DNA of 64,000 bases from a virus: the IMG/VR virus record IMGVR_UViG_3300008116_000004; one strand, 5' to 3'. A program made the position numbers and the translations under genes. Of this stretch, positions 1-64,000 are shown one piece after another. Numbering within the stretch: position 1 is the stretch's first letter; each line of letters begins with the position of its first letter. The notes beneath the pieces are model-generated. The model was not told the origin of the DNA. It saw only the letters and a program-made list of their open reading frames with translations, and ran no database searches.

Positions 1-63
1 TAGGATTCGAACCTACAACCGCTCGATTAACAGTCGAGAGCTCTACCATTGAGCTACCACGAA
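1..63 (-). tRNA. tRNA-Asn(GTT), 3' end truncated by window edge
   Basis: Reverse complement TTCGTGG-TA-GCTC AATGGTA GAGC-T-CTCGA CT GTT AA TCGAG-CGGTT-GTAGG TTCGAAT CCTA: D arm, anticodon arm with GTT, T arm. Confidence 0.93.
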
Positions 64-69
64 AAACTT

Positions 70-305
70 CTTGTCTCTACAAGGATACATCAGCTATCTA
101 ACTTCCAATACCACTCGTTATTACAGCTGATTACCGATTCTGGGAAGCCTACCTCTACGTATAGTAATGCGCGCACGCTTCGGGCTCTGATGTACCCATG
201 AAGAGACAACTTACGTTGTCCTTCTGCCCTGCTGGAAACCACTTGTACGCTCATTCGAGTCCACGTACCAGTCAGGGGTTGTTCTTATACACTCGGAACA
301 ACATC
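70..305 (-). ncRNA. Candidate structured non-coding RNA(s) upstream of tRNA-Asn
   Basis: No ORF in the track. Long terminal helix TTGTCTCT..GGGTACATCAG / CTGATGTATCC..AGAGACAA (about 71-209, G-U pairs favour the minus strand). Nested stems CCCTG/CAGGG, CTGG/CCAG, TACG/CGTA. Sits downstream of a sigma70-like promoter. Confidence 0.5.
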
Positions 306-312
306 GATTATT

Positions 313-341
313 AATATAGTAAATTTGCAAATTATAATCAA
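313..341 (-). promoter_or_regulatory. sigma70-like early promoter TTGATT-N17-TATATT
   Basis: Matches the recurring AGTTG(C/A)..N17..TATAWT early promoter pattern seen many times in this window. Confidence 0.65.
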
Positions 342-357
342 CTAAAAAAGGACCATT

Positions 358-387
358 AAAAAAGCGGCTCTAGTTTCCTAGGCCGCT
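358..387 (-). terminator. Intrinsic terminator (attenuator candidate)
   Basis: AGCGGC-CTAG-GAAA-CTAG-A-GCCGC followed by TTTTTT on the minus strand. Confidence 0.8.
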
Positions 388-416
388 CAACGTTTGTAAG
401 ACTATAACTATCTAAC

Positions 417-521
417 TTACGTTGAGCGCTCCATATCTTCTGACCATACGCCAGCATTCGGAGCAATCTGTCCGTTAAATGTTTGGCGATAGGTGTGTTT
501 CAGACACGATAGAGTTAGCAT
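417..521 (-). CDS. Putative 34-aa leader peptide MLTLSCLKHTYRQTFNGQIAPNAGVWSEDMERST
   Basis: Read manually. Downstream of the TATAAATA late promoter; its stop codon overlaps the antiterminator arm. Confidence 0.5.
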   Translation of the reverse strand: MLTLSCLKHTYRQTFNGQIAPNAGVWSEDMERST

Positions 522-568
522 TTAATGTTCCGTTTTGTAGTGACAAAATGGTATATTACCATTAAATC

Positions 569-576
569 TATTTATA
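569..576 (-). promoter_or_regulatory. T4-type late promoter TATAAATA
   Basis: Exact gp55 consensus on the minus strand. Confidence 0.7.
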
Positions 577-621
577 CGATTTTGACACTACACTCAGCAA
601 AAAAAAATAATTTAATTGTAA

Positions 622-644
622 TGGGAGGGGAATGACCCCTCCCA
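622..644 (-). terminator. Hairpin, probable terminator after 656..1063
   Basis: tgggagggg-aatga-cccctccca inverted repeat. Confidence 0.6.
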
Positions 645-655
645 ATAATTACTTA

Positions 656-1063
656 TTATTCAGCACCAGCGATGAACTTACGAACAGGGGCTGTAAGAGA
701 ATTTACATACTCTTGTGAATCATCAAGCATTTGATCAATGACCGGTTGAAGTTCGGCACGCTTAGCCAAACGAGCTTCCTCACGCTGAGATGAAGATACA
801 CGCTTCATAGTGTCAAGGTTCTTAGCCTTAATGCCAACATCCTTAAGCAGCTTTGAAACAGATACTTCCTTTGTCTTAACCTTAGCAGCCTTTACTGCCT
901 TAGGAACATCTCCCTTTGCCAATTTCTTATTAGCATTATACAAATAGACCTGAGCGTTAGACTTAGTAACGTTCAAAGTTTTCATGATCTTTGCGACCAT
1001 ATCTTCTTTGTTATAATCAGGTTCAACTTTGATGAAGTTGATAACAGTATTGATATTAGACAT
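656..1063 (-). CDS. Early, Lys/Ala-rich hypothetical protein, possible DNA-binding protein
   Basis: GGAG RBS, early promoter at 1095-1122, helix-turn-helix-like N-terminus and a KAVKAAKVK stretch. Confidence 0.75.
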   Translation of the reverse strand: MSNINTVINFIKVEPDYNKEDMVAKIMKTLNVTKSNAQVYLYNANKKLAKGDVPKAVKAAKVKTKEVSVSKLLKDVGIKAKNLDTMKRVSSSQREEARLAKRAELQPVIDQMLDDSQEYVNSLTAPVRKFIAGAE

Positions 1064-1094
1064 TCACATTCTCCATTTTGATGTCACATATATG

Positions 1095-1122
1095 ATTATA
1101 GTTCATTTCGAAAATAAGGCAA
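1095..1122 (-). promoter_or_regulatory. Early promoter TTGCCT-N16-TATAAT
   Basis: sigma70-like hexamers. Confidence 0.6.
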
Positions 1123-1130
1123 CTGATATT

Positions 1131-1397
1131 TCAGCAGTTACCCAGAATTTCTCTAGCAGCCGGGTAATCGATAAGTTCGGCCAGATCATCCAAGATACCG
1201 TCCCAAGAGAAGTAGCCGTTTCCAGCATGATTCTTCTGGACGATCTTAAGAGTATCCATAGCTGAAAGTTTCAAAGTCGTATCATTCTTAAGAATGTTAC
1301 CAGCAAATTCCAGTACAAAATCTTCGTCTGAATAATTCATGCGAGTTCCCTTCTTCATAAACGTATCGCTCATTTCGTTACTCTCTGTTCTCATCAT
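1131..1397 (-). CDS. Hypothetical early protein
   Basis: ORF directly downstream of the promoter at 1404-1432. Confidence 0.6.
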   Translation of the reverse strand: MMRTESNEMSDTFMKKGTRMNYSDEDFVLEFAGNILKNDTTLKLSAMDTLKIVQKNHAGNGYFSWDGILDDLAELIDYPAAREILGNC

Positions 1398-1403
1398 ATT
1401 ATT

Positions 1404-1432
1404 AATATAGCGGTATTTGGAAATTAATGCAA
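1404..1432 (-). promoter_or_regulatory. Early promoter TTGCAT-N17-TATATT
   Basis: Recurring early promoter motif. Confidence 0.65.
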
Positions 1433-1433
1433 C

Positions 1434-1580
1434 TTATTTTTTAATGTATTCTAAGAGAATTTTGAAGAAATTAGTTTTATATTTGTAAACCATTGATTCA
1501 CAAGTAGAATCCATGTAAAAAAGATGGAATTTTGGTGTAAATTTATAGAGAATATTATGGATAAAATTTGGCATATGCAT
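1434..1580 (-). CDS. Small hypothetical protein (start revised from 1640)
   Basis: GGAG RBS upstream of the ATG at 1580; the annotated upstream part overlaps the promoter at 1612-1640. Confidence 0.45.
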   Translation of the reverse strand: MHMPNFIHNILYKFTPKFHLFYMDSTCESMVYKYKTNFFKILLEYIKK

Positions 1581-1611
1581 TTTAAGGTTCTCCATCATTC
1601 TTTCTATTATA

Positions 1612-1640
1612 ATAATAGTATTTTTAGGAAAATAATGCAA
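1612..1640 (-). promoter_or_regulatory. Early promoter TTGCAT-N17-TATTAT
   Basis: Recurring early promoter motif. Confidence 0.6.
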
Positions 1641-1654
1641 CTGTTATTTTCACA

Positions 1655-1718
1655 AAAAAACCCAATAAAATCAAGGAGTTACAAAAAAAGTTAACTCATT
1701 GAAATCATTGGGTTTTTT
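1655..1718. repeat. Imperfect inverted repeat built from two CAATGATTTCAATGAGTTA-type motifs
   Basis: aaaaaacccaataaaatcaaggagtta ... taactcattgaaatcattgggtttttt. Confidence 0.7.
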
Positions 1719-1751
1719 AGGATTACGGATTCTTATGGATTATTACGTATT

Positions 1752-2000
1752 TTAATGCAGTTTTTTACGATATTTTGTGAAATCTACAACGTTTTCATTA
1801 GAAATTTCTAATATAGGATCACCAGTATATTCTTTAAGTCTAAACATTCTATTCTCTTGACCTTCAGGTAGTTCCTGTCCGAGAAGCTGCCATATCTCAG
1901 ATTCGTAAATTACTGATCGACCTGATTGCAATTGAGATGCAAAATAGGATAGAATAACATCTGCTACCCATTCTGCATACTCCTCATCTTCATCCATCAT
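1752..2000 (-). CDS. Hypothetical protein
   Basis: ORF coupled to the helicase stop (ATGA overlap). Confidence 0.7.
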   Translation of the reverse strand: MMDEDEEYAEWVADVILSYFASQLQSGRSVIYESEIWQLLGQELPEGQENRMFRLKEYTGDPILEISNENVVDFTKYRKKLH

Positions 2001-3376
2001 ACTAGTAGCTCACTAAAACGAGATTTCTTTTCTTCACTAATAGCTGGTTTAGGATTATTAAAGACTTTTGTATCGTCGATAAGATTATCTTGTGCTGACT
2101 GTTCTGTGTTAAATAATCTCATCTTTGCTCTATCAATACCAACTACAAATTTCTTATACAATGTAGGATCATTATAACGGTTCTTTAATTGCTTAACCAT
2201 AATCTGACTAACAGCTTCTAACTCATCTGTACTAACTAATGCAAACATCAAATCTGCTGTAGCAGGTAGACCAAAGGACTCAGCAGTATCTGTAAGTTCA
2301 ACGTCGGAATTGCCATAACCACCTCTGGTAGTCTGTGTAGCAGATACAATAGGCACATTAAACTCAACGGCAAGACCACGTAGTTCTTCAGCGATAGCTT
2401 TGATGTACGTGTATGAGTTAACATTAGAACCAGAACGAATTCTGCTACTACTACATATATTAAGATAGTCAATATAGATGACATCGGGTATAAAATTGCG
2501 CTTAATTCTAAGTTCATTAATTAAATGCCTGAAATTAGCTGATCCTGCAGATGCTGTAGGATACTCTTTAATAATTAGCTTACCAACAGTCTTCTCTTTT
2601 ACTCTACCAATCTTCTTATCATAGACGTCTTTTGGCATAATAGTAAGTTCGTCTACTGTTACATTAAGAAGATTAGCATCGATACGTTCTGCAATCTTCT
2701 CTTCTGACATTTCCATTGTAATGTAGAGAACGTTCCTGCCACTCACTAGATTGTGAGAAGCACAATGACACATAAACAAAGACTTACCAACACCAGTGCC
2801 GGCCAGAGCGATATTGAGAGTCTTGCGGACCAAGCCGCCTTTCGTAATCTTGTTAAAGAATTCCAGGTCGAAGGGAATATGTTCTTCCCTGCGATGATAG
2901 AAATCATATCGATTATCGCTATTAAGAAAATAGTCATGACCCACGCTAACATCAAAAGACACCCCAAGAGCATCGCTGAGAAGAGTGGGTATGGAGCCAG
3001 TGCTTGAAGTTCCGGACTTATCATCGAGGATTTTAATCGATGCCATAATTGCATTGTAAATAGCCTTATCCTGACAGAACTTTTCTGTACTATCTAATAA
3101 CCATTGTATGTCCGTGTTATCTGTTTGTAGATCTTCGATTGTACGTTTAGAATCTTTAAACGTTACTTCTGATAGACCTTCTTTATTATTCAACTCAAGA
3201 AACAACACTTCCTTAGTAGGAGTGTTGTTATACTTTTGTACATAATCGGAAATTAATTTATAGACAACCTTATCTGGTTGGTTATGAAAATATTCATCCT
3301 TAAGAAAAGGTAGAACCTTTCTTGCAAATGCTTCGTTATAAATTAAATGCGAAAGTATCGTCTTTTCAATCATCAA
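1997..3376 (-). CDS. gp41: DnaB-like replicative helicase (T4 gp41)
   Basis: Walker A ALAGTGVGKS, YITMEMSEE, IYIDYLNIC, SATQTTR, ESFGLPATAD, QLKNRY. Confidence 0.97.
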   Translation of the reverse strand: MMIEKTILSHLIYNEAFARKVLPFLKDEYFHNQPDKVVYKLISDYVQKYNNTPTKEVLFLELNNKEGLSEVTFKDSKRTIEDLQTDNTDIQWLLDSTEKFCQDKAIYNAIMASIKILDDKSGTSSTGSIPTLLSDALGVSFDVSVGHDYFLNSDNRYDFYHRREEHIPFDLEFFNKITKGGLVRKTLNIALAGTGVGKSLFMCHCASHNLVSGRNVLYITMEMSEEKIAERIDANLLNVTVDELTIMPKDVYDKKIGRVKEKTVGKLIIKEYPTASAGSANFRHLINELRIKRNFIPDVIYIDYLNICSSSRIRSGSNVNSYTYIKAIAEELRGLAVEFNVPIVSATQTTRGGYGNSDVELTDTAESFGLPATADLMFALVSTDELEAVSQIMVKQLKNRYNDPTLYKKFVVGIDRAKMRLFNTEQSAQDNLIDDTKVFNNPKPAISEEKKSRFSELLV

Positions 3377-3630
3377 AGATCTTTCTTTGTGCTCTGTTTA
3401 ACAACTACTGGAATTAACAAATCACCCCAGTAGCCACCTTCTACATGGTGACGAGAGACACGTTGTAATTCTACTGCAAGTCCTAACTCTACACAACGAA
3501 TAACAGCATTATTAACACGGTGTAGATCATTACCAAGCTGACGAATAGCAGATGTTTGCTCATCATTCATAAATGATGTAAACTCTTCTGAGCGTTCCTT
3601 AACCTTAGGTTTATTATTCATCATCGTCAT
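3373..3630 (-). CDS. SMc00767-like small protein (rhizobial aceA-linked acetate-metabolism repressor family)
   Basis: VKERSEE..AIRQLGNDLHRVN..VELQRVSRHH..WGDLLIPVVV resembles the rhizobial family as recalled; not searched. Confidence 0.65.
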   Translation of the reverse strand: MTMMNNKPKVKERSEEFTSFMNDEQTSAIRQLGNDLHRVNNAVIRCVELGLAVELQRVSRHHVEGGYWGDLLIPVVVKQSTKKDL

Positions 3631-4669
3631 CCTGTTCTTCTTGTTGAATCAATGCACCACCCACTAAAGTATATTTGTTTTTAATATAGTTTGCAAAGTC
3701 TGTCTTAGAGAAAATTTCTTTCCATACTGCTCCATTATCTTCAATATCAGCAGCTCTCATTTTCTGACCAGATACTTCACCGGTAGTGCGATCAACAATC
3801 TGATACCATCCGTTAGATGGTTTAACGACATAACCACCCTCAATAGCCAAATCCAAGAGTCCGGACCACTTCTTGATCCCACCTTCATAGCTAACTGTGA
3901 TTGGAATCTTAGACTTCTCTTTAACATAACGTGACTTTTCTACATTAATAATAAAATTATAACCGGCAATCTCACCGCCGTCTTTTTCTTGTTGACGACC
4001 AAGAATCCAGATAGTATCTGCTGAGTAGTAAATACCTGTACCACCACCAACAATTGCCTTAGGGAACATTCCAATTTCCATATATGTATGGTTAACAACG
4101 ATCAATGGAATGTCTTTAAGAGTAAGATGAGGTGTAACCATACGGAAGAGTGACTTAAGAGACTTTGCACGAGACATATCTGCAACAGACTTCTCGTTCA
4201 TAGTATCTTCAACTTCTTTCTTGGAAGCCAAGTTACCAACAGAGTCTATGACAATAACGACCTTATCATCACGTTTTACTTCTGCAAGCTGTTTCATAAT
4301 ATCAAACTTAAGTTGTTCGATATCAGTGATAGGTGTATGAAGCACTCTATCCATATCAATATTGAATGACTCAAAGTACCCCTTAGGAGTACCAAACTCT
4401 GAGTCATAGAATAAAAGAACACTATCTGGGTACTGCTTCATATAAGCCGATGCCATAAGGAGAGAAAAGGCAGACTTAAAATGTTTAGATGGTCCAGCTA
4501 GAACTGTAAGACCAGGTGTCAAGCCTCCATCTACACTACCTGATAGTGCTACGTTCACCATAGGAACGTTAGTTTGAATCATATCTTTCTTACCGTAAAT
4601 TTTAGAATCGGTAAGCACTGCTGTATCTTCTATAGTAGAATTTTTAATCAAACGGTTAATAAGTGACAT
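3614..4669 (-). CDS. uvsX: RecA-like recombinase UvsX
   Basis: AGPSKHFKS, FYDSEFG, IDSVGNLASKKE, GGGTGIYYSAD. Confidence 0.97.
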   Translation of the reverse strand: MSLINRLIKNSTIEDTAVLTDSKIYGKKDMIQTNVPMVNVALSGSVDGGLTPGLTVLAGPSKHFKSAFSLLMASAYMKQYPDSVLLFYDSEFGTPKGYFESFNIDMDRVLHTPITDIEQLKFDIMKQLAEVKRDDKVVIVIDSVGNLASKKEVEDTMNEKSVADMSRAKSLKSLFRMVTPHLTLKDIPLIVVNHTYMEIGMFPKAIVGGGTGIYYSADTIWILGRQQEKDGGEIAGYNFIINVEKSRYVKEKSKIPITVSYEGGIKKWSGLLDLAIEGGYVVKPSNGWYQIVDRTTGEVSGQKMRAADIEDNGAVWKEIFSKTDFANYIKNKYTLVGGALIQQEEQDDDDE

Positions 4670-4688
4670 AATATAGTTTCCTGTACAA

Positions 4689-4940
4689 TTAGCTCTTTAA
4701 TACATTATCCAATTTTTTGATAAATTCATCAATCTTTTTCTCACGATCAGGCCAAACAATATTTGGCTTATCTGGATTTTTCTTAAGATTGTTAAGTAGT
4801 GGCATTATCATTTTATACATTGTCTCAGCTTTTGTCTGAGCTATAGCTGCTTGCTGTTCTTTCTCATTAACTGCATCAGTTAAGTCGTCACTGAAGTCAA
4901 AACCAAAATCGAAATCTAAATCTATTTCATTCTTTGCCAT
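4689..4940 (-). CDS. Conserved phage hypothetical protein
   Basis: FDFGF N-terminus and LKKNPDK..I.WP.R motif; AGGA RBS. Confidence 0.75.
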   Translation of the reverse strand: MAKNEIDLDFDFGFDFSDDLTDAVNEKEQQAAIAQTKAETMYKMIMPLLNNLKKNPDKPNIVWPDREKKIDEFIKKLDNVLKS

Positions 4941-4951
4941 AAGTATATCCT

Positions 4952-7489
4952 TTATACAAAAAACTCTTCTAAGGAACTTTGTTTCTCAACATGCCATCCG
5001 ATAGCATCGAGAATAGTCTTAATAGGTTCGACAAATGCCTTATCATACTGTGTATCATAATCTATGTATTGATCCATACCAAGCTGTCTTGGTAGAGTAC
5101 CTGGGCATGCAAAAACGTTTTCACGTATAGGGTTAGGCATTTTCATATAACAGAACTTAATCTTATCACCGTCTTGAATAAGAGGAAATCTCTGATCAAG
5201 TTTCTTCTTCTTAAGAAGATCATTATAGAGTAGTGCTGCTCTTACGTGAATAGGTAGTGCTTTCTCACCTAGTTTGTATGGTATCTTACCCATACCACCA
5301 TCATGAGTTAATTTACAACCACGGGGAAATGCAACATCTTCAAAAGGTAGAGTACTAAACTCATTACGAAACTTCTGAATAAACTCTTGTGTAGCTTCTT
5401 CAGTTTCGTTCATAATAACATTAATACACTTTTTAATGTTAGCGCGACATGCAGCAGGGGTAGAAGAACGAACAGCTTCGATACCCATCATCTTTAGTTT
5501 AGGTTCTGAATACTGAACACCTTCGTTATTCCATACATTAAGAATATATCGCTTCTTAGCAGTCCAGATGCCTTTATTAGCGATAGCTTCTCGTTTCATT
5601 TTCATTTTCTGATCGTAGGCATTAACATATCCGCTAAGCTGTTCGTAACATGACTCAATAAAAGGTTCAATGCGATCTTCGCATGCACGGTCCAAGAATT
5701 TGACGATTGGTTCAACTGCATCGCCTTCATTAAAAAATTGACCGACCAAAGCGTCAAGCGTGATGTACATAGAATCCGTATCGCAAGCAATGACATAATC
5801 TTTATCCTTAGTCTTAAATAGTTTGTTTAGATACTTGTTCATCTCTCTTTCCATCCACTTAATAGAGAGCTGACCAGATAGTGTAATTGATTCGGCTAAT
5901 TTATTATCAAACCATCTAAAGTATGCGTTAGATAATGCACCATATGCTGAGTTCAATTGAATCTTTTTAGCAAGCTGCATGTTATGGTTTTGTGCAATTG
6001 CCTTCTCAGTTTCTGGTGTAGGATTTACTTCGTGTTCTTTCTTTGCCTCGATCATTCTCTTTTTGTAGATGACACGGTCATCATACATCTTCTGCATCAA
6101 TCGGGGAAGAAAACCTTGATAATCTTTGTCAAACATACAGCCACTAGCAGCACAAGTAAGATTGGAAGATAGAAGCTGATTACGAACAGAAGGCTCGTTA
6201 AGGTATCCATTTAATATTTTCTCCACACCATCTTCACCGTTAATGGCTGAAACGTGACCGACATATGTCTCCGGTGAAATATTATATTGCATAATCAAGT
6301 GAGGATAGAGAGAGTTCAAGTCAAACGAGACAACCCACTTATGCATACCAACCTGAGGATCCTTAACATAGGCACCGATAATCTGTCTTTCTTTCTCGGT
6401 TACCTTAAGTTGAGGAACAACTATGTTCTGACTGAGCAGGTAGTTATGGATGATAACATCCCACATTCTCACAGAGGTAAACGTATCTTGATAGTTCACC
6501 TTAGCATCATAAGCAATAGCAAATACCTGCTCAATCAGTTTCAGTTTATCGTCTAGACGACCAACCAGATCAACGTCTCGAATGTTATACTCAATGAATA
6601 GCTGGTAGTTCTTTTTGTAAAGGTCAAAAAGACTTTCGTATTCAGAATAATCGAGTTTACGTTCACCTAGTTCAATATTAGCAATATGGTCTAGACGATA
6701 TGACTCTTGCATCGTAAAAGTAAATTTACGGTACATCTGCATATAGTCAAGAAGAGAAATGCCTACAGGGACGTAGACTTGGTTATCACGTCCTGCAATA
6801 GTAACAGTTCTTTCTTCTAGAAGTTCCCATGGTGATAGTTTCTTTGCCATACTATCACCAAGGATACGCTTGATGCGGTTAACGATGTAGGGAATATCGA
6901 AGAACTCAATATTCCATCCAGTAACAATATCAGGTGAGAATTGTTTTGCACGCCATACATCTAAGAATTTTAAGAGTAGTTCACTCTCATCTTTACACTT
7001 AAGATATTTTACTTTAGGGTCATCTGTAGTAAACTCACCACAACCAAGAACAACATACATGTCATCTTTCTTCATTGTGATAGCAGTGATCTCTTTGTCA
7101 GCAGTCTGAATATCAGGAAAGCCTTGATCAGCCGCGACTTCGATATCGATATTAACTATAGATATAAGTCTAGGATCATAATCAATATCACCGGAATAAT
7201 AGTCATTAATAAATGGATAAACGAAGTTAGTAAATCCATATGTAGTAAAGCCTTCAATACCATCGTAACGTTTAATAAAGTCACGAGCAGCAGAAGGCGA
7301 ATCAAATTCGACACGGTCAACTTGTTTACCTTTTAAATTACGGTATATAGAGGTGCCATTATTATTCTTTGAGTGAATAAACAAATAAGGTTTACAAGGT
7401 ATAGTATGCTGTACACGTTGACCATCTTCATAACCACGAAGAAGAATATTATTGCGGTTTAGTGCAACAGAAGTATAAAATTTACTCAA
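4952..7489 (-). CDS. gp43: Family B DNA polymerase (T4 gp43); probable TTG start at 7489
   Basis: Exonuclease DIEV and GWNIEFFDIPY; polymerase SFDLNSLYPH, KIQLNSAYG, CDTDS motifs. gp43 homologues begin at SKFYT. Confidence 0.97.
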   Translation of the reverse strand: MSKFYTSVALNRNNILLRGYEDGQRVQHTIPCKPYLFIHSKNNNGTSIYRNLKGKQVDRVEFDSPSAARDFIKRYDGIEGFTTYGFTNFVYPFINDYYSGDIDYDPRLISIVNIDIEVAADQGFPDIQTADKEITAITMKKDDMYVVLGCGEFTTDDPKVKYLKCKDESELLLKFLDVWRAKQFSPDIVTGWNIEFFDIPYIVNRIKRILGDSMAKKLSPWELLEERTVTIAGRDNQVYVPVGISLLDYMQMYRKFTFTMQESYRLDHIANIELGERKLDYSEYESLFDLYKKNYQLFIEYNIRDVDLVGRLDDKLKLIEQVFAIAYDAKVNYQDTFTSVRMWDVIIHNYLLSQNIVVPQLKVTEKERQIIGAYVKDPQVGMHKWVVSFDLNSLYPHLIMQYNISPETYVGHVSAINGEDGVEKILNGYLNEPSVRNQLLSSNLTCAASGCMFDKDYQGFLPRLMQKMYDDRVIYKKRMIEAKKEHEVNPTPETEKAIAQNHNMQLAKKIQLNSAYGALSNAYFRWFDNKLAESITLSGQLSIKWMEREMNKYLNKLFKTKDKDYVIACDTDSMYITLDALVGQFFNEGDAVEPIVKFLDRACEDRIEPFIESCYEQLSGYVNAYDQKMKMKREAIANKGIWTAKKRYILNVWNNEGVQYSEPKLKMMGIEAVRSSTPAACRANIKKCINVIMNETEEATQEFIQKFRNEFSTLPFEDVAFPRGCKLTHDGGMGKIPYKLGEKALPIHVRAALLYNDLLKKKKLDQRFPLIQDGDKIKFCYMKMPNPIRENVFACPGTLPRQLGMDQYIDYDTQYDKAFVEPIKTILDAIGWHVEKQSSLEEFFV

Positions 7490-7793
7490 AGAAAATATCC
7501 AATGTAGGAGAAGGAAGATCGTCTGGCTCAGGGGAGTATCGTTCACGTAATTGTTTCATTATACTATACTCTTTAACATTATCCAACGTAAACTTTAAAA
7601 TATCTAAAGCATCCTGTAGTCGACAATCTCTTACGTCTTTAATAGGTTTACCAAACACACCTTCAAGCACAGAATACATATGAGGTATTGCTCCTCTAAC
7701 AGGATGAGAATCTAAAGGAGGCAATAGCGGTTGCATCTTAGGAGCGTACTCTAAGATTTGTTTACGTATTATGTCTCGGTTGTATTTGTTCAT
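7482..7793 (-). CDS. Hypothetical protein
   Basis: ORF overlapping the polymerase start. Confidence 0.7.
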   Translation of the reverse strand: MNKYNRDIIRKQILEYAPKMQPLLPPLDSHPVRGAIPHMYSVLEGVFGKPIKDVRDCRLQDALDILKFTLDNVKEYSIMKQLRERYSPEPDDLPSPTLDIFFE

Positions 7794-7830
7794 TCTATAT
7801 TTTAGAATGATATTTAAATAAATTCAACTG

Positions 7831-8034
7831 TTACTTATTTTTAGCTCTGGCTTTACCAGCTTTCATGTTAGCTAGCCAGTGTGCTAATTGTCCTTTACGA
7901 CCGCCTTGTTTAGCTATCTTACGTAAAGTAGAGACTGAAGCTTTTGTAGGAACCCCATGACGTTTGCTATCCCCTTTATCTTGAGGATTCTTACCGTCCA
8001 TAAAATTCTCTGTAAATTCTTTAAATGTTATCAT
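7831..8034 (-). CDS. Small basic protein with a T4 internal-protein-like capsid-targeting N-terminus
   Basis: MITFKEFTE resembles T4 IP MKTYQEFIAE; late promoter CATAAATA at 8040-8047. Confidence 0.7.
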   Translation of the reverse strand: MITFKEFTENFMDGKNPQDKGDSKRHGVPTKASVSTLRKIAKQGGRKGQLAHWLANMKAGKARAKNK

Positions 8035-8047
8035 ATATCTATTTATG

Positions 8048-8070
8048 AAAAGAGGGGCCGTAGCCCCTCT
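8048..8070 (-). terminator. Intrinsic terminator
   Basis: AGAGGGGC-TACG-GCCCCTCT-TTT. Confidence 0.8.
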
Positions 8071-8072
8071 AA

Positions 8073-8384
8073 TTACTTGTAAGATGGATTATAGTGTTTA
8101 AAGGCTTCTTTCCAGAAAGATGAATAGAGTTCATCACTCATCTTTGTCTGCATTGCCTTAAACGACTTACCATTCCAAAGCTGTTCTTGGATCTTAGCAA
8201 GTTCACTTGTGATTACACCAACTGCACTTACTGTTGCCTTTACTGCTTCCTTAGTGTATGCAGTCTGAGCATCTACAAACCCGTTAAGACTTTCAGCAAT
8301 AACTGGATTAGTTACTACTGATTTTACTACAGCTTTCTTCGTACTTTGTACTGTATCAATGAATGTGTTAAGTTCTTCCATCAT
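8073..8384 (-). CDS. Phasin-like helical protein (start revised to 8384)
   Basis: AGGAG RBS before ATGATG; amphipathic FIDTVQ..FVDAQT.YTK pattern. Confidence 0.55.
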   Translation of the reverse strand: MMEELNTFIDTVQSTKKAVVKSVVTNPVIAESLNGFVDAQTAYTKEAVKATVSAVGVITSELAKIQEQLWNGKSFKAMQTKMSDELYSSFWKEAFKHYNPSYK

Positions 8385-8434
8385 TTTGCTCCTGTATTGA
8401 TGAAGACTAATTCGTCTACTGTATATGGCCACAT
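8381..8434 (-). CDS. 17-aa sORF MWPYTVDELVFINTGAK
   Basis: Strong AAGGAG RBS; stop overlaps the next start (ATGA). Confidence 0.55.
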   Translation of the reverse strand: MWPYTVDELVFINTGAK

Positions 8435-8444
8435 ATTGTTCTCC

Positions 8445-8510
8445 TTATGTATGTTTGAAAAACATGTGACCTATGACAGCTGTTACTAAAAGAGTTACAG
8501 CATCAATCAT
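8445..8510 (-). CDS. 21-aa hydrophobic sORF MIDAVTLLVTAVIGHMFFKHT
   Basis: ATGA overlap with the DUF1127 stop; ends at the RBS of the next sORF. Confidence 0.45.
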   Translation of the reverse strand: MIDAVTLLVTAVIGHMFFKHT

Positions 8511-8662
8511 ATGCGTGATCTTACTACGTCATAGATATTAGTTCTATGAATACCAATATCTGCAAGATCTCTATCTGAAAGAGCACTAAGTTCACGAACA
8601 GTTTTTCTCATCTTCGCTTGACGTTTAAGCCAGCGAGATACTTTTTTTCCTATAGATATCAT
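8507..8662 (-). CDS. DUF1127 (YjiS-like) small protein, 51 aa, missed by the ORF track
   Basis: RW.KRQ..MRKTVRELSALSDRDLADIGI is the DUF1127 signature. Confidence 0.85.
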   Translation of the reverse strand: MISIGKKVSRWLKRQAKMRKTVRELSALSDRDLADIGIHRTNIYDVVRSRI

Positions 8663-8663
8663 A

Positions 8664-9170
8664 TTACTTTGCTTTCTTATCTTCTGTTAAGAGTTGCTTT
8701 GTATCAGCAACTTTGCTCTCAGTGGCAGTATCAGTAATATCAATCTTCTTAGGCTTCTTTGAATCTGGAATGATATTCTCGAGCCAAATCTTAAGCATGC
8801 CGTTTACAAGTTCGGCATTCTTAATTTCCACAGTGTCTGCGAGAGAGAACTTACGAGTAAATGCGCGATCAGCAATACCCTTGTGAAGATAATCTACATT
8901 ATTATCTTCGCTTCCGATTGCTGAGTTGCCGGAAATAATTAATGAACCATCCTGGAAAGTCATATCAAGTTGATGCTTACCAAAACCAGCAACAGCCATT
9001 TCGATGACGTACTTATTGTCGTCAACTTTGGCAATATTGTATGGTGGATAGTTTGGGATTACTTTTGAGAGAGTTTCGTTTGCTTCTTCGAATCTCTTGA
9101 TCATTGGTTCAAAACCAACGAAATAACGGTCGAAATTTGGCAAATCAAAAAGTCTTGCTAAATTAGTCAT
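8664..9170 (-). CDS. hsp20: Small heat-shock protein Hsp20/IbpA (start revised to 9170)
   Basis: NYPPYNI, IEMAVAGF, YLHKGIADRAF, AELVNGML; AGGAGG RBS. Confidence 0.95.
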   Translation of the reverse strand: MTNLARLFDLPNFDRYFVGFEPMIKRFEEANETLSKVIPNYPPYNIAKVDDNKYVIEMAVAGFGKHQLDMTFQDGSLIISGNSAIGSEDNNVDYLHKGIADRAFTRKFSLADTVEIKNAELVNGMLKIWLENIIPDSKKPKKIDITDTATESKVADTKQLLTEDKKAK

Positions 9171-9279
9171 ATTTGTCCTCCTGTTAAGCAAGGTTAATGT
9201 AACGTAGACCCATAAGGCGTCTACATAAATATATATAATGCTAAACCGTATAAAATGCAACTAAAAACTTATATCTGAT

Positions 9280-9612
9280 ATGAAAAATCTTGTTACCGTA
9301 ACAGAAAAAGCTAAGAAATACTTATTAGATGCGTGTTTATCAGAAAACCGCAATTCTATAAGACTTGAAGTTATAGGTGGTGGTTGTGCTGGGTTTAGCT
9401 ATAAGTGGGAACTATCGGACCAAAAAGACCCTTTAGATAGTATAGTGCCTTTAGACGAGTCTCATGAACTTATTGTGGATGATACGAGTCTTATGTATGT
9501 GATAGGTACAGAAATTGATTATGAGCAAAAGCTTGGAAGCAGCTCTTTAGTCATTAAAAATCCTAACGAATCTTCTTCCTGCGGATGTGGAAAGTCATTT
9601 AGCGTAGGATAG
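9280..9612 (+). CDS. iscA: IscA/HesB A-type Fe-S carrier
   Basis: GGGCAGFSY and NPN..SCGCGKSF; late promoter CATAAATA at 9224-9231. Confidence 0.93.
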   Translation: MKNLVTVTEKAKKYLLDACLSENRNSIRLEVIGGGCAGFSYKWELSDQKDPLDSIVPLDESHELIVDDTSLMYVIGTEIDYEQKLGSSSLVIKNPNESSSCGCGKSFSVG

Positions 9613-9645
9613 GAGTTCAAAATCGACGTCCCACAGACGTTTGAT

Positions 9646-9852
9646 ATGGAGTGGTCTCAGTGTTATTGGCGATTAGTGTATTGGCAACACAATGTTAAGG
9701 AGTACAATTACCCTAGGTGGGACGTAAAGTCCGACTGGTCGAAACAGTCTATTTACAATGCGTGGGTTGAGGCGGTAAGTAAATCAGATCCAACTATTAG
9801 GATAAGATTAACTTGTCAAAACGGAAAGTATATAGTTCTAGATACCAGATGA
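9646..9852 (+). CDS. Trp-rich hypothetical protein
   Basis: ORF in the plus-strand late operon. Confidence 0.5.
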   Translation: MEWSQCYWRLVYWQHNVKEYNYPRWDVKSDWSKQSIYNAWVEAVSKSDPTIRIRLTCQNGKYIVLDTR

Positions 9853-9859
9853 GGATATT

Positions 9860-10273
9860 ATGATACCTACAGATCCAAAAGAAGCAGCAGAATTAGGTAA
9901 AAAATGGGGTGAGACCATTACAGATTCAGTATTTGGTTTTTCTGATGATATAAAAAAAGTAAAAGCTAAGAATCAGGTTACTAAAGCACGTAATGAATTA
10001 GTCAAAATAAATAATGAAATAGCACGTAATAACAACCTTCTTCGCCAGCAAGCTATGAAAGAGTTAGCTGACGAACAAGAAAGAAAAAGAATGGCTATGA
10101 TGTCTCCTGCTCAAAAGGAGGCTTATAGAAAGGCAAAAGAAAGAGCAGCATTAGAAGAACGTAATAGACAAATTGATGCAGAAAATACTAAACAAATAAT
10201 ACTTGCATCTCTAATTGGTATTTTAATTTTCTTTGCAGTTGGTATGGGTATTTTATTTTATTTGAGACACTGA
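9860..10273 (+). CDS. Coiled-coil protein with C-terminal transmembrane helix
   Basis: Heptad-rich body; hydrophobic tail IILASLIGILIFFAVGMGILFYL. Confidence 0.75.
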   Translation: MIPTDPKEAAELGKKWGETITDSVFGFSDDIKKVKAKNQVTKARNELVKINNEIARNNNLLRQQAMKELADEQERKRMAMMSPAQKEAYRKAKERAALEERNRQIDAENTKQIILASLIGILIFFAVGMGILFYLRH

Positions 10274-10274
10274 T

Positions 10275-10592
10275 ATGGAATTTTTTGTTAAATTATTAGC
10301 TGACGTAGGGTTTCCTATTGCAGCAGCAGGTGCAGCAGGATACTTTGTATTTAAAATGATGCAATTTATCTTAGGTACTGTTATTAAATCTATTAAAGGA
10401 TTAGAAGCGATTATTTCTGGTCTTGATGCACGTGTAAGAGTTATTAATAATGAGATTGTGAAAACAGATAAACTTCTGTCTCAGATCATCGATGTTCCAA
10501 CTGACCCAGAAATAAGTTCAAGATCTAACGATATGAGAACATTAGTAAGAACGGAAGATGGTGGAGAATCAGAAGACGAACTTCGTAATTGA
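10275..10592 (+). CDS. Single-TM membrane protein, paralogue of 10703..11011
   Basis: VGFPIAAAGAAGYFVF TM segment followed by coiled coil LDARVRVINNE. Confidence 0.8.
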   Translation: MEFFVKLLADVGFPIAAAGAAGYFVFKMMQFILGTVIKSIKGLEAIISGLDARVRVINNEIVKTDKLLSQIIDVPTDPEISSRSNDMRTLVRTEDGGESEDELRN

Positions 10593-10702
10593 GGTGAGAG
10601 TTTCTAAAATAAATGATAGGCGATATTATTCAGTATATGATGCAAGTAGAAGAAGATTATTGTTACAAACAAAATATTTAAAAGAAGTGGAAGTGTTTAC
10701 AA

Positions 10703-11011
10703 ATGGATATGGACATAGGGGAACTAGTCAATAAGTATGGATTCCCAATCATCGCAGCTGGTGGAATGGGATACTTCATTTACTTTATCTGGATGTGGAC
10801 GACAACTGAAGTGAGTCCTGTTCTTGCAGATGCAAATAAAACACTTATTGGTCTCATTGACAGAGTAAGAAGATTAGATAATGATCTTATCAGACTTAAT
10901 CAGAAACTAAAAATGACTGTAATACTAAAACAAAAAGCAGATTACAGTAAAGCCGATGTTAAAAAGTTCGATGCTGATATGGAAAAATCATCAGTAAAAA
11001 GGAGAGACTAA
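10703..11011 (+). CDS. Single-TM membrane protein, paralogue of 10275..10592
   Basis: YGFPIIAAGGMGYFIYF followed by LIDRVRRLDND. Confidence 0.8.
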   Translation: MDMDIGELVNKYGFPIIAAGGMGYFIYFIWMWTTTEVSPVLADANKTLIGLIDRVRRLDNDLIRLNQKLKMTVILKQKADYSKADVKKFDADMEKSSVKRRD

Positions 11012-11379
11012 TGAGAAAATTTATTATTTTAGGAACTCTACTATTTGCATCTACTGCAATTGCTGGTAATAATATTCTTCCTTTAAGACCTGGTATTACA
11101 AATAATAATGTAATGTTTGGTACTGCAGTTATTCAAGTAGAAAAGGCACCTATTCAAGTAGAGAAACCTAAAAAAGGTAAACCTACTAACAAACTAGAAT
11201 CATCTGATGAGTTTCCATCTGTAGATGGATACTTCGAAGGTCCACTTCCTGAAGTTATTTTTACCGGTGAACTTGAAGGGAGAGATGGAGAAGGTTCAAG
11301 TGTTGATGAGATTACAGAAGTAGGTTTATTTCCACAACCTTATTATTACTGTATTGACTGTATCAATACATCAGAGTAA
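11011..11379 (+). CDS. Secreted hypothetical protein
   Basis: Signal peptide ending AIA; C-terminal CIDC. Confidence 0.7.
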   Translation: MRKFIILGTLLFASTAIAGNNILPLRPGITNNNVMFGTAVIQVEKAPIQVEKPKKGKPTNKLESSDEFPSVDGYFEGPLPEVIFTGELEGRDGEGSSVDEITEVGLFPQPYYYCIDCINTSE

Positions 11380-13410
11380 TTACTTACTAGTAGCTCTGTA
11401 AACCCCATCAAAACCTTTAGGTGGTCCATCTTCCATACGCTCGAGCATCATGTCATAATAGTGCTCGAGCTTTCCATTAAAGCATGTTTTTAATTCTTTT
11501 GCAAGCTTAGACGCCCCGCCCCAATTGCCATCATAATAATAAGATAAGAATCTAAAGTGTGTCTTTTCTTGATTATTAGCCCAATCGGCTTTATCAACAA
11601 GCGTATAGATCTTCACACCTTCTTTTTTACCTTTAACCGCAATACAATCTAATTCAATAACGTTATAAGAACTCTTTACCTGATTAGCGGTTTCTGGTCC
11701 GAGGATGATCTGTACTCCATAGTTTTTTGATTGTCCTTCGAGTCTTGAGGCTAAATTAACATTATCCCCAAGGCAAGTATAATCAAAACGTTGTATACTA
11801 CCCATGTTTCCCACAACAACATTACCAGTATTGATACCCAATCCCATACCGAACGGGGGGACTCCCTCTTTGGCAATCTCATCATTAAACTCCTTCAACT
11901 TATCTAACATCTTGACTGCAGCTTCAACAGCATGTTTAGCATGCTGTGTATCATCAAGAGGTGCATTCCAAAATGCCATTTGTGCATCACCAATATACTT
12001 GTCAAGTGTTCCGTTTGACTCTAAGATAGACTGAGTCATTGCAGTCATGTAACGATTCATTATCTTAGTAAGACCTTGAACGTCTGTACCGTAATGTTCA
12101 GATATAGAAGTAAACCCGCGAACGTCAGTAAACATGATAGATAACTCTCTTGTCTCACCACCAAGTTGTAGAAGTTCTGGATTCTTCTGTAACTTCTCGA
12201 CCATTGCTGGTGATAGATATGTTCCAAATTGCTTCTTGATTTGTAACTTCTGTAGATACTCAGATATCATTTTCTGAGCAACAATCATAAAGTAAATTAG
12301 TGAACCAGCTAATAGTATATAAGAAGAATCCCAAAGCTGGTTATAAGTTGTAAACAGATAGCTTTGTGTGTATGCTACTGCAGGAAACAATATTACATAA
12401 ACTGGAACTGTCCAAAGTACAGGGAGTCTAGTAACTATTAATATGATAAGAAGACCAAGTAGTGCAAACGCTAATAGTTCTACAGTAGGTGCAATTGCAA
12501 TACGTTCTGGTGTTGTTCCAGCAAATACAGAAAGTAGTGCCTGTGCTTGTAGATCTTGAACAAATTGTTCACCATGAGGTGTGGCAACTACTGTAGAAAC
12601 TCCAGATGCAGACACACCTAGTATAACTAATTTACCTTCAACATCTTTTTGTTCTACATCTAAGAAATCTATATGCTTAAAACGGCTAGAAGGGTCAAGC
12701 CAAATACGAGCATTAGCATCAGTGTTAATAGTCTTAAACTGTGGAATGCGTACAGCCTCGATACCTGCTTCTCCAGTTTTAATTTGGAACGATGGGTCAT
12801 CTGTTAATGTTCTTATTATTTCTAAAGGAAGGGAAGGATATAGTTGATCGCCAATTCTCACTACCATTGGCATACGTCTGATAACACCATCTATTTCTGG
12901 TGTTGATGCAATAGTACCAACACCAGCAGCATTATCTGCAAATTGCTTTAACGGAGCAACAGCACCAGGCCAGCTAAAAGTATAGGGGAGAGGGTCAGCA
13001 CCAATGGCAGAAAATCCTCTCCTAACAGCATCAGGTTTTTGGGTTTGGTTGGTAGGCACCTGCGCAAGTACGATACCCCCAGATCCCACAGATTTTGCAA
13101 ATTCATTATCGTGTCCGCTCCTATCGGGTTCTGAAAACAAAATAGGGAATACTATTACACCAGCTTGATAATGACGAAGACGTTCAATCATATCAGCAAA
13201 CTCTTTACGATCAATAGGCCACTGACCCAGCTTTTCGAGAGTCTTATCAGATACGTCTACAATTACAATATCTTCGTTTGTTGTTATCTCTTTACTTCGT
13301 AACGTATAGTCAATAGACTTAAGTTCAAGAATTTGTACTGGATATGGATTCCAAACCTTAAGTGCTACTAATGCACCAAGTACAAGTAAAGAAATAAGAA
13401 GATTTTTCAT
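11380..13410 (-). CDS. CHASE2-domain membrane class III adenylate cyclase
   Basis: N-terminal TM; CHASE2 motifs (IVIVDV, GQWP..R, DGVIRR.P, YPSL.LE); three TMs; cyclase motifs MFTDVRGFT, DKYIGDAQMAFW, DYTCLGDNVNLASRLEG. Confidence 0.95.
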   Translation of the reverse strand: MKNLLISLLVLGALVALKVWNPYPVQILELKSIDYTLRSKEITTNEDIVIVDVSDKTLEKLGQWPIDRKEFADMIERLRHYQAGVIVFPILFSEPDRSGHDNEFAKSVGSGGIVLAQVPTNQTQKPDAVRRGFSAIGADPLPYTFSWPGAVAPLKQFADNAAGVGTIASTPEIDGVIRRMPMVVRIGDQLYPSLPLEIIRTLTDDPSFQIKTGEAGIEAVRIPQFKTINTDANARIWLDPSSRFKHIDFLDVEQKDVEGKLVILGVSASGVSTVVATPHGEQFVQDLQAQALLSVFAGTTPERIAIAPTVELLAFALLGLLIILIVTRLPVLWTVPVYVILFPAVAYTQSYLFTTYNQLWDSSYILLAGSLIYFMIVAQKMISEYLQKLQIKKQFGTYLSPAMVEKLQKNPELLQLGGETRELSIMFTDVRGFTSISEHYGTDVQGLTKIMNRYMTAMTQSILESNGTLDKYIGDAQMAFWNAPLDDTQHAKHAVEAAVKMLDKLKEFNDEIAKEGVPPFGMGLGINTGNVVVGNMGSIQRFDYTCLGDNVNLASRLEGQSKNYGVQIILGPETANQVKSSYNVIELDCIAVKGKKEGVKIYTLVDKADWANNQEKTHFRFLSYYYDGNWGGASKLAKELKTCFNGKLEHYYDMMLERMEDGPPKGFDGVYRATSK

Positions 13411-13748
13411 TGTGTCTGGTTCACTATCAATGGATATGGATTACAAGATGATATGCCGCAGTACTGTTGTATAGAATAAGAAAGGTTAGAAGAACTATTC
13501 TGTGTAACTGAAATATTATAGTTATTAAAGTTACCATATAATTCTATATTAGAACTATGATTTCCTCCACCTTGTTGATCTATAGAAACAGTACTGTTAT
13601 TTAGGTCTGTTGCTAGAAAGTTTGATGTAGGATCTCCAATCTGAGTAGCAGTTATAGCATTACTATTGCCAGTCAGATTAATAATATTGCTTCCTGCATA
13701 ACAAGGTGTAACTATTAGTAATAGAATTAAACTAATTATTTTTTCCAT
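13407..13748 (-). CDS. Small secreted curlin-like protein (start revised to 13748)
   Basis: Signal peptide MEKIISLILLLIVTPCYA; N/Q/G/S repeats GNSNAITATQIG, SIDQQGGGNH, SVTQN. Confidence 0.7.
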   Translation of the reverse strand: MEKIISLILLLIVTPCYAGSNIINLTGNSNAITATQIGDPTSNFLATDLNNSTVSIDQQGGGNHSSNIELYGNFNNYNISVTQNSSSNLSYSIQQYCGISSCNPYPLIVNQTQ

Positions 13749-14467
13749 AGGATTACTTCCATAGTTCCGTCCATATGCTCGACAATTGCTGAGCAAGTTT
13801 CGACCCAATCCCCACAATTAAGATACGTAACTCCCATAATATCTCGTCTATTAGGATGATGAATATGCCCACAAACAATACCATCACACCCAACAGATTT
13901 TGCATAATTGCAGAGAGTTTTTTCATAATCGCCTATAAAATTTACAGCTTTTTTGACTTTATATTTAAGCCAAGAACTAATAGACCACGGCTTAAATTTT
14001 AATTTATTTCTTATTCTATTAATAAAAACATTTATCACTATGGATACATCATAAGCCCAGGATCCAAAATGAGATAACCATTTGGCGTGCTCTATAACAA
14101 CATCAAATTGATCACCATGTATGACAAGATACTTCTTACCATCTACTCCTATATGATAATCTTTATCTATTAATTTTATATTACCAAATTCATGATCGCC
14201 AAAACTTCTTAAAAATTCATCATGGTTACCAGGTATGTAAATTACTTCTGTACCTTTACGAGCCATTCTCATTAACTTCTGAATAACATCGTTATGAGTC
14301 TGAGGCCAATAAAAAGATTTATATAATGCCCAACCATCAATAATATCACCTACTAAGTATAATTTTTCACATTCAAATGTTTTAATAAATTCTAAAACTT
14401 GATTAGCTTGCGACATCTTAGTGCCAAGATGAATATCAGATATAAAAACTGTTTTATACTTGTTCAT
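13736..14467 (-). CDS. Calcineurin-like metallophosphoesterase (LpxH/YbbF-like)
   Basis: SDIHLG, VGDIID, PGNHD, HGD, GHIH, NCGDW motifs. Confidence 0.9.
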   Translation of the reverse strand: MNKYKTVFISDIHLGTKMSQANQVLEFIKTFECEKLYLVGDIIDGWALYKSFYWPQTHNDVIQKLMRMARKGTEVIYIPGNHDEFLRSFGDHEFGNIKLIDKDYHIGVDGKKYLVIHGDQFDVVIEHAKWLSHFGSWAYDVSIVINVFINRIRNKLKFKPWSISSWLKYKVKKAVNFIGDYEKTLCNYAKSVGCDGIVCGHIHHPNRRDIMGVTYLNCGDWVETCSAIVEHMDGTMEVILWKK

Positions 14468-15585
14468 AGTGATTGCTTTATTGTTATAGTTGTTGAACCA
14501 GCATTGTTTACAACTTGTTTAATTGATATGTTATCTTGAGTTAATTCGTAAGTTGTTGTATGAGTATCTGCCACGTTCAGTTCAGCATAATGATTGACAT
14601 CTTCTCTGTATAATACTACATTGTTCATATCATCTACAAAATATTTAAGTCCTGCACCTTTATTATATCTATTATAGTTTGGAAGTAGTGAGTTAAACTC
14701 TTCTAATTCACTTTGTAAGAATTGTGAACTTTGTGCATCTAAAACATTAAGCATAAAATCTTGATCTAAGAAATTAATATCTAATCTGTTGTTAATAAGA
14801 TAATCTTTGTTCAATTCGTCATAAGCTAGAAAATCTACATTGAGGAAATCTTGATCAAGAAAGCTTTTAGTGGTTGTCATTTCATCTTGAGCTTTTTTAA
14901 TTTCTCTTGGTGGTGTGACAATGAGAATATTATTAATTTGATTCTCGCTCAATTCTAGTATCACAGGTTTAGTAGGAAGTTTACCTCTTGTATCCACTGA
15001 TGTAGCTTGGAATGGTTTAGTCAACCATACTTCACCAGCATCAGTCATAACAACTATTTGTCCTGTGATGCAATCTTTTTCAATGTCTCTGAAGCCGACA
15101 GGGCAAGAAGGTAAAAGAATAATAGTACTGCGACCAATCTCGTCAACAGTAGATGTAAAATCTGTACCTCTGACACCAATCGTAGCAGACGGCGTTTCAA
15201 CCTTAACTTGTTGTGGATCATTCTTTGCAATCTGTCCTGATGTATACTTGACTGTTCCTAAAGCAATCTTAACAGCTAGCTTACCTGCACCTTTGTTAGG
15301 ATCATACACGAAGTTATCTATCACGAGTTTGCTTTGCTCGGTGATATGAACTTGTGTTTGATCCTCAAAAGTAATACCTGCCTTCGCATTAGCAGTAGTG
15401 ACAGTATCATCCATTTCTACTTTAGTACTAAGCTCGGAAGGTATTACTTCTTTGTTTCGCTTTATTTCTGTTGGACCAGTCTGTTCTGTAACAGTACCTA
15501 TTGCAGCATTAGTAGTTGCTGTTAATAGACATAGTGTTGCCAGAGCCAGTAATAGTCGCTGTAACGCTGCTATCAATTCCACCAC
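14464..15585 (-). CDS. Exported FecR-domain protein
   Basis: Signal peptide; D.V.T, ITFEDQT, ETPSATIGVRGTDF FecR motifs; beta-rich C-terminus. Confidence 0.85.
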   Translation of the reverse strand: MVELIAALQRLLLALATLCLLTATTNAAIGTVTEQTGPTEIKRNKEVIPSELSTKVEMDDTVTTANAKAGITFEDQTQVHITEQSKLVIDNFVYDPNKGAGKLAVKIALGTVKYTSGQIAKNDPQQVKVETPSATIGVRGTDFTSTVDEIGRSTIILLPSCPVGFRDIEKDCITGQIVVMTDAGEVWLTKPFQATSVDTRGKLPTKPVILELSENQINNILIVTPPREIKKAQDEMTTTKSFLDQDFLNVDFLAYDELNKDYLINNRLDINFLDQDFMLNVLDAQSSQFLQSELEEFNSLLPNYNRYNKGAGLKYFVDDMNNVVLYREDVNHYAELNVADTHTTTYELTQDNISIKQVVNNAGSTTITIKQSL

Positions 15586-16183
15586 CTTGATCGATGTTTA
15601 CTGTATTTGTTGCACCTACTATAGTTAAATTAGCATTATGTCCACTAGTACTAGCAGCACCAGTTTGTCTTATTTGAACAGTGTTACCGTTACCACCAGA
15701 AATGTCAACTGCTGATTGTGCACCTGATATTGCAGTTGAATCATTGTTGATAGTTACATCATTATTATCTGAATTAATATCGATAGTAGATGTACTTGAA
15801 GATGTATCAAAATTGCGACTAATTATATTACCATTACCGTAAACTGTATCTGTCATAGTAATCATAGAACAAGTAACACACAGTAAACTTAAATCATTAA
15901 AGTTACCTGTAAATGTGTGAGTCAATGTGTTACCGTTACCGTCTACTGAGTAGGCAGCTGTATTGTTATTACCTATCTGATCTATCGTTATGGCATTAGA
16001 GTTGCCATTTATTATCGCGTGATTTGTTGCATCACCAATGCTGTTACCAAGTCCAGTTTGTGTAAAATTAATTGTTGAACTGCTACCAATCTGATCAACT
16101 ATAATACTGTTACTCGCAGCATATGCATATTGAACCATAACAAAGAATGACAAAATCATTGCCAATCTTGTTATTAGTTTCAT
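15509..16183 (-). CDS. Curlin-repeat protein (CsgA/CsgB-like)
   Basis: Signal peptide; repeated x-Q-x-G-x-x-N units (VDQIGSSS, TQTGLGN, IDQIGNNN, RQTG, IDQGG). Confidence 0.8.
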   Translation of the reverse strand: MKLITRLAMILSFFVMVQYAYAASNSIIVDQIGSSSTINFTQTGLGNSIGDATNHAIINGNSNAITIDQIGNNNTAAYSVDGNGNTLTHTFTGNFNDLSLLCVTCSMITMTDTVYGNGNIISRNFDTSSSTSTIDINSDNNDVTINNDSTAISGAQSAVDISGGNGNTVQIRQTGAASTSGHNANLTIVGATNTVNIDQGGGIDSSVTATITGSGNTMSINSNY

Positions 16184-16186
16184 TCC

Positions 16187-16987
16187 TTACCTCTTTTCTG
16201 ACCTATGTTTCCATAATTGTTTTCTCATACCCTCACGGACCATCTGTACTACTGCTTCTTCTATTGCAACTCGAACTGCATATGTTGTAGGCTCATTGAT
16301 ATTATTACCAGCCTCAAACTCCACAGTAGTAGTATTCTGGTCTACAAACTTTAACAAATTTCCATTAGTACCTGTGCTAAGAATAGTCTTAGATACTCCC
16401 GTTGATAATAATATCTCACCAGTATTAATGGAAACTAATCTCAATACTACAGTCACTTCATCTTTACGGTATTGCTGTGATGCACCTATTCCTAATAAAC
16501 GTGCACCAGCACCTCCAGATGAAACATTACTATCATAACCTACCACACCACCTTCGATCATAATACCTGCAACGATTAAAGGTTGTAGTGGCTTTGCTTC
16601 TTTACCTTCGTATACTTCTCTCTGACTCTTAATTAGTTGTCTCTCTTTAACTAGGTTATCTAAATTAACTCTCTCAACAACTTTAAACCAAGTCCCACCT
16701 CCAGCATCCTGGAGAGCCTTTATCATAAACACTTCTGAACCTTGCGATACAGCTGTGCTAAGATCAGCAAAGCGATCATTAGGTTTTCTTTGTCCGGTCA
16801 AATCACCAAACTTGTAAACAGCAACTGGGATAGGATCACTATCAGGTGGCTGTAAATTTACTAAATCATTCTGACGCTTTTTGTAGATAGGAGTAGGCAT
16901 TTCTGTCTTTAATTCGTCCCTATAATCTCTAGGCACAGAATTGCATCCTACTAGTAAAAGCGATGCTAAAATTATAATATATTTCAT
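16187..16987 (-). CDS. csgG: Curli secretion lipoprotein CsgG
   Basis: Lipobox LLVGC; VAVYKFGDLTGQRKP, STAVSQG, WFKVVER..LDNL.KERQLI, IEGGVVGYDSN. Confidence 0.95.
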   Translation of the reverse strand: MKYIIILASLLLVGCNSVPRDYRDELKTEMPTPIYKKRQNDLVNLQPPDSDPIPVAVYKFGDLTGQRKPNDRFADLSTAVSQGSEVFMIKALQDAGGGTWFKVVERVNLDNLVKERQLIKSQREVYEGKEAKPLQPLIVAGIMIEGGVVGYDSNVSSGGAGARLLGIGASQQYRKDEVTVVLRLVSINTGEILLSTGVSKTILSTGTNGNLLKFVDQNTTTVEFEAGNNINEPTTYAVRVAIEEAVVQMVREGMRKQLWKHRSEKR

Positions 16988-17421
16988 ATTGCAAGACTTC
17001 CCAAAGGAACAGTTATGTCAGTTGTCAAACCACCAGCGTCAGTTATTATTAAATGTATACCATCTGCAGTTGATTCCCAGAATATATTAGAACCAGCAAC
17101 ATCAAAAGACCCTGTTGTTAATCCTTGATCTGAAAATAACTGCTCAGCAATTTTCTGAGATATAGTAGCGTATATTCTACTCTCTAAGTTATTAAGAAAC
17201 TTAGCTAGATTAGTATTTTTAGCATCTGCAGCAGCTTTCGCTTCTGCAGCTTTTTTATCCTCTATAATCTTCATCTTACGAGTGTACTCTTGATTTTCTA
17301 TCGTAAGAACATGCGAAGACCACCCTTCACCAGAGAATGAAGGGTTATTAAACTTGAACACCATCTCAGAAGCTGAGGCTGGAGTTATTATCAAAAAACC
17401 TGCTAAAACGTATCTAATCAT
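16984..17421 (-). CDS. csgF: Curli assembly protein CsgF (start revised to 17421)
   Basis: Signal peptide then MVFKFNNPSFSG, matching the CsgF N-terminal F.NP.F.G motif; GGAGG RBS. Confidence 0.88.
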   Translation of the reverse strand: MIRYVLAGFLIITPASASEMVFKFNNPSFSGEGWSSHVLTIENQEYTRKMKIIEDKKAAEAKAAADAKNTNLAKFLNNLESRIYATISQKIAEQLFSDQGLTTGSFDVAGSNIFWESTADGIHLIITDAGGLTTDITVPLGSLAI

Positions 17422-17435
17422 AAATACCTCCGTGA

Positions 17436-25473: not shown

Positions 25474-26532
25474 TTAACCAATCTTTTTAAACTTCTTGAG
25501 AAGGTTTGGATCAGCTGATCCCATTGGTACTGGTTGAGGTGCTGCAGGTGCGTTACCTGCACGTTGTTTTTTAATGAGTTCTGCATCTGCAGTTGCTGAT
25601 GCACCAATAGAAGCTAGTGCTGGCAATTTGCCACCAAACACATATGAGCCTGAATGTTGTAGATGCATCCATGGACACAACCATACCTTCATGCCAGCCT
25701 TGCGTACATTCTGACAGAACAGATAATCTTCAGAAAGATAGCGATCTGTTGAAGAATTAATCTTTGATTGTGCTTCTGCTAATGCATCAGATACTTCTTT
25801 ACTAGGAACTGATTCACCTGAAGCAATACGCTTAAGAAGTTCTTCATATTTTTTAATAGGATTGTGACGATCAACTTCAGCTTGGAAATACATACCGATC
25901 TTACGTGAACCATCAAACGCTTCTGTACGAACATGATCTGGTTTATACATAATTTCTGGATAAGCAGCAAGATACTTCTTAAAAGTATCCTTACGAATCA
26001 TCATAAACCCAGTACCAGTTTCTAGCACTTGTGCAGGTTCATCTAAACGAATAACTCTTGATGAAGGATCATTCTCATCAATTGCAGGGTTAAATACAAA
26101 GTCACCAACAAAATCTTCAAGTACATTAGGGTTTTGATCAGCTACACCTTTATCAACTGCCTGTTTAATCTTTTCCCAAGTAATACACTTCTTAGGATAA
26201 GGAGCTGCAATAACATCATATTCTGACTCTGGTGTCTGTAATGCCATCATAGCAATAACATCTTGTGGATTGAATCCAATGTCTGAGTCAATAAACAGGA
26301 GGTGCTCTGAATCTGAACGAATAAATTCATCTGCACAATAATTGCGTGCACGTGTGATCAATGATTCGTTAAACAAAAAGTATGAACGCACTTCAATGCC
26401 ATACTTAACACAGAGTGCAGTAAGATCACACATAGAACGTGTATACATCCCACCTGCCATACCACCATACATCGGTGTTGCTACAAACAACTTACGCTTT
26501 CTAAGCGCTTCTATATCAATTTTAATTTCCAT
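25474..26532 (-). CDS. GT-A-fold glycosyltransferase-like phage protein
   Basis: ATPMYGG, NESLITRARN, LFIDSDI (DxD), GTGFMMI, YLSEDY.FC. Confidence 0.7.
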   Translation of the reverse strand: MEIKIDIEALRKRKLFVATPMYGGMAGGMYTRSMCDLTALCVKYGIEVRSYFLFNESLITRARNYCADEFIRSDSEHLLFIDSDIGFNPQDVIAMMALQTPESEYDVIAAPYPKKCITWEKIKQAVDKGVADQNPNVLEDFVGDFVFNPAIDENDPSSRVIRLDEPAQVLETGTGFMMIRKDTFKKYLAAYPEIMYKPDHVRTEAFDGSRKIGMYFQAEVDRHNPIKKYEELLKRIASGESVPSKEVSDALAEAQSKINSSTDRYLSEDYLFCQNVRKAGMKVWLCPWMHLQHSGSYVFGGKLPALASIGASATADAELIKKQRAGNAPAAPQPVPMGSADPNLLKKFKKIG

Positions 26533-26546
26533 TTTTTATTTCCTTA

Positions 26547-26765
26547 TTACCACGAACCATCATCAATGATGAATTCTATTCTAAACATTAATAGTCTAAT
26601 AATTAACTGATGCATCTTAGGGTTAAAATCATCAGGTCTCCTATAATTAAAATCTAAACCCCAGCTTATAGGATTAAGAATAAACATAATTGATAAATTT
26701 GACCACCTAAGATAATTAAGTATACTTTTGATCATGCGCTTTGCCAATACCATAATCACCATCAT
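26547..26765 (-). CDS. Hypothetical protein
   Basis: ORF ending IDDGSW. Confidence 0.55.
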   Translation of the reverse strand: MMVIMVLAKRMIKSILNYLRWSNLSIMFILNPISWGLDFNYRRPDDFNPKMHQLIIRLLMFRIEFIIDDGSW

Positions 26766-27222
26766 ACTTCTTTAGTGATTGCGACTTAAAGAGAAGGAAC
26801 TGACCTACACGAGTTCCTTTCTTAATCTTTGCAGGTGCTGTTACATGGAGAGCACCTGCCATAACGCCATGATAGCCAGAATCGTATAGACCACTAGTAA
26901 TAAACAAACCATTGCGATTAAGGGTTGATCTAGTAATAACCCAGCCAGCCTCGTCAGATCCAACCTGGATAATATTTTCCATAATGATCTCATATGAGCC
27001 AGGATTGAGGTACCAATAACCTTCATTATCTGGATTGAGTTCTGTAGAACCTCTATGCTGTTTAGTTTCTTTGCCATTCTCTTCACCAATAACAAATGTC
27101 TTATCAAGATCCATTCTAAAGATCTTTTCCACCCGGAGGTCTACTGCATTAGGTTGAATATCAGTTAACTCTACATTAGTAAGAGTAGATTGAGTATCTT
27201 GTGCTGCAATATGTATCATCAT
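26716..27222 (-). CDS. Trimeric dUTPase/dCTP deaminase family protein
   Basis: QPNAVDLR, RSTLNRNG, SGLYDSGYHG. Confidence 0.85.
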   Translation of the reverse strand: MMIHIAAQDTQSTLTNVELTDIQPNAVDLRVEKIFRMDLDKTFVIGEENGKETKQHRGSTELNPDNEGYWYLNPGSYEIIMENIIQVGSDEAGWVITRSTLNRNGLFITSGLYDSGYHGVMAGALHVTAPAKIKKGTRVGQFLLFKSQSLKKYDGDYGIGKAHDQKYT

Positions 27223-27863
27223 GAAGCTTCATCCATAAAAAAATAAGGGTTTTCAAATGTATCAAAATGTCCTACAATCTCCATCATAGGCTGTCCTGGA
27301 ATAAATTGCCAGATATAATTTGGTTCTAACGGTCTCGAACCAGTAAATTTAGTAGATGATATATTACCTTGCTCATCAATAAACATAGGAGATATTTCAT
27401 TACGAAAGAGTTGTAAACCTACCCCATCTTCATAGTATAGACAAGAAAACGTACCATCAATATTGTTTAAGTTTTTTGTATACTTGTATTTGTGTAGTAT
27501 GAGATATGTATCCCATGTAATATATCCTAATGCTGCACCTGAACTTTCAATAAACTTTTTAATCCAGTTATCTTTAATAATACCATTATGCCAAAGATAA
27601 TGATTACCTATATTAGCTGGGTGTATAGAATTCTCTGATTTATTATCTGTTGTAGGTGCTTGCATATGAGCAATACAATATTGCCCTTCTGGTATATTTA
27701 CATCGTAAATAGGAAATAATCCTAATGCTTTTTGCATATATGTAATACGTTTAATTTTAGGATCATAGTAAGAAAATGAATAAGAATGCCCACCCCTGTA
27801 TGCATTAAGCATAGCAAGTTCTACTATTTTACCTTTATCGAAACTTCCAAATATACTACACAT
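27219..27863 (-). CDS. Class II (Ntn) glutamine amidotransferase (start revised so that Cys2 is N-terminal)
   Basis: MCSIFG, YRG, H.QAPT, HP, LWHNGII, WDT; coupled to the queC stop. Confidence 0.8.
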   Translation of the reverse strand: MCSIFGSFDKGKIVELAMLNAYRGGHSYSFSYYDPKIKRITYMQKALGLFPIYDVNIPEGQYCIAHMQAPTTDNKSENSIHPANIGNHYLWHNGIIKDNWIKKFIESSGAALGYITWDTYLILHKYKYTKNLNNIDGTFSCLYYEDGVGLQLFRNEISPMFIDEQGNISSTKFTGSRPLEPNYIWQFIPGQPMMEIVGHFDTFENPYFFMDEAS

Positions 27864-28630
27864 CATAGGCCTAGAGAATTGTAAGGTAAATATTTTTCCC
27901 AATCAATAGGAGGGTTATACGGAATAGGATCTTTTACCCTTGCTTTAATGAAGTTAGCAATTCGTTCAGAGCATGAAGGACATTTTCCGCAAGAGTTGCC
28001 ATTTTCATCAGGGTTATAGCAAGTAAGTGTGTAATCAAATCTAACATTACCTAACTCCTGTGCAATCATAATCTCATCATACTTAGAGAGCAAACTAAAA
28101 GGTGCTTCTAGTTTTACTTTATGTGTACGATTTTGATCTGCAACTGCATTCATACAATCAACAAACTTCTGAGTTGTATCCCAATAACCATATTCATCAT
28201 GTACTTGTAACCCAGTAAACACATGAGATGCTTTGTTTGATTCTGCAAATGAAAATGCTAGTGCATTAAGAATCATATTGCGGAACGGTACATAGGTTTT
28301 AGGTTGTGGATCTCCAAGAACTTCTTTGATGGTTGGCATAGCCACGTCAGTGCCGCCGATATTTGCACTGACATCCTTTACAATATCACCAAGAATTCCA
28401 AGATCCAATACTTTATGAGCAATACCAAGATGTTGACACGTTTTAGCAGCCATCTCAAGCTCTTTTACTTGCTTCTGTCCATAATTATATGATAAAGCAA
28501 ACACTCTATTATTGCCATACTTTTTAACAAGTATGTAAGTCATAATTGTAGAATCTAGACCACCAGAAAGAACTGATACTACATTTTGATCTGTATCAGG
28601 TAACTTACTTAATGCTTCGTTCATATTCAT
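27863..28630 (-). CDS. queC: 7-cyano-7-deazaguanine synthase QueC
   Basis: SGGLDS, YGQK, TYVPFRN, TCY..CGKCPSC. Confidence 0.95.
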   Translation of the reverse strand: MNMNEALSKLPDTDQNVVSVLSGGLDSTIMTYILVKKYGNNRVFALSYNYGQKQVKELEMAAKTCQHLGIAHKVLDLGILGDIVKDVSANIGGTDVAMPTIKEVLGDPQPKTYVPFRNMILNALAFSFAESNKASHVFTGLQVHDEYGYWDTTQKFVDCMNAVADQNRTHKVKLEAPFSLLSKYDEIMIAQELGNVRFDYTLTCYNPDENGNSCGKCPSCSERIANFIKARVKDPIPYNPPIDWEKYLPYNSLGL

Positions 28631-28961
28631 TTGCAATTTCTTCCTGTAAATACCACATTGCTTTGTGTAAATCTTCTAGACGCTTTGCTGGATCTTTTTT
28701 ACCTGCTCGTGCAACATACTTAACTACATTACCGAGTGAGAAGCTTAACTCCCACGCACGAATAACTTTAATGACTTCATATGGATTATCTTTACCACCA
28801 TAATGATCTGGGTGATTTACTGCCTCTTTTTTACGAGTAGTCTCTCTATGAACTGGTTGATGTACAACTTCTTTTTCTGTTGCAGGTTGTACAGCAGGTA
28901 TAACCGGTCTTGCTGGAACACTACCACTAGTAATTATACTACCACCTGTTTTAATAGCCAT
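28605..28961 (-). CDS. DUF3310 protein
   Basis: VNHPDHY, GNVVKY..RAGKK, EDL.KA.WYL. Confidence 0.88.
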   Translation of the reverse strand: MAIKTGGSIITSGSVPARPVIPAVQPATEKEVVHQPVHRETTRKKEAVNHPDHYGGKDNPYEVIKVIRAWELSFSLGNVVKYVARAGKKDPAKRLEDLHKAMWYLQEEIANEYERSIK

Positions 28962-28962
28962 A

Positions 28963-29898
28963 TTATTGCCTCAATGTTTTAGTGTTTAACTTACCTGCAT
29001 CAACCAAGTCTCTTGCATACTTGAAAATTAAATGATCATTAGTTGCGCGTACTGGATTAATATCAATACCACCACGGCGTGTATAAAGACATGATACAAG
29101 AAGTTGATCTGGTTCTAATAAATCATAAAGTCTCTTATAGACACATTCACATATTTCTTCATGAAAGTGATTTTCTCTACGCATAGAAACAATATACTGT
29201 AGAAGTGATTCTGGTGTTACTGTCTTATTACCTTTGATTGAGATGTAAATATCACCCCAGTCAGGTTGGTTAGTAACACGACAGTTTGAACGAAGAACTG
29301 CTGAACGCCAGTTATAATGTGCGTCAGGGTTAGTATCTTTTACTACTAAGATAGCAGGATCTTCGTTATATTGATTAAACTCAATCTTCTCTACATTAAC
29401 ACTATGTTCAAGAGATATAAATGAGAAATTACCAATAGGTGATGAACAGGATGTGCTTTCATCACAAAATGCTACTTGAATTGCATCTTGTTCAACACCT
29501 AATGTTTTAGAAAGGTCTCTGTAGATAATATCTACTACTTCATCAATAACATCAGAAACTGTATCACCTAAACGTGCCATATTAAATGAGTTCATATAAA
29601 GCTTAAGTGATTTTGATTCTACAATGTTAGGTGAATCAGACGGATACACACAACGAATAACCCCGCAAACAGGAAAACCGTTTGTAGTAAGGGTGGAAAA
29701 CTCATAACAATTCCAAGTATCGTACCCAACAAAAGGAAGATTATCATCATCGATGTTATAGACGGTACGATTAAGATGGCGAGGGATACCGACGAGTAAA
29801 GTAGGATCAATGTTATCAGGAGTAACATAAGGTTTAACAACTGAACCATCACCAGCTTTTCCTAGGTGCACAGACGCAATATCTTCAATATTAACCAT
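28963..29898 (-). CDS. queF: NADPH-dependent preQ0 reductase QueF, bimodular type (start revised to 29898)
   Basis: ESKSLKLY QueF motif; RSNCRVTNQPDWG; HFHEEICE; YTRRGGIDINP. Confidence 0.93.
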   Translation of the reverse strand: MVNIEDIASVHLGKAGDGSVVKPYVTPDNIDPTLLVGIPRHLNRTVYNIDDDNLPFVGYDTWNCYEFSTLTTNGFPVCGVIRCVYPSDSPNIVESKSLKLYMNSFNMARLGDTVSDVIDEVVDIIYRDLSKTLGVEQDAIQVAFCDESTSCSSPIGNFSFISLEHSVNVEKIEFNQYNEDPAILVVKDTNPDAHYNWRSAVLRSNCRVTNQPDWGDIYISIKGNKTVTPESLLQYIVSMRRENHFHEEICECVYKRLYDLLEPDQLLVSCLYTRRGGIDINPVRATNDHLIFKYARDLVDAGKLNTKTLRQ

Positions 29899-30127
29899 TT
29901 TTCTTTTCCTCATATGCAATTGCAAATTCTAAAAACTTAGCAGCTTTCTTAAGATCTTGAAGTACAGGATCTTTATTACCTGCTCTCCAAACATACTTAA
30001 AAGCTTGAAATCGATTATAATCTGTAAACGTATCGTTAGTAGAAGTCTTACATAATTCTTCAATCACATCAATACATTCATACTTACTATCACCTTTATA
30101 GTGACTAGGTCTAATAGCATCAGACAT
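29891..30127 (-). CDS. DUF3310 protein
   Basis: PSHY..ECID, KYVWRAG.K, QDLKKA. Confidence 0.85.
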   Translation of the reverse strand: MSDAIRPSHYKGDSKYECIDVIEELCKTSTNDTFTDYNRFQAFKYVWRAGNKDPVLQDLKKAAKFLEFAIAYEEKKNG

Positions 30128-30653
30128 TAATATGCTCCGGTAAGAATTCTAACCATGATTGTAGTGAACAATCCTTTAGTGTATTATAAAGCTCTTCTTT
30201 AGTAATGCAAGTGTTATCTCTAAGAACACTATGAACTACTTCACCTTCATCTACCCCTTCAGTTACTTTATGAATAACCGATCCAATAGTATGATACTTG
30301 GCATGACCTTCCCAAGTTTTCTCTTGAGGGTCTTTACCTTTAAGTTCTGGATGTAGATGAATAGCTGCAGGATGTCCGTTAAAGATATCATGCATTGTTA
30401 CAATATCTTTAGGAATAATTTTAAGATAACCATGAAGTGTTATAAAACATCTTCGTTTAGTAAAACGCAATGAGTTATGAATAGCCTCAAAGTTCATAAT
30501 AGTGACCTTATCTACCGGTATATTATGTGACCATTGATCTTCATTTCTATTATTAGTAATAATATCAGTAGGCCAGACATCGAAGTGATCACAAATCTTC
30601 TTGAGTTCACTTCCTGTCTGACTAAAGAGTGCTATCCAAGGTCTCAATTGCAA
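30120..30653 (-). CDS. Formyltransferase (PurN-like; DpdN-like preQ1 formyltransferase)
   Basis: FSQTGSE, LHGYLKI, NGHP, GS..H.V...VDEG; position inside the 7-deazaguanine cluster. Confidence 0.8.
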   Translation of the reverse strand: MQLRPWIALFSQTGSELKKICDHFDVWPTDIITNNRNEDQWSHNIPVDKVTIMNFEAIHNSLRFTKRRCFITLHGYLKIIPKDIVTMHDIFNGHPAAIHLHPELKGKDPQEKTWEGHAKYHTIGSVIHKVTEGVDEGEVVHSVLRDNTCITKEELYNTLKDCSLQSWLEFLPEHINV

Positions 30654-31435
30654 AACTTTCTAAACTGTTCAATATTACCTTTAATAAACTCAAGTTGCAT
30701 ATCTGTTACTTCTTCAGACATGTACTCAATAAGCTTAGTAGAGATCTTATCATCAAGACCAGTAGGACGATACTGCACACCATTTAATCCGTGAACAATA
30801 GGATTAGAAGTATCCACAGAATCAATCCACTTGTAATCTTTATAAGCAATAAACTCTTGAGGAAGACCGCAGCCGAGAAGGTGATGAGGCTTGTTAGTAT
30901 CAATAATACCATCATTGAGAAGATCACTCAATAGTTTCTGACGACCTAGCATCCAAGCTGCATACTTATTAATAGGTCTAAGATTTTCTGTTGATGCAAT
31001 ATAATATGAGTAATCAAAAGAGATTGCAACTTTATCTACACGAGGTGCAATGTCTTTATAGCAGTCAACTATCTCTTTATAAGTCTTCCCTTGTACAACA
31101 CCTATTGACTTAATAGAAGGATTTACTGCATACTTTGCTAGCCATTTATCCATCTTACGTAGAGTACCTAGAGTATCTTCTAAGATGTCAGGTATAATAT
31201 ACCAAGTAGGTTGTAATTTCTCAATCCATTTGAAGTATACATCACCGTCAAATGACTCGCCTAATTCAAAGATAGAATTATCAAGAATAACTTCACGACC
31301 ATTAATTACTGCATCCTTGAACATACGGTAGTATACCATATTAGATTCAAAAAGATGAACCAATGCATAATCATAATCGGTCATGCGCTGGACAGTAGGA
31401 AATATACTTATAGGAGCTTCATGCGCAATTTTCAT
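30644..31435 (-). CDS. TGT-fold 7-deazaguanine transglycosylase (DpdA-like)
   Basis: ILDNS, PD, GVVQG, HHLLG, DSVDTS mirror TGT-family TIM-barrel motifs; cluster context. Confidence 0.72.
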   Translation of the reverse strand: MKIAHEAPISIFPTVQRMTDYDYALVHLFESNMVYYRMFKDAVINGREVILDNSIFELGESFDGDVYFKWIEKLQPTWYIIPDILEDTLGTLRKMDKWLAKYAVNPSIKSIGVVQGKTYKEIVDCYKDIAPRVDKVAISFDYSYYIASTENLRPINKYAAWMLGRQKLLSDLLNDGIIDTNKPHHLLGCGLPQEFIAYKDYKWIDSVDTSNPIVHGLNGVQYRPTGLDDKISTKLIEYMSEEVTDMQLEFIKGNIEQFRKFCN

Positions 31436-31793
31436 TCAATACACCTTTATTCATAATAGCAAAGATCTGTTGAATCTCATCATAGTTCCATTTGCGCATT
31501 TCTGTAATGCCAGAAATTTGATCTGGTTCATACCAATTATGAAATTTATTTTCTTTGCCTTTTATAGTATCCATTATTAGCTTTTCTAATGATAATGCTT
31601 CTTCTTCTGTTTCACAATAAACTGAATGCATTACTTTAATGTCAGTAAAGTAGTTACTAATAGGATAAGGCTCATCAGAACCTCTATACATAAGTCTATC
31701 CATAGCATCTCTAGACTTAGTAATACCTACTTTATATACTACTTTAGGAATAGCAGTAGTACGTTTAAGTTTAGCCAAATAAACTTTATACAT
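31419..31793 (-). CDS. GIY-YIG-like (T5orf172-type) putative nuclease
   Basis: VYLA..VYKVGIT....DR, LE, TE motifs. Confidence 0.55.
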   Translation of the reverse strand: MYKVYLAKLKRTTAIPKVVYKVGITKSRDAMDRLMYRGSDEPYPISNYFTDIKVMHSVYCETEEEALSLEKLIMDTIKGKENKFHNWYEPDQISGITEMRKWNYDEIQQIFAIMNKGVLNENCA

Positions 31794-32235
31794 AATGAAT
31801 CATCCAATCCACTACTAGATTAGTATTTTTAACTTTCCTTTTATCCTGACTATTAAGTGATGGTGAATAAAGAAATTCATTATTAGCAAGATCTGCTTTT
31901 TTATAAAACTCATCATGCGGTATTTTAGACACAAACTGATTAAAACGATCTATAATCTTAAGAGTATCAAATCTATTTTCTTTACCTACAATACCTTTCA
32001 TACGAATATACTCATTCGAATGTATATTTACTACTTTTACTTCTACACGCTCTCCAGTCTTAGGATCATAATGATCATAACCTGGATTATGAGAAGATGT
32101 CAAAATATGGCCATCTTCTTTTGCACTCATATGTTCCATAATAATTGCTGCAAATGTAGCGTTAGTTTTAATTAACTCTTTTAAATTTTTACGACCATAC
32201 TTTTCAACTTGAGCATCTGTATATAAAAATGACAT
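31786..32235 (-). CDS. Putative PD-(D/E)XK nuclease
   Basis: E...PGYD(x8)VEVK motif. Confidence 0.55.
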   Translation of the reverse strand: MSFLYTDAQVEKYGRKNLKELIKTNATFAAIIMEHMSAKEDGHILTSSHNPGYDHYDPKTGERVEVKVVNIHSNEYIRMKGIVGKENRFDTLKIIDRFNQFVSKIPHDEFYKKADLANNEFLYSPSLNSQDKRKVKNTNLVVDWMIHYV

Positions 32236-32236
32236 G

Positions 32237-32464
32237 TTACTTGACCTTCATTCCATAGCCTGAAAAGGCAAAATTGGTTGCAAAAGTATCTAAACGTTTA
32301 CCAGATAGAGTCTGTATATCTCTAAGTGCCTTAACCTTAGTATCGGTTTTAGCATGAGATACTGCAAGCAATTCTTTGAAGGCTTCTCGTTTTTGTTCAG
32401 TAGTCTCTGACTTCCAAACTTTTTGTACGTATTTGTCTAGATTAATCATAGGTAATTTCTCCAT
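32237..32464 (-). CDS. Hypothetical early protein
   Basis: Follows the promoter at 32493-32521. Confidence 0.7.
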   Translation of the reverse strand: MEKLPMINLDKYVQKVWKSETTEQKREAFKELLAVSHAKTDTKVKALRDIQTLSGKRLDTFATNFAFSGYGMKVK

Positions 32465-32465
32465 T

Positions 32466-32499
32466 TTTTACCTGGTCTTCTAGCGACAATTAAATATAG
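32466..32499. repeat. 34-bp element duplicated in inverted orientation at 43536-43569
   Basis: ttttacctggtcttctagcgacaattaaatatag is the exact reverse complement of 43536-43569. Confidence 0.9.
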
Positions 32500-32521
32500 A
32501 CTATTTTTGAAATAAGTGCAA
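32493..32521 (-). promoter_or_regulatory. Early promoter TTGCAC-N17-TATATT
   Basis: Recurring early promoter motif. Confidence 0.65.
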
Positions 32522-32546
32522 CTAATAAAAAACTCAATGATTTCAA

Positions 32547-33314
32547 TTAGTTACATGAATATCTACTGGTTTGAAGCTTGATATTACTATAGAATTCGTT
32601 CTTAACTGAAGGATCATCTAAGAAATCTCCGAGTAATACCGCTGTTTGAGTCATTGAGTTAGATGCACCAATTCCTCTGTTTTCACAGCAACCATGTTTT
32701 GCTTCGATGTATACACCAACGTCTTTTGACTCTGTTGCTTTACTAATTGCCTTTGCAATATCACCGCAAAGCTCTTCTTGAAGAGTCCCACGACGAGCAC
32801 AGTGCTGAGCAATACGAATATACTTACTAAGACCGATAACACGAGTGTGAGGTATGACACCGATGTATGCGGTACCTGTAACTGGTTGATGATGATGTGA
32901 ACACATAGACTTAAGTTCAGCCCTAACCACAAGCATACCATGATAAGGCTCTGTACCATGCGATCCATCATTAGGGAACGAAGTAACCTTAGGTTCATTA
33001 TGATACCTTCCACTCATAATTTCATTAACATACATCTTAGCAAGACGTCTTGCTGTACCATGAGAGTTTGGATCATTATCAACATCGATTAATAATGAAC
33101 GTAGCACCCCATCAAACTTCTCTGCTACCTCGTCAATGAGTAACTTACGATCATCATCGTCCATAAATTGGCTAATGTTATCGTTGGCAAAAAAACGAGC
33201 ATTTGCATCTTTAATTTTCTTTCTTATTTTCATTGAAACTGGGTTAAAACTAATAGCAGTTTCAATAGCTGTAGGCACTGAAAAACTAACTGGTCCTTTT
33301 ACTTCATTACTCAT
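32547..33314 (-). CDS. folE: GTP cyclohydrolase I FolE
   Basis: SMCSHH, IGLSK..R, R..LQE, HGC...RG. Confidence 0.95.
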   Translation of the reverse strand: MSNEVKGPVSFSVPTAIETAISFNPVSMKIRKKIKDANARFFANDNISQFMDDDDRKLLIDEVAEKFDGVLRSLLIDVDNDPNSHGTARRLAKMYVNEIMSGRYHNEPKVTSFPNDGSHGTEPYHGMLVVRAELKSMCSHHHQPVTGTAYIGVIPHTRVIGLSKYIRIAQHCARRGTLQEELCGDIAKAISKATESKDVGVYIEAKHGCCENRGIGASNSMTQTAVLLGDFLDDPSVKNEFYSNIKLQTSRYSCN

Positions 33315-33808
33315 GCGAACAAATCCTCATTCCATTCTCTATGACCTTCACGATAAGCCATGTTAGCTATCGTTTCACGAACTTCAACTTTAAAGCACCA
33401 GAGACGTTCTGCTTCACCTGGCCCCCACATATCAGGAATGTACACACCATTAACATACTTATAGAGCATGTCTGAAAGTCCTTCACAACCTAATTTTGGT
33501 AGAATAGTTAGTTTAGCTAAATTTTTACTTTCTAGCAACTTAAATGTTTCCATTTCTGGATCATCTTGTGCAACTAGCAATGTATGATCAAACTGATCCT
33601 CAAGTACCTTCTTTAGCTCTTTAAGACCACCATAATCAGCTACCCAATTACGAATATCAAGGTGATCTGATCCAAAGTAAAATTTCATAGAGAAAGAATA
33701 ACCATGAATAAGATTACAATGACTATCTGCTCTCCATTGACGATATGCGCATGGAAAAGCATTATGGTATTCTTTAGTGCTAACGTATTTGTATGTTCTT
33801 GGTTCCAT
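33311..33808 (-). CDS. queD: 6-carboxy-tetrahydropterin synthase QueD
   Basis: C.LIHGY, DYG.LK, FDH, E..ET. Confidence 0.88.
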   Translation of the reverse strand: MEPRTYKYVSTKEYHNAFPCAYRQWRADSHCNLIHGYSFSMKFYFGSDHLDIRNWVADYGGLKELKKVLEDQFDHTLLVAQDDPEMETFKLLESKNLAKLTILPKLGCEGLSDMLYKYVNGVYIPDMWGPGEAERLWCFKVEVRETIANMAYREGHREWNEDLFA

Positions 33809-33809
33809 T

Positions 33810-34025
33810 TTATTTCCTCATGAACGTTTCTATTCTACGGTCAATATATTCATCTAAATGTTTTTTAAACTTATCTTTTGCAGAAGGTATAATAATATTT
33901 CTAATATTATCTGCTTTACGCCATTCACCTTCTTTATTGTGATGCCATTCATCATCTAAAGCATCAATAAGATATTCTAAAGATGTAATAACATCTTCAA
34001 TAATTTCACTACTTTTTCTTGGCAT
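33810..34025 (-). CDS. Hypothetical protein (start revised to 34025)
   Basis: TAATG coupling to the queE stop. Confidence 0.6.
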   Translation of the reverse strand: MPRKSSEIIEDVITSLEYLIDALDDEWHHNKEGEWRKADNIRNIIIPSAKDKFKKHLDEYIDRRIETFMRK

Positions 34026-34888
34026 TATGTACCCCAGGCATTCTTCCAGAGTTGTACCTGTAAACGAGGAGTATAACGCCATCCATGTTTCATTGCAAGG
34101 TCTGCAACCCATTTTTCATTAGTATCATATACCTTTGTAGTACCACCTGCAGGCATAAGGTAGATTGGAATATGCTGCATTGCACCACGTAGTGTCATAG
34201 AATAATCATCGATAGCTTTAATTACATCTTGATAATCTTCTTCATTAGATACTACCCATTTAAAATAAGTAAGATTACCTATATCGTAATATTGTTTAAT
34301 AATTTCTGGACGGATAGCTTCTTCCCACTTTTCACCTGAAGAAGGTAATTTTGAAGATACACTGAATGTGATGTTAAGATCAGAATAACTATCATTAGAT
34401 TTAAACCATTCAATTAACTCTGATTTTAATTCTTGTGTACCGTTAGTCTCAAATGTAATGTGAGTAAGATTCATGTCACGTTTAAAGAGTTCTTCAAACA
34501 ATGCAATATATGAACGTTGCCATCCTAGTAATGGTTCACCTCCGGTGAGAATTAGATGTTTATCTGGTCCAAATTTACCGTCTGGCAAAAGTTCTTGTAT
34601 CTTATCAACAATTGCTTCTACAGTTAACATTGGTGAAAGATGCTTGAAGCGTACATCCCAAGATGCATATGAATCACACCCAGTGTGTACTAACGGTAAA
34701 TTTTCATACTGGGTATATTGATTAGGATCAACTGAAAGACGTTCTTCAGATAGTTGACCACGAGGCATACCAAATCCAGCGCATTGAAAATTACAACCAA
34801 ACACGCGCAGAAAAACGCTTGGAGTTCCAAGATACTGTCCTTCACCTTGAAGTGAATAGAACAGTTCAGCGACTTTAATTTTTGACAT
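34025..34888 (-). CDS. queE: 7-carboxy-7-deazaguanine synthase QueE (radical SAM)
   Basis: ELFYSLQGEG, FLRVFGCNFQC...GCDS, TGGEP, ETNG, PRLQV.LW. Confidence 0.93.
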   Translation of the reverse strand: MSKIKVAELFYSLQGEGQYLGTPSVFLRVFGCNFQCAGFGMPRGQLSEERLSVDPNQYTQYENLPLVHTGCDSYASWDVRFKHLSPMLTVEAIVDKIQELLPDGKFGPDKHLILTGGEPLLGWQRSYIALFEELFKRDMNLTHITFETNGTQELKSELIEWFKSNDSYSDLNITFSVSSKLPSSGEKWEEAIRPEIIKQYYDIGNLTYFKWVVSNEEDYQDVIKAIDDYSMTLRGAMQHIPIYLMPAGGTTKVYDTNEKWVADLAMKHGWRYTPRLQVQLWKNAWGT

Positions 34889-34929
34889 TATTTGCTCCTA
34901 GTTTTGTTTAATCAGTGGAAGGGCACTGA

Positions 34930-35163
34930 TCACTTATTTATATTATCTTTTTCAATAATAGATATTAACATACGGTTTATTTCTTCACTAATAGCTTTTT
35001 CTAACTCTGGTGTAATCTGCTTATTAGCTTTGTGAAGACTTCCATCTTTCTCTATTTTAAAAATATCCACATCCATATACATTTCACCATTTTCATTTTC
35101 ATGAACAAAGTCCCCTGGTGGAAAAGATATAAAATATTCCCCTATTCTAAATCCGTCTCTCAT
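34930..35163 (-). CDS. Hypothetical protein
   Basis: Coupled ORF. Confidence 0.65.
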   Translation of the reverse strand: MRDGFRIGEYFISFPPGDFVHENENGEMYMDVDIFKIEKDGSLHKANKQITPELEKAISEEINRMLISIIEKDNINK

Positions 35164-35650
35164 TATAATATCCTTTTAATGCTTTATCTCTGTGATATCT
35201 TCCAGCACGATTAAAAAATAAAATACCATCAAGATGATCTAACTCATGTTGAAAGACTCTTGCTGTAAGACCTTGAAATACTCTAGTAACTGTTTCACCT
35301 GAAGGTGTTTGAAAACGTACTTTAATACCAATAGGCCTTTTTATTTTTACATTTACGTTAGGAAAAGAGAGACATGCTTCCTCTAATAATTCAACTTCTT
35401 TACTCTTATCTACAATTCTTGGATTAAAACAAACTAGGTTTTCTGGGCTACCTCTCATAGCAAAAACTCTATAAGGAATACCTAGTTGATTTGCTGCAAT
35501 ACCAACTGCATTATATTGATTCATTGCTTGCATCAATCCAGTAGCTAGATCATAAGGATCTCCTGGAGGATTTTTAAAGTCAAATTCTTCACAAGGTGTA
35601 GTTAGTATACTGTTAGGATATTTAATTAGAAGATCTTCACTCATACCCAC
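35147..35650 (-). CDS. def: Peptide deformylase
   Basis: GIAANQLG, EACLS, QHELDHL. Confidence 0.95.
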   Translation of the reverse strand: MGMSEDLLIKYPNSILTTPCEEFDFKNPPGDPYDLATGLMQAMNQYNAVGIAANQLGIPYRVFAMRGSPENLVCFNPRIVDKSKEVELLEEACLSFPNVNVKIKRPIGIKVRFQTPSGETVTRVFQGLTARVFQHELDHLDGILFFNRAGRYHRDKALKGYYNERRI

Positions 35651-35817
35651 TCCTCAACAATACCTAAAAGTTCAGCAACAAATAAAAATGCTGCAAGATA
35701 TAATATATCATAGCCAAACCAAATAACAGATGCACAACCAATCAAACGTAAACTACTTTTTACATAAGACCAGTATCCATGCCATGATTTGTATTTGTTT
35801 TCAAAATTATCACTCAT
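35641..35817 (-). CDS. 58-aa membrane protein missed by the ORF track
   Basis: MSDNFEN...S.VKS.LR....AELLGIVEEWV; ATGA-coupled at both ends. Confidence 0.7.
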   Translation of the reverse strand: MSDNFENKYKSWHGYWSYVKSSLRLIGCASVIWFGYDILYLAAFLFVAELLGIVEEWV

Positions 35818-37529
35818 GCTGCTATCCTTGAGAAATTTTTATGCTTTTCAAACTTAAGCACGTTTGTAAATTTATCGTACATCTGATCTGTTTTATGGCT
35901 TATTATAAATGTATTTGTGTCCTGAGTCAAGGTATTAATGATCTTCAGGAACTCATCAGTGCCATTACTATCCAACGAACCGTCGAGGACTTCGTCCATA
36001 ATAAGTAGATTAGTGCTAGCACTATTGCGTAACTTAGCAACAGCTCTCCAAGTGAATAGTATAGCCAAGTTAATTCGCATTTTTTCTCCTTCTGAGAAGG
36101 AGGCGTAGCTAAATTCATCTCTGAATCTTGATTTGATTGTTTCTTCGAAGTTTTCATTTAGCTCAAAGTTTACAAAGAAGTCCATTGCAGCCAAATACTT
36201 GTTAATTAGTTTGTTAATAACAGGTACATACTGTTTAATGATTCTTGCTTTGATACCGTTGTCCTTAAGGATGATTGATGATATATTTAATGCATCCTTG
36301 TCTTTAAGGAGCTCTGTCTTTTCTTCTCTTTGTTTGTCAAGAAGATCTTCTAGTTCTTTCATCTTATCATCGTTCATAATAAGATCATCAGATTTGTCTT
36401 GAAGATCTTTTATTTCTTTAGCAATCTTTTTACATTGTTGTACAAGACCTGTAATAGAATTACTTCTAGTAATCTTATCAATATTCAATGAAGAAATTTT
36501 AGATGATACATCAGCAATCTGTTGGATCTTTTCTTGTATCGTGGTAATTTCTTCCTTGAGTTTTTCAATACCTTGCTGGGTTTCCTGTATTTGTGCTTGT
36601 TTTGCATCGACAGTCTCACACTTAAACGCATTATCAATATCCTGCTTGCATGTAGGACAGCTATCGTGTGAAGTAAAGAACTCGATGTCAGCTTGGAGTT
36701 TGGAAATTTTATCTGATAATTGGATGTCGAGTCTTTGTAATGTTTTTTGCTTTTTGTTGATTTGCTCTTGGTCTTCGATAGAGGCTCTGAGCGATAGAAT
36801 TTGTTCGTCGATAGTTTCAATTTCATTCTTTTCTCTTTCAATGAAATCTGTATAATCTTTTAACTCTTTTTTAAGCTTCTCAATTTGCTCTTCACTATTC
36901 TTTTGCATGGCAACGATATGCTCATGCTGCATTTTAATCTTCTCTGAAGTAAGATCATATTGATATTCTACTTCAAGTAACTTTGTATTATTGCTACTAA
37001 TTTTATCTTTAAGAAGACTATTCATAGTAGAGAAGATCTGTATGTCAAGGAGATCCTCGATTACATCTCGTCTGTTCTGCGCTGTAAGCTGCATGAAAGG
37101 AACAAACGAGGCAGAACCAAGTACTACCACCTGACAAAACGATTTGTGGTTAAGCTTAAGTATTTGCTTTTCTAAAACCTCTTGATAGTCTTTTGTTTCA
37201 GCATCTTGATTGATTAGATTATTATTTTGATATACTTCAAAGATAGATGGTTTAAGACCGCGTACGATCTTATACATATGTGAACCAATATTAAACTCAA
37301 TCTCTACAACAAGATCTTTCTTGTTAATAGAATTTAATAACTGTGGTTTATTTACTCTACGAAATGGTTTATTATATAAAACAAACGATAAGGCATCAAG
37401 CATAGTTGATTTGCCTGCACCATTCTCACCAACAATCAGTGTGGTGTTGTTTTTACTATAATCAATCTCTGTAAATGTATTACCGGTACTGAGAAAGTTC
37501 TTCCAGCGAATCTTTTTAAAAAATATCAT
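35814..37529 (-). CDS. gp46: Rad50/SbcC-like recombination endonuclease subunit (gp46)
   Basis: GENGAGKS, CPTC zinc hook, SFSEGEK, MDEVLD, ISH. Confidence 0.97.
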   Translation of the reverse strand: MIFFKKIRWKNFLSTGNTFTEIDYSKNNTTLIVGENGAGKSTMLDALSFVLYNKPFRRVNKPQLLNSINKKDLVVEIEFNIGSHMYKIVRGLKPSIFEVYQNNNLINQDAETKDYQEVLEKQILKLNHKSFCQVVVLGSASFVPFMQLTAQNRRDVIEDLLDIQIFSTMNSLLKDKISSNNTKLLEVEYQYDLTSEKIKMQHEHIVAMQKNSEEQIEKLKKELKDYTDFIEREKNEIETIDEQILSLRASIEDQEQINKKQKTLQRLDIQLSDKISKLQADIEFFTSHDSCPTCKQDIDNAFKCETVDAKQAQIQETQQGIEKLKEEITTIQEKIQQIADVSSKISSLNIDKITRSNSITGLVQQCKKIAKEIKDLQDKSDDLIMNDDKMKELEDLLDKQREEKTELLKDKDALNISSIILKDNGIKARIIKQYVPVINKLINKYLAAMDFFVNFELNENFEETIKSRFRDEFSYASFSEGEKMRINLAILFTWRAVAKLRNSASTNLLIMDEVLDGSLDSNGTDEFLKIINTLTQDTNTFIISHKTDQMYDKFTNVLKFEKHKNFSRIAA

Positions 37530-37532
37530 AAA

Positions 37533-37850
37533 CTATGCAATCCATATTAAATATAACAGTACCATGATAAACAAATAACCAAATAAACTCAACGGTTTTC
37601 CTTTACGGTATTTAATTTTCCTTGTTTTTTTAACACCACCCCAAGTTTCAGTTTGTCTTCTTGTCATACCACCCATGCTAATAGTGGTAGTTCTTTTAGT
37701 TTTACCGTTTGGTAATAGTGAATAAGTTACTCTGTTAGATTTATTACCGTAAGAAACACTCTGTGTAATACCTTTAGCGGAATTTTGAGTAATAGTAGTA
37801 TTACCTACTTTTCTTCTTCTAACCCAACCTCCAGTACCTTTCTTGCCCAT
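37533..37850 (-). CDS. Basic protein with C-terminal TM
   Basis: K/R/T-rich; hydrophobic tail. Confidence 0.6.
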   Translation of the reverse strand: MGKKGTGGWVRRRKVGNTTITQNSAKGITQSVSYGNKSNRVTYSLLPNGKTKRTTTISMGGMTRRQTETWGGVKKTRKIKYRKGKPLSLFGYLFIMVLLYLIWIA

Positions 37851-38083
37851 TATGCTGAAACTTTCACACCTATCATTTCAACTTCTGCATCAGTCTCGAT
37901 CCAAAGTTTAGCACCACAAGGTCTAGGCTTATTTGGACGGTATACCATACGTGATGGTCCTTTAATGTCTACTTCCATACAATACTTAACAACGCCATTT
38001 TCTTCAACACGACATACCGGCTCATCTTTACCATGTTTTGCATTTTGTTGTATGATATTTCTATTAATATGAATTATCTTCAT
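37850..38083 (-). CDS. Conserved phage hypothetical protein
   Basis: IHINR..I..N, CGA..WIET. Confidence 0.75.
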   Translation of the reverse strand: MKIIHINRNIIQQNAKHGKDEPVCRVEENGVVKYCMEVDIKGPSRMVYRPNKPRPCGAKLWIETDAEVEMIGVKVSA

Positions 38084-39189
38084 AATACGTCATGAGCCTC
38101 TACATAGAGATTTTGTATAATGTTTTCTACTCGTTTTCTATCTGTATTAATATTCATACTGTCAATAAACTTATTAATAATACTCATAGTATCTTCTGCT
38201 TCATTGACAATATCATCATCTGCTTCTAAATCAAGATGAAAGTGATCTTCTACTACTTGTAGATCAGCAACCCCCGCTTTTTCTAACTTCTCGATAACAA
38301 TGTCAAACCAAAACGGATTTGTTTTATTTTTTACTACTACTTTAACATAGCAATCTTTATAATCTTTTACGTCAAAAGAAAAAACTTCATCCATATTCTT
38401 ATTAAGATCATCATAAAAGAACTTATGAAAGATCTGATTAGGGTTAGGAATAAATTCTAATGTTCTGGTGGATGTATCCAGGATATGAAACCCTTTTGTA
38501 TCCACATAGTCACTCCAAATATACTGTACAGGAGTCCCCAGATAATGGATATTACCGCTACTGGAACGAGTATGATAATGCCCAGAAAGTACGATATCGA
38601 ATTTATCAAAGATCTTAGGATCGTCACCATGATCACTTACCTGTCCTTTATACATCTCATACCCAGCTAATTCAAGATGACCTAATGCAATAGGTGCTTT
38701 TGTCTCTTTAATTAACTCTAATGTTCTTTCTCTATTCTCATCACAAATCCAAGGCATGAGAAATAATCCTAGATCGTCTTTAGAAAGATGCAGGGTACAA
38801 GGTGCTTCATAGTAAATATACGTCTTAGGGTAACGCTTAATATCTCTAACTACGTCATTGTATGGCTTAGGATTACCAATAAGCTCTACTAACGAGTTTG
38901 TTGCATTGGTATTCTTGTAGTAGGTATCATGGTTGCCAGCAATAATGTGCAACTCAAGACCGCGTTCATGAACTGGATCGAGAAAATCTTCTCTAAGACG
39001 TCTGGCAGTTACATAGTTAACATACTTACGGCGATCAACGAGATCCCCAAGATGAATAATATGAGTAATGCCTTCTCGATCAATAGTAGGGAAAAAGATT
39101 TCATCTAAAAACTTCTTCATATGGTTGTGCATGATAGGAGAATCATTTCTGACTCCCCAGTGAGTATCAGTTATTAATGCTATCTTCAC
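38080..39189 (-). CDS. gp47: Mre11/SbcD-like nuclease subunit (gp47)
   Basis: DTHWG, GDLVDRRK, GNHD, SGHYH. Confidence 0.96.
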   Translation of the reverse strand: MKIALITDTHWGVRNDSPIMHNHMKKFLDEIFFPTIDREGITHIIHLGDLVDRRKYVNYVTARRLREDFLDPVHERGLELHIIAGNHDTYYKNTNATNSLVELIGNPKPYNDVVRDIKRYPKTYIYYEAPCTLHLSKDDLGLFLMPWICDENRERTLELIKETKAPIALGHLELAGYEMYKGQVSDHGDDPKIFDKFDIVLSGHYHTRSSSGNIHYLGTPVQYIWSDYVDTKGFHILDTSTRTLEFIPNPNQIFHKFFYDDLNKNMDEVFSFDVKDYKDCYVKVVVKNKTNPFWFDIVIEKLEKAGVADLQVVEDHFHLDLEADDDIVNEAEDTMSIINKFIDSMNINTDRKRVENIIQNLYVEAHDVL

Positions 39190-39404
39190 TTAGCTACCTC
39201 TATATTTCTACTACCACGTCCGCGTTTATAAATGTTAGTATTAACTTCCATATTATGTCTACGGATTGCATCATCACAGTAATCACGAATTGCTTCTAGT
39301 CTAATAATATAATTTAGACGGAGATTGTCTTGCTTTGTAGTAGCAAGACTTTGTGCACAATCAATAACTACCTGTGGTACTAGATGTAGTTTTTCATTCT
39401 TCAT
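39186..39404 (-). CDS. Hypothetical protein
   Basis: Coupled ORF between gp55 and gp47. Confidence 0.7.
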   Translation of the reverse strand: MKNEKLHLVPQVVIDCAQSLATTKQDNLRLNYIIRLEAIRDYCDDAIRRHNMEVNTNIYKRGRGSRNIEVAK

Positions 39405-39948
39405 AGAACTTCTCCACGCCTGTTCTTCTTGCTTTATTCTTTTTTTGTTTTTCTGCTTGTTTCTTATCGTAAGACTCTACAAGACCTTTCATATACTCAT
39501 TATCTAAATTAACTGTGACGTTATGATCATCATCACTCATACCTTGATCAGCTAACATACCTTCAAAGTAAAAATTCTCTAATGTCTTCTGTTTAATATA
39601 AAGATGTCTTTTTTCTTTATCAATACGTCTTAGGAAAGCAAACCATATAATCTGTGTAAAGTAGGCGAATGGATTGTCTGATTTTTCTGGATTAAAATTA
39701 TTAAGATAGTTAATACAATTCTCTAATCCATCAGAGATCATTTCATCTCTATACGTATAACTAATAAAGTTTGGTTTAAGAGACAATCGTGTTGCAATCT
39801 TGTATAGACATTCACCAATATATGCAGGTATACGTGGCTCAGGTAGATTATTTTTCTTTGCTTCTTCTATATCTCGTTTATATTGTAAGATAGCAGTATA
39901 AAACTTTTTATTATCAATATAGTGTTTGTTATTCTTACCTATAGCCAT
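39394..39948 (-). CDS. gp55: Late sigma factor (gp55)
   Basis: HYIDNK, YTYRDEMISDG.ENC, NPFAYFTQI. Confidence 0.95.
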   Translation of the reverse strand: MAIGKNNKHYIDNKKFYTAILQYKRDIEEAKKNNLPEPRIPAYIGECLYKIATRLSLKPNFISYTYRDEMISDGLENCINYLNNFNPEKSDNPFAYFTQIIWFAFLRRIDKEKRHLYIKQKTLENFYFEGMLADQGMSDDDHNVTVNLDNEYMKGLVESYDKKQAEKQKKNKARRTGVEKFYEE

Positions 39949-40008
39949 ACTGAAACCTTTAATGTATAAAAATGAAGTTATAATTACTAATCTAGATTAT
40001 TTTATTAA

Positions 40009-40335
40009 TTAATGCAAGGATTTTTGCTTTAATATCAATTCTTTTTTAGACTCTTGAGGCTTCTTAAAAGATAATTTATTTTCTTTCATCTCAGCAACTA
40101 TCATTTTATAAAACTCAAGAACGTCTTCATCAATACCTGATACACTGATAATGTTATCTTTATTAAACGCAACTATACCACCTTTTGCAAATGGCACATA
40201 AGGCATCGTATAAAGGTATGTTTCTTCTTTTAATACAATTACAGGATACTCAACGTTCATAAACTCTTCATCTTCTTTAACAACATTACCAATAATAGGT
40301 TGTACACCTGGTACAGTAAAGAGAATAACTTTCAT
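40009..40335 (-). CDS. Conserved T4-like hypothetical protein
   Basis: ORF between uvsW and gp55. Confidence 0.7.
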   Translation of the reverse strand: MKVILFTVPGVQPIIGNVVKEDEEFMNVEYPVIVLKEETYLYTMPYVPFAKGGIVAFNKDNIISVSGIDEDVLEFYKMIVAEMKENKLSFKKPQESKKELILKQKSLH

Positions 40336-41817
40336 TTATATCTCCGTGTTGAAGATTTTATATTCAAAACCTTCGTTGTTATAGATATTTATTCTCTCCA
40401 TAAAATGTTGAAGTGTAAAGTTAGTATATGTACCAGCTCTCAAGTCATCAGCAATATCATAAAGAGTCATACTGTCTTTGCTATCACCTATCCTAAGCCC
40501 ACGACCAATCGACTGAAGAATTCGAACACGAGACTTAGAAGGACTAGCAAGAACAACACTATGTAAGTTACGTATGTTGATACCGGTAGAGAAAGTTCCA
40601 TAGCTTGCCACAATGATAGCATCGGATTCTTTCTCGACAATTCCTCGAATTCTTTCTCTGTCATCACCTTCCACTCCTCCGTGGACAAAAAATATTTTAC
40701 GATCAGGTGCTTTAGTTTTCATCATATCAAAAAGCACTTTACCATGCTTCTCAACATATTGAAAGAGTACTAGTGAATTACCTTCTAACGATAATGTTAG
40801 ATTACGAATAAATTTATTTCTCTTTTCATGGCGTACTAAGAAATCCATCTCATCTTGATAGTTTAGTTTCTTAGTAGCCTGTCTTGTATCTTTATCGTAT
40901 TGTAGTACTAATGCTTTAATCTTCAGGTTTGCAATATGACCTTGGTCCATAAGTTCTGCAGATGTAGTAATTTGCTTAACTGCACCGAATAGACCTTCTA
41001 AAGTAACCTTATTAGTGAGAGAACCATCTAGAGTACCAGTAAAACCAAAACGGTATTTACAATCAACTAACTTCTCCATAATTGATTTAAGAGAGGTTGC
41101 TTTAAATAGATGAACCTCATCACCAATAACACAACCAAATTGCTTAAACCAATCTTTAGGCATCTTATAAATTGATTGCCATGTCGATATAACAACAGGT
41201 GATATAGTCACCTTATCAACACCTGCAGTAATAGAATGTATGTCTAAAGATTTACCTGCATACTCTTCAAAGTCTTTCTTCATCTGTAATACAAGAGATA
41301 CAGTAGGTACAATAACTAACACTCTCTGTTTTTTAAGAATAGAAAGATAATAACAAGCAATTAGATAGATGATAAGAGATTTACCTGAAGCAGTAGGTGA
41401 TAAAAAGATAGCTCTGTTGCTTGTTATAGCAATATTAAAAGCAAGTTTTTGATAGTCACGTGGAGCTATCTTACTAATATTAGAAATATGCTCTTGTAAA
41501 TATTCTTCATTTAATAGTTCACCGGATTGTAATTCAGGATCAATTTCTACATCATAGTTACGTGATGCTGCAAACTCAGAAATCTCCTTAACCAGACCTG
41601 TATAAGTGAGGCCAGTTAAGGAGTTCAACAGTCTAATTTTTCCATCCCAGAATTTATTTTTATACGCAGGTGAAAACTTTGCACCTGGTACCATAAAAGT
41701 GAGATGATCTGAGAGTTCCTGGACCACGGAAGGTTCACTTACTACTCTCAGATAAACTTCGTTCACCTTTTGTAATAACAACCTATCACGCGCCCACCTT
41801 GAATTTTTCGTAGTCAA
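40336..41817 (-). CDS. uvsW: SF2 helicase UvsW
   Basis: WDGKIRL, PRDYQ, SPTASGKS, GDEVH, QSIGRGLR. Confidence 0.96.
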   Translation of the reverse strand: MTTKNSRWARDRLLLQKVNEVYLRVVSEPSVVQELSDHLTFMVPGAKFSPAYKNKFWDGKIRLLNSLTGLTYTGLVKEISEFAASRNYDVEIDPELQSGELLNEEYLQEHISNISKIAPRDYQKLAFNIAITSNRAIFLSPTASGKSLIIYLIACYYLSILKKQRVLVIVPTVSLVLQMKKDFEEYAGKSLDIHSITAGVDKVTISPVVISTWQSIYKMPKDWFKQFGCVIGDEVHLFKATSLKSIMEKLVDCKYRFGFTGTLDGSLTNKVTLEGLFGAVKQITTSAELMDQGHIANLKIKALVLQYDKDTRQATKKLNYQDEMDFLVRHEKRNKFIRNLTLSLEGNSLVLFQYVEKHGKVLFDMMKTKAPDRKIFFVHGGVEGDDRERIRGIVEKESDAIIVASYGTFSTGINIRNLHSVVLASPSKSRVRILQSIGRGLRIGDSKDSMTLYDIADDLRAGTYTNFTLQHFMERINIYNNEGFEYKIFNTEI

Positions 41818-42220
41818 TTGCGCTCTTTATTAAGTAACCTCTATTACTTATCGATTTGATAATCGATTCGAGCGTATCTACTTTTTCACCTTGCATTGCA
41901 ATCTTGAGATTCATTTTTATAATATCTTGATCGGCATCTATATGCATAGGGATATCAGACTTAAGAACATTAAGTCTGAATGGTTCCCATCCATTTGATT
42001 TTAGATCTTCTTCAGGTAAAATACCACGATAGTAATCGTGTTTGAGTTTAATTAACTCTCTCTTTTCTTCTTCTAATTTACGAAGTAAAAGTCTCTCTTC
42101 TGAATAATGTCTGAGATACTTACTATGTAGTTTTGGTATCTTGAGTGCTTCTTCGCCCAACTCAGTACGGTCGACGTTACAGTCCGTTGACCACATATCC
42201 AATATTTCATCAAGTTTCAT
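41786..42220 (-). CDS. uvsY: Recombination mediator UvsY
   Basis: W..D, IPKLHSKY, I.NR...IK.AI..KF..G. Confidence 0.9.
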   Translation of the reverse strand: MKLDEILDMWSTDCNVDRTELGEEALKIPKLHSKYLRHYSEERLLLRKLEEEKRELIKLKHDYYRGILPEEDLKSNGWEPFRLNVLKSDIPMHIDADQDIIKMNLKIAMQGEKVDTLESIIKSISNRGYLIKSAIDYEKFKVGA

Positions 42221-42228
42221 AACAAACC

Positions 42229-42750
42229 TTAAATTTTAACTACTGTAAATTTCTTATATTTAAATGTTACAGTATTAGTCACATAATTTACATCAGTATC
42301 TGAAGTAGTAAAGTTTATATCACCAATAGTTACTGGAAATAGATCTTGAAAGCGCACTTCAACGTTTGGATCCATTGCACTATTCATTATAGTTAATGTA
42401 GCATCAGAAACAATAGTTTCTTTTGATCCTCTTACTGCATCTTTAATATTTTTATATTGACCAAACTCATCTGGAAAACCTAGTGCAATAATCCAATTGT
42501 AAATTTCAAAATAGTTTTCAAAATCTTCATCTACTCTAAAAGTAATCTGAAGATCACCAAAATCTATTTTATCACCAGGTAGTTCAATGATTTTAAAAGG
42601 AGTAGGTAATTCTATGAATCCAAGAGACATAGATGGAATATTAGCATCAGTCACAAAGAAGTTTAAGTTAGGCGATCTCTGTAGTGTAAACTTAAAACCT
42701 AATGGTGAAAGAAAATTAATATTATTTGGTTGATTAGCTAATATAGCCAT
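42229..42750 (-). CDS. gp3: Tail tube terminator/completion protein (gp3)
   Basis: NFLSP.GFKF, F.VDEDF.NY.EI..W, SDATL; late promoter at 42777-42784. Confidence 0.85.
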   Translation of the reverse strand: MAILANQPNNINFLSPLGFKFTLQRSPNLNFFVTDANIPSMSLGFIELPTPFKIIELPGDKIDFGDLQITFRVDEDFENYFEIYNWIIALGFPDEFGQYKNIKDAVRGSKETIVSDATLTIMNSAMDPNVEVRFQDLFPVTIGDINFTTSDTDVNYVTNTVTFKYKKFTVVKI

Positions 42751-42779
42751 TATCTACTCCTATTTGATAATAAGAGTAT

Positions 42780-42950
42780 TTATGGGTTCTGTTTGCTATT
42801 TTTAATATCTTTAACTTCATTAAAAACACCTTTAATTGCATGTACCATAAGAACAATAAAGGCGCCTATTGATACCATAGCTAAAATAAACAATGATACA
42901 ATAAAGATAAGATCTTGAGGTGAATAGCAAGCTTTAAGTTCAGTTAACAT
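42780..42950 (-). CDS. 56-aa membrane protein missed by the ORF track
   Basis: MLTELK..LIFIVSLFILAMVSIGAFIVLM; TAATG coupling. Confidence 0.55.
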   Translation of the reverse strand: MLTELKACYSPQDLIFIVSLFILAMVSIGAFIVLMVHAIKGVFNEVKDIKNSKQNP

Positions 42951-43165
42951 TATGCAGTCTCCATCGTATCTTGATATTGCTCATATGCAAATGCTTCTTC
43001 GTCAATTTCTGCATTAATGCCGTCTACAATATTTTGTAGTTCTGACAGGATAGCTTTACTATCAGTATTATACTTCTTCCATGAAGTAATTAGTTTCTCT
43101 AACTGCTCTAAGATTTCATAACGATCACTAAACATCTTATTCACCCTTTCCATAAAACAACTCAC
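42950..43165 (-). CDS. Hypothetical protein
   Basis: Early island ORF. Confidence 0.6.
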   Translation of the reverse strand: MSCFMERVNKMFSDRYEILEQLEKLITSWKKYNTDSKAILSELQNIVDGINAEIDEEAFAYEQYQDTMETA

Positions 43166-43340
43166 GCATACCTTCCATTACAATCCGATATGCTTGACGC
43201 TCTTTAACAGAGAATTGCTCTGTCCATTCTGCATGACCTTCTTTATAAATGCCATCCATATATTCAAGAGCTTCTAAGATACCCGAATCATGATCCATTG
43301 CAAATGTGCTAATAATCGAAGTTGCTTCTGCATATGTCAT
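43137..43340 (-). CDS. Hypothetical early protein
   Basis: GGAG RBS. Confidence 0.7.
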   Translation of the reverse strand: MTYAEATSIISTFAMDHDSGILEALEYMDGIYKEGHAEWTEQFSVKERQAYRIVMEGMRELFYGKGE

Positions 43341-43409
43341 TTATTTTCTCCATTTCTCATATTATTATAATCGTATATTTTCGTAATAATTGCAACTTAT
43401 TTTTTAGGA

Positions 43410-43495
43410 AAAAACCTCAATGTTTTCAATGATCTAGGAAATAAAAAACTCAATGATTTCAATAGGTTAAAAATCTCAATGATTTCAATGATGTA
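43410..43495. repeat. Three copies of the CTCAATGATTTCAAT motif between divergent early promoters
   Basis: ctcaatgttttcaatg, ctcaatgatttcaata, ctcaatgatttcaatg. Confidence 0.8.
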
Positions 43496-43513
43496 TTTTT
43501 AGGAAAATAACAG

Positions 43514-43542
43514 TTGACTTATTACTCAAAAAAGGCTATATT
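43514..43542 (+). promoter_or_regulatory. Early promoter TTGACT-N17-TATATT
   Basis: Near-consensus sigma70 promoter. Confidence 0.7.
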
Positions 43543-43595
43543 TAATTGTCGCTAGAAGACCAGGTAAAATTATTAAAATTTTATCTGAACCCAAA

Positions 43596-43841
43596 ATGGA
43601 GAATAAAATGAAAGTTAACTCACCTTATCTTCCTTTTACTCAAAATATTCCTTCTAATGAAGTATATACAGAATTCCTTTTAGATATTTTAGATAGATTA
43701 TCTGAAGGAGAGAGAGTTTGGTTGAATAAAGAAGAAAGAGAAAAGTTAACTGAAATCCTTGATTGTAGTTTTAATCAGGTAGAGATTTTAGATAAGGCTC
43801 AGGAAAATACTCCTTATTATGCAATTGATCCTGTATTCTAA
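43596..43841 (+). CDS. Hypothetical early protein
   Basis: GGAG RBS. Confidence 0.65.
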   Translation: MENKMKVNSPYLPFTQNIPSNEVYTEFLLDILDRLSEGERVWLNKEEREKLTEILDCSFNQVEILDKAQENTPYYAIDPVF

Positions 43842-43886
43842 AATTTAAAATAAAAGGAGGGAGTTAATCTCCCTCCTACCTTTATA

Positions 43887-44258
43887 ATGGAGAATGTTAT
43901 GCGTGTAGTTATACGAAATAGTCTTAAAGAAAAACTTGCTGCTTATTCTCATATGCCCGACACTTACGAGTATGAGGGAGAAGTAGTAGCAACTCCTAAA
44001 TGGGTTGATTATCCTGCTCTTGCATTATCTACAGGTAATAGAAAGTTTCCTTTTAGACTTATTGCACACAGTGATATTATAAGCATGGATGGTGAAACAA
44101 TCAAGCTAAAAATGCCAGAAGATACAAAAAAAGTTATCCAGGTTACTGGTTCTAAAGGAGACGTATATACGGTTACTATAGACGGGTCTCATAAAACTTG
44201 TACTTGTCAGGCATATACTTTCCGTCGTAGTTGCCGTCATATTGCAGAGGCAGTATAA
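43887..44258 (+). CDS. SWIM zinc-finger protein
   Basis: GSKG..Y.V, CTC......R.CRH. Confidence 0.8.
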   Translation: MENVMRVVIRNSLKEKLAAYSHMPDTYEYEGEVVATPKWVDYPALALSTGNRKFPFRLIAHSDIISMDGETIKLKMPEDTKKVIQVTGSKGDVYTVTIDGSHKTCTCQAYTFRRSCRHIAEAV

Positions 44259-44399
44259 TAATAGAATGGAAACAGGAGATAATTATGTACTTTCGTAGAC
44301 GTAAGGTTATTAACTTTAAAGAGCCAAAGTATATCGAGAATCCGTTGATTACTTTTACCTGGGATAAGATACTGATTGAAACTGATCAGGGCACTCTAG

Positions 44400-44882
44400 T
44401 TGTTGACAGCAAACCTAAGAAGCGCCGTAAGAAGGAAGAAGACAGTGAAGATTGATACTAAGTGTTCTTTTATCAAAGAAGAAATGATTCCAGTATTCGA
44501 AAAGGAATATAATGCAAAGTATATTCTCGAGACGGATCTTAAGTATAAAGATGGTGGTTGGGCTAATAGACCTGCTGCAATCTTCTATACAGAGAAGGCT
44601 CATCCTCGTGGATCTAATTACTTTGCAGTATATTTTAGCGGTGACTCTCTTATGATTACTGACGGTCTTCCTTCAGTTAAAGACGTAGTGTTCTCTGGTA
44701 TTGAAGCAGAAGGTGAAGTAGTATACTCACGTTATCGTCATGATTACCGCGAAGGTAAGAACGGAGCATTTGTAGATGGTGGGCGAGATTATTTTAGGTA
44801 TGGTGGCGATCGGTTTTCTGATTATAATGTTGTTAAATTTAAAGTAGTGAAAGATCAACTGGAGTTTATAGACAATGTCTGA
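44400..44882 (+). CDS. Conserved phage hypothetical protein
   Basis: YSRYRHDY, DGGRDY. Confidence 0.75.
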   Translation: MLTANLRSAVRRKKTVKIDTKCSFIKEEMIPVFEKEYNAKYILETDLKYKDGGWANRPAAIFYTEKAHPRGSNYFAVYFSGDSLMITDGLPSVKDVVFSGIEAEGEVVYSRYRHDYREGKNGAFVDGGRDYFRYGGDRFSDYNVVKFKVVKDQLEFIDNV

Positions 44883-45072
44883 CGATACTAACTATACTGC
44901 TGTTATTGGCTATCTTGAGAGTCGAATGGATACTCTCTATTCCAATATTATTGCGCGTGATCGGAAGCTAGCTGCAGCTAAAGATGAGGCTGATATGTGG
45001 CGCGGTAAGTGTCAACGTCTCGAGTGGGAGATTAACCAACTCCTCCGGGAGAGCTCGGAGGAGATTGAATGA
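44875..45072 (+). CDS. Coiled-coil hypothetical protein
   Basis: Coupled ORF. Confidence 0.6.
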   Translation: MSDDTNYTAVIGYLESRMDTLYSNIIARDRKLAAAKDEADMWRGKCQRLEWEINQLLRESSEEIE

Positions 45073-45365
45073 TGAACAGACGTAGTCTATTTGGAGTGAT
45101 TGCTTTATCGCCTATTATGGCAGTAGAAGCATTTGCTAATGAAAAGCCAACAGGAGAGCCTTTAGAAGATTCAGTAAAAATGACTCTTATGGGAGCTAAG
45201 AAGAAAGACGGTACAATGATGTATCTTGGAAATGGTTCTTCTATGACTCTTGGTAACTTTCCTCAATATGATCCTGATAAACAGGTATCAATGTCAGTAG
45301 GTGAAGATGGTAATCTTTGGTTAAAGAGTAAAGATGGTCAATGGAAAAGGGTAGTAACAGAATGA
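45069..45365 (+). CDS. Exported protein with a twin-arginine-like signal
   Basis: MNRRSLF..hydrophobic..AFA. Confidence 0.65.
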   Translation: MMNRRSLFGVIALSPIMAVEAFANEKPTGEPLEDSVKMTLMGAKKKDGTMMYLGNGSSMTLGNFPQYDPDKQVSMSVGEDGNLWLKSKDGQWKRVVTE

Positions 45366-45709
45366 GTAATATCGTAGAAGAAATCTTAAAGAATGAAATT
45401 GAAGTATTGAAGTCTAAGTATCTTCCCGAGGACACAGGACATCTTCGTACTGCTGTATCTGTATTGGAAGAACGTCTTAAAGAACTTCCTGTATCAGATC
45501 AAGCATACTTAACTGCTCATAACATCCAGCTTGAGATGATGAAGAGCTTTGATGAGAGGCTTGATGGGTATGCTAGAAATGAAGTATGGAACCGTCAATG
45601 GGCTATTGAGCAATCATTGAAATTTAATGAATCTAATAAATATGTGCAAACAGTAGATTCAATTATCGAGACTGCTGATAGGTTTTACAATTACGTTAAT
45701 AACAAGTAA
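45341..45709 (+). CDS. Hypothetical protein
   Basis: DTGHLRTA.SVLE.R motif. Confidence 0.7.
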   Translation: MEKGSNRMSNIVEEILKNEIEVLKSKYLPEDTGHLRTAVSVLEERLKELPVSDQAYLTAHNIQLEMMKSFDERLDGYARNEVWNRQWAIEQSLKFNESNKYVQTVDSIIETADRFYNYVNNK

Positions 45710-45712
45710 AAG

Positions 45713-45737
45713 AAAAGGGGGCCGAAGCCCCCTTTAT
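45713..45737. terminator. Bidirectional intrinsic terminator after gp23
   Basis: aaaaggggg-ccgaag-cccccttt hairpin between convergent genes. Confidence 0.8.
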
Positions 45738-45765
45738 TAGTTGAGCAGGTTGATCCTGCTTTTTA

Positions 45766-47112
45766 TTACATGATGTTTGTAACAAGTACTCTACGATAGT
45801 AAGCGTTAGTACCACCAGTGATAGCACCGTCGTTAGCAGCACCTGGTGTACCCTGTACTGAACGAGCAAATGGATTTGCAACCATTCCGTAACGAGTCTT
45901 GAAGCCGATCTTTGGCTGGAAGTCAGACTGACCAACTGCACGAACCATCTGAAGTGGTACGTATGGGCAGTAGAAGATACCAGCGTCGAATGCATTAGAA
46001 CCCTTATAACCGATAGTCATATAGTTACCAGTAGTATATGGGTCAATGTAAACGCGGAAGCGACCATTTAGGATACCTGCGAAAGTATTGCCTGTGTCAT
46101 CAACCTGAAGGTTGTTTGAGTTAAGAGCAGGAGCATAATCAAGAACACCAGCCATCTGAAGAGCAGATGCAACGTCTGATGAACAGATTACGATGTTACC
46201 CTTACCACGACGTGTGTCCTTGGCAATCTTGTTAGCTTCTCTTTCCATGTGGAACATAAGGCCCTTGAACTTTTCAACTGACCAACGGCCGTTTGAATCT
46301 GTATCAAGGTCGAATGTACCTGCAGTTGTTGTGCTGCTATCTTGAGCACCTGCACGAGCTGAAAGGTTGATTGTACGAACAACTTCACGGTTGATTTCAG
46401 CAAGAATTTCTGACTGAAGGATGTTCGCAAGTTCTGTCTCAGCATCAAGACCATGAACTGCCTTAAGATCTTGAGCAAGTTCCATAGTGTATTCTGCTTT
46501 TAGAGCACGTGACTGTGCAGTTACAGAAACCTTATCGATTGAGAAGGCCATTTCTGGGAATGTTAAGCTTGAACCGAAAGCTTCAGCATCTGAAGTTGCA
46601 GCACCACCAGCGAAGTTATATGCATCAGCGCCTGCAGCTGGAACTGTACCAGTCTGTGCGTTACCGATTGTATTAGCACCTGAACGGTATGTACCAAATG
46701 CTGTATTTGCTTCATCATAAAGTGCTTCGTTGCCCTTTGCACTTGAGTTAGCATAGTTAGCACGCATTGCGAAAATAAGACCTGTTGGTCCAGTCATTGG
46801 CTGAACACCGCAGATATCATATGCAACGAGGTTAGGCATAGAACGACGAATCAATGAGATAAGGATAGGATCGTAACCCTGTACACCAGTACCACCATTA
46901 CCACCAAAACCACCTGTTGTTGCAGCATTGACTGGTGTTTCAAAAAGGTTCTGTGCGCCTACGCCACCATTCTGTTCTCTGATAGCCTTCTCAGTATTCT
47001 CAAGTAGAACTGCAGTAACATTGCGACGGTGTGCATCACCAATCTTTGGAAGATCGGAATGCTCAAGTACTGGCTTCCACTTTGCAATTAATTCTTCATT
47101 TAGATAGTTCAT
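45766..47112 (-). CDS. gp23: Major capsid protein (gp23)
   Basis: KW.P.L, GVQPMTGPTGLIFAMR, SRALKAEYT.ELAQDLKAVHGLDAE, FKTRYG; late promoter at 47142-47149. Confidence 0.98.
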   Translation of the reverse strand: MNYLNEELIAKWKPVLEHSDLPKIGDAHRRNVTAVLLENTEKAIREQNGGVGAQNLFETPVNAATTGGFGGNGGTGVQGYDPILISLIRRSMPNLVAYDICGVQPMTGPTGLIFAMRANYANSSAKGNEALYDEANTAFGTYRSGANTIGNAQTGTVPAAGADAYNFAGGAATSDAEAFGSSLTFPEMAFSIDKVSVTAQSRALKAEYTMELAQDLKAVHGLDAETELANILQSEILAEINREVVRTINLSARAGAQDSSTTTAGTFDLDTDSNGRWSVEKFKGLMFHMEREANKIAKDTRRGKGNIVICSSDVASALQMAGVLDYAPALNSNNLQVDDTGNTFAGILNGRFRVYIDPYTTGNYMTIGYKGSNAFDAGIFYCPYVPLQMVRAVGQSDFQPKIGFKTRYGMVANPFARSVQGTPGAANDGAITGGTNAYYRRVLVTNIM

Positions 47113-47154
47113 TTGTATCTCCTTTAGAGTTAATATAAGTTTATTTATGCGAAA

Positions 47155-48234
47155 TTACTTTTTAACGATTTTTGCGATTGAAGAAACATAGCGTGCCATG
47201 TTAGGATCAAGAGAAGCTTCCTTTACAGGCTCTTCTACTGTCTCATTAAGAAGCTGATCTTCAGTAACCTTTACTTCAGCCTTTGATGGGAAGTATGTTT
47301 CCTTGATGATAGCTATCTTTTTGCGAAACTCAGCAACATCAGAAAAGTCGATTGCTTCAGTGAGCTTTACAAACTTATCTTTCTGAGTGTCAGTCATTCC
47401 TTCTGAGAAAGAAGCAGTGATATCTGCTACTTCTTTTGTAGTAACAACTTTCATAAGCTCGATATTCTTTTCAGTTGTTTCATTAAGACGGCTCTTAAGT
47501 TCTTCAACTTCAGCAGCTAATGACTCTACAACGTTAACTTTATCTTCTGGGATATCGATGTAGTGTTCAGTAAATACTGCCTTAAGACCGTTAATGAATG
47601 ACTCAGCAATATCAGTTCTGATATTTTGCTCAATAGCAAGCTTATTTTCTTGGATCCATTCGGCTACAGCATAGTTTAGATATGAATCTACATTTTCAAC
47701 CATTTCAGTTGAAATGTTGTTTACTGATTCTTCTAAATCTGCTGCATATTGTTCTTCTAAGCTCTTTGCTTTAGCTTCGAAATCTTCCTGTACCTTTGCA
47801 ACTTCAAGATTAACTCTAGTTGATACAGCTGCTTCAAAAATTGTAGAAATCTTTGATTTGAAGTCTTCTGATAGATCTTCTGAACCACCAAATACTACTT
47901 CAAGATCTTCTTTTACTGACTGCATTGCATCTGCATGTGCACCAGATGATTTAATTGAAGCTTTGTTTTTATCTGAATTGTCGCCAACTGCATCTTGAGC
48001 TGCTTTGTTAGCGTTATAAATGTCATCGTTTGATTTTGAAATAGTTTCTACTGCCTGTGCAAGAGTGTCAGCACTCATCTTTGATGCATATGCTACCATC
48101 TTTGCAAGAAGGTCAGACTTTGAAACAGTTTCGTTACCAGCGATAGATGCTTGATTTGAAGATGCATCCTCAACAACGGCTTCTGCACCGCTATCGATTA
48201 CTTGATCTTCTTTGTTTAATTCTGTGTCAGACAT
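47155..48234 (-). CDS. gp22: Prohead core scaffold (gp22)
   Basis: LSEDFK.K..TIFEAAV, VD.YL.Y...EW..EN; synteny; late promoter at 48261-48268. Confidence 0.92.
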   Translation of the reverse strand: MSDTELNKEDQVIDSGAEAVVEDASSNQASIAGNETVSKSDLLAKMVAYASKMSADTLAQAVETISKSNDDIYNANKAAQDAVGDNSDKNKASIKSSGAHADAMQSVKEDLEVVFGGSEDLSEDFKSKISTIFEAAVSTRVNLEVAKVQEDFEAKAKSLEEQYAADLEESVNNISTEMVENVDSYLNYAVAEWIQENKLAIEQNIRTDIAESFINGLKAVFTEHYIDIPEDKVNVVESLAAEVEELKSRLNETTEKNIELMKVVTTKEVADITASFSEGMTDTQKDKFVKLTEAIDFSDVAEFRKKIAIIKETYFPSKAEVKVTEDQLLNETVEEPVKEASLDPNMARYVSSIAKIVKK

Positions 48235-48272
48235 TAATTTTCTCCTTAGGTAATTTGAAATATTTATATATT

Positions 48273-48932
48273 TTACATATTTGAAAGAAAATGTTTAAAA
48301 ACTCGTATCTTAGCTTCTTCTAATTGTTTTTTATCTTTTTTAGATGCTGCTTCATTGATTACTTGCTTAGCCTTTTCTAATTGGCTAGCTTTGAGAACAC
48401 CATTATCCCAGATCCATTCTACACCTTCCATGATGCCATTTACGAATGCATCAGGAGCGGATGGATCTGCTACTATGTCAGCAGCAGTAGCTAGATAGAA
48501 ATCTCCTTGGACTTCCATAATACCGTTTCTTTCAACTAGAGAACCCATGCCTCTAGAAGAAACACCTAGAAGAGCACCTTCTTTCATAAGATTACTCACG
48601 ATATTACCATAAGGAGTGTCCATAATTTTAGCACGTCCAATGAAATTATCGCCTTCTTGAACGAGTGATTTAATCATATGAGATACTCGTTCTAGATTGA
48701 TAGATGGTCCAGAAGGATGACCTAGCTCACCGTATGCACGATTTTTATCAATTTGCTCTGCACGGTATCTATCAACTTCTTTAGCAAGAAGCTCAGTAGG
48801 ATATTTACGACCGTTACGGTTCTTTAAATTGCCTTGTAAAAATATACCTTCAATGTAAAGACTCTTTTTGCCTTCTACACCTTCTTCAGTTATAATTTTT
48901 ACGTCTTCTACGACTTCAGTAATGAGTTTCAT
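48273..48932 (-). CDS. gp21: Prohead protease (gp21)
   Basis: IEGIFLQ..KNRNGR.Y, GELGHP, GVSSRGMGS, DPSAPDA. Confidence 0.96.
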   Translation of the reverse strand: MKLITEVVEDVKIITEEGVEGKKSLYIEGIFLQGNLKNRNGRKYPTELLAKEVDRYRAEQIDKNRAYGELGHPSGPSINLERVSHMIKSLVQEGDNFIGRAKIMDTPYGNIVSNLMKEGALLGVSSRGMGSLVERNGIMEVQGDFYLATAADIVADPSAPDAFVNGIMEGVEWIWDNGVLKASQLEKAKQVINEAASKKDKKQLEEAKIRVFKHFLSNM

Positions 48933-48934
48933 TG

Positions 48935-49207
48935 TTAGTTCCTATAAGCAATTTGTACTGCTCTTAAATTAGTTCCAGTTAAAGTATCTGTAGTAGCTTT
49001 TTCTACATTTACAGCTTCATAAGGAGTAAGAGTTACATTAGCGTAAGTAGCAGTAGTGTTTGCAATGGTTAAAACTGTAAGAGAGTTATTAGCATTTGTA
49101 ACTCTTACTAGCTTTGAACCATAAACAGTGTTAGCTGTTGTTAGGCTTATTTCTAAACCGTAATCAGTATTAGCAGATACACTTAAAAATTTATACACAG
49201 CTGACAT
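48935..49207 (-). CDS. Small beta-rich virion-associated protein
   Basis: Located in the head operon. Confidence 0.65.
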   Translation of the reverse strand: MSAVYKFLSVSANTDYGLEISLTTANTVYGSKLVRVTNANNSLTVLTIANTTATYANVTLTPYEAVNVEKATTDTLTGTNLRAVQIAYRN

Positions 49208-49209
49208 TA

Positions 49210-51627
49210 TTAGTACCCTTGCTCCTGAGCAAATTTAAGAAGTTCAGCTTTACCTTCTGCTGTAAGCATTTTTTCATTAAATTTAACTCTATTATTTTCA
49301 GATAAATTGTTGTATAGATTATTTAGGGAAACCTCTTCCGCCATAGTAGATTTACCACTATAAGCTTGACCTTCACCACCGATAGGCTTATTTCCAGTAG
49401 TAGCAGGGAGATCAATCTTTTCCTTAGAAGCGAGTGGATCTTTCTTAATCTTATCTACACTATCTTGAGCCATATTTTCTTTACTAAGAGCCTCTGATAC
49501 TTTTACTGATCTTTTAGGTAATGCTGCCCATCTTACAGCAGGGCGTCCAGTTTTAGGGTTAGTAGCTTGAACTGCAATACGCTCTCTTCTATCCGAAACA
49601 GCAACTTCACCTCTAGCTTCATCTACTTGTGCATCTTCTTTTACTGATTTTGCAAGTGATACCTTAGGACGAGGAGCATCTACTATTGCTTTACCAGTCT
49701 TGAGAGTCTCATGGAATCTATCATGAGAATGTGAAAGTGAATGCTGTATTGCAAGACGATCAGATGCTTTTGCATTCTGAAGCATTGAGAGTGCTTTATG
49801 TGCATGTGCAGATGTTATTGTATGTGTCTTACCGTTATTAAAAGTAACTGGCTTGTTAGCTGAGATTACTTTATGTAACTGTGTATGAATGTTCTTATCT
49901 GCTTCTTGATGATCATCATCACCAGCTGGTTTTGAACCATCCTTACGAGGACGACCGCGCTTGGCTTCATCAACTTGTTCTACTTCTTCCGTGAAGTGAG
50001 ACATTGCAACTGGAGTCTTAGTGCTTGAACCACGATGAGAAAGATGAACAGTATCACCTTCTCTGTGAGCAGTTACCTTAGACTTAGTTTCATCTGTAAA
50101 AGTGGTGCTCTCACCATCTTTTAATTTACCAATTGCTTCTTGATGTTCTGGGTGTAATGGAAAAGAATGAGATGACCCATGGTGTACAGTAATCATTTTA
50201 CCCCATGGGTGTGTAGACTTTTTTACAGAAACTGCTTCTTCTAGTTCTACTTCTTCTTTTTGAACTTTCTTAGAAGCTCTGTCTTTGATTGCTTTCTTTA
50301 ACCAAGAAGGTGCAGAGCCTGGTTCACGTGTTGCTGCATCTCTAGATGCCTTCTTAATATTATCCATTGTTCCTAATGCTTCATCTATTTCAGTTTCTTC
50401 AACTAAAAGATCAACATCATCTTCTTTTTCTTCTCCTAGACGGTTAAGAAAGGAGCCATAATTAGCAGCCATAGAAGAACTTTGAGAATAATTATCTTCC
50501 ATCTCATTTTCTTCTTTATCTTCAGGCTCTTGCTTTACGTTTGGTTCTGAATACATCATATAGTCGTAAACAGAATCAATCATATACTTGGCTTTAGTAA
50601 TCTTTGATTGTAACCATGCTTCAAGTTGAGTATCATTCTCTAACATGTCCGCAAGTACACCAGCTTTATCACAGATAGCATTTAGTTCTGCTTTAGCCAT
50701 TTCACCTTCGTAATCAAAATCAGCTTCTTCAGCTAACTTCTTTTTAGCTCTTAAAAGTTTGAAGTCGTGAGCGTCAATCTTATTATTCTTATTAGCATCA
50801 ATCTTATGTTGATCACCTTTTAAATCTTCTGCTACTCTTTTTGCAGTTGCAGTAGCAATGGCCATCTTCTGTGCCATTGGCATACCAGGATGTTCACGCT
50901 TTAAAGCCTTGGCGACTTCTTCACGCTTTTTCATTTCAGCAGGTGTAAGAGTCTTTTCTTCAACATGTTCTGCTTCTTCTTTAACTTTAGCACCTACGTG
51001 TGTAGCTTGTGCTGCTAGCTTTCTAAGAGCTTCTCTAGAAGGACCAGGTGTAGGTAATGGTTTCTTTTTGAGCATTCTATTGCTTAGAGTATCATTCATA
51101 TGATGTCTAGCAACTTTATCCCAGTTGTTTTTACCACCTTCATCAACTTGCTCTACTTCTTCATTAGCGCGCATTTTAGCGAGAATAGCACCAGCTACTT
51201 TTTTTCCAGCTTCTTCTGAACCATAACGATCAGCAGCTGCTTTAGCAATCTTAGCAAAATTCTTACCGGGCTCGCCTATATCTTTACCTGCACGAGCTGC
51301 AGTAGCAGAAAGAGTAGATTCATTAATTTCTACACCTTCATTTCTTACTGCATCTATTGGCTTGTAATCTTCACCAGGACGTGGATAGGAAACTTCCTTT
51401 ACTTTGAGACCTTTATCATATGCTGCAATATCTGCTTGATTTTCATAAGAAGCAGTTGGAGCATCGTACTCTCTCTTTAGACCTTTGAAAAGAAAATCTT
51501 GATCAGTAACACCAGGTACAATATCTCTGTTAATAGCAACTAGAGAACCATGCATGTCCTTAAAGTTCTTTTCTCCTTGGGAGAGAGGTTGCTGTATTTC
51601 AGCAATGATCTCATTAAACGTTTTCAT
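49210..51627 (-). CDS. Large modular prohead-core/internal head protein
   Basis: MKTFNEIIAE targeting-like start; repeated EEVEQVDE-type linkers; lies between gp67-like and gp21. Confidence 0.75.
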   Translation of the reverse strand: MKTFNEIIAEIQQPLSQGEKNFKDMHGSLVAINRDIVPGVTDQDFLFKGLKREYDAPTASYENQADIAAYDKGLKVKEVSYPRPGEDYKPIDAVRNEGVEINESTLSATAARAGKDIGEPGKNFAKIAKAAADRYGSEEAGKKVAGAILAKMRANEEVEQVDEGGKNNWDKVARHHMNDTLSNRMLKKKPLPTPGPSREALRKLAAQATHVGAKVKEEAEHVEEKTLTPAEMKKREEVAKALKREHPGMPMAQKMAIATATAKRVAEDLKGDQHKIDANKNNKIDAHDFKLLRAKKKLAEEADFDYEGEMAKAELNAICDKAGVLADMLENDTQLEAWLQSKITKAKYMIDSVYDYMMYSEPNVKQEPEDKEENEMEDNYSQSSSMAANYGSFLNRLGEEKEDDVDLLVEETEIDEALGTMDNIKKASRDAATREPGSAPSWLKKAIKDRASKKVQKEEVELEEAVSVKKSTHPWGKMITVHHGSSHSFPLHPEHQEAIGKLKDGESTTFTDETKSKVTAHREGDTVHLSHRGSSTKTPVAMSHFTEEVEQVDEAKRGRPRKDGSKPAGDDDHQEADKNIHTQLHKVISANKPVTFNNGKTHTITSAHAHKALSMLQNAKASDRLAIQHSLSHSHDRFHETLKTGKAIVDAPRPKVSLAKSVKEDAQVDEARGEVAVSDRRERIAVQATNPKTGRPAVRWAALPKRSVKVSEALSKENMAQDSVDKIKKDPLASKEKIDLPATTGNKPIGGEGQAYSGKSTMAEEVSLNNLYNNLSENNRVKFNEKMLTAEGKAELLKFAQEQGY

Positions 51628-51868
51628 CTGTTATTCCTTCGGTTGAATCTGGTTCTATTTGTATATTTTCATCCGGAGAGGTCTCTTGAACTTCTTCTAC
51701 TGGAGCATCTATACCATTAGAAGAACCAAAAACGCTAGCTGCAACGTCTTGATACATACCACCAACAGCATCTGCAACCTTAGATTGCATAATAGAATCT
51801 AATGCACCTTTAAGATTAGCTGCATCTTTATTCCAAGCATAACCAAAAATATCTTCAACGCTACTCAT
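51614..51868 (-). CDS. Prohead core protein (gp67-like)
   Basis: Small acidic protein directly after the portal; late promoter at 51895-51902. Confidence 0.65.
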   Translation of the reverse strand: MSSVEDIFGYAWNKDAANLKGALDSIMQSKVADAVGGMYQDVAASVFGSSNGIDAPVEEVQETSPDENIQIEPDSTEGITDENV

Positions 51869-51903
51869 ATTTCCTCCAAAAAATCTATGTGTTTTATTTA
51901 TAA

Positions 51904-53484
51904 TTACCTTGAATTTCCTGCACCTGGTACATTAGGTTTTAACGGGATTGCAGGAGTTTGTTGTTCTTCTTCTGGTTGAACCTGTGAATTTAAAGTATTA
52001 ATCTCAGATTCTGGCATAGGTTCCATGGAAATCTCTTCCATCATCTGTTTTATATCTTCATCTGTTTGCATGAGTATGTTTTTACGAACCCACATATCTG
52101 AAAAATATTTACCGATAAAAGGCTGAACATTATTTAACAATTGAAGTCTATTAGTTAAAACTTCTGCTTCTTTAAACTCTTCAAAGTGATTATCAATAGT
52201 AAAATCAAAATTAATGTTATTTGCAATCTCAGGCCAGTCAGATTCAGAAACTACACCTTTAAGTATTAATTGCTTTTCTAAAGCTTTTAAAAGTAACTGA
52301 GAGAATCTTCTACGGAGACGACCAATAAATTTTGTAAACTTAACTTCATCTCGAGATATTTCTGCTGCACGTCCTAAATTAAATCCTGCAGAAGAAGGTT
52401 CTAATCTAGACATAGGAACGTTAAGAGATTGAAATAATTTTCTCTGAAAATATTGAACATCTGCCATTTCACCGAGATTTTGACCGGCAGGTAGTGTGGT
52501 TATTTCTGTACCACGATTACCTTCACGACGAGGTAACCAATAATCTTCTAGCATAGTCATATACTTACGATCGTCACGAATTTCACCAGTAGCAGCATCA
52601 TATACTAGTCGGTTTTTATGGCGAACCATCATATCTCTTAGATATTGTTCTGCTTTTGCTTTAGGAAGATTACCGACATCAATATAGAAGATACGGCGTT
52701 CAGGAGCGCGAGAGATACGATAAATGACAGTAGCATCTTCTAATGTTCTTAATTGATTAAGAGGTTTAATTGCTTTTTGTAGATAAGAATACACCATTGC
52801 ATTATTCTTATCCATAAGACCTGAAGTACAGTGTAAAATAGCATCGGTAGCTATTCTTATACCTGCAGTACTAGTAGTATCCATTGGAACACCAGCATTA
52901 CCACCAGCAGGTAAAAAAGTACGGTCGTTATAAACATAATACTCTCTTTGAGTATTTGTTACTGTAATTCCACTTTTAGATTTTCTTCTTACTTCGCGAA
53001 CTTTACGGATTTTACGTGGATCAACATAGCGAAGTTCTTTAATACCATTACGAGGATTTTCTTCATCGATGATAACATGATAGTACATTCTACCATCAAT
53101 ATACCATCTTTTAAATAATTCGTATGCTTCGTTTTGAAAATTAAATAATTCAAGAATAGTATCAAACTCATCTCTGATCTTATCTTTTACTGAATCAGAG
53201 TAGTTAAGTTTATCCGTATTAAGTTCTACTATAGAACTAGCATCTGTATCAATAGCTTCATTGACAATATCATCTATTGCCATTTCTATTTCTGGATGTA
53301 AAGATACTTCACGGTATTTTGAGACAAGTTCAGCTTCTGTGCGTGCAGTGCCGTCTAGGTCAATATATGTACCGTAAGCACCACCAGCTGCTACTACGAG
53401 AGCACCGTCGTCTTTTACCTCTGGGGCAAAAGATTCAACAGGCTCTTCCTTTGCTCTTTTGATTTCAAATCCAAATAATTGCAT
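51904..53484 (-). CDS. gp20: Portal protein (gp20)
   Basis: LFGF.I, WYIDGR, YRISRAPERRIFYIDVGNLP, EDYWLPRREG; late promoter at 53516-53523. Confidence 0.98.
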   Translation of the reverse strand: MQLFGFEIKRAKEEPVESFAPEVKDDGALVVAAGGAYGTYIDLDGTARTEAELVSKYREVSLHPEIEMAIDDIVNEAIDTDASSIVELNTDKLNYSDSVKDKIRDEFDTILELFNFQNEAYELFKRWYIDGRMYYHVIIDEENPRNGIKELRYVDPRKIRKVREVRRKSKSGITVTNTQREYYVYNDRTFLPAGGNAGVPMDTTSTAGIRIATDAILHCTSGLMDKNNAMVYSYLQKAIKPLNQLRTLEDATVIYRISRAPERRIFYIDVGNLPKAKAEQYLRDMMVRHKNRLVYDAATGEIRDDRKYMTMLEDYWLPRREGNRGTEITTLPAGQNLGEMADVQYFQRKLFQSLNVPMSRLEPSSAGFNLGRAAEISRDEVKFTKFIGRLRRRFSQLLLKALEKQLILKGVVSESDWPEIANNINFDFTIDNHFEEFKEAEVLTNRLQLLNNVQPFIGKYFSDMWVRKNILMQTDEDIKQMMEEISMEPMPESEINTLNSQVQPEEEQQTPAIPLKPNVPGAGNSR

Positions 53485-53542
53485 AATATGTCCTTAAGAA
53501 AGAGAGCCGCTATAGTATTTATAACGGCTCTCGATCTTAATC

Positions 53543-54094
53543 TTAAGCACCGCCTGCATTACCAGTAACGCCATTTAATACCTCAAATGTATCGTACTGG
53601 AATGTAACTTGGAACTCTTCAATTTCATCTACTGAAGCCCAAGCAAGATCAATTGGAGCGATTGCTTCTGGATAAATTCCGTTGAACTGATATGTTCTAA
53701 GAATTTCACCAGCTTTACCAAATTGAGTAACAGTTGCTTGTGATTTGTAGTTAGAAGGAGCTCCAGTTCCTAATGCAGTAACGTTTTGCTGATAAAGCTG
53801 AATGGAGTTATTCCATTGTTCCATAGCATTACGTACTAGGAAGTCTTCATCATTGATGATTGTAACAGTCCATGGATCGAATCTACGATCACCTGCCATC
53901 TTAAGTCTTCTTCCAAAGTAAGGTACTTCAATAAGACCTAGAATTGAACTAGGAATCTGAGCAGTCTTACAAAGGAAAGGTAACTTAAGATCAGCTACTG
54001 GATTTACTGGGTTGCTGATAATCACCTGGAAGAGACTTGGACGCGCACCACCAAAGGTAAGCTGGGCGCGGATATCATTAATATTGAACGCCAT
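53543..54094 (-). CDS. gp19: Tail tube protein (gp19)
   Basis: GARPSLF, AGDRRF.PWT.T..NDEDF, IEEF.VTF.Y. Confidence 0.95.
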   Translation of the reverse strand: MAFNINDIRAQLTFGGARPSLFQVIISNPVNPVADLKLPFLCKTAQIPSSILGLIEVPYFGRRLKMAGDRRFDPWTVTIINDEDFLVRNAMEQWNNSIQLYQQNVTALGTGAPSNYKSQATVTQFGKAGEILRTYQFNGIYPEAIAPIDLAWASVDEIEEFQVTFQYDTFEVLNGVTGNAGGA

Positions 54095-54114
54095 TTTTGT
54101 GTTCCTCCCTTACC

Positions 54115-56121
54115 TTAAATGCGACCAACGATTTCTTCAAACTCTACACCGGTGCGTACTGCAACGAAGTTGAGCTGAATGAAGTTAATTGAACGAGCTG
54201 GCTTGATGTAAATATCACCACGGAACTCGTTACGATCAATAACTTCAGGAGTATTATTTGTAGTATCACAAACCACTCTAAAGTCATAGATTCCTCTGCG
54301 GCCTTGGATATCACGTAGGTAAGGCTCTACAAGATTACGGAATGAAGCTCTTGTAAAGTCATCATTGAATTCAAATAGAGCAGACTTAGCAGCTGTTGCA
54401 ATGGCTTTTTCAAGAACAATGAACAATCTACGTACGTTAATTCTATCGAATGCTGATGGTCTTCCTAGGAGTGTCTTATCACCGAAGAGTACAACACCTT
54501 GACCTGGGAAGTTAACTACAGGGTTGATGTCTACCTTATAAAGCTCATCTCTATCAGCTTTATCTGGATTGTATGCAAGTTTAACAATGTTCTTAATGTT
54601 ACCTCTGTTGAACCCTGCTGGAGAGAACCATGGATCTCTTACGCTGTCTGTGCGTACGCAAAGACCAGCAATATCGCCGTTTAGAGGTACCCAACGATAC
54701 ACATCGTTGTACTTGTCATATTGATATTTGTGACCTGAATCGAGCACTGCATAAGAAGAAGCTCTTAAGAGGTTTCTAAATGTTTTAAGTTTAGTAAGTT
54801 CTTGTCCAGGTACATTAACAGTATCTGTGTTATTTGGAGAAACGAATGCTACGCAATCTTTTCTATATTCACAAATATTGTCTATGATGTAATTTGCTAC
54901 CAATTGTCCAGAACCACCAGTTGCACGACCACCAAGTACTAATGAGATATCAATATCTTCTGCAGATGCAAATTTATCATAAGCAGTCATAATTTTTGCA
55001 GGTGCAATAACAGATTCTGCATCATCAGATCCACCACCATTGAATGATATTGTATCAACCATGGTGTTTGTACCGGTAAGTTTATCTATTGATGATGTTG
55101 TTGTAGAAGTGTAATTATCTTTACCTGGCCATACCCACTGTGAGTTATTCTTAAGAATATCTTTCCAGTAAATAGAACCACCCTGTTCACCTTTTGCATC
55201 AGAAGCTCTAGAAACGTTTTTCCAAACTTCAATAATTTCACCAGGCACTCCAGTAATATTACCATCTTCATCTGCTACAACGATATGCATTTCGTCAGTC
55301 TTAGTTGTATCATTTACACGAGTAGCAACATAATTTGATTGACCAGGTGCACCGTCTACTGAATTAAAGTATTCCCAGTATCTAGTAGCTACTGCAGTAG
55401 AAGAGCTGTTAGTTATATTAACCCAGTCAGTCTTTAATTTGCTAGTTTCATTAAGAGTTACTGTAACTGTGTTACCTGAAACAGACTTTGACTTAATCTT
55501 AACATATTGTGTACCAATAGTAGTGTTACCAATTAGGATATAGTCACCTACTGTAAGTTCTGAGTCAACAGTTGTAGCCATAGCACTGAGATCAGCTCTT
55601 AGATAGAGAGTAGTGCTTCCAACTGCAACTTCCGCAACTACGTTTGATGTAGTATTTGCGTAACCAAATGATGATGTATATGCATTTGCATCTGGACAGA
55701 TAGAAATCTTAAGTGAATTTCCTAAAGAACCAGGGTATTTTGCAACAAAAGCAGTGTTTGCTTCAGCTTGAACTGTTGATTCTTGACTAGTCCAATCTGT
55801 GCTGTTTTTAATAAAATAATTTACAAGAGTGCCAGTATTTGCTACCGCATTATAATTATCTGTATTTGCTGCTCTTGAAATATAAAGCTGGTTTCCATAT
55901 GCTAAAAAGTTAGCAGCAGTGAACCATGTTTCGAAATTATTAGCTGTTGGTTTTCCGTATGTATTAACTAGTTCGTTTTCAGAAGAAATCAGGACTGCTT
56001 CTTCAACAGGTCCCCATCTAAAAACGCCAGCAAACGCACCTGTAGTAGTTGATACTGATGGTACGATTGTAGTTAAGTCAATTTCTGATACGTTAACACC
56101 AGGACTTACTTGAAATGGCAT
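54115..56121 (-). CDS. gp18: Tail sheath protein (gp18)
   Basis: SPGV...EIDLT, WFSPAG..RG, DRINVRRLF, IKPARSINFI; late promoter at 56166-56173. Confidence 0.97.
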   Translation of the reverse strand: MPFQVSPGVNVSEIDLTTIVPSVSTTTGAFAGVFRWGPVEEAVLISSENELVNTYGKPTANNFETWFTAANFLAYGNQLYISRAANTDNYNAVANTGTLVNYFIKNSTDWTSQESTVQAEANTAFVAKYPGSLGNSLKISICPDANAYTSSFGYANTTSNVVAEVAVGSTTLYLRADLSAMATTVDSELTVGDYILIGNTTIGTQYVKIKSKSVSGNTVTVTLNETSKLKTDWVNITNSSSTAVATRYWEYFNSVDGAPGQSNYVATRVNDTTKTDEMHIVVADEDGNITGVPGEIIEVWKNVSRASDAKGEQGGSIYWKDILKNNSQWVWPGKDNYTSTTTSSIDKLTGTNTMVDTISFNGGGSDDAESVIAPAKIMTAYDKFASAEDIDISLVLGGRATGGSGQLVANYIIDNICEYRKDCVAFVSPNNTDTVNVPGQELTKLKTFRNLLRASSYAVLDSGHKYQYDKYNDVYRWVPLNGDIAGLCVRTDSVRDPWFSPAGFNRGNIKNIVKLAYNPDKADRDELYKVDINPVVNFPGQGVVLFGDKTLLGRPSAFDRINVRRLFIVLEKAIATAAKSALFEFNDDFTRASFRNLVEPYLRDIQGRRGIYDFRVVCDTTNNTPEVIDRNEFRGDIYIKPARSINFIQLNFVAVRTGVEFEEIVGRI

Positions 56122-56178
56122 TGTTTTCTCCTTTATGATAAAGTATTTTCAGTATCTAGTAAGTTTATTTATGATTTC

Positions 56179-57774
56179 TTAGTTTAGAAGAAATCTATCA
56201 AACTCACTGACTGTCAAAATCCTATCGGATGGATCATCTTCTCTTCCATCATCGATGAGTCCAAAAGGAGTAAACTCTTCTTGTTCTTCTTCTATTTTTC
56301 TACGAATATCCGTATTTGAGACATCCTTAAAATAGTTCTGGCTAACCATCCATCCGAAGAGAACCAGACACATCACTAAATCATCATGGTGGCCATCTTC
56401 GGCATTGTAAGTACTTCCATCTACTATATAGGTTGAAAGCTCATTAATAATATCATAATCATTAAGAATTATTTTATTACTTTCGATTATAGTCTTAAGA
56501 TTCGAGCATCCAATTCTCTTAGTGATCTTTGTAGTTTTTATACCTAATCGATTCTGATTACCAGCAGTTCCGATAATAGTACCTTTTCTGCCAGACATTT
56601 TTGTCATAACAACATTGTCATATTCTAGATCTTGATGGAGAATATTAACAACCTGTGATCCTATATTGACTTCTACTAGAACTGCAGCATTATTATAATA
56701 TTTTGCAATACTTTCTAGAAGTGTTGGATACATGAGCTGAGATATATTAGCATCTTTATATGTTGCAACTACTTCATAAGGAACTGTAGAACAATCTATA
56801 ATTACAAATGCAGAACTATCTAAACCTAGCCCTTCAGATACATCTACTGTTATAGAATAAACATGGTCCTTTATCGGTTCTTTATAGATTTTTACATTAT
56901 GTATTTCTTTAAGAATTGGGTGGTAAACTAATTTAGAGAGAATAGAAGGATGAATTAGAGTGTTAGCTGAACCTAAGAACTCACACTCAAACTCTTGTCT
57001 AAATTGATCTATAGAAGTACTTCTGATCATCTGCTCTTTCCAGGCTTCATCTCGACCTGGAACATCTGACCAGTGAACATCAACTCTTGCATAATCATTG
57101 TTACCGTTAACAGAGTCCATCCAGATCTTATAGAATAGATTCATACCGTTAGGTGTTGATGTGATCAGAAGTTTAGATGATGAACCGGAAGTAATAGTAG
57201 GGAAGACCGATGCAAAGAAAGCATCCTGAACGTTACGAGGCACGAATGCAAACTCGTCAAGATAAACTAGATTATAAGATTGACCACGTACTGCAGATGA
57301 TGACGTTGCAGATGCAAGTATCTTAGAACCATTCTCTAATTCTATGTTACCTTTATTCCATTCAACAATACCCTGCTGTAACCACTTAGGGAGCCATTCA
57401 TATGCAAGTTGTACTCTAGAAAGAATTTCTCTTGCCTGTACTTGTTTGTTTGCAAGAACTGCAATATTATAATTTTCATTAAAAAGAATCTTATGAAGTA
57501 GATACCCTACAACACCTGTAGTTTTACCAACCTGACGAGGCATCTTACATACAGTAAAACGATTATCATCAAATACCTTAAACATTTTCTTTTGATAATC
57601 AAAAGGTTTAAAAGGTTGTAACCCTTTATCTACGGTAACAATCTTAACGTATTTTTCACAAAAGTATTCAACATCCTTAGCACATTTGATATACTCTTGG
57701 ATTTGCTCTGTAGTATAATTAAGTTTGACGTCTTTGTTCTTTAGGTTTTTATTACCTAGATATATCTCGCTCAT
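56179..57774 (-). CDS. gp17: Terminase large subunit (gp17)
   Basis: RQVGKTT, LDEFAF, STPNG, DVSEG...D.S, HDDLVM. Confidence 0.97.
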   Translation of the reverse strand: MSEIYLGNKNLKNKDVKLNYTTEQIQEYIKCAKDVEYFCEKYVKIVTVDKGLQPFKPFDYQKKMFKVFDDNRFTVCKMPRQVGKTTGVVGYLLHKILFNENYNIAVLANKQVQAREILSRVQLAYEWLPKWLQQGIVEWNKGNIELENGSKILASATSSSAVRGQSYNLVYLDEFAFVPRNVQDAFFASVFPTITSGSSSKLLITSTPNGMNLFYKIWMDSVNGNNDYARVDVHWSDVPGRDEAWKEQMIRSTSIDQFRQEFECEFLGSANTLIHPSILSKLVYHPILKEIHNVKIYKEPIKDHVYSITVDVSEGLGLDSSAFVIIDCSTVPYEVVATYKDANISQLMYPTLLESIAKYYNNAAVLVEVNIGSQVVNILHQDLEYDNVVMTKMSGRKGTIIGTAGNQNRLGIKTTKITKRIGCSNLKTIIESNKIILNDYDIINELSTYIVDGSTYNAEDGHHDDLVMCLVLFGWMVSQNYFKDVSNTDIRRKIEEEQEEFTPFGLIDDGREDDPSDRILTVSEFDRFLLN

Positions 57775-57976
57775 CTTTGATTGCTCTTTTAATTTCTACA
57801 ACCTTTTCTTTTTCTATAAGCTCGATACAAAGTGTTGTAATTTCAATATCTTTTTGTATGAAAAACATTTTAGTTTTTAGTTTTTCTAACTGCTCATTAT
57901 AAAATCTAAGTTCTTCTTCTTTTCGTCTTTTTGTCTCGTAAATATCAGTAAGTAAAATTATCTTACCTTCACTCAT
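57752..57976 (-). CDS. Hypothetical protein
   Basis: Coiled-coil ORF between gp16 and gp17. Confidence 0.65.
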   Translation of the reverse strand: MSEGKIILLTDIYETKRRKEEELRFYNEQLEKLKTKMFFIQKDIEITTLCIELIEKEKVVEIKRAIKDERDISR

Positions 57977-58367
57977 TAGACTTATCTTTGATCATTTTAA
58001 GGAGATCGGCAGAGGTTAAAACAAGGTTATTATTTGTAATATTCTTTTGTTCTGGAACGTCTTCTTTATCTAAGTCTTTTTTAACTTTTGCTAAGTTCAA
58101 CAGATCCTTGTTTGCCTCTGCCATTGTCTTTATAAGATTAGTAGCAACTTCAAATGCTCGTGCTGATTCTGATTGTTTGGCAATATCAATAATATCTTCT
58201 AGAGCATTCTGACCCTTTTCAATAATATCATAAAGGTTTTGACGTGCATATTCATAATCATCATTCTTCTGTGCTTTAATAGCAGGGAGAACTTGAGTAA
58301 TTTTAGTAGTTTGCTCTAAAGGTTCTATACCTAAAGAATCAGAAATAATATCTTTTTTAGCTGCCAT
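57969..58367 (-). CDS. gp16: Terminase small subunit (gp16)
   Basis: DYEYAR.NL, RAFEV, TNNN; synteny. Confidence 0.9.
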   Translation of the reverse strand: MAAKKDIISDSLGIEPLEQTTKITQVLPAIKAQKNDDYEYARQNLYDIIEKGQNALEDIIDIAKQSESARAFEVATNLIKTMAEANKDLLNLAKVKKDLDKEDVPEQKNITNNNLVLTSADLLKMIKDKSNE

Positions 58368-59175
58368 AATTATTTTCTACTGTCACAATATAACCAAAAT
58401 TATCATCTTCATCTATTGCAGATAATGCTACTGAAAGATCCGCATTAGAAGTAGGTTCACCATCTGCAGTTAATCCAGGTCTAGTAGTAGTTGTAGTTAC
58501 ACCTGTATTAGCAGTAGTATCTGAATATAGACGGACATCAGTAAGTTTAATGAGTTTACTTTCTGTTACAGGTCCGTAGAAATAACATTTCATTACAAAA
58601 TTAAGTGAGAATACTAAAACTCTTCTGGTTAAGAAGTCTGCAGCATATGTATCATCTATTGCAACTGAATCCAACACTAAAGGTATATCAGTGACATTAT
58701 CAAAATCATTACCTAATAGTTTTGCACTCACAGTCCATTCTGGTGTAAAATACGGAAGAATTTGCTCAACTATTCTTAACCCGTCTTCCATAGTTTTAGA
58801 CATAATATCTAATCTAAATCCAATATCGTAAGGAACTGGATTAAATACTTTATCATAGACATTCACACCATTAAGAGTTTTTCTTGAAGCTACTTTATTA
58901 ATTGTCTGCAATTTTCTTGCAGGAGCATAATTAATTGATGATATCTCAAATGCCATTCTTGGAAGTTTAATAGCAGTTAATGCAGTAGCATCCGGGTTAT
59001 CTTCAATACGAGCAAGAAACTTTTCTCTAGGACCATAAGCAATGGGTACTTTAAAAGTTTGTTCTAGACCACCTGTTGAATTTTTACGTTCAATCTTTAT
59101 ATTATTAAAGAGAGTTCCAAAAATAACAACATACTTCTTAAAAAGTGAATTATAAAAAGGAGAACTTGAAATCAT
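58357..59175 (-). CDS. gp15: Tail sheath stabiliser/terminator (gp15)
   Basis: FGTLFNNI, VPIAYGP..KFL, LPRM.FE, EQILPYF.P. Confidence 0.94.
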   Translation of the reverse strand: MISSSPFYNSLFKKYVVIFGTLFNNIKIERKNSTGGLEQTFKVPIAYGPREKFLARIEDNPDATALTAIKLPRMAFEISSINYAPARKLQTINKVASRKTLNGVNVYDKVFNPVPYDIGFRLDIMSKTMEDGLRIVEQILPYFTPEWTVSAKLLGNDFDNVTDIPLVLDSVAIDDTYAADFLTRRVLVFSLNFVMKCYFYGPVTESKLIKLTDVRLYSDTTANTGVTTTTTRPGLTADGEPTSNADLSVALSAIDEDDNFGYIVTVENNYGS

Positions 59176-59903
59176 TATGCTCTCCTATCACCTTCACTAA
59201 ACGGATCTCTTTCTGTAAAGTCTAGGAAGTCTACTGCTTCAGTTTCAAAGAATTCATTCTGGGACGATTGATCTAATTCATCTATATCATATTCTTCTTT
59301 AATTAACTGATAACCATCTTCTGTAGTTAAACTTACACTGGTTTCCGTAGTAATAATATATGGATCTGTTGTTGTAAGAAGTGCGTTATAAGTTTTATCA
59401 ATAACATCAACACCAGTATTAAATACTTCATTAGAGTATTCAAACAGTTCACATACAACATCATAGAATTGTAATGCACCCATTTGATAGAATACTGGTT
59501 TCTTATTAACAAATTTAATAGTATAAAGAGTCTTAGTAAATGGGAACCATATAAGATCAGATTCAATTGGACGATCTCTTTTAAGAAGAGTACCTACTTC
59601 ATTATCGAATACTCTCATTGCAATAGAAAATGTAATTTGATCTCTAACTTCGACACCAAACTTAGATAGGAATTCTCCATCCCCTTCAAACCCATCTACA
59701 TTTCTAATGTACATTTCAACTAAAACTGCTTCACCATACTCTGCAAACTCTTGTTCTCTAAATGCACTATCTCTATTAATAATTTTTCTCGGAATATAAT
59801 AGTTATCAACACCATGAATCTTGATAGACTCTATGATAAGATTTTCTATTAGTGATTGCTCACCAGAAGAAGAAAAATTATTAAAATAAAAATTAGTGGC
59901 CAT
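59175..59903 (-). CDS. gp14: Neck protein (gp14)
   Basis: EQ.L...L..ESI, YYIPR, SKFG, FYQ.G, CELFEYS. Confidence 0.94.
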   Translation of the reverse strand: MATNFYFNNFSSSGEQSLIENLIIESIKIHGVDNYYIPRKIINRDSAFREQEFAEYGEAVLVEMYIRNVDGFEGDGEFLSKFGVEVRDQITFSIAMRVFDNEVGTLLKRDRPIESDLIWFPFTKTLYTIKFVNKKPVFYQMGALQFYDVVCELFEYSNEVFNTGVDVIDKTYNALLTTTDPYIITTETSVSLTTEDGYQLIKEEYDIDELDQSSQNEFFETEAVDFLDFTERDPFSEGDRRA

Positions 59904-59904
59904 A

Positions 59905-60642
59905 TTAACCTATCATATCTGCAACAGGTAAACTGTAGCTGTTGATCATTTCTGCTTCTAGTTTGTCTATCTCTTCATGTGCGTCATTATAGATTTGTGT
60001 ACCGTTAAAGGTAATACCGCCTGGTAACTGAACGCCGTTAAACTTAGTAAGATTAGAACCCCATTGCTTTTTAATGAGCTGGGTAGCATATCTTTGCAAC
60101 CATCTATCTGACCATACATCTGAATATGTTTCAGGATCTACAACCTGGTATGCTTCTATTACAAGATAATAACCTTCTACTATTTTAGTCCAATCAACAT
60201 CAATATAAAGTTTATCTGTATGTCTATTAAATCTTATTGGTTGCTGTCCTACTAAAAGCTGTTCTAGCATTTGAATATGCTGGAATGCCATATAATAGGG
60301 AACCATAGATTGGTATGTAAGAGTATAAAGATCGTTAAGCGCTATTTGATATCTTATGTTAAAAATATTATTAACAGACATATAATTGCCAATATCAAAT
60401 ATTCTTACAGCTCCTATAATATTTTCAGGGAGAGTAATATATTTGTTGGAAATATCACTTGCAGTAACTAGATGTTTATAGTATACTTTCTCTGTACCAT
60501 CGAAGTGATAATCCCAATAGTATTTGAGAGCTTCATCAATACGATCTTCAACCTGATCATCATCCACGTTGATTTCAATAACAGGTTTGCCGAGTTTTCT
60601 CAGGCAATATTCTTTAAATTCTTCTCTAGATGTAACTGCCAT
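59905..60642 (-). CDS. gp13: Neck protein (gp13)
   Basis: YCLRKLG.PVI.INV, QWG.NL.KF.GVQLPGG; late promoter at 60661-60668. Confidence 0.95.
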   Translation of the reverse strand: MAVTSREEFKEYCLRKLGKPVIEINVDDDQVEDRIDEALKYYWDYHFDGTEKVYYKHLVTASDISNKYITLPENIIGAVRIFDIGNYMSVNNIFNIRYQIALNDLYTLTYQSMVPYYMAFQHIQMLEQLLVGQQPIRFNRHTDKLYIDVDWTKIVEGYYLVIEAYQVVDPETYSDVWSDRWLQRYATQLIKKQWGSNLTKFNGVQLPGGITFNGTQIYNDAHEEIDKLEAEMINSYSLPVADMIG

Positions 60643-60676
60643 TTAAATATCCTTTTTAGATATTTATGAATCCTGT

Positions 60677-61255
60677 TTATATGTAAAATCCAATGATTTT
60701 ACCGTTTTTATCAGAATACTTTCCTGGATTTATATTTACTGGGTTGTATACAGACGCAAACGGCGTCAGAGGAGGAACATCTTTTCCGTCTATGCATAGT
60801 TTTATATTAGAAAAATATACCCTTTTTAGTGTTGTTCTAAAAATTCTATAGATTGATAATTCATGTTCTTCTACTTTAATAATATGGTTTCTATTAGTGG
60901 GAACTACACACCAGTACGAACTATCAGGTTCTATAGATGTTATAGTTACTGAATTACAAGAATCGTGAACTGGGTAATAAAGACGTTCCAATTGAGATGT
61001 AAAAATAGGATATGTCTTGTGATTTTCGTCTAACTGCTCAGTAACATTATCATCAAAAACACCCTGAGGTTGACCATCTGTTAACCATTCTATTTTAAAT
61101 GTGTTTAGAGAGACATGATAGCGATTATAATTTTCTGTACTAAAAGTGCCATGATCAAAATTAAAGATAAACTTATCACCAGCTTCAGAAAAAACTGCAC
61201 GATCGCAGTTTATACCTGCTAATCTGAAAACTTTGCTATCAGTCATAGTTATCAT
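60677..61255 (-). CDS. Hypothetical protein (tail-fibre region)
   Basis: Coupled ORF. Confidence 0.65.
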   Translation of the reverse strand: MITMTDSKVFRLAGINCDRAVFSEAGDKFIFNFDHGTFSTENYNRYHVSLNTFKIEWLTDGQPQGVFDDNVTEQLDENHKTYPIFTSQLERLYYPVHDSCNSVTITSIEPDSSYWCVVPTNRNHIIKVEEHELSIYRIFRTTLKRVYFSNIKLCIDGKDVPPLTPFASVYNPVNINPGKYSDKNGKIIGFYI

Positions 61256-61572
61256 GTTAAAACAGCTCCTTCAGGAATTAATTCACTTAGATCAAACTCA
61301 TATACTTTATCTACTTCTAATTTAGCATTTTCTATACTATTAAAATTCTTTTTACTATCTTCTTCTATTTTTTGATTAGCAGCTATCTCAACTCCTTGGA
61401 TTGCAATAGCATAGATAGTTTCACGTAGGTCATCTGGATTAAAATTACCGATATTATAGGTGTATTTTCTATATTCACCAACATCTAAATCATTTTCATC
61501 TGATGCAAAACTTACTACCAGAGAATGAGTTTCTTCATCATATTCATGTATCTTCATTTTCAATCTTTGCAT
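61252..61572 (-). CDS. Hypothetical protein (possible fibre chaperone)
   Basis: Follows the Gly-rich fibre gene. Confidence 0.65.
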   Translation of the reverse strand: MQRLKMKIHEYDEETHSLVVSFASDENDLDVGEYRKYTYNIGNFNPDDLRETIYAIAIQGVEIAANQKIEEDSKKNFNSIENAKLEVDKVYEFDLSELIPEGAVLT

Positions 61573-61582
61573 TTTATTCCCC

Positions 61583-62296
61583 TTAAGTTGCAGAACCTAA
61601 ACGTGTACCAATTGCTGCCCAAGTAGCATATTGTTGTCCACCTTGTATATAAGCTCCTCCTGCACCTGCTGCAGTCTGACCATTTTGACCTGCTGCACCT
61701 GGGCCACCACCTGCGCCTGCACCACCTTCACCAGTACCGGCTGCACCTCCAGATGTTCTGGTACCTGAACTACCACCGTTACTACCTGAACCGCCTGAGC
61801 CAGGAGTATAACCAGCACCTCCACCACCACCAGAACCACTAAACGAGCCACCACCGTAACCACAGGATCCGTATGTAGTGCCACCACGACCAGCACCACC
61901 ACCGCCACCACCACCTGCAATAGTCCCATAATTGTATATTGTAGTGGGGTATGTTAATAATATTGCAAGACCACCGCCTTGACCGTTAGAGCCACCACTA
62001 CCTCCGCTACCTGCATTACCACCATTACCACCTTTACCTATTATAACACCGTTATTAGTAACTCTTATAGTATCACCAATGGTAAATCCACTTATATTTA
62101 ATGCAGCTGATGTAGATGTACTTCCAACGTAAACACCAGAATTAATATTGAGTCTGATATCACTTTTACCTGCTCTATACCTACCAGTATTCGATGCAGC
62201 AGTTAATAGATTGTAATTTTGAGTATCAGAAGCAATAGATAAATCTATACTCGATCTTAAACCACCAAGACCTAAAAATACATTATATATTGACAT
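61583..62296 (-). CDS. Glycine-rich tail-fibre tip/adhesin (gp38-like)
   Basis: NNG.IIGKGG.GG, N.GTIAGGGGGGG, W...GTRLG C-terminus as in T-even gp38 adhesins. Confidence 0.75.
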   Translation of the reverse strand: MSIYNVFLGLGGLRSSIDLSIASDTQNYNLLTAASNTGRYRAGKSDIRLNINSGVYVGSTSTSAALNISGFTIGDTIRVTNNGVIIGKGGNGGNAGSGGSGGSNGQGGGLAILLTYPTTIYNYGTIAGGGGGGGAGRGGTTYGSCGYGGGSFSGSGGGGGAGYTPGSGGSGSNGGSSGTRTSGGAAGTGEGGAGAGGGPGAAGQNGQTAAGAGGAYIQGGQQYATWAAIGTRLGSAT

Positions 62297-62297
62297 A

Positions 62298-62867
62298 TCA
62301 AGTCAACCCTGCACCTGTAATAACTGCATATGTCGGATTAATAAAGAGAACTGTACATAAACCTGCTGTTGCGAGTGTTCTACTTCCAGTAGTAACAGAA
62401 GGCTGTCCAGCCCAATATAATGTACCTCCACCGCCTTGTACTATAGTAAATGCAGGACCAGAATTATAAATTGTTATTGTATCACCTCCAACAAATATGC
62501 CAAATGGAACTGTCATAGTTCCACCAGCACCATTATATACTACTTTACCTGAATCTAAAGCAACTAATGTATATCCAGAACCTACAGGATTCATAGGTAC
62601 CTGTCTTACGTTACCAATTCTATCTGAAATAGTATTAGAAGATGATAATATTGCAGAGGTACCTAAAGTGACATTTGCATAAAATGTACTGTTACCACTA
62701 AAATATGATAATGAATTAGAAAAAAAGTTTGTATTTGATGTTAGATTAGCATTATGGACATGTTCACCTGTAAATACAAAGTAGCCAGTAGTATTCACTG
62801 CTTCTGATAAGGAAGCATTGAGATCAGCAGCAGTAAGCGTTTCACCAGCTACATATGTCTTACCCAT
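62298..62867 (-). CDS. Tail-fibre-related protein
   Basis: G.TLTAADLN start; YTLV..D.GK, ITGAGLT end. Confidence 0.65.
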   Translation of the reverse strand: MGKTYVAGETLTAADLNASLSEAVNTTGYFVFTGEHVHNANLTSNTNFFSNSLSYFSGNSTFYANVTLGTSAILSSSNTISDRIGNVRQVPMNPVGSGYTLVALDSGKVVYNGAGGTMTVPFGIFVGGDTITIYNSGPAFTIVQGGGGTLYWAGQPSVTTGSRTLATAGLCTVLFINPTYAVITGAGLT

Positions 62868-62870
62868 TTT

Positions 62871-63230
62871 TTACCCCATTATAAATTCGTTTGATGGCCA
62901 AGGACCAAGCACTTTAGGTTCTTCTCCAGGAACAGGTCCTAATCTACCAGCTCCTGATGGTGATTCAAGAGGTGCATTAGATACAGTAGATCCTGCTATA
63001 ATAACTGCACCACATCCGCAAATACTACCGGATACAGCAGTAATAGCACTCTCACATTTAAAATTGCCTGACCCGTTTACTATAGGAGTAATACCATGAC
63101 CAGGGATAGGACAAGAATGTAAATCTCCTACCCTGGCTGTCAAAACTCCTTCAGTTTTAGTAACGGAAGCTGATGATATAATAACACCACCATGAGAACT
63201 TCCGTCACCAAGTCTTGCAATTAATGCCAT
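62871..63230 (-). CDS. PAAR-repeat spike tip protein (gp5.4-like) with C-terminal extension
   Basis: IARLGD..SHGG, ARVGD.H.CP..GHG, CGCGA. Confidence 0.88.
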   Translation of the reverse strand: MALIARLGDGSSHGGVIISSASVTKTEGVLTARVGDLHSCPIPGHGITPIVNGSGNFKCESAITAVSGSICGCGAVIIAGSTVSNAPLESPSGAGRLGPVPGEEPKVLGPWPSNEFIMG

Positions 63231-63850
63231 TAAGCACCTAGAAGACCTTTAAATTCTTCTGTATGCTTCTTACGATCTTCAAGACCAATAGTACCACCGT
63301 TAATTCTTTTTGTAACAGCAGTAACATCATCTTTATCTGCAAGAGCATTAAGACCGTTCTTATTCCAGAACCATGCTGCTGATTCACAAGCACCTTCTGG
63401 TGTCTCAAGGTAGGCAGCACATTCTTCTACTGAAATGCCCATATCAGCAGCCATTGCTGAATAATTATTCTTACCAGTCAATTGGATCAAACCACGACCA
63501 CGATAACGGAAACCATCACCTGATGCAGTATCGCCATTTCCCATACGAGATGCATAAACTACGTTTGCAATCTTTTCTGGTTGACGAGCATATTCAGCCG
63601 CACTACGACCTGCATTCTTGAAGTACTTTGGGAATACTTTATCGAGGCTTTCTGCTGAGTAGTTAAGGTTTTCTACGATTGCTCTGAAACCACCAGACTC
63701 GTGAGCAGTCTGTGCAAGGAAATGTGCAAGACGAAGTGGTGTATTGATACCATACTTCTCTGCAAACATTTCTAAACTACCAGCAAGTGCTTTAACAATA
63801 TCTGGCTTTGAGTTAGGATAACCATGTTTAATTTGTTCTTCTGTAAGCAT
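63230..63850 (-). CDS. Glycoside hydrolase family 19 lysin
   Basis: FLAQTAHESGG, ENLNYS, YRGRGLIQLTGKNNY, TKRINGG..GLEDR. Confidence 0.93.
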   Translation of the reverse strand: MLTEEQIKHGYPNSKPDIVKALAGSLEMFAEKYGINTPLRLAHFLAQTAHESGGFRAIVENLNYSAESLDKVFPKYFKNAGRSAAEYARQPEKIANVVYASRMGNGDTASGDGFRYRGRGLIQLTGKNNYSAMAADMGISVEECAAYLETPEGACESAAWFWNKNGLNALADKDDVTAVTKRINGGTIGLEDRKKHTEEFKGLLGA

Positions 63851-63860
63851 TATATACTCC

Positions 63861-64000
63861 TTATACTATATTTTCGTTATACATTATGAACGCAAGATCA
63901 ACTCTTGGAGGTTTATATTCATAGGATTGTGACACAATAATATTAGTCACATTAGATGCATCTGAAGGTGCTAATTTGAAAGTATTTGCTGATGAAATAG
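63861..64000 (-). CDS. 3' end of a gene truncated by the window edge
   Basis: Open frame ...ISSANTFKL...YNENIV-stop, immediately before the GH19 RBS. Confidence 0.55.
   Translation of the reverse strand, partial: ISSANTFKLAPSDASNVTNIIVSQSYEYKPPRVDLAFIMYNENIV

What the first reader, a model, noticed from the sequence alone, without database searches (positions are those of the whole stretch)
358..576. Leader-peptide attenuator controlling late read-through into the ncRNA/tRNA locus
Seen: late promoter TATAAATA (569-576), then a 34-codon ORF (521-417), then a perfect 10-bp inverted repeat CGCTCAACGT/ACGTTGAGCG (428-419 and 393-384). The 5' arm covers the last codons and stop of the ORF. The 3' arm overlaps the stem of a GC-rich terminator with a U6 tail (387-358), so the two hairpins are mutually exclusive. 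Known: this is the geometry of ribosome-mediated attenuation. Inference: a ribosome reaching the stop codon masks the antiterminator and transcription stops, while stalling or failed translation allows read-through into the tRNA genes. The phage would then make extra tRNA only when translation is impaired, for example by host anticodon nucleases. The peptide uses many different amino acids rather than a run of one, consistent with a general sensor. I know of no characterised phage tRNA attenuator.
Basis: partly seen in the sequence, partly recalled or inferred. Interest (0 to 1): 0.7.

Follow-up and report, generated by a model that had tools for sequence, protein, structure and literature searches.

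The report
Leader-peptide switch before phage tRNA genes
A 34-codon gene that uses all 20 amino acids and ends inside an RNA hairpin competing with a transcription stop sits in front of this freshwater T4-like phage's small-RNA/tRNA gene array; the same layout recurs in at least eleven diverged relatives, so it probably lets transcription run on towards the tRNA genes when ribosomes are slow.

Summary
In 21 elements from about 11 sequence-diverged lineages of uncultured freshwater T4-like phages, a TATAAATA box is followed by a 23-42-codon ORF. The ORF's stop codon lies in or just after the start of the 5' arm of a hairpin (H1). H1's 3' arm overlaps the 5' arm of an intrinsic terminator by 2-10 nt. 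The stop-to-terminator distance is always 26-32 nt. The module always heads a conserved small RNA (RNA-B) and a 10-21-gene tRNA array. The leaders are unusually rich in different amino acids; the window's has all 20 in 34 codons. In some lineages RNA-B has no promoter of its own.

Ribosome-mediated attenuation is therefore the best explanation (confidence about 0.6), but it is inferred, not shown. Caveats:
- The overlap in this window is only 3-4 nt.
- Equilibrium folding mostly favours the terminator.
- A conserved sigma70-type promoter lies between the terminator and RNA-B here.

I found no published phage tRNA attenuator. Notes from this scan report the same kind of element on other DNA.

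The parts
569..576 (-). T4-type late promoter box TATAAATA. A weak possible -35 element, TTGCTG, lies at 600-595 with an 18-nt spacer.
   Evidence: Sequence. All 6 TATAAATA copies in the window are on the coding strand, and those checked lie upstream of genes. TATAAATA is kept in L010, L034, L012, L017, L043, L073, L050 and others. Some variants have TATATAAG or TATATATG instead.
547..563 (-). Hairpin at the 5' end of the transcript (AAUGGUA-AUA-UACCAUU).
   Evidence: A hairpin sits at this place in every variant of the window's clade, with a completely different sequence in each.
417..521 (-). Leader ORF of 34 codons plus TAA. It contains all 20 amino acids. A GGA (531-529) lies 7 nt upstream of the AUG.
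   Evidence: The ORF is open with the same length in 15 close variants. In diverged relatives it is 23-42 codons, indels are multiples of 3, and there are synonymous changes. A shuffle null gives about 2% per lineage for such an ORF; it was seen in 11 of 11. Amino-acid diversity has P=0.00085.
350..360 (-). 3' strand of the long-range helix P1 (UUUAAUGGUCC). It pairs with 531-521 (GGAACAUUAAA), which holds the SD-like GGA, the spacer and the A of the AUG.
   Evidence: Five covarying pairs. Cognate duplexes average -11.6 kcal/mol against -7.8 for non-cognate ones; 0 of 2000 permutations reached the observed mean. L043 lacks both strands together. L073 and L085 have the helix with other sequences.
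431..514 (-). Structured core inside the ORF. P2 pairs 514-509 with 436-431. P3 pairs 493-485 with 452-445. Hairpin P3a pairs 474-471 with 462-459. An invariant GCGUAUGG includes the Trp codon at 446-444.
   Evidence: Five of the six P2 pairs covary, P3a has one compensatory pair, and 95.6% of cells are paired. The P3a stem is kept with changed sequences in other lineages.
384..428 (-). Hairpin H1, the candidate antiterminator. The core is 424-419 with 393-388, and an upper stem pairs 416-410 with 402-396. The stop codon 419-417 sits at the top of the 5' arm.
   Evidence: Two covarying pairs. In 21 of 21 elements a hairpin with this geometry forms in the nascent fold and sequesters 2-10 nt of the terminator's 5' arm.
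358..387 (-). Intrinsic terminator T. The stem pairs 387/386-378 with 373-364/363, the loop is a GAAA tetraloop at 377-374, and the U6 tract is 363-358.
   Evidence: Stem energy is -14.4 kcal/mol. The sequence is invariant in 15 variants. A modelled ribosome at the stop codon raises the probability of the pairs next to the U-tract from 0.27 to 1.0. RNA-library contigs end at 358 and 360, and others bridge the site.
344..349 (-). Second U-run, directly after the 3' strand of P1.
   Evidence: A run of 4-7 T follows P1 in 13 of 15 variants. Its role is inferred only.
313..341 (-). Sigma70-type promoter TTGATT-17-TATATT for the downstream RNA-B and tRNA-Asn.
   Evidence: Found by the promoter scan. 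In relatives the -35 element varies towards the consensus TTGACA. It is absent in L046, L064, L076 and L078, where RNA-B follows the terminator within about 10 nt.
1..306 (-). Candidate regulated target: the conserved small RNA 'RNA-B' (about 306-70) and the start of the tRNA array (tRNA-Asn GTT, 63-1, cut by the window edge).
   Evidence: Rfam tRNA hit. RNA-B is conserved in more than 30 contigs. Arrays of 10-21 tRNA genes follow in relatives.

Best explanation
This is a ribosome-operated transcription attenuator at the head of the phage's small-RNA/tRNA array.

Proposed mechanism:
1. Late (gp55-type) transcription from TATAAATA produces a leader RNA with a 34-codon ORF that samples all 20 amino acids.
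2. If the leading ribosome keeps pace and reaches the last codons or the stop (419-417), it covers the 5' arm of hairpin H1 (428-419). The shared bases 387-384 are then free, the full terminator (387-363 plus U6) forms, and transcription ends at about 358.
3. If the ribosome is absent or stalled nine or more codons upstream, H1 forms first and holds the terminator bases next to the U-tract. Part of the polymerases then read through into RNA-B and the tRNA genes.
4. On read-through RNA, helix P1 (531-521 with 360-350) closes the leader and hides its ribosome-binding site and AUG.

Shown: the anatomy, its conservation and covariation, the reality of the ORF, its amino-acid diversity, and its link to the tRNA arrays. 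Inferred: the dependence on ribosomes, the polarity of the switch, and the role of P1.
For: (1) Geometry is conserved despite sequence turnover. In 21 elements from about 11 lineages the stop-to-terminator distance is 26-32 nt. The H1 5' arm starts 1-13 nt before the stop, and H1 sequesters 2-10 nt of the terminator's 5' arm. In the L043 clade a perfect three-segment design is present: GAGCGC ... GCGCUC-AGGGAAACCG-GAGCGC-U6.

(2) The ORF is real. It has 34-35 codons in three clades, with indels of -3, -3, +6 and +3 nt and synonymous changes. An ORF of this kind arises in about 2% of shuffles per lineage and was seen in 11 of 11. In five lineages the ATG lies 4-5 nt after TATAAATA, which suggests a leaderless message.

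(3) The leaders hold 16-20 different amino acids. The window's has 20 of 20 in 34 codons (P=0.00085), and all 21 leaders fall between P=0.0002 and P=0.05.

(4) The module always heads RNA-B plus a same-strand array of 10-21 tRNA genes, whatever gene lies upstream.

(5) In L046, L064, L076 and L078, RNA-B starts about 10 nt or less after the U-run, and no sigma70-type site is found there. RNA-B can then only be made by read-through.

(6) Folding with a ribosome-sized mask at the stop raises the probability of the terminator pairs next to the U-tract from 0.27 to 1.0. A mask in mid-ORF leaves them at 0.13-0.16.

(7) In E. coli a terminator needs about 30 bp or more of distance from a stop codon to work fully (PMC4824070). 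The 26-32 nt seen here sits at that limit.

(8) RNA-library contigs from separate studies end at 358 and 360, and others bridge the terminator. This is a weak hint that both forms exist.
Against: - The overlap in this window is only 3-4 nt. The energies of the alternative folds lie within about 3 kcal/mol, and a state with a 9-bp H1 and a 7-bp terminator is predicted to dominate.
- With the whole RNA present, equilibrium folding gives the terminator a probability of 0.7 or more without any ribosome in most lineages. Antitermination would have to be a kinetic trap. Here a 6-bp toehold should allow quick branch migration.
- A conserved sigma70-type promoter at 341-313 feeds RNA-B and the tRNAs independently in this phage.
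- Within the window's clade there is no codon periodicity (15, 16 and 18 variable sites at codon positions 1, 2 and 3). Synonymous excess is not significant, and keeping the ORF open has P=0.18 under the null.
- Much of the peptide's 'conservation' coincides with RNA stems, for example N-G...P with the CGG/CCG stem of P3a.
- The bridging RNA-library contigs may be carried-over DNA.
- There are no experimental data.
Confidence: 0.6

Rival explanations
1. The ORF is an ordinary late gene for a functional 34-residue microprotein. H1 plus T is simply a compound 3' end: a stabilising hairpin followed by a terminator. The small overlap and the constant spacing reflect compact packing and the distance a terminator needs from a stop codon. 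Read-through is an unregulated leak.
For: The ORF is conserved, with a few recurrent residues (C, K-H, R, N-G, P, W). About 30 nt from a stop codon is what a terminator needs anyway. Equilibrium folding favours the terminator whatever the ribosome does. The window has a separate promoter for the array.
Against: Peptide length (23-42 residues) and sequence change greatly between lineages, while the RNA geometry stays the same. The recurrent residues coincide with RNA stems and an invariant RNA motif. High amino-acid diversity in every lineage is not expected of a folded microprotein. The module stays tied to RNA-B and the tRNA array while the upstream genes differ. Some lineages have no promoter after the terminator. 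A stabilising hairpin has no need to include the stop codon or to share bases with the terminator in 21 of 21 cases.
Confidence: 0.2
2. The element is an RNA-only device: a structured non-coding RNA, or a ligand- or protein-sensing leader. The P1-P2-P3 core would decide between H1 extension and the terminator. The ORF would be incidental or of secondary importance.
For: Covariation is strong in P1, P2 and H1, and loops are invariant. The region folds with z=-5.0. Nucleotide conservation exceeds that of the neighbouring protein, which is only 60-81% identical at the amino-acid level. There is no codon periodicity within the clade. An invariant GAAA tetraloop and a UAUGG-containing internal loop recall a tetraloop and its receptor; this rests on memory, not on a test.
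Against: The ORF is kept in frame through indels of 3, 3, 6 and 3 nt and across lineages that lack the core sequence. Five lineages place the AUG 4-5 nt after TATAAATA. Amino-acid diversity is high. P1 is missing in L043 and in the leaderless lineages, so it is not essential. No Rfam family matches.
Confidence: 0.1
3. The main role is control of leader translation or RNA fate, not of termination. P1 would hide the SD and AUG on any RNA that extends past the U-tract. Together with the second U-run it could act as a back-up terminator when no ribosome occupies the ribosome-binding site. H1 would be secondary.
For: P1 covaries and spans the U-tract plus 8 nt beyond it, so it can form only on read-through RNA. 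A U-run follows P1 in 13 of 15 variants. L085 has an equivalent 11-bp pairing with another sequence.
Against: P1 is absent in L043 and impossible in the leaderless lineages, which keep the H1/terminator geometry. It does not explain why the stop lies in H1 or why H1 overlaps the terminator. This reading is compatible with the best explanation rather than an alternative to it.
Confidence: 0.1

Closest known systems
Leader-peptide transcription attenuators of enterobacterial amino-acid operons (trpL, hisL, leuL, pheL; multivalent thrL and ilvL). Textbook knowledge; see also PMC1183508 and PMC3082878, listed.
   Same: The layout is promoter, short translated ORF, then an antiterminator hairpin that shares bases with an intrinsic terminator. 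The ribosome's position on the last codons decides which hairpin forms: fast translation gives termination, and stalling upstream gives read-through.
   Different: There is no run of codons for one amino acid; the leader samples 16-20 amino acids. The target is a phage RNA/tRNA array, not biosynthetic enzymes. There is no clear 1:2 'super-attenuation' pairing; P1 plus a U-run may play that part. The overlap in this window is only 3-4 nt. The downstream genes here have their own promoter. No Rfam leader family matches.
Ribosome-mediated attenuators that sense general inhibition of translation upstream of antibiotic-resistance genes (for example bmrB-bmrCD, vmlR and lmo0919, found by Term-seq). 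Cited from memory, not read here.
   Same: A short leader ORF without a single-amino-acid run, where slowing of the ribosome anywhere in the ORF favours the antiterminator.
   Different: Those respond to drugs and control ABC-F proteins or efflux pumps in bacteria. This one is in a lytic phage, behind a late promoter, and precedes tRNA genes.
The trn tRNA array of Anabaena sp. PCC 7120, induced by translational stress (PMC8421152, PMC10272220).
   Same: The physiological logic is the same: an accessory tRNA array is switched on when translation is impaired.
   Different: The mechanism there is repression by the protein TrcR at direct repeats in the promoter. The 2021 paper does not mention attenuation, a leader peptide or a terminator.
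pyrBI-type coupling attenuator, and the effect of ribosomes on nearby terminators (PMC4824070).
   Same: The distance between the terminating or translating ribosome and the terminator sets termination efficiency. The 26-32 nt seen here is at the measured boundary of about 30 bp.
   Different: In pyrBI the ribosome physically prevents the terminator hairpin, so translation gives read-through. Here the ORF ends about 30 nt before the terminator and the predicted polarity is the opposite.

Membership tests
Ribosome-mediated (leader-peptide) transcription attenuator | A short ORF that is really translated, directly behind the promoter. | tested here: inconclusive
   The ORF is conserved in frame across about 11 lineages, with indels in multiples of 3. 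The shuffle null is about 2% per lineage and the ORF was seen in 11 of 11. A GGA lies 7 nt upstream of the AUG, or the message is leaderless. Translation itself was not observed.
Ribosome-mediated (leader-peptide) transcription attenuator | An intrinsic terminator between the leader ORF and the regulated genes. | tested here: met
   A hairpin of -14.4 kcal/mol plus U6 lies at 387-358. Equivalent terminators are present in all lineages.
Ribosome-mediated (leader-peptide) transcription attenuator | An alternative hairpin (antiterminator) that shares bases with the terminator's 5' arm. | tested here: met
   Here 3-4 nt are shared (387-384). Relatives share 2-10 nt, including a full 6-nt exclusive design in the L043 clade. 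At equilibrium the terminator still wins in most lineages.
Ribosome-mediated (leader-peptide) transcription attenuator | The ORF is placed so that the ribosome's position selects between the two hairpins. | tested here: met
   The antiterminator's 5' arm begins 1-13 nt before the stop in 21 of 21 elements. Masking -15 to +15 around the stop gives a terminator probability of 1.0; a mid-ORF mask gives 0.13-0.16.
Ribosome-mediated (leader-peptide) transcription attenuator | Regulatory codons: a run of codons for the amino acid being sensed. | tested here: not met
   There is no such run. The leader instead holds all 20 amino acids in 34 codons, and relatives hold 16-20.
Ribosome-mediated (leader-peptide) transcription attenuator | The downstream genes depend on read-through, with no promoter of their own. 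| tested here: not met
   The window has TTGATT-17-TATATT at 341-313. The feature is met in the relatives L046, L064, L076 and L078.
Ribosome-mediated (leader-peptide) transcription attenuator | Read-through changes with the rate of translation. | not testable with these tools
   The only data are RNA-library contigs that both end at 358/360 and bridge the site.
Rfam leader and riboswitch families (Trp, His, Thr and Leu leaders, T-box and others) | A covariance-model match. | tested here: not met
   Only tRNA matched, in window 1-1200 at E<=1 and in five related loci at gathering scores.

The most novel reading that the evidence does not exclude
A widespread group of freshwater T4-like phages measures the cell's overall decoding capacity with a 'pan-amino-acid' test peptide. 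When ribosomes slow down on any codon, for example after host anticodon nucleases or tRNA depletion, the phage lets transcription run into its own RNA-B/tRNA array. This would be a feedback loop that ties phage tRNA supply to translational stress. Helix P1 would add a second layer by closing the leader on read-through RNA.
Probability: 0.4. Interest if true: 0.85.

Novelty: new variant of a known kind. Interest (0 to 1): 0.72.

Why it matters
Why phages carry tRNA arrays, and how they control them, is an open question. It is now linked to host defences that cut or deplete tRNAs.

A translation-sensing attenuator at the head of the array would be the first cis-regulatory mechanism described for phage tRNA genes. 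It would extend the trp-operon logic from sensing one amino acid to sensing any slow codon.

The family also offers a natural series of designs, with overlaps of 2-10 nt, leaderless or SD-led messages, and lineages with or without a bypass promoter. These differences make the model directly testable with reporters. The question becomes experimentally tractable even though the phages are uncultured.

Tried and rejected
- **Whole genome.** None is held for this window.
- **blastn against annotated phages.** Only the tRNA part matched. The nearest annotated relatives share about 64% identity in gp41.
- **'Pure structured ncRNA, ORF incidental'.** This was my working reading through. It rested on the absence of codon periodicity, P=0.18 for the ORF staying open, and the strong covariation. 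I abandoned it when the diverged homologues L043 and L073 and the non-homologous designs L044, L049, L052, L056, L070 and L085 all kept an in-frame ORF and the same geometry.
- **GUGU/ACAC hairpin inside the ORF.** It is not conserved (by eye).
- **Protein homology search for the peptide.** An exact look-up found only one of five peptides ever called as a gene, and it had no name.
- **Palindrome-pattern scan.** L006 and L007 were not examined further and are probably chance hits. Most hits of the 16-nt core pattern were also chance.
- **Genome collection scan.** No copy was found in 185,579 prokaryote genomes.
- **Leader codons matching the array's tRNAs.** The arrays cover most amino acids, and the leader also uses Ala, Leu and Gly, which many arrays lack. 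There is therefore no specific mirror (by eye).
- **Metatranscriptome contigs.** They cannot separate RNA from carried-over DNA and cannot rank expression.
- **Covariance model.** Not built. MAFFT misaligns P1 in four variants with a shorter spacer, so the P1 counts are underestimates. The swap test covers this.

Full report
**Observation**

On the minus strand the window reads as follows:
- TATAAATA at 576-569.
- A hairpin at 563-547.
- An A-rich stretch with GGA at 531-529.
- ATG at 521 and a 34-codon ORF ending with TAA at 419-417.
- The perfect 10-bp repeat CGCUCAACGU (428-419) / ACGUUGAGCG (393-384).
- The hairpin GCGGCcUAG-GAAA-CUAgaGCCGC (386-364), followed by U6 (363-358).

Further checks:
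- RNAfold gives the terminator stem -14.4 kcal/mol. The simple terminator scan misses it because of the bulge.
- All six TATAAATA copies in the window lie on the coding strand, and those checked sit upstream of genes. The box is therefore a credible T4-type late promoter. The phage is T4-like: its gp41 helicase is about 64% identical to those of Stenotrophomonas phage DLP6 and cyanomyoviruses.
- One perfect 10-bp inverted repeat is not remarkable by itself. The window has 18, against 5.4 in shuffles.
- The region 565-350 folds with z=-5.0.

**Close relatives**

The neighbouring 135-aa protein and three conserved DNA motifs retrieved 15 distinct variants of the element from IMG/VR and JGI freshwater metagenomes. 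No copy was found in 185,579 prokaryote genomes or in annotated phages.

The element is about 86% identical at the DNA level, while the neighbouring protein is only 60-81% identical at the amino-acid level.

On alignment A2, a structure of 53 pairs is 95.6% paired. It has 13 pairs with changes on both sides, against 7.0 +/- 1.6 in shuffles and 1-5 in slid controls. The covarying helices are:
- H1.
- P2, which pairs 514-509 with 436-431, inside the ORF.
- The small hairpin P3a.
GGAACAUUAAA (531-521: the SD-like GGA, the spacer and the A of the AUG) pairs with UUUAAUGGUCC (360-350: half of the terminator's U-tract plus 8 nt beyond it).

Cognate P1 duplexes average -11.6 kcal/mol and non-cognate ones -7.8. 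None of 2000 permutations reached the observed mean. P1 can exist only on RNA that has read through the U6 tract.

**A reading I held and then dropped**

Within this clade the ORF shows no coding signature:
- Variable sites at codon positions 1, 2 and 3 number 15, 16 and 18.
- Synonymous and BLOSUM statistics equal a column-recoding null.
- The ORF staying open has P=0.18.

On this basis I took the element for a structured non-coding RNA.

**Distant relatives changed that**

I scanned for the conserved RNA that follows the element, called RNA-B here. This brought about 25 more T4-like contigs. Upstream of RNA-B nearly all of them have the following:
- TATAAATA, often as TTGACA-16/17-TATAAATA.
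- A short ORF.
- A hairpin that contains the stop codon.
- A terminator that overlaps that hairpin.

The three clearly homologous clades (the window's, L073/L050, and L043/L075/L063) keep 34-35 codons through indels of -3, -3, +6 and +3 nt. They also show synonymous changes (TGT/TGC, CGC/CGT, GGA/GGG, GTA/GTG).

Other lineages (L049, L070, L085, L044, L052, L056, L046, L064, L076) have unrelated H1 and terminator sequences and quite different peptides of 23-42 residues, yet the geometry is the same.

Measured on 21 elements:
- Stop-to-terminator distance is 26-32 nt.
- The H1 5' arm begins 1-13 nt before the stop.
- In the nascent fold, H1 holds 2-10 nt of the terminator's 5' arm.

The L043 clade is a textbook three-segment design: GAGCGC (two codons before the stop), then GCGCUC, then GAGCGC-U6.

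An ATG-ORF of 23 or more codons ending 26-32 nt before the terminator arises in about 2% of dinucleotide shuffles per lineage. It was seen in 11 of 11. The limits were chosen after seeing the data.

In five lineages the ATG lies 4-5 nt after TATAAATA. By my recollection of T4 late start sites, this makes the message leaderless.

**Amino-acid diversity**

I counted the different amino acids in each leader:
- The window's leader has all 20 in 34 codons. Same-length windows of the phage's own proteins average 14.9 +/- 1.8 (P=0.00085).
- All 21 leaders lie in the upper tail, with P between 0.0002 and 0.05.

This explains why the rare residues Cys, His, Trp and Tyr look 'conserved'. It also fits a sensor of decoding in general.

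**Link to the tRNA array**

- Every module heads a same-strand array of 10-21 tRNA genes, whatever gene lies upstream.
- In L046, L064, L076 and L078, RNA-B begins about 10 nt or less after the U-run, and no sigma70-type site is found there. RNA-B and the array can therefore only be made by reading through the terminator.
- In the window's clade a sigma70-type promoter (341-313, TTGATT-17-TATATT) is inserted there. Its -35 element drifts towards TTGACA in relatives. In this phage the switch could therefore govern only the transcription that comes from the TATAAATA box.

**Energetics**

For the window, four local folds were compared:
- Full terminator with a 6-bp H1: -26.9 kcal/mol.
- 10-bp H1 with only the upper terminator: -26.7.
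- A 9/7 split: -28.2.
- A three-way junction: -30.1.

The hairpins are thus not strictly exclusive.

On the full leader RNA, the two G:C pairs next to the U-tract have the following probabilities:
- 0.27 without a ribosome.
- 0.13-0.16 with a ribosome-sized mask in mid-ORF.
- 1.0 with the mask on the stop.

Across lineages the terminator mostly wins at equilibrium even without a mask. Antitermination must therefore be kinetic, and it should be weakest where the overlap is small, as in this window.

In E. coli a terminator is repressed by the terminating ribosome at short distances and reaches full efficiency beyond about 30 bp (PMC4824070). The 26-32 nt found here sits at that boundary.

**Expression**

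Six riverine metatranscriptome runs hold parts of the region. In the four that were laid on it:
- Contigs from three runs, each of a different study, bridge the terminator (90-414, 168-463, 134-389).
- Two contigs from two of those studies end at 358 and 360, at the U-tract.

This is compatible with partial termination. DNA carry-over cannot be excluded, and contigs do not define RNA ends.

**Comparison with what is known**

- The layout works like the leader-peptide attenuators of amino-acid operons. It lacks their single-amino-acid codon run. In this window it also lacks their promoter-less downstream genes.
- It resembles more closely the attenuators that sense general ribosome slowing upstream of resistance genes (from memory).
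- Rfam 15 has no matching family.
- I found no paper describing an attenuator for phage tRNA genes.
- The Anabaena trn array is induced by translational stress, but through the repressor TrcR.
- Notes of this scan report similar candidates on other phage genomes. These are unchecked AI notes, not independent evidence.

**Verdict**

The comparative evidence is strong for a conserved unit of sORF, antiterminator and terminator tied to the tRNA array. The ribosome dependence, the polarity and the physiological trigger are all inferred.

Noticed in passing
window 70-306 (-); L008-L020, L043-L097: RNA-B is a conserved multi-hairpin RNA with motifs CUGGUAC ... GGUGGUUUCCAGC ... AGAAGGAYAACG-GNRA-like loop. 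It follows the leader in more than 30 T4-like contigs and has no Rfam match. Its first hairpin covaries between lineages (GUUGUUC/GAACAAC, GCGCUUC/GAAGCGU, GCUACUC/GAGUAGC).
   Followed up: partly
window 70-215 (-); L008 and L012 downstream of RNA-B: Repeated cassettes have the form GUUGUCUCUUCAUGG-[variable cargo]-CUUGUAGAGAYAA. The two ends can pair (UUGUCUCU/AGAGACAA). Some cargos carry a T-arm-like GGUUCGAAUCC. UUGUCUC can pair either within the GUAA hairpin or with the far end.
   Followed up: no
window 444-474 (-) and the homologous place in L043, L049, L050, L052, L056, L063, L073, L075: Hairpin P3a (a CGG.../...CCG stem) is followed by exactly 11 nt and then AUGG (the Trp codon) in 7 or more lineages. 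In 9 of 11 lineages there is a G ten nt before the U|G step. This matches the G-10 Y-1 G+1 pause consensus as I recall it. It may be a pause site that synchronises the ribosome and the polymerase, as in the trp and his leaders.
   Followed up: partly
L044, L049, L052/L077, L056/L089, L070: The leader ATG lies only 4-5 nt after TATAAATA. This implies a leaderless mRNA if late transcription starts about 6 nt after the box.
   Followed up: no
L044, L046, L064, L076, L078 upstream of the leader: TTGACA-16/17-TATAAATA is a composite box that could serve both as a sigma70 (early) promoter and as a late promoter.
   Followed up: no
L082 (oriented; between the terminator and RNA-B): A small protein gene with a strong SD (AAAGGAGG) is inserted between the attenuator's terminator and RNA-B. 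It has no visible promoter.
   Followed up: no
L041 8740-8814: ARAGORN calls a tRNA with anticodon CTA (reported as 'Pyl') in the array of a 223-kb contig. It may be an amber suppressor.
   Followed up: no
window 623-645 (-): The G/C-rich hairpin GGGAGGGG-UCAU-UCCCCUCCC lies after the 135-aa gene and ahead of the late box. It is replaced by other hairpins, or is absent, in relatives.
   Followed up: no
L003/L008 and L004/L005 between the 135-aa gene and the leader: Different genes are inserted upstream of the leader in different relatives, while the leader-RNA-B-tRNA order stays fixed. One such insert is a gene of about 140 aa; another is a longer ORF.
   Followed up: no
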